Assembly (NCBI RefSeq): GCF_012027325.1
Contig: NZ_SNUG01000002.1
Coordinates: 117,211 to 141,210 of the forward strand
DNA: 24,000 nucleotides
Direction of reading: 5' to 3'
DNA from: Thermococcus sp. M39
Lineage (GTDB): Archaea > Methanobacteriota_B > Thermococci > Thermococcales > Thermococcaceae
Positions 1 to 24,000 of this stretch are shown here, one piece after another (the stretch's first letter is position 1; each line of letters begins with the position of its first letter). The notes below the pieces were generated by a model. That model ran no database searches and was not told the origin of the DNA. It saw nothing but the letters and a program-made list of their open reading frames with translations. The translations under genes were made by a program, and so were the position numbers.

Positions 1-368
1 TTTTCATCTGAAGCAATTTTAACTAAGGGGGACTCAATTGCAACTAGAATCGTCTTTTTGTCTGACCGAGCCCACTTCAATGTAAGTTTGAGGAGAGTAT
101 TTGTGGAGCTGGGGCAGTAATAGCTATCTCCCAATCCCAGAACTGCTGTTTCTTTTTTGACACCATTCTCGTAAATGTCCAAAGCTGCCTCCGTCCAGTT
201 TGGGTCAACGTCAGTGAACTTGATTTCATATGCCCCAAAAACAACAGAATCCTTTAAGCCAAGCTCAATTAGACTTAGTCCTGCGTATTCTGGAACAGAA
301 ATGGATTTTACCACTGGAGCCGTCGATAAAAGCAAGAGTCCAATCAACATTAGGGCTATCCGCTTCAT
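1..368 (-). CDS. Secreted or membrane-anchored hypothetical protein, N-terminal part (gene runs off the left edge)
   Basis: Hand translation of the minus strand from ATG (368-366) gives MKRIALMLIGLLLLSTAPVVKSISVPEYAGLSLIELGLKDSVVFGAYEIKFTDVDPNWTEAALDIYENGVKKE..., open through position 1. A basic n-region followed by a hydrophobic core indicates a signal peptide. GGAGGAG SD at 376-382, 7 nt upstream. It is absent from the ORF track because there is no in-window stop. Confidence 0.6.
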   Translation of the reverse strand, partial: MKRIALMLIGLLLLSTAPVVKSISVPEYAGLSLIELGLKDSVVFGAYEIKFTDVDPNWTEAALDIYENGVKKETAVLGLGDSYYCPSSTNTLLKLTLKWARSDKKTILVAIESPLVKIASDE

Positions 369-436
369 GCTTCTTCTCCTCCGGGGATTATTAAATTAAA
401 CCTAAATTGAAAAAGGGTAAAAGTAGTATAAAGCTG

Positions 437-1753
437 TTATGGTGTCAATCTTTTCCTATCTCTTGGGAATAATATAACCTCTCTAATATTACCCAAGTTG
501 AGCATCTGCTTAATTAGTCTTTCAGCACCTAAGCCAAAGCCCCCGTGGGGAGGCATCCCATATCTGAAGGCTTTTAGATAGAACTCAAAGCTCTCAACGT
601 TCAGCCCTTTCTCTGCTATCTGCTGCTTGAGAACTTCATAGCGGTGCTCTCTCTGACCACCAGAGGTTATTTCAACGCCTCTGTACTCTAAATCAAAAGC
701 TCTTGAGATCTTGGGGTTGTCATCATATTTCATGATGTAGAACGGCTTAGCTTCACTTGGATACTGATAAATAAAGTACAAGTCCTCATCGTAGTTCTCC
801 TTGACATATTTGCCAAGAAGCTTCTCTCCCTCAGTGTCTATGTCCTCTCCCCAAGGAATTTCTTTGCCCAAGTCTCTAAGAATCTCAAGTGCCTCAGTGT
901 ATGTTATTCTTCTAAACGGCAGCTTTGGCTCTTCGAGTTCAAAGTTGAGAATTTTAAGTTCCTTCTCATTGTGCTCTCTTACATAGTTGATTGCATATGC
1001 CACTAAACGTTCTAGTATTTGCATGACCTCCTCTTCATTTTCAATGAAGGCAATCTCCGCGTCAATGCTCCATGCTTCATTTAGGTGTCTTGTCGTGTTG
1101 TGCTCCTCAGCCCTAAATATTGGGGCAATCTCAAAAACTCTATCCAAGCCTGAGGCCATCATTATCTGTTTGTAAAGCTGTGGAGATTGAGCCAAGAAAG
1201 CATCTCTCTCGAAATATTTCATTGGGAACAGCTCGGTTCCGCCTTCTGTGGCAGTGGCTATAATTTTTGGAGTGTGTATCTCTATGAAGCCCTCATTGTG
1301 GAAGAACTCTCTTACAGCTTTAAAGACATTTGAGCGGATTTTGAAGATTGCCATAACTTCTGGCTTTCTTAAGTCAATAAAGCGGTTGTCTAAGCGGGTG
1401 TCAAGCTCTGCTTTAACTTTTCCTGTTGGATCTAATGGAAGGGGCGTCTCAGCCTTTGAAAGAATTTCAAGCTTCTCTGGAATAATTTCAAATCCTAATT
1501 TAGCTTTTGGTGTGAAGTTCACTATTCCTTCTACAGCAATAACGTCTTCGCTATTTAGCTTTGGAATTAATTTGAAAATCTCTTCACTAACTTTCTTTTT
1601 AGGTGCTGTTACCTGTACGATGCCTTCTCTGTCTCTAATCCAAAGGAACTTGATTCCTCCAAGGTCTTTGACCTCGTAAACCCAACCCGCAACTTTAACT
1701 TTTTGTCCGTTAAGTTCTTCAGTTATTTGACTTGAATAGTGTGTTCTATACAT
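437..1753 (-). CDS. aspS: Aspartyl-tRNA synthetase (archaeal type, class IIb)
   Basis: Near-identical over the full length to my memory of Thermococcus AspRS ([24 protein letters not shown]..., [38 protein letters not shown]). The track start at 1759 is TTG. The ATG at 1753 has a GGAGG SD (1761-1765) 7 nt upstream and gives 438 aa, as in homologs. Confidence 0.95.
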
Positions 1754-1779
1754 TCTCAAACCTCCAAAAAGAATAAAAT

Positions 1780-2292
1780 TCAGATGAAAGCAATTTTAGC
1801 TTCTTTTCCTGTGATTTGGGCCAAGATGTTTTCTAAAACTTCAGGCTTTTCAGGGAGCTTGTTCCTGTCCCTCTGGAGAACCAAGACCTTGTAATACTGC
1901 CCACCATTTGGCTTGTAGACTACGTTAACTCCGAATATGCTTGCTGGATAGAAGAGGTCAGTTGCAAGCTTCTTAACGTCGTCTGTTCCTTTGATCTCCC
2001 TACCCTCGATTACCCTAATCCTCTTCCCGAGTTCCCTCATGAGAAGCTTGATATTCTTTCCGCCCTTACCTATCGTAAGCGGAACATCGCCCTCGCCGAC
2101 CATAATAACGATTAGATCTCCAGCCTCAACAGCTTTCTTGAACTCTATGTCAGCATCGCCCAAGAGCTTATAGAGCAATCTTGCAATTTTAACGTCAAGC
2201 TCAGAAATAATCCCCTCTTGCAGCTTTTTTTCATCTGCCGGACAGAGAATGTCGTCAGTTTTCAAACAAACCTCACAGATTGGTGCTTTCAT
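1780..2292 (-). CDS. KH-domain RNA-binding protein (NusA-like), with N-terminal Cys cluster
   Basis: 170-aa ORF with a GKGGKNIK GXXG loop typical of KH domains and an N-terminal CEVC...C motif. GGAGGT SD at 2299-2304. The stop lies 20-26 nt upstream of the aspS start, so co-transcription is likely. Confidence 0.75.
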   Translation of the reverse strand: MKAPICEVCLKTDDILCPADEKKLQEGIISELDVKIARLLYKLLGDADIEFKKAVEAGDLIVIMVGEGDVPLTIGKGGKNIKLLMRELGKRIRVIEGREIKGTDDVKKLATDLFYPASIFGVNVVYKPNGGQYYKVLVLQRDRNKLPEKPEVLENILAQITGKEAKIAFI

Positions 2293-2539
2293 TTGCTCAC
2301 CTCCTATTTATATTGAAGAATGAACATAACAAGCTAACACTTTTTTGTGAGAGCTCTTTAAAAACCTTATCATAGCTGAACTGATGCCGTAGGGTAAGAA
2401 GTTCGTAATTTTCATGGAGTATCTGTAAATTCATACTAGCTCAAAGGCATTAGGTTTAAGCATAACTAATTCAACACTATCGCTAAACTTCGGAATATAG
2501 AAAGAGAGAAAGGGCCGTCAAAACTGATACATATGTCAA

Positions 2540-2548
2540 ATGCAAAAA
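2540..2548 (-). terminator. Oligo-T terminator after the HD gene (end of the six-gene string)
   Basis: The minus strand reads TAA TTTTT GCATTTGAC directly after the stop, followed by a 256-nt non-coding gap. Confidence 0.4.
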
Positions 2549-3163
2549 TTAAAGCTCTCCTTCAATCTCCTTCCTAATCCTTTTTGTGAACTCCTCGACA
2601 TATCTGTGTCTCTCAAGAGCCATTTCTTTGGCTGTTTTTGTGTACATCAAATCTTTAAGCTTTAGGATTTTTTCCTCGAAGTGCTTAAGAGAATCCTCTA
2701 TGCTTCTTCCATGCTCGCCAGAATACATAAAAACTCTCGCAATTCCTATTGCACCTATTGCATCAAGCTTGTCTGCATCGCTGAGGATTTTTGCCTCCAA
2801 TGTCTGTGGTTCTGGTGGTCTTGAAAAGCGATGAGCTTCAATCGCATGAGCCACTTGCTCCGCTTTTTCATAACCCAAGCCTTCAAGAAAGCGCTTCGCA
2901 ATTTTTGCTCCTTCCTTAGCATGGTCTTCAATTTTCCCTATGCTTTCAAGCGGTCTTGCAATGTCATGGAGGAGAGCAGCTAAAGCTAGAACCTCCAAAT
3001 CTGCACCCTCTTTCTCTCCAATGTGCATGCAAAGTGCAAGAACTCTTTCAGTGTGTGAGAATCCGTGTGTGCCTTCTCTTTCAAAAAAGCTTCTGGCAAA
3101 TTCTTCAGTCTTTTTGATTAGAGCTAAGCTTTTCTCATCTTTTATGAAGTCTTCGATTTTCAT
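2549..3163 (-). CDS. HD-domain metal-dependent phosphohydrolase
   Basis: H...HD signature (HGFSHTERV ... AALLHDIARP ... SDADKLD). The track start at 3172 is GTG. The ATG at 3163 is preceded by AGGTGAT (3168-3174). Confidence 0.85.
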   Translation of the reverse strand: MKIEDFIKDEKSLALIKKTEEFARSFFEREGTHGFSHTERVLALCMHIGEKEGADLEVLALAALLHDIARPLESIGKIEDHAKEGAKIAKRFLEGLGYEKAEQVAHAIEAHRFSRPPEPQTLEAKILSDADKLDAIGAIGIARVFMYSGEHGRSIEDSLKHFEEKILKLKDLMYTKTAKEMALERHRYVEEFTKRIRKEIEGEL

Positions 3164-3184
3164 CTTGATCACCTAGCTTTTTGA

Positions 3185-3991
3185 CTAAAGCTGATAATTC
3201 ACTGTTTCCTTTAAAAGCTCAACGATTTTTTCATGGATTTCAACACTTAGCCCGTCAACGCTTATAACAGGTTTCTTAATTATCCCGTCAATTAATCCAG
3301 CGGAAACTATTACTTCCAAGTTCTTTCGTTCATTCCAATCCTTCAGAAGGTTCTCTCCAATTTCAAGTGAAGCTTGAGCAACCAATCCGTAAGCTCCCCA
3401 ATTGGAGACTGCAGAAACTATGAGCTCATCGGTCTCAACCACAGTTGCAATCTTCTCTCCAAGAGGAATGTATTTTTCAATGAGATGTTTAATCTTTCCC
3501 ATACCTATTTCGTTGCCGCCATCACCAATCCCAATGGTCGGAATTCCCAATTCCTTAGCTTCCAAAAATACCTTATCAAAGGGTGGAACTTCTACTTCCA
3601 TACCACTCATGGAATAGTATTTTCCATCGCTTGCTCTTCCAACAGTCTCAACACTTATTAAGAGAGAATAATCTGAAGTAGCTGGTTTATCAACGAACGT
3701 AACATCAAAAGGTCTCAAGGCTTTTTTTACCTGCTCATGCGCCCAAATTTCCGCTTTTCCTCCAATTCTCTCAACAGCTTTGTAAATTGCTAAAGCTCCC
3801 AAAGGCCCGTCAGTTTCGCAGATATTCATGGGGGGGATTGGAAAGCTCGAGACTATCAAAACCTTCTCCGAATTGTCTAGGAGCAGTTTTGCAGCATTTT
3901 TCAAAAAATTGAAATTCTGAAGGCGGTATTTCAAATAGACTTTTAAAATCCCTCTGCCATAAATATCAGTATTTATTATGTGAGCTATCAT
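3185..3991 (-). CDS. DUF4392 / D-glutamate-cyclase-like domain protein
   Basis: 268-aa ORF. The motifs ETDGPLGA and GDGGNEIGMG match my memory of the DUF4392 (D-glutamate cyclase C-terminal-like) family. The ATG lies 3 nt after the stop of the upstream 59-aa ORF. Confidence 0.6.
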   Translation of the reverse strand: MIAHIINTDIYGRGILKVYLKYRLQNFNFLKNAAKLLLDNSEKVLIVSSFPIPPMNICETDGPLGALAIYKAVERIGGKAEIWAHEQVKKALRPFDVTFVDKPATSDYSLLISVETVGRASDGKYYSMSGMEVEVPPFDKVFLEAKELGIPTIGIGDGGNEIGMGKIKHLIEKYIPLGEKIATVVETDELIVSAVSNWGAYGLVAQASLEIGENLLKDWNERKNLEVIVSAGLIDGIIKKPVISVDGLSVEIHEKIVELLKETVNYQL

Positions 3992-3994
3992 TTT

Positions 3995-4174
3995 TCATTC
4001 CTCGATTTCGTATACTACAACCTTAACTCTCTTGCCCTTAAGAGCTTCTTTCAGCTCCCACCAAAGCTTTGTTAGAGCTTCTTGTGTATGAACCAACTTA
4101 TCTCCATTTTCAAGTTCAACTACCTTTTCTTTGTACTCAACAAAAACTCCCTCTTTGTTGAATATCTCTTTCAT
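3995..4174 (-). CDS. Small 59-aa hypothetical protein (not in ORF track; below 60 aa)
   Basis: Hand translation gives MKEIFNKEGVFVEYKEKVVELENGDKLVHTQEALTKLWWELKEALKGKRVKVVVYEIEE*. The ATG (4174-4172) overlaps the HAD stop TGA (4173-4171) as ATGA. A GGGGGGT SD lies upstream. Its stop is followed 3 nt later by the next ATG. K/E/V-rich composition is typical of genuine proteins in this genome. It exactly fills an otherwise empty 180-nt gap in an operon. Confidence 0.65.
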   Translation of the reverse strand: MKEIFNKEGVFVEYKEKVVELENGDKLVHTQEALTKLWWELKEALKGKRVKVVVYEIEE

Positions 4175-4815
4175 TCTAAACCCCCCAATATTTTTCTCAA
4201 TTCATAAAGTGTTCTAATTTCATAATCAGCAAAGTTGTAACCTTTGTCATTTCCTCTATTTATCCAAACAGCTGTCATTCCAACATTCTTTGCACCATAA
4301 ACATCTTGCTGCAGGCTGTCACCAATCATTATTGCCTCACTAGGCTCAACTTTAAGCTTTTCTAAAGCATAGAGAAATATTTTTGGATCAGGCTTTATTG
4401 TTTTTACGTCTTCTCTTGTAACAATTACATCAAAATAATTATCAAGCTTCGCTATTCTAAGCTTAAGCCTCTGGTATTCAGGGCCGCTTGTGATAACTCC
4501 AAGTTTGTATCCCTCTTCTTTCAGCCATTCTAAAGTCGGCTTCACATCTGGGAATACATGAATCTTATGTGGGTAAGCAGTTAAAAGTTCCTCATATCTC
4601 AGATCTAGGTTGAAAAGTCTGAAGAAAAAGTTCCAGTCATGCCACTCGTAGGTATCTCTTCGGCTCATGATCTCCTTAAGAAACCTAATCCTGGCATCTT
4701 CTTTTCTAATCCCAAGTTTTTTTGCAATTTCTTCATAGACCTGAGGAAGGAAAAGCATCATCAAGGGCCTTTCTGTCAGGAGTGTCTCATCTATGTCAAA
4801 CAGAATTGCCTCCAT
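4171..4815 (-). CDS. HAD-superfamily hydrolase (phosphatase)
   Basis: FDIDETL (DxDxT motif I), VITSG (motif II), K...MIGDSLQQDV (motifs III/IV). GAGGTGGT SD 4 nt upstream of the ATG. The start lies 20 nt inside the upstream gene. Confidence 0.88.
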   Translation of the reverse strand: MEAILFDIDETLLTERPLMMLFLPQVYEEIAKKLGIRKEDARIRFLKEIMSRRDTYEWHDWNFFFRLFNLDLRYEELLTAYPHKIHVFPDVKPTLEWLKEEGYKLGVITSGPEYQRLKLRIAKLDNYFDVIVTREDVKTIKPDPKIFLYALEKLKVEPSEAIMIGDSLQQDVYGAKNVGMTAVWINRGNDKGYNFADYEIRTLYELRKILGGLE

Positions 4816-5578
4816 TTGACCACCTCTTGATTAAAAGTGCTAATATTTCAATCTCATCCTCAAGCTCTTTGTTCATTCTGACTCCCCATATTATATCTTT
4901 TTCTCTAAGGAGATATTGGAACTTCCTTAAGATCTCATAGGCGCTTTTTAAAGGAACATTTTTACCCACCATTATGCTGATTAATCCTCTATCCCATATT
5001 CCCCAGTTCCATTCAAAGTCAACTTCTCTTAAAATGCGCAGTATTCCAATGTTCCCACCCTTAACCATATTAAACAAGTCAGCATAATCAATGTTAACAA
5101 GCATTTGGTTTTCGAGGTAATAGTAAAGCTTTGAAAACATGATGCCAATTTGCTTACTTGCTGCATTGAAGGCATCTTCCAAAGGTATTGAGGTGTAAGC
5201 ATCCAAAAACTCTGAGAGGGAGTCGTAGAAGACAGTTTCAAAATTACCAGCCCACTCTGGTTTTCTCTCATAGACAAGCTCTCTATATGGGGATAGCACA
5301 TAAGCTAAGCGAATCGCTTTCTTTGGGAGGTTATCATTGATAAGGTCTACAATTTCAATGTTAATCGGCTTATCCTCGAAGATAATCCAGACTATCGTGT
5401 CATCATTAAGATTACCAAAAAAATTCTTAATTTGCTTCACAAAGGAAGGTCTCTTTTTGTCAAAAAGATAATAAGAAGAGTCAAGGGGCACTTTAACAGC
5501 ATTAGGCACCTCAATGTTTTTCACAATCCTGATTCCACTGTTTCCAATCCCAACAAAAATATGAGTAAAGGAAATCAT
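4796..5578 (-). CDS. Divergent, truncated FtsZ/tubulin-superfamily protein lacking the GTP-binding T3/T4 loops
   Basis: 260 aa, alignable by eye with archaeal FtsZ: IFVGIGNSGIRIV (T1-like), VNIDYADLFNMVKGGNIG (T7 loop NxDxxD, FtsZ INVDFADVKAVMNNGGLA), and IIWGVRMNKELEDEIEILALLI (FtsZ IIWGATIDENLENTVRVLLVI). The GGGTGTG signature is replaced by EDKPINI. The ATG lies 8 nt after the hps-phi stop. Confidence 0.7.
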   Translation of the reverse strand: MISFTHIFVGIGNSGIRIVKNIEVPNAVKVPLDSSYYLFDKKRPSFVKQIKNFFGNLNDDTIVWIIFEDKPINIEIVDLINDNLPKKAIRLAYVLSPYRELVYERKPEWAGNFETVFYDSLSEFLDAYTSIPLEDAFNAASKQIGIMFSKLYYYLENQMLVNIDYADLFNMVKGGNIGILRILREVDFEWNWGIWDRGLISIMVGKNVPLKSAYEILRKFQYLLREKDIIWGVRMNKELEDEIEILALLIKRWSNGGNSV

Positions 5579-5586
5579 GGCGACCC

Positions 5587-6807
5587 CTATTCTAAGGTCG
5601 CATGCTTCTTCTTCATATCCTTTTCGGTCTTCTGGAATGTTGCCATCAGAAGTGCGATTATTCCATCTAAGAATACCATTGTTGAGTCCTCAAATAAAGT
5701 TCCCATTGGTGCTATCCACTTATACTGAGTTAGCATCTGCCTCGCTATGTAATCTGTTGGAACATCTGTCTTAGCCCTTCCTGGAATTTCAACTACAACA
5801 TCAGCCAGCTTGCCAAGTGTTGAGTTCTTATATGAGGTTATTGCAACAACCTTTCCACCTTGGTTTTTTGCAATCTCAGCAGCATCCACTATCGTCCTCG
5901 TCTCACCGCTTCCACTTATCGCTATCAGCAAATCACCCTCTTCAAATGCTGGAGTTATAGTCTCACCGACAACGTAGACATTGAAGTCAAGGTGCATTAA
6001 TCTCATAGCAAACGCTTTGCCAACCAATCCGCTCCTTCCAGCGCCGTAGATGAAAATCTTATTGGCTCCAATCATTGCATCAACCATTCCCCTGACTTCC
6101 TCAAGCCTAAGTGCATCGGCAACGTGATCAATATGTTCGGTTATGTCATGCATTGCCTTTCTTATTGTCTGCATGTATTCACCCCAGAAGAGGTCAATTA
6201 TCCTTCTTGTTACCTCTTCTGGATCCTCTGCCTTAGTTATTGCCCCCCCAACGATGATTATAGTCGCACCGAGCTCAATAACTTTGGGGATTGTTTCTAA
6301 GTTCAATCCTCCTGCAACTGCAACTGGAATTTTAACCGCTTTGACAACCTTTTCTAAATCTTCAAGCGGGCTTTTTCCTTGAGCCTGCTCATCTATCCCC
6401 GTGTGAACGAGGATATAATGAACTCCCATCTTCTCAAGCTCTTTTGCTCTCTTAACTTTGTCCTTAACACCTATCAAGTCCACCATAACTTTGATTCCAT
6501 ACTTTCTTGCCACCATGAGAGCATCTTTTATTGTCTTGTCATCAGCAACGCCAAGAATAGAGACAACGTCTGCTCCATGTCTCGCGGCCATCTCGACCTC
6601 TAAAGCTCCAGTGTCCATGGTCTTTAGGTCAGCGACTATCTTCCTATCTGGAAAGCGTCTCTTCATGAGCTCAACTGCTCTCATTCCCTCTTTTTTGATA
6701 AGAGGCGTTCCAACTTCAAGCCAATGAGCACCGCCACGAGCAGCTTTTTCCGCTATAGAAATGGCCTGTTCAATATCAGTTAAATCCAGAGCGACTTGTA
6801 AAATCAT
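5587..6807 (-). CDS. hps-phi: Bifunctional 3-hexulose-6-phosphate synthase / 6-phospho-3-hexuloisomerase (HPS-PHI fusion)
   Basis: N-terminal OMPDC-like HPS half (MILQVALDL..., VVSILG, HTGIDEQ) fused to a SIS-domain PHI half (IFIYGAGRSG, ISGSGET). This fusion is known in Thermococcales (TK0475/PH1938, 406 aa). The track start at 6861 is GTG. The ATG at 6807 with GGAGGAG SD (6814-6820) gives 406 aa. Confidence 0.93.
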   Translation of the reverse strand: MILQVALDLTDIEQAISIAEKAARGGAHWLEVGTPLIKKEGMRAVELMKRRFPDRKIVADLKTMDTGALEVEMAARHGADVVSILGVADDKTIKDALMVARKYGIKVMVDLIGVKDKVKRAKELEKMGVHYILVHTGIDEQAQGKSPLEDLEKVVKAVKIPVAVAGGLNLETIPKVIELGATIIIVGGAITKAEDPEEVTRRIIDLFWGEYMQTIRKAMHDITEHIDHVADALRLEEVRGMVDAMIGANKIFIYGAGRSGLVGKAFAMRLMHLDFNVYVVGETITPAFEEGDLLIAISGSGETRTIVDAAEIAKNQGGKVVAITSYKNSTLGKLADVVVEIPGRAKTDVPTDYIARQMLTQYKWIAPMGTLFEDSTMVFLDGIIALLMATFQKTEKDMKKKHATLE

Positions 6808-6955
6808 CTTGAACTCCTCCGAATATTTTTCTAAAGCTTTCACCTTAACATCAATATGCACACTTTTTAACTTTAACTCTCAAAATTTTTGACAAAAATT
6901 TGTAAACATAATGACATAATTATTTAATTGTCTCATTAAATATTGGTGGACTAAG

Positions 6956-6962
6956 TTTAAAA
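6956..6962 (+). promoter_or_regulatory. Putative TATA box (TTTAAAA) for the arginase-fold/UPF0148/wHTH operon
   Basis: Lies 33 nt upstream of the ATG at 6995, in the divergent region shared with hps-phi. Confidence 0.4.
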
Positions 6963-6994
6963 GGAGTTCGCTAGATTAAATTTTGGGAGCTGCA

Positions 6995-7723
6995 ATGGTT
7001 ACGTTCATTCCATTTGGAGAAAAGCCAAACAGAGAGGGAGTCATGTATGTTCTCAACCTTCTGCGAAAGAATAAGCTTATTGAGGAATACATGATTGTTG
7101 AGTCGAACACCATTGAGCTGCTTTCTGAAAGATTACCCGTTGACAGGGCATATATAATCGGAGAGCACCTTGCGACTTATGGTATAGTCCAAAAGCTCAA
7201 ACCGAGAGCAGTTATAAGCATAGATGCTCATACTGATTTAATGCACGATTATTTAGATCACGGCTCTTGGCTTGCATATGCTCTCGAAAAGAGAGTAATT
7301 GAAAAGGCCTCAGTTATTGGTCCTGTTTTGATGATACCCACTACAGAAGGCACTGAGCTGTGGACGAGAAGAGTTAAGATATTCCCCGCTTTACCCAGAA
7401 GCAAGAAAACAAGAGGTAAATGGAAAGCGTATAAAAGTCTGAAAAATCATCCAGTAGAGGAGATAATTAAGGATGCAAAGAAGTATCTCGGAGATGAAAT
7501 TTATCTCACCGTTGATTTAGATGTTCTGTTGCCTGAATATAAAATTGCTCGCTTTCAGCATGGCGAGCTCACATTAGAGGATCTCCTTCATATCATTGAA
7601 GAGATTAAAAAGAACTTTAAGATCATAGCATTTGACATAGCGGAGATTTCGGACAAGATAAAGCGCTCACGTCTAGGGAAGAAAGCATTAATTGATGTGT
7701 TCCAACTGCTGAGTGGTGAGTGA
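6995..7723 (+). CDS. Short arginase/ureohydrolase-fold protein (agmatinase-like paralog)
   Basis: Family motifs are present: IGEHLAT (for GGDHS), SIDAHTDL (DAHxD), LTVDLDVL (SxDxD), AFDIAEIS (DxxE). It is only 242 aa. The track start at 6983 is TTG, and I prefer the ATG at 6995. A TTTAAAA TATA box sits at 6956-6962. Confidence 0.7.
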   Translation: MVTFIPFGEKPNREGVMYVLNLLRKNKLIEEYMIVESNTIELLSERLPVDRAYIIGEHLATYGIVQKLKPRAVISIDAHTDLMHDYLDHGSWLAYALEKRVIEKASVIGPVLMIPTTEGTELWTRRVKIFPALPRSKKTRGKWKAYKSLKNHPVEEIIKDAKKYLGDEIYLTVDLDVLLPEYKIARFQHGELTLEDLLHIIEEIKKNFKIIAFDIAEISDKIKRSRLGKKALIDVFQLLSGE

Positions 7724-7724
7724 A

Positions 7725-8045
7725 ATGACATTAAGTGATGAGGAAATCAGAAAAATAATAACCCCACTCTTATTTTCTGGAGCAAAGATGCTCGATAAAC
7801 ACTGTCCTAAATGCGGTTCTCCCCTTTTTGAGCTCAATGGAAGGATTTTCTGTCCTGTGTGTGAGCATAGGGAAAAGCAAAGAAAAGCTGAGTTGAAGGG
7901 AATTGAGCAAATATTAATGGAAAAGCTGAAAATGCTTGCAAACAGCTTACCTGATGATGTTGAAGAGTTGGAGAAACACTTAAGAGTCATAGAAAAGATA
8001 ATTGAGATTTTGGAAAGATACAAAAAGCTGGAGGGAAGAGAATGA
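7725..8045 (+). CDS. UPF0148 / SSSCA1 (autoantigen p27)-family zinc-ribbon protein
   Basis: LSDEEI...GAKMLDKHCPKCGSPLFELNGRIFCPVCE followed by a coiled-coil tail is the archaeal UPF0148 pattern. GGTGAG SD at 7715-7720. The ATG lies 1 nt after the upstream stop. Confidence 0.8.
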   Translation: MTLSDEEIRKIITPLLFSGAKMLDKHCPKCGSPLFELNGRIFCPVCEHREKQRKAELKGIEQILMEKLKMLANSLPDDVEELEKHLRVIEKIIEILERYKKLEGRE

Positions 8046-8254
8046 AGCATTTAAAAATTTTAAACGTTCTCGAAGGAAAGGAGCTAACAATTGTAGAAAT
8101 ATCAAAGGAAACAAAGATGTCTCTTGCAGAGGTTAGGAAGCTATTGCTTAGATTAGCGGAGCAGGGAAAAGTCGAGAGCTTACAAAGAGAGGGTAAAATC
8201 TTCTGGAAAATCAAGCAGAAGACTCCCGAAGAAGAAAAATTTAAATATGTATAA
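8042..8254 (+). CDS. Small winged-helix DNA-binding protein (70 aa)
   Basis: ILNVLEGKELTIVEISKETKMSLAEVRKLLLRLAEQGKVES fits an HTH plus wing pattern. ATGA start/stop overlap with the UPF0148 gene. Confidence 0.7.
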   Translation: MKHLKILNVLEGKELTIVEISKETKMSLAEVRKLLLRLAEQGKVESLQREGKIFWKIKQKTPEEEKFKYV

Positions 8255-8265
8255 AAAGGGGAAAA

Positions 8266-9060
8266 TCAAACTTTCTCTGCTTTCTCCCAATATTCATTGA
8301 ACTTTCCTCTAAAGAGGTTGACGACTCTGAAGTCCTTGATCCAGACTTGGGTCTCATAGTTAAAGTATCTAGCAGCCATGTCTTCTAATGCAAAGAACAC
8401 TTCCTCATCACAGATTAACATTGGCAGTTCAAGGTTGTCAATGACCTTAATCTCAAGCTTTCCGTTCTTGTAGTAGTCCATGAGCTTTGATGCCTGGAGT
8501 CTTGGGAGTATCTGCTTGGTAACAACAATTTTGGCTGTAATGCCTCTTTCAATGGCCTTAATGATGTCATCTTCAAGATTTATTGCGACATAACCATCGT
8601 CTGCAAGGAGCACCTCTTTCTGCACTCCTTCAAGCATTTCCTTTGTCTTGAGCGTTGAGTTTCTAATTCCTCTAACGACCCAAACTCTTTCAACACCATA
8701 CTTTGGAATCTCTGTCTCTATCAATGGTGTCATGAGTTCAAGAAGCTCTTCCTTGGCCTTCTTCTTTGCCTCAAGCTCTTCCTTAACTCTCTCCTGCCAT
8801 TCTTCGATGAACTTCTCGAGTATGTTCTTGGGGTGTACTGGCCTGTATTTGTTAACCTTACCAGGCTGGCTGATTGCAAAACCTTTCTTCTCCAAGCTTC
8901 TCAATACATCGTAAGTTCTTGGTGCTGGAACTTCAGAAACGCTTGCCAACTCTGCCGGAGTAAGAACTCCAAACGCAACTAAGGCAACATATGCTCTTGC
9001 CTCATATAAGTTCAATTCAAAATGTTCTTGTAAAAGTTCTACCATCCTATCTTTTGCCAT
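8266..9060 (-). CDS. trmBL2: TrmB-family chromatin-associated regulator TrmBL2
   Basis: Near-identical to my memory of T. kodakarensis TrmBL2/TK0471 (KDRMVELLQEHFELNLYEARAYVALV...TPAELASVSEVPAPRTYDVLRSLEKKGFA ... NEYWEKAEKV). The ATG at 9060 with GGTGG SD (9066-9070) gives 264 aa. It is adjacent to rgy, as in T. kodakarensis. Confidence 0.92.
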   Translation of the reverse strand: MAKDRMVELLQEHFELNLYEARAYVALVAFGVLTPAELASVSEVPAPRTYDVLRSLEKKGFAISQPGKVNKYRPVHPKNILEKFIEEWQERVKEELEAKKKAKEELLELMTPLIETEIPKYGVERVWVVRGIRNSTLKTKEMLEGVQKEVLLADDGYVAINLEDDIIKAIERGITAKIVVTKQILPRLQASKLMDYYKNGKLEIKVIDNLELPMLICDEEVFFALEDMAARYFNYETQVWIKDFRVVNLFRGKFNEYWEKAEKV

Positions 9061-9105
9061 TTTTACCACCGTCATATTTCTGTCAAAATATTATGTGAGC
9101 TTAAA

Positions 9106-9113
9106 GTATATAA
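9106..9113 (-). promoter_or_regulatory. Putative trmBL2 TATA box (TTATATAC preceded by an A-rich BRE-like tract)
   Basis: The minus strand reads AAAAAAGTTATATACTTTAAG, 46 nt upstream of the ATG at 9060. Confidence 0.4.
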
Positions 9114-9293
9114 CTTTTTTCCAACTCAATTAGTTTTACATCGTTATTTAAACATCTGATTTAAGCCTAACTTCACCTGATTTTATCTACATTGTATCAA
9201 CATACAAAGCTTTTACTCTACCTCAATTTTAAATTTTTTGGTTGAGGCAACAATATTGACTAAAAACAACAATATATTACTAACAATAATGGT

Positions 9294-9319
9294 CACAAAA
9301 GCGAAAAAAGAAGGGAAAA
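9294..9319 (-). terminator. Oligo-T terminator after rgy
   Basis: The minus strand immediately after the TGA reads TTTTCCCTTCTTTTTTCGCTTTTGTG (T4, T6 and T4 tracts). Confidence 0.4.
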
Positions 9320-12300
9320 TCACTTCAAAATATACTGTTTGATCTCCGCATACATGTTATTCAGCACTTCTTGGTAGTCCGCCTTGTTTTCCTCTACCAA
9401 GTCCATAAGCTCTTCAAGCTGCCTTGTTCTTTCCTCACTCACAAGCTCTTTGTATTTGCTTATGAGATAGTGATAGACTTTAGTTCCAAGCTCTGTTGGG
9501 ACTAACTTCTTCCTTCCTTTTGTCTCAATGACATAGTGCCTGTCCAATAAAGTCTTAACAATTTTTGCATAGGTAGATGGCCTTCCAATTTTGCGCTCTT
9601 TCATTAGGGCAATTAAATCACCCTGGGTGTAGAGGGAAACTTTTGGCGCTCTCCATTTCTTAACCTCAAGGACTTTGAGCTTCTGTCCTTTCTCAAGCTT
9701 TGGCAACTGTCTTAATGGTGGTGCCCTTAACTTAGTCCACCCATCAAAGATTATTTCAATGTATCCTTCAATTTCAGTCTTAGCAACTTTTGCATCAATT
9801 ACTGCCTTTTCATAAAGGACTTTTGCAGCTTTCATCTGCGATGCCATGAAGCGTTTGAATATCATATCATAAAGCCTGAAGTGATCTCTTGTGAGTCCCC
9901 TTGCAAGGGTAATGACACCATCTCTCAGCAGTTGCATCAATCTTCCGGTGTCAATTGGTCTTGTGGGCCTTATACACTCGTGTGCTCCCTCTTCACCCCA
10001 CTTTCTTGGAGCGAAGTATTCCTCTCCAATTTCTTCGCTAATGTATTCCTTCGCAACTTCAATACCTGTGTTGCTGACGTGAGTCGAATCAGTTCTGTGA
10101 TAAGTGATAAGACCGAGCTCGAAAAGATCCTGTGCCAACTGCATTGTATGAGGAGCGGAAAATCCTAAAAACCTTGAAGCATCTTGGAGCATTGTATCTG
10201 TGGTATACGGTGGGAACGGGTTGATTTCCTTCTCCTCAATTTGGACGTCTTCAATAGTTACTTCCCCAACTTCCTCTTTGACACCTTCAAGGGTTACGCT
10301 TAAGCCGTTCTCCAAAGTCAGTGCCATGAAATCTGTCTCGCTCTCGACGAATTCCTTGTATCTCTGTATCACCCATCCAAGAACGGGTGTTTGAACTCTA
10401 CCAGCTGATAAGTTTCTGCTCTCAAAGACCTCCCACAGCTTTTGACTGAGCTCAAATCCAATCCATCTGTCCTCTATTCTCCTTACTAGCTGAGCATTAA
10501 CTCTGAACTCATTAACGTCTCTTGCTTCATTCAAGGCTTTCAATATGGCTGGTCTTGTAATCTCGTGGAACTCAATACGCTTGATGTTTGGAGTGTAAGG
10601 ACTTAGGACATTCCTAATATCCCATGCAATCTTTTCTCCCTCGACATCGGGATCAGTTCCTATGAGAATTTCATCAACTTCCTGGGCTATCTCACGCATT
10701 GCAATTACATTCTCCAGGGCATCTCTAACATTCCTTGAGCCGCATCTCGGGCAGACTCCCTTCTCCTCCCAGTCAACGAACTGATGACCGCAGTCTCTAC
10801 AGCGTTTTATTGTGTCATAGACTGGTATGAAGTAGAGCTTTCCATCCCTCTCCTCTATGAGGACGCCGTGATAACCTTCCGTTGTAACGAGGTCGAACAT
10901 ATGCCCACCGCTTGCCAGAATCGTCAGCATCCTGTCGCCTATGCTGACTTCATATGCCACCAAGTCGCCAATTCTCCTCTTGCTTGGCTGTCCGAAGAAG
11001 TTGGCTATTGTTCTAGCTTTGTTTGGAGATTCAACTATCATGAGGGCAGACTTAACTAAATCCTTGGTCTTCTCACTTATCTTTCCGGCAAGAATTAGCT
11101 TGACTTTCTCTCTATCAGCGTCGATCTCCTTGAGAAGCTCCTCAAGGTTAAGCTCTTCAAATGGCTTCATTTCGAACTCTGCAAAGCGCCATCTCATCTG
11201 TCTCTTCAAGCCGTTAAAGACCTTTTCGTTATCGACTATTATTATGCTCAGACCCTTTGTAATTCCACCAGCGAAGAGACGTGAAGTTCTTCCGCTTGCC
11301 TGGATGTAAGTCCTAACATCAGGAATCTCAATGTACCATTTTCCTTCCTCTTCTTTGAGGCTGACAAATGGGTCTTCTTCTATGCGTTTGAGCACTTCTT
11401 CTTTCTTTAGGACTCTTCTTAAGAACTCAACGCTCTGCTTGAACACTTCAAGGACATGGCTGTGGAATCCTTCTAACGGTAGACCTTCAGCTAATGCCTC
11501 TTCAATCTTCATCAATTCAAACTGTGGAATGTTTCTAATCAGACGCCTTAAGCGAGCATATAATCTTTCGCCTTCTCTCCTGTCTTCTTCATTGAGGAAC
11601 TCCATGACTTCACTCATTAAACCTAAAACTCTGTAAATTGTAGGTTGCTCTAAATCGAGGCTGAACCTAAATTTCGGCACACCTGTAAAGATTGCGTATC
11701 TAATCAAGTGCGGCAAATCTAATCCTCTAACTATGGTTCCATAATAGGTTGCAACACCGACCAAATAGTCAATTTCCTCGTTTTCAAACTTCTCTAAGCC
11801 TTTCTTATTCCTCGCAGAGACAAGCTCAACCTTGAAGCCTTTCTCTTGGAGGTATTGTGTAAGTTTCTCAGCATAACCAATTCCTTGATCAATTGGGACA
11901 AAAATTAATCCACCTTTGCCAAGCTTTGCTAAAAGCTCCTCCACATGTTCCTCAATTGGCTTCCCTGGGAAGAGATAGCTGTCAACAACATTTCTCAACG
12001 CTGACCTTCCACTTCCCACCTCGAAGTCCAAAAGCTCACGGTAGAGCTTTATTCTATCTCCCCTTGCGCTTCCAGTTGCTGAAGCTACAATTAAAACTCC
12101 AATCTTATTCTCACGCTTGAATTTTCTTATTTCTCTCTCAAGCTTGTCAATCTGCTTGTTGAGTTCATTGAGCTGCTCTTGCTTGTCTGGGCTGTTGCCG
12201 TTGAGGAACTTTGCCATCTGCTTCTTCAGCCTTATAATCTCCCAGGCTTTCTGGATTATTTCCTCTGTAAAGCCGAGCAGAATAAGGGAGCGATCAATGT

Positions 12301-12970
12301 TCTTTGAGGCTTTCAAAAATGCATCAACATCATCAACAAAAATGAAGTCAAATCTCTTATCCTTGAGCATCTCGTCGAAGTTTCTTGCAAGCCATTGGGC
12401 TGAAGTTATGAGAATATCAAAATCTCCATTCATGATTTTTTCAGTCATCTCCTCTTTTTCCTTCTTCTTCATGCCACCATGGTAATAAGCAAGATTGATT
12501 TCAATCCCAGCCCTTTCTGCAAATGTTTTCACTCTCTTAATTGTCTGCACTACAAGCGGTGTTGTTGGTAAGACTATGTAGCTCTTCTTTTTCTTTTTAG
12601 CGTAATACAACGTCATGAATGAGCCAAAAACGCTCTTACCCATACCTGTTGGGGCTATGATGGAAAAGCTCTTGTTTTTAATTAGTCTTTTTACCCAAGT
12701 TTTTTGTGCGCTCCAAAAGTTGAAACCTGTGGCTTTTTCAAAAAGTTCCTCAATTTCCCTCAGATTTTTCTCAAGCTTGTAAATCTCTTCCCAGTGCTTT
12801 AAAGCCCCTTTCAGCTTAAGAGCTTCTCTAATCCCCCTAACAAGGTCAAAATAAATTTCAGCTTGAATTTCCTCATCGAGACAAACATTACATGGATGCT
12901 TCTTGTACAAGCGTTCATCACTAATTCTACCCTCACAGTTTGGACACATCCCCCTATAAATCGCCTTCAT
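9320..12970 (-). CDS. rgy: Reverse gyrase (helicase-topoisomerase IA fusion), intein-free
   Basis: N-terminal Zn finger CPNCEG...CNVC; Walker A APTGMGKS; motif II VDDVDA; motif [10 protein letters not shown]; Toprim MIVESPNKA and DPDVEGE; second Zn finger CRDCGH...CPRCG; catalytic-Tyr motif ITYHRTDS. The ATG at 12970 with GAGGGTGAG SD gives 1216 aa. Confidence 0.97.
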
Positions 12971-13008
12971 TTTCTCACCCTCTAATGTTCTATTTAGATG
13001 ATGCAAAG

Positions 13009-13015
13009 TTTATAA
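13009..13015. promoter_or_regulatory. Single near-palindromic TATA box (TTTATAA) shared by divergent rgy and the 124-aa gene
   Basis: This is the only TATA-like element in the 77-nt gap between the start codons at 12970 and 13048. It lies 33 nt from the plus-strand ATG and 38 nt from the minus-strand ATG. Confidence 0.35.
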
Positions 13016-13047
13016 GGGTTTTTTAGATTTCCCTCGTGGGTGAGAGC

Positions 13048-13422
13048 ATGATTGTCGAAGGTGTTAGGCTCAAGGCTGAGCTCACTGAAGAGCAGTATGA
13101 GAGAGCAATAAAGCTTATAGAGAGGCTAAAATCAAGATTTCCAAATGCTCTAGTGAAAAAATTCAAAACACAAGAAAAGATAAGCTTTATTGATGTATAT
13201 CTAGGTGTAAGGTTGAATTTTGATATAATAATTGGAAATCGTGGTAAGCCATTCATAGCTGTAGAAATGGAGGGAAACAAGTCAAAATACGCCTTTCAGA
13301 TAATGAAATTTTTCCTTGACGAGCTTGGTGTTGAGTATTCCTTTGATTTTGATGGAAGAGAAGTTTATGACGCGTTGAAGAGGAAGATTAAGGCGAAGAG
13401 CTTGCTAGATTATTTGACGTAA
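13048..13422 (+). CDS. Hypothetical protein (124 aa)
   Basis: K/E-rich ORF with GGTGAG SD (13038-13043) before the ATG at 13048. The antisense ORF 13023..13280 is S/I/F-rich and was rejected. No motif recognised. Confidence 0.6.
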   Translation: MIVEGVRLKAELTEEQYERAIKLIERLKSRFPNALVKKFKTQEKISFIDVYLGVRLNFDIIIGNRGKPFIAVEMEGNKSKYAFQIMKFFLDELGVEYSFDFDGREVYDALKRKIKAKSLLDYLT

Positions 13423-13941
13423 ATTTTTCAGTTCTTCAAGCTCTCTCTCAATCTCCTCAGTGAGCTCATAATCATAAAAAACTTTCTTAAATTCTCCAAA
13501 CTGTATGAGCAAGGATTCATAAAATTCCTCTGAAAACTCCATCTTTAGCAGAGCAAAAGCTTTCCTAAATAGCCTCGCGGCCTCACTTCCACTTTCGTCG
13601 TGATTCACATAATAGATTAGCTCCTTTAAGATAATGGACTTTCCAATCTCAAGATTTCCAAAAATAATCCCATCCACAACAGCTTGCGGCGAAAGCTCTA
13701 CTAAAGGGCTTAGTGTCTCAAAATATTCTCCGTTCTCAAAAGCCTCCAGCACAGCAAATACATGCTTGCAATCTCTCCCAATAGGACAAGTGCATCTGCT
13801 TTTTCCACCTTTTATGCTGACCTCAACGTAATACGGATAAGTCCCTAGAACTTTTCCATAAAGTCTATCTCCATACTTCAGCACCCACAGAACCTTGCCC
13901 TTTTTGAAATACTGCTTTCCCTTCTTTTCCGCATTATCCAT
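13405..13941 (-). CDS. SWIM zinc-finger domain protein
   Basis: CTCPIGRDCKH matches the SWIM CxCxnCxH signature after a beta-rich N-terminus, followed by a helical C-terminal half. The track start at 13965 is TTG. The ATG at 13941 lies 32 nt from a CTTTAAAA TATA box (13973-13980). Confidence 0.75.
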   Translation of the reverse strand: MDNAEKKGKQYFKKGKVLWVLKYGDRLYGKVLGTYPYYVEVSIKGGKSRCTCPIGRDCKHVFAVLEAFENGEYFETLSPLVELSPQAVVDGIIFGNLEIGKSIILKELIYYVNHDESGSEAARLFRKAFALLKMEFSEEFYESLLIQFGEFKKVFYDYELTEEIERELEELKNLRQII

Positions 13942-14047
13942 ATTAACCACTAAAGTTAGTAACAATTGAGCCTTTTAAAGATTTCGTTGTACATTACCAC
14001 CATCAAGCATATAAATCCAAATAGTGAACTAATATTGGGGTGGTAGC

Positions 14048-14281
14048 ATGGACGTTTTTGAGCTTGCGCGGAGGTATCATCAAGAGATTGGAATAAAGGA
14101 GCCAAGCTTTGCAACCTTGGCCGCGGAAATCTTTGGAGAGCTTGGTCTCAAGATATATGAGCATTTAAAGAACGAGGGTTACACTCTCAAAAGTACTCGT
14201 TTTATTGACTACGACAATAGCCTTGTATTGGAAGTGGTAAAAGGAGAGAAAGCCTTCGAGATTCTTCTCAGAAAGGCTTAA
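14048..14281 (+). CDS. Hypothetical protein (77 aa)
   Basis: ORF with GGGGTGGT SD and an ATATAAAT TATA box (14009-14016) 32 nt upstream. No motif recognised. Confidence 0.55.
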   Translation: MDVFELARRYHQEIGIKEPSFATLAAEIFGELGLKIYEHLKNEGYTLKSTRFIDYDNSLVLEVVKGEKAFEILLRKA

Positions 14282-15585
14282 ACTCTATAGTCGAACACTA
14301 TTTCCTTCTTTTCTCCTGGCTTTACAGTTACTTTGAACTCCACATAGTGTGCTGTTTCATCTATTGGTTCTACTGTAGAGCTCAATATTTTGCCACTCCA
14401 CTTGTAATGCCTGACAATAACTTCTTTCGTCTCGTCTCCAAAATTCTCAATTGTAATTCTCACTTTGTAGTATGTTGAATCGCTTTCTCTTCTCTGCTCG
14501 AGGATTTCTGTTTTGCCTTTTAGATCGACATCCCTTCCAAGCTTGAGCCTCAATATATCGCCTTTAGCGGTGTGATCAATTTTCTGCTCACCAATTAAAA
14601 CTGTTGTATCGTTCATTTCTTTGTAAATCTCTACAATGCCAGCTGGAAGCACTTTCTCAGTCTTAAATGAGATAATCTCGTAAATTTCATTACTTCCACC
14701 GTAGGGATAGCTCTCGTATAGATACTTCCTTTCAAAAGATGTCTCTTGGGTAATGTAAGGTATCATCTTCTTTTCAAATGGGTTTACACTGAGTATTCCA
14801 AGGTTGTAAAGGTAGAATGCTTCAATTTTTTGAGGTTGCTCTGGAATTCCAGCAACTGCTTTTTCTGCCGTCGCATAAATCCTTTCCATAACGACTTGCG
14901 GAGGAGCATAGAAGTTCACTTCCCCCGAAACGAGCATAACTTTAAAGTCTTCAAATGTCTTGTTTGTAGGATTGTCAATCACTATGTATCCAAAGAGCAA
15001 GGCTTTGTTGGTTAGGTAAAGCTTATACCTTGAGCTCCAGCCAATCGACTGAACTCTGTAAATCAGCTTGAACTTATACTTTCCATCTTCCTCAGCTTGT
15101 ATAATGGCATAAGTTTGGGCTTTGGCTTTGCTTCCCAGTTCAGCAAGCTTCATATATGCAACTTCCTCGGGCTCAATCAGATAGTAGGAATCTCCCTGAA
15201 CTGCTATCTTGCCGTCTTTGTAGCCTAAAAACTTCCCCGTTATTGTTTCACCACTCTTCAGCTTTATTGTGACAGTTTTTCCAATGTTTGCTTCAAGCAC
15301 TCCTTTGCTTGGGTATGCTTGCGAAATAATTCCCAGAACCGTAACTTTGTCGCTCAAAGGCTTTACTGTAACTTCCTCAATATTCAAACCTTCAATCTCC
15401 TCGAGAGGAACTTCATTGAATCCCTTTTTGAGGTCTAAGGTAATTGTTTTCTCGACAACTCCAATGCGTGCAGAGTCGTAGAGAACCAAAGTTCCGCTTT
15501 CATCTGCAGCCCTTGTTTGATGTAGTACTATCATTGCCAAGAGCAAAAAAGCTACAAAAATTCCACCTAAAATTTTCTTTTTCAT
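14278..15585 (-). CDS. Secreted or N-terminally anchored beta-rich protein, DUF4139-like
   Basis: N-terminal MKKKILGGIFVAFLLLAMIVL anchor/signal. The central W..RY...(14)..IDNPT...F.....L.SGEVN pattern resembles DUF4139 family proteins as I remember them. GGTGA SD at 15592-15596 and TATAAATA at 15618-15625. Confidence 0.6.
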   Translation of the reverse strand: MKKKILGGIFVAFLLLAMIVLHQTRAADESGTLVLYDSARIGVVEKTITLDLKKGFNEVPLEEIEGLNIEEVTVKPLSDKVTVLGIISQAYPSKGVLEANIGKTVTIKLKSGETITGKFLGYKDGKIAVQGDSYYLIEPEEVAYMKLAELGSKAKAQTYAIIQAEEDGKYKFKLIYRVQSIGWSSRYKLYLTNKALLFGYIVIDNPTNKTFEDFKVMLVSGEVNFYAPPQVVMERIYATAEKAVAGIPEQPQKIEAFYLYNLGILSVNPFEKKMIPYITQETSFERKYLYESYPYGGSNEIYEIISFKTEKVLPAGIVEIYKEMNDTTVLIGEQKIDHTAKGDILRLKLGRDVDLKGKTEILEQRRESDSTYYKVRITIENFGDETKEVIVRHYKWSGKILSSTVEPIDETAHYVEFKVTVKPGEKKEIVFDYRV

Positions 15586-15617
15586 TATTTTTCACCAAGA
15601 ATAGTTGGCTTTCATAC

Positions 15618-15625
15618 TATTTATA
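15618..15625 (-). promoter_or_regulatory. Putative TATA box (TATAAATA) for the DUF4139-like gene
   Basis: Lies 33 nt upstream of the ATG at 15585, with a GGTGA SD in between. Confidence 0.4.
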
Positions 15626-15726
15626 GAGACCGACAACTTCAAGCTGAGTTGAAGCAAATGATGGAAAGACTTTTAACATTGTAAACGTAGTTGAAACTGC
15701 AGTCATGATAATTAGAGGTGGTAAAG

Positions 15727-16425
15727 ATGGATAGGGTTACAAAAGCAAGAGAAATTATCGAGAAAGCCAAGGCTGAGGGTAGGCCTCTTGTAGAACCAGA
15801 GGCTAAGGAGATTCTCAAGCTCTACGGCATTCCAACCCCAGATTTCAAGGTTGCAAGAAATGAGGATGAAGCTGTTAAGTTTGCAAGGGAAATTGGCTAT
15901 CCAGTTGTCATGAAGATTGTCTCACCACAGATTATACACAAGAGCGATGCTGGTGGTGTTAAGATAAACATTAAAAATGATGATGAGGCAAGAGAAGCCT
16001 TCAGAACAATTATGGAAAATGCAAAGAGATACAAGCCAGATGCAGACCTTTGGGGTGTCATAATCTATAAGATGCTCCCACTCGGAAAGGAAGTTATCGT
16101 TGGTATGATTAGGGATCCACAGTTTGGTCCAGCTGTCATGTTTGGTCTCGGTGGTATCTTCGTTGAGATTCTCAAGGATGTCAGCTTTAGAGTTGCTCCA
16201 ATAACAAAGGAAGAAGCCCTTGAAATGATTAAGGAAATCAAGGCTTACCCAATACTCGCTGGTGCAAGAGGAGAAAAACCAGTAAACATTGAGGCTTTAG
16301 CAGACATCATTGTCAAAGTCGGTGAATTAGCTCTTGAGCTTCCAGAGATCAAAGAGCTCGACATTAACCCAATCTTTGCTTATGAAGATGAGGCAGTTGC
16401 AGTTGATGCAAGAATGCTACTTTGA
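15727..16425 (+). CDS. ADP-forming acetyl-CoA synthetase (NDP-forming acyl-CoA synthetase), beta subunit
   Basis: ATP-grasp beta subunit pattern (EAKEILKLYGIP, GYPVVMKIVSPQIIHKSDAGGVK, ELDINP). The ATG at 15727 with GAGGTG SD gives 232 aa, like the Pyrococcus ACS beta subunits. No alpha subunit is adjacent, which is normal for Thermococcales. Confidence 0.88.
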   Translation: MDRVTKAREIIEKAKAEGRPLVEPEAKEILKLYGIPTPDFKVARNEDEAVKFAREIGYPVVMKIVSPQIIHKSDAGGVKINIKNDDEAREAFRTIMENAKRYKPDADLWGVIIYKMLPLGKEVIVGMIRDPQFGPAVMFGLGGIFVEILKDVSFRVAPITKEEALEMIKEIKAYPILAGARGEKPVNIEALADIIVKVGELALELPEIKELDINPIFAYEDEAVAVDARMLL

Positions 16426-16466
16426 TTTTGCTCTTTTCTTTCATTTGCTACGGAAATAAAAAGAAA
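16426..16466. terminator. Bidirectional T-rich terminator region between convergent ACS-beta and pyk
   Basis: The plus strand reads TTTTGCTCTTTTCTTTCATTTG. The minus strand reads TTTCTTTTTATTTCC. Confidence 0.4.
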
Positions 16467-17894
16467 TTAAGCGATTGTGAAAATCTTTATCGTATTTGTC
16501 CCCACTGTCTTTTCTATCGGCTTTCCTGCGGTTAAAAGTACAGTGTCGTTGGTCTTCACAATTCCGAGGTCTTTTATGAGCTGAATAAGCTCCTTTTCAT
16601 TTGTAGTGTCCTCAACACAGAATGGATAAACTCCATAAGAAAACATTAAGCTATTACACACTTTTTCGTCAGCAGCAAAAGCCAAAATCCATTGCTTTGG
16701 CTTAAAGCGTGAAATTAGTCTGGCAGTCTCTCCAGTTCTTGTTGGAGTTAATATATATTTGATGTCAAGAGCCCCAAGGGCTTCAATTATACTCCTCGTT
16801 ATGGCATCTTTTATTGTGCCTTTCTTCGGTATCTTTTCCTTCCATTCAAGCATTCTTGTGTGTCCGAAAGATTCTCTGTATGCTTCAGTGGTCTTCGCAA
16901 TCCTTGCCATCATCCTTACAGCTTCAACGGGATATTTGCCTATCGCTGTTTCTTCAGAGAGCATGACAGCATCAGTCCCATCTAAAATAGCATTTGCAAC
17001 ATCTGTAACTTCAGCCCTCGTTGGTATTTTGTCAGTAGTCATTGACACGAGCATCTGAGTCGCTGTTATAACTGGTTTTCCGACAAGATTTGCCTTGTTT
17101 ATGAGCTTTTTCTGGATTATTGGGAGCTTTTCTATTGGCATCTCAACTCCTAAATCGCCACGTGCTATCATTATTCCATCTGCAGCGTTGAGTATCTCGT
17201 CAAAGTTTCTAACGGCATCTGGTCTTTCAATCTTTGCTATTGTGAATATCTGTTTCCCTTTCTTTTCGGCAAATCTTTTGACTTTCATAACATCATAAGC
17301 TGAGCCAACAAAAGAAATTCCGATGGCATCAACATCATGTTCAAGTGCAAATTCCAAAATTTCTAGATCCCTTTCAGTAATTGCTTCAAGCGGAAGATTA
17401 ACCTTTGGAATATTAATACCCTTTCTTGAGAAAAGTGTGCCCCCAACAATTACCCTACAGATTACCTCATCTCCATGAACATCTTCAACCTTTAAAGTGA
17501 TATATCCATCGCTTAGATATACTATGTCTCCCTTAGAGACCAGCTTTGAAAATGTCTCGCATTCTACTGGAATTGTTGTCTCATCGCCTTCTATATCTTT
17601 AGTTGTTAGCACTACACTCTGTCCTCTCTGTAAAATCACAGCATCATTTTTGAGCTTGCCCACTCTAATTTTTAAGCCTGGTAAGTCTCCAAGAATAGCT
17701 ACCCTAATGTTTAGTCTATCTGAGATCTCCCTTATCGTTTCAATTGTTTTTGCATGTTGCTCAAAGCTTCCATGGGCAAAATTAATTCTCGCAATATTCA
17801 TCCCGGCCCTTATTAGCTTTTCAATCATGCTCTTCGAATTAGAAGCTGGCCCTATTGTTGCAATTATTTTTGTTTTATGTGATGGAAGTCTCAT
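16467..17894 (-). CDS. pyk: Pyruvate kinase
   Basis: TKIIATIGPAS, NFAHGS, IAKIE, MIARGDLGVE and ATQMLVSM motifs. 475 aa. GGGGGTG SD at 17901-17907. Confidence 0.95.
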   Translation of the reverse strand: MRLPSHKTKIIATIGPASNSKSMIEKLIRAGMNIARINFAHGSFEQHAKTIETIREISDRLNIRVAILGDLPGLKIRVGKLKNDAVILQRGQSVVLTTKDIEGDETTIPVECETFSKLVSKGDIVYLSDGYITLKVEDVHGDEVICRVIVGGTLFSRKGINIPKVNLPLEAITERDLEILEFALEHDVDAIGISFVGSAYDVMKVKRFAEKKGKQIFTIAKIERPDAVRNFDEILNAADGIMIARGDLGVEMPIEKLPIIQKKLINKANLVGKPVITATQMLVSMTTDKIPTRAEVTDVANAILDGTDAVMLSEETAIGKYPVEAVRMMARIAKTTEAYRESFGHTRMLEWKEKIPKKGTIKDAITRSIIEALGALDIKYILTPTRTGETARLISRFKPKQWILAFAADEKVCNSLMFSYGVYPFCVEDTTNEKELIQLIKDLGIVKTNDTVLLTAGKPIEKTVGTNTIKIFTIA

Positions 17895-17962
17895 TTTTTA
17901 CACCCCCTATAATCTTGGAAAGCAACTTTTACTGTTATAGCATTTAATATTTTTCATCAGTT

Positions 17963-18004
17963 TATCACATTTATTCGTTTAGATTTTAAACGGCAAGTAT
18001 CACA
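17963..18004 (-). promoter_or_regulatory. pyk upstream region: two direct TGTGATA heptamers flanking a TTTAAAA TATA-like box
   Basis: The plus strand carries TATCACA at 17963-17969 and 17998-18004, with TTTTAAA at 17984-17990. The heptamer equals one half-site of the Thermococcales glycolytic motif TATCAC-N5-GTGATA. Confidence 0.3.
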
Positions 18005-18005
18005 A

Positions 18006-18776
18006 TCAGATTACCTTCGGTAGATTAATTGCTATTAAGTAAAACGCTACAATCACAACAATTAGAGCAAAAACTTGCTTCAACTCTTTGCATGAAAGGG
18101 ATTTAGCGACACGTGTTCCAATAAAATTCCCAACAAATCCCCCAATAACGAAAAGAAGCGTTATAGGAATGTCTATTGGTCTTCCTTGGAGTTCATAACT
18201 AATCAGTCCAGCAAAGCCATTGAGAACAATTATAAATAAAGATGTTCCAACTGCTTTGTGCATTTTGAGACCAGCACCAATGGTTAGAGCGGGAACTATT
18301 AAAAATCCACCACCGACACCAAAAAATCCCGATGCAATACCCACAACAAATCCAAGTACCAGAATACGGCTAAAATCAGTCTTTTCTTTATCTGTATGTA
18401 AGGAGACAACTTTGTTTTCACCCTCTTCCATCATTTTGATACCCATTGCAATCATCAAAAAAGCGAAGAGTACTAAAAGAATCGGACCCTCTACAGCCTT
18501 ATTTAAGTAGCTTCCAATGTAAATTCCAAGAATACTTGGAATTGCCATTACAAAGCCGATTTTAAATAGTACGTTACCTTGTCTCAAATGTAGGAGAAGT
18601 CCAATGATGGCAGTTATTCCAACAGCCACCAGCGAAGTTCCTACTGCAAGATGGGGGTCAAGACCAACAAAGTACACCAGCAGAGGGACTGCGAGAATAG
18701 ACCCGCCACTACCGGTAAGACCCAAGGATAAACCGGATATAAAGCCTGAGATAATTGAGCTTATTATGCTGCCCAC
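18006..18776 (-). CDS. TauE/SafE-family (DUF81) anion exporter membrane protein
   Basis: Polytopic hydrophobic protein with the duplicated G-rich motif (GSGGSILAVPLL / GVGGGFLIVPAL) typical of TauE/SafE. The start codon is GTG. Confidence 0.85.
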   Translation of the reverse strand: MGSIISSIISGFISGLSLGLTGSGGSILAVPLLVYFVGLDPHLAVGTSLVAVGITAIIGLLLHLRQGNVLFKIGFVMAIPSILGIYIGSYLNKAVEGPILLVLFAFLMIAMGIKMMEEGENKVVSLHTDKEKTDFSRILVLGFVVGIASGFFGVGGGFLIVPALTIGAGLKMHKAVGTSLFIIVLNGFAGLISYELQGRPIDIPITLLFVIGGFVGNFIGTRVAKSLSCKELKQVFALIVVIVAFYLIAINLPKVI

Positions 18777-18857
18777 TTTAACTCATCCAGCAATATGTAA
18801 GATGGGAGGGTTTTAATGATTTTTGATGTAAAAATTTCAAAACAATATATTAAAGCA

Positions 18858-19496
18858 CTATGTATAATACCTAATAAGAAGTTCCCCAAGTCTAGATAAT
18901 TTGTAGTATTTGTGCTGGGTTCGTGTTTCCTTCTTGGGTTTTGCCTTTCTATGCTTCCTTTTCAATATTTTCGGCTTACATTCCGCTATTAGGTTCAGTT
19001 TCACAAGATTTCTAAGTATGCTTCGAGTATCCTCAAGATTCACTGAGAATACACGAGATATGGTCGCGGCATGTTCATATCTTGCTTTTTTCAAAAATAA
19101 TAAGAGTTCTAAAGTATTCCTGTATCCAGAGATATTGCTCAGGTATTCACCGAGCAAGTTGTTTGTTTTAATAGTTCGTAACAGGTGCTTTCCTTCTTTA
19201 GTTAGTCTGTAATAAGTGTGATGCTTTCGAACCTCAGCACTCAGTTTGAATCTTGCCTCGGTTCTCTTAATAGCAGCACCATGAGTGCGCTCTATTATTC
19301 CAAGTTTTTCCAGCTCCTCCAAGGATTCTGCAACTTTTTCTATTGGCATCTCTATCATCTTAGCTATTGATTTGGCATAATCTATGTTTGCTTGACGTAA
19401 GTGTGCCAGTATGTATACTTGTAGTGGTGTCAGTGACTTCAGGATGCCCATTAATTTTTCATTACAATCTGTACTCTCTTCTGATGATTTTCCCAA
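18858..19496 (-). CDS. Tandem double winged-helix (PadR-like) protein with extended basic wings
   Basis: Two internal wHTH modules, each ending in a PadR-like wing motif (HHTYYRLTKEGKHLL and QHKYYKLSRLGELLI). TTG start at 19496 with a strong GGAGGGG SD (19504-19510), overlapping the upstream gene by 35 nt. An alternative ATG at 19451 has no SD. Confidence 0.7.
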   Translation of the reverse strand: MGKSSEESTDCNEKLMGILKSLTPLQVYILAHLRQANIDYAKSIAKMIEMPIEKVAESLEELEKLGIIERTHGAAIKRTEARFKLSAEVRKHHTYYRLTKEGKHLLRTIKTNNLLGEYLSNISGYRNTLELLLFLKKARYEHAATISRVFSVNLEDTRSILRNLVKLNLIAECKPKILKRKHRKAKPKKETRTQHKYYKLSRLGELLIRYYT

Positions 19497-19809
19497 TTTG
19501 CTTCCCCTCCTTTGTTAGTTCAAAGTATTGTCCGTGTCTTCTAATTTCTCTCGATTTTGCCCGAATTTTAATATGTGGTTTTATACTTGAAGTAGGAGCA
19601 TGTTTCGGTACTATTTTTCCAGTGATCTTTCTGATAAGCCCTTTTTTACATAGTTCTAAGCAGGCATCCTCTATTTCATGTAAGTTGATGTAGGTCTTTG
19701 TTCCCAAAAGTCTCCTGCTCATTAGCTTGGGAGTGTCTGGTCCAAATATTAAAAGGTGTAAAATAATCTTCTTCTGCAATTCATCTAAATTCTTTATCTC
19801 CTCATCCAT
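19462..19809 (-). CDS. Single winged-helix (PadR-like) protein with extended basic wing; paralog of the modules in 18858..19496
   Basis: 115 aa. An HTH region is followed by KGLIRKITGKIVPKHAPTSSIKPHIKIRAKSREIRRHGQYFELTKEGKQI. The ATG lies 6 nt after the TatD-like stop. Confidence 0.7.
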   Translation of the reverse strand: MDEEIKNLDELQKKIILHLLIFGPDTPKLMSRRLLGTKTYINLHEIEDACLELCKKGLIRKITGKIVPKHAPTSSIKPHIKIRAKSREIRRHGQYFELTKEGKQIGKIIRREYRL

Positions 19810-19815
19810 GTTTAA

Positions 19816-20586
19816 TCACTTGATTTTTAGTGTCTTTTGGGCGTTAAGATATGCTAATTTTTCGACTGCTCTCTTCTCTATTCCACGCATCTTGAGGTAC
19901 TTAACAGTTCTCGGAACGGCTAATGGGTCTGTATCGGTCAAAGATGCACAATCACTATTTAGTAGCCCGTTTTCGTATTTTTCAATGTTCTTGGCGACTC
20001 TCTCTGGTGTTAGCAATGGTGGCTTAATAGAAAGTCCTGGCACTGCTCCTGCATCATTGACGATGTCTATTATGTCATCACTCACGTGGTCTATAACAAC
20101 TCTGCCCGGATCTATTTTGAGCTCACCAACCAACTCGAGGATTTTGTGAACGACTTCAATACGCTTGTCTCCCGGAGGTATGTGCAGTATAGCCGGAACC
20201 TCGTACTCTTTGGCAATCTTGAGCTGCTCTCTCAGAACTTCAACCTCGATATTGCTCGCTGTATGAAGCCCTACTTCTCCTATACCAACAGCCCTACCAC
20301 TGGTTATATACTCCTCAATGACTGGAAGCAATTTCTTCCAATCTTTTGGAATGCTCATGGGGTGTATTCCAACGAATATATGGGCGTTAATGCCCTGTTC
20401 TAATAACCTTGGATAGTGTACACCTTCCAGTTCCTCAAAATGATCCATTAAAGTTTCAGGATAAGTTGCTACAGGCACAAAGCTGCACAGCACAATATCA
20501 CTTACCCCCGCTAAGCTCATGAGTTCCAAATCCTTTTTTGGGAGCATATACGCGTGTGTATGCGCATCTACATACCCTCTCTCCAT
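19816..20586 (-). CDS. TatD-related / amidohydrolase-superfamily metal-dependent hydrolase
   Basis: N-terminal YVDAHTH (HxH metal motif) and IGEVGL, with later His/Asp residues. The track start at 20595 is GTG. The ATG at 20586 follows GGGGTGAT. Confidence 0.75.
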   Translation of the reverse strand: MERGYVDAHTHAYMLPKKDLELMSLAGVSDIVLCSFVPVATYPETLMDHFEELEGVHYPRLLEQGINAHIFVGIHPMSIPKDWKKLLPVIEEYITSGRAVGIGEVGLHTASNIEVEVLREQLKIAKEYEVPAILHIPPGDKRIEVVHKILELVGELKIDPGRVVIDHVSDDIIDIVNDAGAVPGLSIKPPLLTPERVAKNIEKYENGLLNSDCASLTDTDPLAVPRTVKYLKMRGIEKRAVEKLAYLNAQKTLKIK

Positions 20587-20633
20587 ATCTATCACCCCAC
20601 CATTTTTGAAATAAAATAAGTAGAGTGAGGAAA

Positions 20634-21548
20634 TCAGCTCTTCAAAGCTTGGATAACTTTTTCTGCAATCTCAACTCCAGCTCTTTCTTGGGCTTCCCTG
20701 GTGCTTGCTCCGATGTGCGGAGTTAGAACCACATTGTCAAGTTTGGTGAGCGGGTGATCCTTCGGAAGTGGCTCCTCCTCGAAGACATCTAAGGCAGCCC
20801 CATAAATCCAGCCTTCCTGCAAAGCTTTGACTAATGCTCTTTCCTCAACAATTCCACCGCGGGCAGCGTTTATCAGAATTGCAGTTGGCTTCATCAGCTT
20901 AAGCTTCTCCTCGTTTATCAGGTACTTAGTACTCGGCAACAGCGGCACATGCAGAGTAACAACGTCACTTTCTCTAAGTAAGGTCTCTAGATCAACAAAG
21001 GTTCCACTAACTTCTTTGGCCCTTTCCTCGTTGGGATATGGATCGTAAAGCAGAATCCTCATTCCAAAAGCATTGGCAATTTTTGCGACGTTATAACCAA
21101 TCCTGCCAAAACCAATTATCCCAATAGTCTTTCCTTCAAGTTCGAGTCCCAAAGCCTGCTTCTTTGCCCAAACGCCTTCTCTCATTTTTCTGTCGGCGAA
21201 GGCAACTTTTCTGGCAACGGTTAAGAGCAATGCAAAAACAAGTTCAGCAGTACTCCTGCTTGCAGCTGCTGGCGCGTTTAAGACCTGTATTCCTCTCTCC
21301 TTTGCCGCTTCAAGGTCAATGTTGTCCAGACCAACGCCAGCTCTCCCAATAACTTTGAGCTTCGGAGCATTTTCAATGACCTTCCTCGTTACCTTTGGCT
21401 TGCTCCTAACTATAATTGCATCAACGTCCTTAACGAGCTCTAGAAGCTTTTCTTCCCGTGGATACTCCTCATAAACAACCTCTAAGCCAGCATTCTTCAA
21501 AACTTCAAAAGCCTTTTCATGCAGTGGTGCGGCAACCAAAACCTTCAT
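20634..21548 (-). CDS. D-isomer-specific 2-hydroxyacid dehydrogenase (short, ACT-less phosphoglycerate dehydrogenase type)
   Basis: GIIGFGRIG NAD fold and the catalytic R/E/H triad context (NAARGG, DVFEEEP, TPHIGAST). The ATG at 21548 (AGAGGTG SD) gives 304 aa and lies 1 nt after the upstream stop. Confidence 0.88.
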   Translation of the reverse strand: MKVLVAAPLHEKAFEVLKNAGLEVVYEEYPREEKLLELVKDVDAIIVRSKPKVTRKVIENAPKLKVIGRAGVGLDNIDLEAAKERGIQVLNAPAAASRSTAELVFALLLTVARKVAFADRKMREGVWAKKQALGLELEGKTIGIIGFGRIGYNVAKIANAFGMRILLYDPYPNEERAKEVSGTFVDLETLLRESDVVTLHVPLLPSTKYLINEEKLKLMKPTAILINAARGGIVEERALVKALQEGWIYGAALDVFEEEPLPKDHPLTKLDNVVLTPHIGASTREAQERAGVEIAEKVIQALKS

Positions 21549-21549
21549 G

Positions 21550-22476
21550 TTAACACCTCTTGTGTTTGTAAATTGAATTAAGTACAACTTCTTCTTTCGC
21601 CTTAATTAATTTCCAAAACAGTTCGTTGAGTTTAGCATCAGTTCCAGCTTTCGACGCAAACTCGACTATCTTCCCATTAATATAATTAATTTCTGTCCTC
21701 TTTCTACGCTGCAAATCTTGGAGCATTGAATTGTAATTATCTTTGGTCATCTCCGCTGTTCTAATTGTCAATTCTACTGGATCGAATTCAAACTCTATGC
21801 CCAGCTTTTTAGCCACTTCATAGCTTTCCTCAGCGATCTCTATTAATATGTTCTTTGCATAGTCGTTTTCCACTAAAAAGCCGTTCTTGACCCCAAGTAA
21901 AGCACCCAATGGGTTAATCGCAGAGTTAACAATAGCTTTAGCCCATTTGACACCGGTTATGTTTTCACTTACTCTGGTGGGAATCCCAGCATTGGTAAAT
22001 ACCTCTGCAACTTTATGGGCGAATTTGTGTTTTCCTTTTGGATATACGCCAACTATGGTTTCTCCTTTTCCGCTCCATTGCACAGTACCCCAATCTAAGA
22101 GTGTAGCCCCATTTGTTGTAATCCCTCCAAGCACATTTGACGTATACTGCAGTGCTAAGTCTTCATTCCCCAGTCCATTTTGTATGCTTAGTATCCAGGT
22201 TTTATTCCCTATTATATCTCCAACACAGCTTAAAGCATCTTTTGTAGAGTAAGCTTTAGTTGCTAGGATTATTAAATCAGGCTCCTCACCTGGCGGATGC
22301 TCGTAGGCTTTAACATTCACAGTTAAGTTAGTCAACCCTGTAATTTTAAGCCCATTTTGGTTGATAGCTTTAACCTGCTCTTTTCTGCCAATCAACACTA
22401 CATTATATCCTACATTAGCCAGTAATCCTCCAAACAACGATCCTATTGCTCCTGCTCCAATTATATAGATTAGCAT
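21550..22476 (-). CDS. panE: 2-dehydropantoate 2-reductase (ketopantoate reductase, ApbA/PanE family)
   Basis: IIGAGAIGSLFGG Rossmann motif, ATKAY lysine, and the SMLQDLQRRKRTEINYING signature. The track start at 22485 is GTG. The ATG at 22476 follows GGTGGAG. Confidence 0.85.
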   Translation of the reverse strand: MLIYIIGAGAIGSLFGGLLANVGYNVVLIGRKEQVKAINQNGLKITGLTNLTVNVKAYEHPPGEEPDLIILATKAYSTKDALSCVGDIIGNKTWILSIQNGLGNEDLALQYTSNVLGGITTNGATLLDWGTVQWSGKGETIVGVYPKGKHKFAHKVAEVFTNAGIPTRVSENITGVKWAKAIVNSAINPLGALLGVKNGFLVENDYAKNILIEIAEESYEVAKKLGIEFEFDPVELTIRTAEMTKDNYNSMLQDLQRRKRTEINYINGKIVEFASKAGTDAKLNELFWKLIKAKEEVVLNSIYKHKRC

Positions 22477-22487
22477 TTGCTCCACCG

Positions 22488-22928
22488 TTAAGATACAACT
22501 TCCGCTTGAATCTCACAAGTGCCTTTCAGAATGTGTGATATTTTGCAGTATTTTTCTGCTTTTTCAACAATTTCCTCCTTTTCTTCTTTGCTGATGTCCC
22601 CCTTTATGTGCACCTTGACTGTTATCAGCCATTTGGCGTTGCTTTCGCTTGTACGTGCTGCTCTGGAAATTCCGATGTCCAGCTTTAGGTCTTCAATCTT
22701 TAGTTCCTTAAACATGGCCTCAGCAACTATTCTTGAGCCCAAGCATCCACCTAATGCAAGCAAAAGCAGTTCAGTAGGCTTAAAGCCCAGATTTTCTCCA
22801 CCATCTTCCTTTTTCTGGTCTATCGTAACTGAATGTTCTCTAGCATATCCGAGAAACTGAAAGCCTTCTATCCACTTTAAAGAAGCCTCATTTTCATTAA
22901 CGTCTTTCACTTTGAATTTAACTGACAT
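22488..22928 (-). CDS. OsmC/Ohr-family peroxiredoxin-like protein
   Basis: Two conserved Cys contexts (LALGGCLG and KYCKISH) at OsmC-like spacing. The ATG at 22928 follows GGGTGAT, which overlaps the upstream stop. Confidence 0.8.
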   Translation of the reverse strand: MSVKFKVKDVNENEASLKWIEGFQFLGYAREHSVTIDQKKEDGGENLGFKPTELLLLALGGCLGSRIVAEAMFKELKIEDLKLDIGISRAARTSESNAKWLITVKVHIKGDISKEEKEEIVEKAEKYCKISHILKGTCEIQAEVVS

Positions 22929-22933
22929 TCTAA

Positions 22934-23920
22934 TCACCCAATCTTTATCATAACTTTAATGGCATCCTGACTCTGCGCAATCTCGAAGGCAGTTTTGATA
23001 TCATCAAATTTGAATTCGTGGGTGATGTACGGTGCCAATTTTATTTTTCTCTCTTCTAAGGCTTCTATTACTTTACCAAAAAGGTTCGGATACAGCCAGA
23101 CCCCCCGCATCTCCAGGTCTTTCTTCACTATGCTCGCCAGATTCACACTGCCAGGCCTGCCAAAAGCGCCTGCAATTGCTATCCTGCCGCCTTTTTTGGC
23201 TATTTCAACTGCAGTGTTAACAGCTAATGGATTTCCAGAAGCTTCAATTACAACATCCATGGCATTGGGGTATGCCTTCACGGCTTCTTCGGGGGTAACA
23301 GCATCTACCCAGAAAACCTTTTCAGCGAACTCTCTCCTCTTCTCTAGGGGCTCAACCAGCACAACGTCACATCCGCCTGCCACAGCAAACTGGAGGGCAG
23401 AGAGTCCTATAGCTCCGCCGCCAAGTATGGCAACTTTATCGCCAAAGGACACTTTAGCCCTCTTAATGGCATACAACGCAACAGCCGCTGGAGTAACAAG
23501 GGCAGCCTCTCTAATGTCCACGTTTTTTGGTATTTTGTGCAAGGTGTATTCAGGCACTACAATTTCCTGGACAAATCCACCATCTGCATTAACTCCCAAG
23601 ACCTTAAGGTTTTCACAGAGGGTATATTTTCCAGAGCGGCAGTATTCGCATCTGCCGCATCTAAGAACTGGTTCTACTACAACATATTCTCCTTTTGAGA
23701 AGCCATCTACTTTTTCTCCCACCTCTCTTATCTCTCCCACAAATTCCTGTCCCAGCACTATTGGAAGTTTTGCGGATAGTGTACCGTTATAAATTCTCAA
23801 ATCAGTCCCAGCGATGCCAGCGTATAGCACTTTTACCAGGACTTCATCTGGCTCAAGAGGTTTTGTTTTTCTTTCTTCAAATTCTATATTCTTAGGGGAG
23901 GTTAATACTGCAGCTCTCAT
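22934..23920 (-). CDS. MDR-superfamily (zinc-ADH/threonine-dehydrogenase-like) oxidoreductase with a degenerate catalytic-zinc site
   Basis: GroES-like plus Rossmann (ILGGGAIG) architecture. Structural-Zn lobe C88-x2-C91-x2-C94-x7-C102. The expected catalytic ligands read A37 (IAGTD for CGTD), Q58 (GQE for GHE) and T143 (TP for EP). Confidence 0.85.
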   Translation of the reverse strand: MRAAVLTSPKNIEFEERKTKPLEPDEVLVKVLYAGIAGTDLRIYNGTLSAKLPIVLGQEFVGEIREVGEKVDGFSKGEYVVVEPVLRCGRCEYCRSGKYTLCENLKVLGVNADGGFVQEIVVPEYTLHKIPKNVDIREAALVTPAAVALYAIKRAKVSFGDKVAILGGGAIGLSALQFAVAGGCDVVLVEPLEKRREFAEKVFWVDAVTPEEAVKAYPNAMDVVIEASGNPLAVNTAVEIAKKGGRIAIAGAFGRPGSVNLASIVKKDLEMRGVWLYPNLFGKVIEALEERKIKLAPYITHEFKFDDIKTAFEIAQSQDAIKVMIKIG

Positions 23921-23926
23921 AACACA

Positions 23927-24000
23927 TCACCTCAAGCTTTTCACAACTTCTTCTAAAACACCTAACATGTATTCAACTTCTTCAACTGTGTTATAACAAT
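23927..24000 (-). CDS. C-terminal fragment of an upstream gene (tail resembles PLP-dependent class-V aminotransferase-type C-termini)
   Basis: Hand translation gives ...CYNTVEEVEYMLGVLEEVVKSLR* with TGA at 23929-23927, 6 nt before the next ATG. It contains the GAGGTGA SD for the downstream gene. The functional guess rests on only 24 residues. Confidence 0.4.
   Translation of the reverse strand, partial: CYNTVEEVEYMLGVLEEVVKSLR

Follow-up and report, generated by a model that had tools for sequence, protein, structure and literature searches.

The window analysed here is a stretch of 24,000 nucleotides from Thermococcus sp. M39, and the genes described below all lie on its minus strand. As the preliminary description had it, an open reading frame at 4796..5578 begins with ATG and encodes a protein of 260 amino acids, which we call FtsZL, an FtsZ-like pseudo-GTPase, based on the reading frame, the fold given by AF2 and Foldseek, and a profile match. 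It lies within a tightly spaced run of six genes, directly after hxlAB (hps-phi; 5587..6861), which encodes the bifunctional 3-hexulose-6-phosphate synthase/6-phospho-3-hexuloisomerase (NF041755, 556.7 bits against a cut-off of 500) and whose true start is probably the ATG at 6807. The gap between the two is 8 nt, with the junction TAG-GGGTCGCC-ATG, and the 3' end of FtsZL is overlapped by 20 nt by the gene for a HAD phosphatase of the TIGR02253 family (4171..4815; nearest solved homologue 4ygq, E 6.6e-109), which has AGGTGGT upstream of its ATG; the two junctions had been described as 8-nt and overlapping. A conserved 59-aa ORF with no assigned function follows (3995..4174), overlapping the HAD gene by 4 nt; it has no Pfam match, and T. 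kodakarensis and P. abyssi have called genes of 62-67 aa in the corresponding place. Next come a homologue of TON_0340 (GLUCM-like_C/DUF4392; 3185..3991; PF14336, 3e-66; PDB 4dwz, 3.9e-113), a probable Mn-dependent phosphatase whose namesake has been described biochemically (PMC5132392), and an HD-domain phosphohydrolase gene (2549..3172), recognised by synteny and by PF01966 in its T. kodakarensis orthologue. The HD gene closes the run, and a run of five T nucleotides (T5) lies past its stop codon. FtsZL appears to be co-transcribed with hps-phi. A sigma-70 promoter scan was set aside as not meaningful in an archaeon.

Taken as a single sequence, FtsZL is far under the cut-off of every curated FtsZ model. 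TIGR00065 (ftsZ) matches aa 199-247 only, with an E-value of 3.2e-5 and 23.4 bits against a cut-off of 295.2, PF12327 scores 15.6 against a cut-off of 27, Pfam FtsZ_C gives 0.021 and the Pfam scan returned no match to PF00091; the FtsZL family as a whole has no above-threshold match in Pfam or NCBIfam. The single-sequence phmmer match to M. jannaschii FtsZ (MjFtsZ) in the PDB is likewise marginal (E 0.045). With a family profile built from 27 sequences, MjFtsZ (1w58/1fsz) becomes the best match in the PDB at E 8.2e-7, and the other 36 PDB matches listed are nearly all FtsZ or CetZ (other FtsZs E 0.05-9; CetZ 3zid E 0.19). In a library of 1.84 billion proteins most of the matches ranking next below the family's own members are canonical FtsZ, from E ~7e-8, and hhalign aligns FtsZL with an FtsZ alignment over aa 116-248 (96.7% probability, E 4.5e-10). 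On these E-values a chance resemblance was rejected: the likeness is well above chance and FtsZL is an FtsZ-derived protein. It is not a CetZ, being nearer to FtsZ (8e-7 for MjFtsZ against 0.19 for 3zid) and having a degenerate pocket. The alignment to FtsZ along the whole length that had been proposed by eye therefore stands by sequence significance for aa 116-248, while its N-terminal half is backed by the predicted structure and the aligned motifs.

The AF2 model of FtsZL (pLDDT 85.6, pTM 0.85) shows the two-domain FtsZ fold. In a Foldseek search with this model, which had been suggested as a check, the best 50 PDB matches are all FtsZ structures, over the full length (E 4.7e-12 to 1.5e-10, TM 0.56-0.72), and the predicted architecture is that of FtsZ/tubulin, whose elements are a Rossmann-like N-terminal domain, a C-terminal domain and the core helix H7. 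Between S2 and H3 the model shows no strand, and between S7 and S8 no helix. Both absences fall where the motif comparison with FtsZ, made on alignment A3 with invariance counted over the 27 family members, shows internal deletions: a segment of about 25 aa that carries S3 and the T3 loop is missing, as is the 18 aa of helix H9 (an 18-column gap).

The motif comparison shows that the canonical GTP-binding elements are gone. Beyond the loss of T3, the position of the T4 tubulin signature, GGGTGTG in FtsZ, is taken by E68-D-K-P-I-N73 (5360..5377), in which N73 is invariant, positions 68-69 are mostly acidic throughout the family, and there are no glycines. The guanine-contacting Asp of H7 has been replaced by S, A or T, and the T5 remnant P97-Y-R-E100 (5279..5290), with P97 and E100 invariant, is 5 aa shorter than the PFxFEG of FtsZ. 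What is left of the pocket is a T1-loop remnant, G10-I-G-N-S-G15 (5534..5551), whose glycines G10, G12 and G15 are invariant and aligned with the GxGGxG of FtsZ, together with an invariant Y118-D119-S120. Because of these losses, canonical GTP binding by FtsZL is very unlikely as judged from its motifs. FtsZL also has no C-terminal linker or tail peptide: its chain runs on for 7 residues past the conserved KRW at the close of S10, and in most orthologues KRW is the end. The preliminary description had already noted the T1 correspondence, the missing 25 residues or so, the replacement of GGGTGTG and the absent tail, and all four are borne out by the alignment. Its description of the protein as truncated is right in that FtsZL is shorter than FtsZ, but not if it is read as a loss of the ends only, since S3/T3, 5 aa of T5 and the 18 aa of H9 have been removed internally. 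In place of H9 the model has a Trp-rich loop at aa 184-196 (REVDFEWNWGIWD; 4991..5029) in which W190, W192, G193 and W195 are invariant (WxWGxW). The fact that H9 has given way to an invariant loop while the T5-T6-H6 region is strongly conserved in the family suggests that "truncated" understates the remodelling, and that FtsZL has probably gained new surfaces rather than just lost old ones.

The opposite, "bottom" longitudinal face of FtsZL, formed by the T7 N-x-D-x-x-D, H8 and S9, is FtsZ-like and invariant in the family. The T7 synergy loop N162-I-D164-Y-A-D167 (5078..5095) aligns with the NxDxxD of FtsZ, and N162, D164 and D167, previously noted as intact, are invariant in 27/27 members. 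The S9 motif I-I-W-G (4883..4894) is archaeal-FtsZ-like, aligned with IIWGA, and I230, W231 and G232 are invariant. Identity to canonical FtsZ is highest in T7-H8 (40%) and falls to 11% near T4 and to 5% across the Trp loop. Within the family, conservation scores are 0.78 for T7-H8, 0.91 for S7 and 0.70-0.74 for the T5-T6-H6 block, which contains 14 invariant residues, and the S2-H3 and T4-H4 regions are least conserved; of the 50 invariant columns in the family alignment, 20 are positions in aa 1-129. FtsZL is under strong purifying selection, with dN/dS of 0.046-0.059 against close orthologues and 0.046-0.066 overall, and the ORF is unbroken wherever contigs are complete. Compared with archaeal FtsZ1 (M. 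jannaschii; 1FSZ, 1W58), FtsZL thus shares the two-domain fold, the order of secondary structure, the T1 glycines, the T7 N-x-D-x-x-D and the S9 IIWG, but lacks S3/T3, GGGTGTG, the H7 Asp and H9, has a shortened T5, is without the N-terminal extension and the C-terminal linker or tail, and lies outside a division context.

The full-length family is found across Thermococcus and Pyrococcus, every locus recovered from the protein library and the metagenome scan being from Thermococcales, and the restriction to this order that had been raised as a question is thereby confirmed. A scan of JGI metagenomes with an alignment of both subfamilies returned Thermococcales-type loci only and no further lineage. 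The second subfamily is a sister family of 178 aa, with 31% identity to FtsZL, whose host genome, GCA_964436705.1, is archaeal by the PDB matches of the PAN and aRF1 encoded with it. This family lacks S1-T1-H1-S2 and most of H7, shares a "WDRGL" motif with the Trp loop of FtsZL, and keeps N-x-D-L-A-D, H8 and the C-terminal domain; therefore the T7 face is the conserved functional core. Two other candidates were tried and rejected. P0089 (331 aa) looked promising as a bridge family, having the same T3 deletion and "DLEDNINYEI" at T4, but it is a singleton on a metagenome contig of 2.7 kb with no hps neighbour and an uninformative context; PHROGs and Pfam scans of the 178-aa family and of the neighbours of P0089 gave no matches. 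P0169 (471 aa), a would-be FtsZL-HAD fusion of the Rosetta stone kind, was set aside as an assembly artefact on account of its homopolymer-type insertions (GGGNVG, WGGIW).

The strongest new clue is the context linked to hps. The preliminary description had treated the position of FtsZL as incidental, "wedged" between its neighbours, and this does not hold. In every Thermococcales locus with upstream sequence (~65 of 71 loci), hps(-phi) lies directly upstream of FtsZL on the same strand, with spacers from 8 nt upward, and the HAD phosphatase gene follows FtsZL in every locus examined. The 178-aa family, too, lies 13 nt after a stand-alone hps (TIGR03128, 230-242 bits against a cut-off of 200) in 3/3 contigs, where all the other neighbours differ. 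The fixed adjacency and this hps-linked sister family are what the present analysis adds. Because the adjacency holds in both the Thermococcales and the short-family loci, it points to a functional tie between FtsZL and the ribulose-monophosphate enzyme. The placement of the gene outside any division cluster, as earlier described, was upheld: there is no division or cytoskeletal gene near FtsZL.

Of the possible roles for FtsZL, the one we put forward, tentatively, is that of a pseudo-GTPase that docks by its T7 face on a canonical FtsZ or CetZ and is co-expressed with the ribulose-monophosphate operon. The T7 aspartates of FtsZ are catalytic, not structural, and because those of FtsZL are invariant, a trans-acting role may have been retained. 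Without GTP binding and without a receiving (top) face, FtsZL would not polymerise as FtsZ does; instead its T7 face would sit on the nucleotide pocket that the host FtsZ1, FtsZ2 or CetZ exposes and would complete the active site of the partner in trans. Such a protein could bind the end of the filament where GTP is exposed, or serve as a decoy for monomers or an activator of the GTPase, and would leave its Trp loop and T5-T6-H6 region free to bind another partner. As it is apparently co-transcribed with hps-phi, its dose would track the expression of the pentose/nucleotide-precursor pathway and so could provide a metabolic input to the cytoskeleton. FtsZL is thus probably a regulator, not a filament former. 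The pattern of conservation fits such capping or trans-activation, T7-H8 being the most FtsZ-like segment and among the best conserved within the family, and the more reduced 178-aa family still having T7 and the C-terminal domain. However, there is no division or cytoskeletal gene nearby, and hps, the sole neighbour conserved in both lineages, points to an enzyme and not to FtsZ, a tie that the capper model alone does not explain. Furthermore, the N-terminal domain is still conserved, with its 20 invariant positions and T5-T6-H6, which a pure bottom-face capper would not need. T7-H8 and S9 are the slowest-evolving parts of FtsZ in general, so part of their retention may be inertia.

The same gene order raises the chief alternative, somewhat doubtful in our view, that FtsZL has no FtsZ role and is a partner of HPS (fused to PHI), as an accessory subunit, regulator or scaffold. 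Its place would be the reverse ribulose-monophosphate pathway, where it could, for instance, serve enzyme assembly or stability, flux control or the handling of the formaldehyde by-product. It would account for hps(-phi) being directly upstream in all Thermococcales loci that reach that far and for the short family following stand-alone HPS at 13 nt on three contigs among otherwise different neighbours. The remainder of the Thermococcales cluster is also metabolic (HAD phosphatase, TON_0340 Mn-phosphatase, HD hydrolase), and the invariant novel surfaces, the Trp loop and KPxWAxxFETVFYDS, suggest a novel partner. On the other hand, we are aware of no sugar-phosphate enzyme that has an FtsZ-fold subunit, such a role would not explain why the catalytic N-x-D-x-x-D of T7 is invariant, and the gene pair is supported by two lineages only, in which an inherited gene order is possible. 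Moreover, by the summary in PMC12628685, the HPS-PHI fusion of these archaea has been characterised as an enzyme that is bifunctional by itself. It is also conceivable, if rather unlikely, that FtsZL is a physical link, holding HPS(-PHI) by the remodelled top face or by the Trp loop and capping or activating FtsZ or CetZ by its intact T7 face, which would make of it a dedicated checkpoint between the supply of nucleotide precursors and division or cell shape, or else that the FtsZ fold has here, for the first time, been co-opted into a metabolic enzyme as one of its subunits.

We consider it unlikely that FtsZL assembles by itself independently of nucleotide, with the T7 face of one subunit on the remodelled top face of the next, into GTP-free dimers or filaments that serve as a scaffold. 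Both faces are conserved in the family (T7-H8 and S7 at the bottom, T5-T6-H6 on the top side), there is a single copy of FtsZL, and it keeps the FtsZ architecture overall. In such an assembly, however, acidic residues would meet acidic ones, with the E/D where phosphate was once bound lying opposite the T7 aspartates, and the 178-aa family keeps T7 although it is without most of the top face. Less probable again is a remodelled ligand sensor, in which the degenerate pocket (the T1 glycines, N73, E100 and Y118-D119) binds another small molecule, for example a sugar phosphate of the ribulose-monophosphate pathway, whose binding controls the activity of FtsZL. The invariance of the T1 GxGxxG glycines, N73, P97/E100 and Y118-D119-S120 and an operon with sugar-phosphate and phosphatase genes speak for this, but the 178-aa family is entirely without T1, so the pocket is not a family-wide core, and S2-H3 and T4-H4 are the least conserved parts of FtsZL. 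That FtsZL is an ordinary small GTP-binding FtsZ paralog, as a cell division GTPase label on some orthologues in databases would have it, or a decaying remnant without function is highly improbable, given on the one side a deleted T3, a glycine-free T4, the lost H7 Asp, a TIGR00065 score of less than a tenth of the cut-off and no PF00091 match, and on the other a dN/dS of ~0.05, on which a pseudogene was rejected, with 50 invariant columns and an ORF that is whole in complete contigs.

For docking by the T7 face on FtsZ or CetZ, a possible functional analogue is ARC3 of the plant chloroplast, a component of the plastid Min system that is FtsZ-derived, does not form a ring itself and regulates canonical FtsZ. 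The FtsZ-like domain of ARC3 is not known to have the GTP-binding signature. According to the passages of the literature that treat it, ARC3, with its FtsZ-like domain, directly inhibits the assembly of the Z ring, and it has been reported to raise the GTPase activity of FtsZ2 (Shaik et al. 2018, as cited in a passage of PMC12232670). It offers, by analogy, a precedent for a protein with an FtsZ-like domain that acts on FtsZ, and the likeness is one of function only: ARC3 is eukaryotic and multidomain, with a middle domain and MORN, and has links to ARC6, PARC6 and MinD/E, whereas the archaeal FtsZL is a bare FtsZ core in a metabolic operon. The proposed mode of action is also like that of MciZ, MipZ, SulA and the interface-defective FtsZ mutants that act as cappers, in which one longitudinal FtsZ interface is occupied and subunit exchange is blocked or altered; these regulators and the polarity of FtsZ filaments are described in PMC9897490. 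MciZ, MipZ and SulA have folds unrelated to that of FtsZL and bind the T7/C-terminal (plus-end) face, whereas FtsZL would offer its own T7 face to the opposite, nucleotide-exposing face, as a natural "top-face-dead" FtsZ.

The CetZ of Thermococcales (Brown & Duggin 2023, PMC9856176) is likewise an additional tubulin-superfamily paralog, but its GTP pocket is complete and its association is with type IV pilus-like genes; the relevant passages of that survey note genes of nucleotide and cofactor metabolism near cetZ and make no mention of the FtsZL family. FtsZl1 and FtsZl2 (Makarova & Koonin 2010, PMC2875224) are also divergent FtsZ-like proteins that were found by sensitive sequence methods and interpreted through genome context, which in their case connects them to vWA, OmpA-family and GTPase genes as well as to membrane remodelling. 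No vWA, OmpA-family or GTPase gene was found near FtsZL in the window or the related loci, and it is by this gene context that FtsZL is set apart from them. UgtP, OpgH and GdhZ/KidO are metabolic regulators of FtsZ, being enzymes, or homologues of enzymes, with a moonlighting role on FtsZ. The idea common to them and to FtsZL is that of a metabolism-linked protein that tunes FtsZ assembly to nutrient status, but FtsZL would itself be derived from FtsZ, with only its gene tied to the pathway.

The usual tubulin-superfamily set of Thermococcales is FtsZ1, FtsZ2 and one CetZ, which makes FtsZL a fourth such gene of the order. In a literature search by locus tag and description we found no published description of the family, and its absence from domain-based surveys and papers may be due to the lack of an above-threshold Pfam or NCBIfam match. 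With its catalytic T7 face retained and its nucleotide face destroyed, FtsZL would be a natural "half FtsZ" that resembles the hand-built interface mutants used to probe filament polarity. Few regulators of archaeal FtsZ or CetZ are known to us, and FtsZL could show how the dynamics of these proteins are regulated. Its fixed place after hps-phi in two deep lineages suggests a possible link between pentose/nucleotide supply and the cytoskeleton, or else a new, metabolic use of the FtsZ fold. In the genetically tractable T. kodakarensis the orthologue BAD84665.1, which we infer to be TK0476, is open to deletion, tagging and mutation. Among the names given to orthologues in databases are "cell division GTPase FtsZ" and "FtsZ/tubulin family protein".

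The open reading frame at 4796-5578 on the minus strand begins with ATG and encodes 260 amino acids, as the preliminary description had it, and the FtsZ homology claimed there for its product (FtsZL) is upheld. Searched as a single sequence, FtsZL gives weak scores, yet all of its matches are FtsZ: Pfam FtsZ_C matches at E 0.021, with no Pfam match to the Tubulin/FtsZ GTPase domain; M. jannaschii FtsZ (MjFtsZ) is the phmmer match in the PDB, at 0.045; and among existing family models NCBIfam TIGR00065 (ftsZ) reaches E 3.2e-5 over aa 199-247 only, with 23 bits where its cut-off is 295. A profile built from 27 of the 71 homologues finds MjFtsZ (1w58, 1fsz) at 8e-7, the remaining 36 PDB matches being nearly all FtsZ or CetZ, and hhalign pairs the family with an alignment of 12 canonical FtsZs at 96.7% probability (E 4.5e-10, aa 116-248). 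Given the family alignment, AF2 predicts a structure with confidence (pLDDT 85.6, pTM 0.85), and the best 50 Foldseek matches of this model in the PDB are all full-length matches to FtsZ (E 4.7e-12 to 1.5e-10, TM 0.56-0.72). Because these signals become solid once relatives are included, FtsZL is a true FtsZ homologue, and both its fold and its homology place it in the FtsZ/tubulin superfamily; the profile, hhalign and Foldseek values rule out a chance resemblance.

Motifs were called from a joint alignment with canonical FtsZs together with conservation within the family, and coordinates were verified by translation. The AF2 model runs S1-H1-S2-(H2)-H3-S4-H4-S5-H5-S6-H6-H7-T7-H8-S7-[loop]-S8-H10-S9-S10, which is the FtsZ topology without strand S3 and helix H9. 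The T1 glycines, G10-x-G12-x-x-G15, are retained and invariant across the family. As had been claimed, the T3 loop and the GGGTGTG signature are gone: a deletion of about 25 residues takes out S3, T3 and the beginning of H3, and T4 reads E-D-K-P-I-N, with positions 68-69 mostly acidic in the family and N73 invariant. T5 is 5 residues shorter than in FtsZ, with P97 and E100 invariant; T6 carries an invariant Y118-D119-S120 at the Asn position; and in H7 the guanine-contacting Asp is replaced by S, A or T. The T7 residues N162-x-D164-x-x-D167, described previously as intact, prove to be invariant in the family. In place of H9, whose 18 residues are deleted, there is an invariant Trp-rich loop (W190, W192, G193, W195), S9 retains the 'IIWG' of archaeal FtsZ, and the protein ends a few residues past S10 with no linker and, as noted before, no tail. 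What defines a canonical FtsZ GTPase (T4 signature, T3, scores above curated-model cut-offs, C-terminal tail) is missing from FtsZL, which is no CetZ either. The FtsZ fold is thus present without the parts that contact the phosphates and guanine of GTP, and with a T7/H8/S9 face that is intact and invariant.

T7-H8 is the region closest to canonical FtsZ (40% identity), followed by T1 (27%) and S9-S10 (24%); identity is low around T4 (11%) and in the Trp loop (5%). Within the family the best conserved blocks are S7 (0.91), T7-H8 (0.78), the Trp loop (0.76) and S6-T6-H6 (0.74), and the lowest are S2-H3 (0.54) and T4-H4 (0.60). Strong purifying selection acts on the gene: in comparisons with three orthologues that are 86-93% identical, dN/dS is 0.046-0.066.

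All of the 71 homologues that carry an organism name come from Thermococcus, Pyrococcus or an unclassified Thermococci archaeon. When 1.84 billion cluster representatives are searched exhaustively with a profile, the family forms one 50%-identity cluster plus fragments, and the next matches, beyond a large gap, are mostly canonical FtsZ; a few repeat proteins that also scored were taken as spurious. Scans of genomes (30 loci, all 30 under Thermococci record titles) and metagenomes (37 loci) returned only Thermococcales-type loci, so that the restriction to Thermococcales raised in the preliminary description holds with two exceptions. The first is a metagenomic singleton, P0089 (331 aa, L035 787-1782), which is a degenerate but more FtsZ-like protein: S3/T3 is deleted in the same way and a similar 'EDxINxEI' stands in place of T4, yet H9 and T5 are still there. 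Its contig, of 2.7 kb, yields no informative gene context, and its gene overlaps a downstream 221-aa ORF that matches no family. The second is a short sister family of 178 aa (P0083, P0171 and P0155, at L036 1581-2117, L037 1745-2281 and L038 8001-8537; GCA_964436705.1), which hhalign aligns with the Thermococcales family at 97.9% probability (E 5e-13, 37% identity over 101 columns, ungapped at the H9 site) and with FtsZ at 67% probability only. The two families have in common the derived H9 deletion, a 'WDRGL' motif and a C-terminal Trp. The short proteins retain N-x-D-L-A-D of T7 and the C-terminal domain, and are without S1-T1-H1-S2 and most of H7; their contigs are archaeal and low in GC (33-36%) and encode aRF1, PAN and ProRS. 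An apparent FtsZ-like-HAD fusion, P0169 (471 aa, from a Logan assembly of T. kodakarensis-like reads), contains insertions of the homopolymer type that suggest an artefact of assembly; it had placed HAD proteins in the same 90% cluster as the FtsZ-like proteins.

Some databases already name individual orthologues: the P. abyssi protein is an 'FtsZ/tubulin family protein', and others are listed as 'Cell division GTPase' or 'cell division GTPase FtsZ'. The majority carry the label 'hypothetical', and in T. kodakarensis the protein is annotated as 'containing leucine zipper motif'. A literature search found no paper that describes this family, the degeneration of its pocket or the linkage to hps, searches by orthologue locus tags found nothing, and the family goes unmentioned in the searched passages of a survey of the archaeal tubulin superfamily.

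FtsZL is one of six tightly packed genes on the same strand. It lies 8 nt behind hxlAB (hps-phi; 5587-6861, minus; NF041755 557 bits, cut-off 500) and overlaps by 20 nt a HAD phosphatase gene (TIGR02253), which in turn overlaps by 4 nt a 59-aa ORF (3995-4174, minus) without a Pfam match. A TON_0340-type gene (GLUCM-like_C; 3185-3991, minus) follows after 3 nt and an HD hydrolase gene after a further 12 nt, with a T-run behind. TON_0340 is a probable Mn-dependent phosphatase, and close homologues of two neighbours have been solved (4ygq for HAD; 4dwz and others for TON_0340). The mechanical hxlAB ORF has a GTG start and 424 aa; since orthologues have 406 aa and start 'MILQVALDL', translation probably begins at the ATG at 6807. 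Genes of 62-67 aa are called at the position of the 59-aa ORF in T. kodakarensis and P. abyssi. The order hxlAB, FtsZL, HAD, (small ORF), GLUCM-like is constant in these two species and in 71/71 Thermococcales loci within contig reach, and outlying genes are not alike between Pyrococcus and Thermococcus. In the short-family loci PHI is not adjacent; the FtsZ-like gene follows a stand-alone HPS gene (TIGR03128 230-242 bits, cut-off 200) at a distance of 13 nt, no other Thermococcales cluster gene occurs, and the remaining neighbours are completely different. As these loci share only hps, the pairing of hps with the FtsZ-like gene is the sole partnership conserved in both lineages. The preliminary description was right about FtsZ identity, the motifs, the 8-nt and overlapping junctions and the lack of a division cluster (no division-related gene lies in the 24-kb window), but in calling the gene 'wedged' it under-read a context in which the hps linkage is fixed.

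To our knowledge, every GTP-binding member of the superfamily keeps the T4 glycines, and because acidic side chains stand there in FtsZL, canonical GTP binding appears to have been lost. In FtsZ the T7 aspartates act catalytically in trans, and folding does not depend on them. Since T7 is invariant without a pocket of its own, also in a sister family lacking half of the N-terminal domain, the simplest explanation would be that the T7 face still engages the nucleotide pocket of another protein, host FtsZ1, FtsZ2 or CetZ being the obvious candidates. FtsZ subunits join filaments at the end exposing the C-terminal (T7) interface and depart from the opposite end (PMC9897490), which would be the nucleotide-exposing one. 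A T7-only protein may bind this end, or the top face of free GTP-bound monomers, where it would complete the active site and give no site for further growth, acting as a cap, decoy or GTPase activator in line with the earlier proposal; encoded in the hps-phi operon, it would have its dosage coupled to the pentose pathway. This composite reading is plausible but tentative, and we put it somewhat short of an even chance. The main rival, in which FtsZL is a partner of HPS unconnected with FtsZ, accounts for the hps linkage and the new conserved surfaces and leaves the T7 conservation unexplained; we consider it rather unlikely. A protein bridging HPS and FtsZ or CetZ would join these two leading models and is itself unlikely. 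Self-assembly of FtsZL without nucleotide seems improbable, and a remodelled pocket that senses a ligand, weakened by the absence of T1 from the short family, very improbable. An ordinary GTPase and a decaying remnant are, even taken together, scarcely credible.

The nearest functional analogue is plant ARC3, whose FtsZ-like domain regulates chloroplast FtsZ, although ARC3 is multidomain and eukaryotic. FtsZL is of interest as a naturally 'half-dead' FtsZ, strongly conserved yet unstudied, that occurs in organisms amenable to genetics and has a conserved link to a central metabolic enzyme. According to PMC12628685 (citing Orita et al. 2005, 2006), the archaeal hps-phi product converts fructose-6-phosphate to ribulose-5-phosphate and formaldehyde, supplying ribose-5-phosphate for nucleotides.

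Divergent from hxlAB lies an arginase-family gene (6983-7723, plus, TTG start) whose position is kept in Thermococcus and not in P. abyssi; its product scores far under the agmatinase/arginase equivalog cut-offs (45 bits vs 174) and thus probably represents a distinct ureohydrolase-like subfamily. The reverse gyrase (9320-13006, minus) lacks the intein, as its 1228 aa compare with 1711 aa in the T. kodakarensis counterpart, which carries an intein and LAGLIDADG domains. Next to a SWIM zinc-finger protein (13405-13965) are ORFs of 435 aa (14278-15585, minus) and 128 aa (13036-13422, plus), neither with a Pfam match at E <= 1e-4. Finally, the neighbouring, overlapping genes at 18858-19496 and 19462-19809 (both minus) each encode a DUF2250 (archaeal wHTH-like) domain and may be paralogous regulators.
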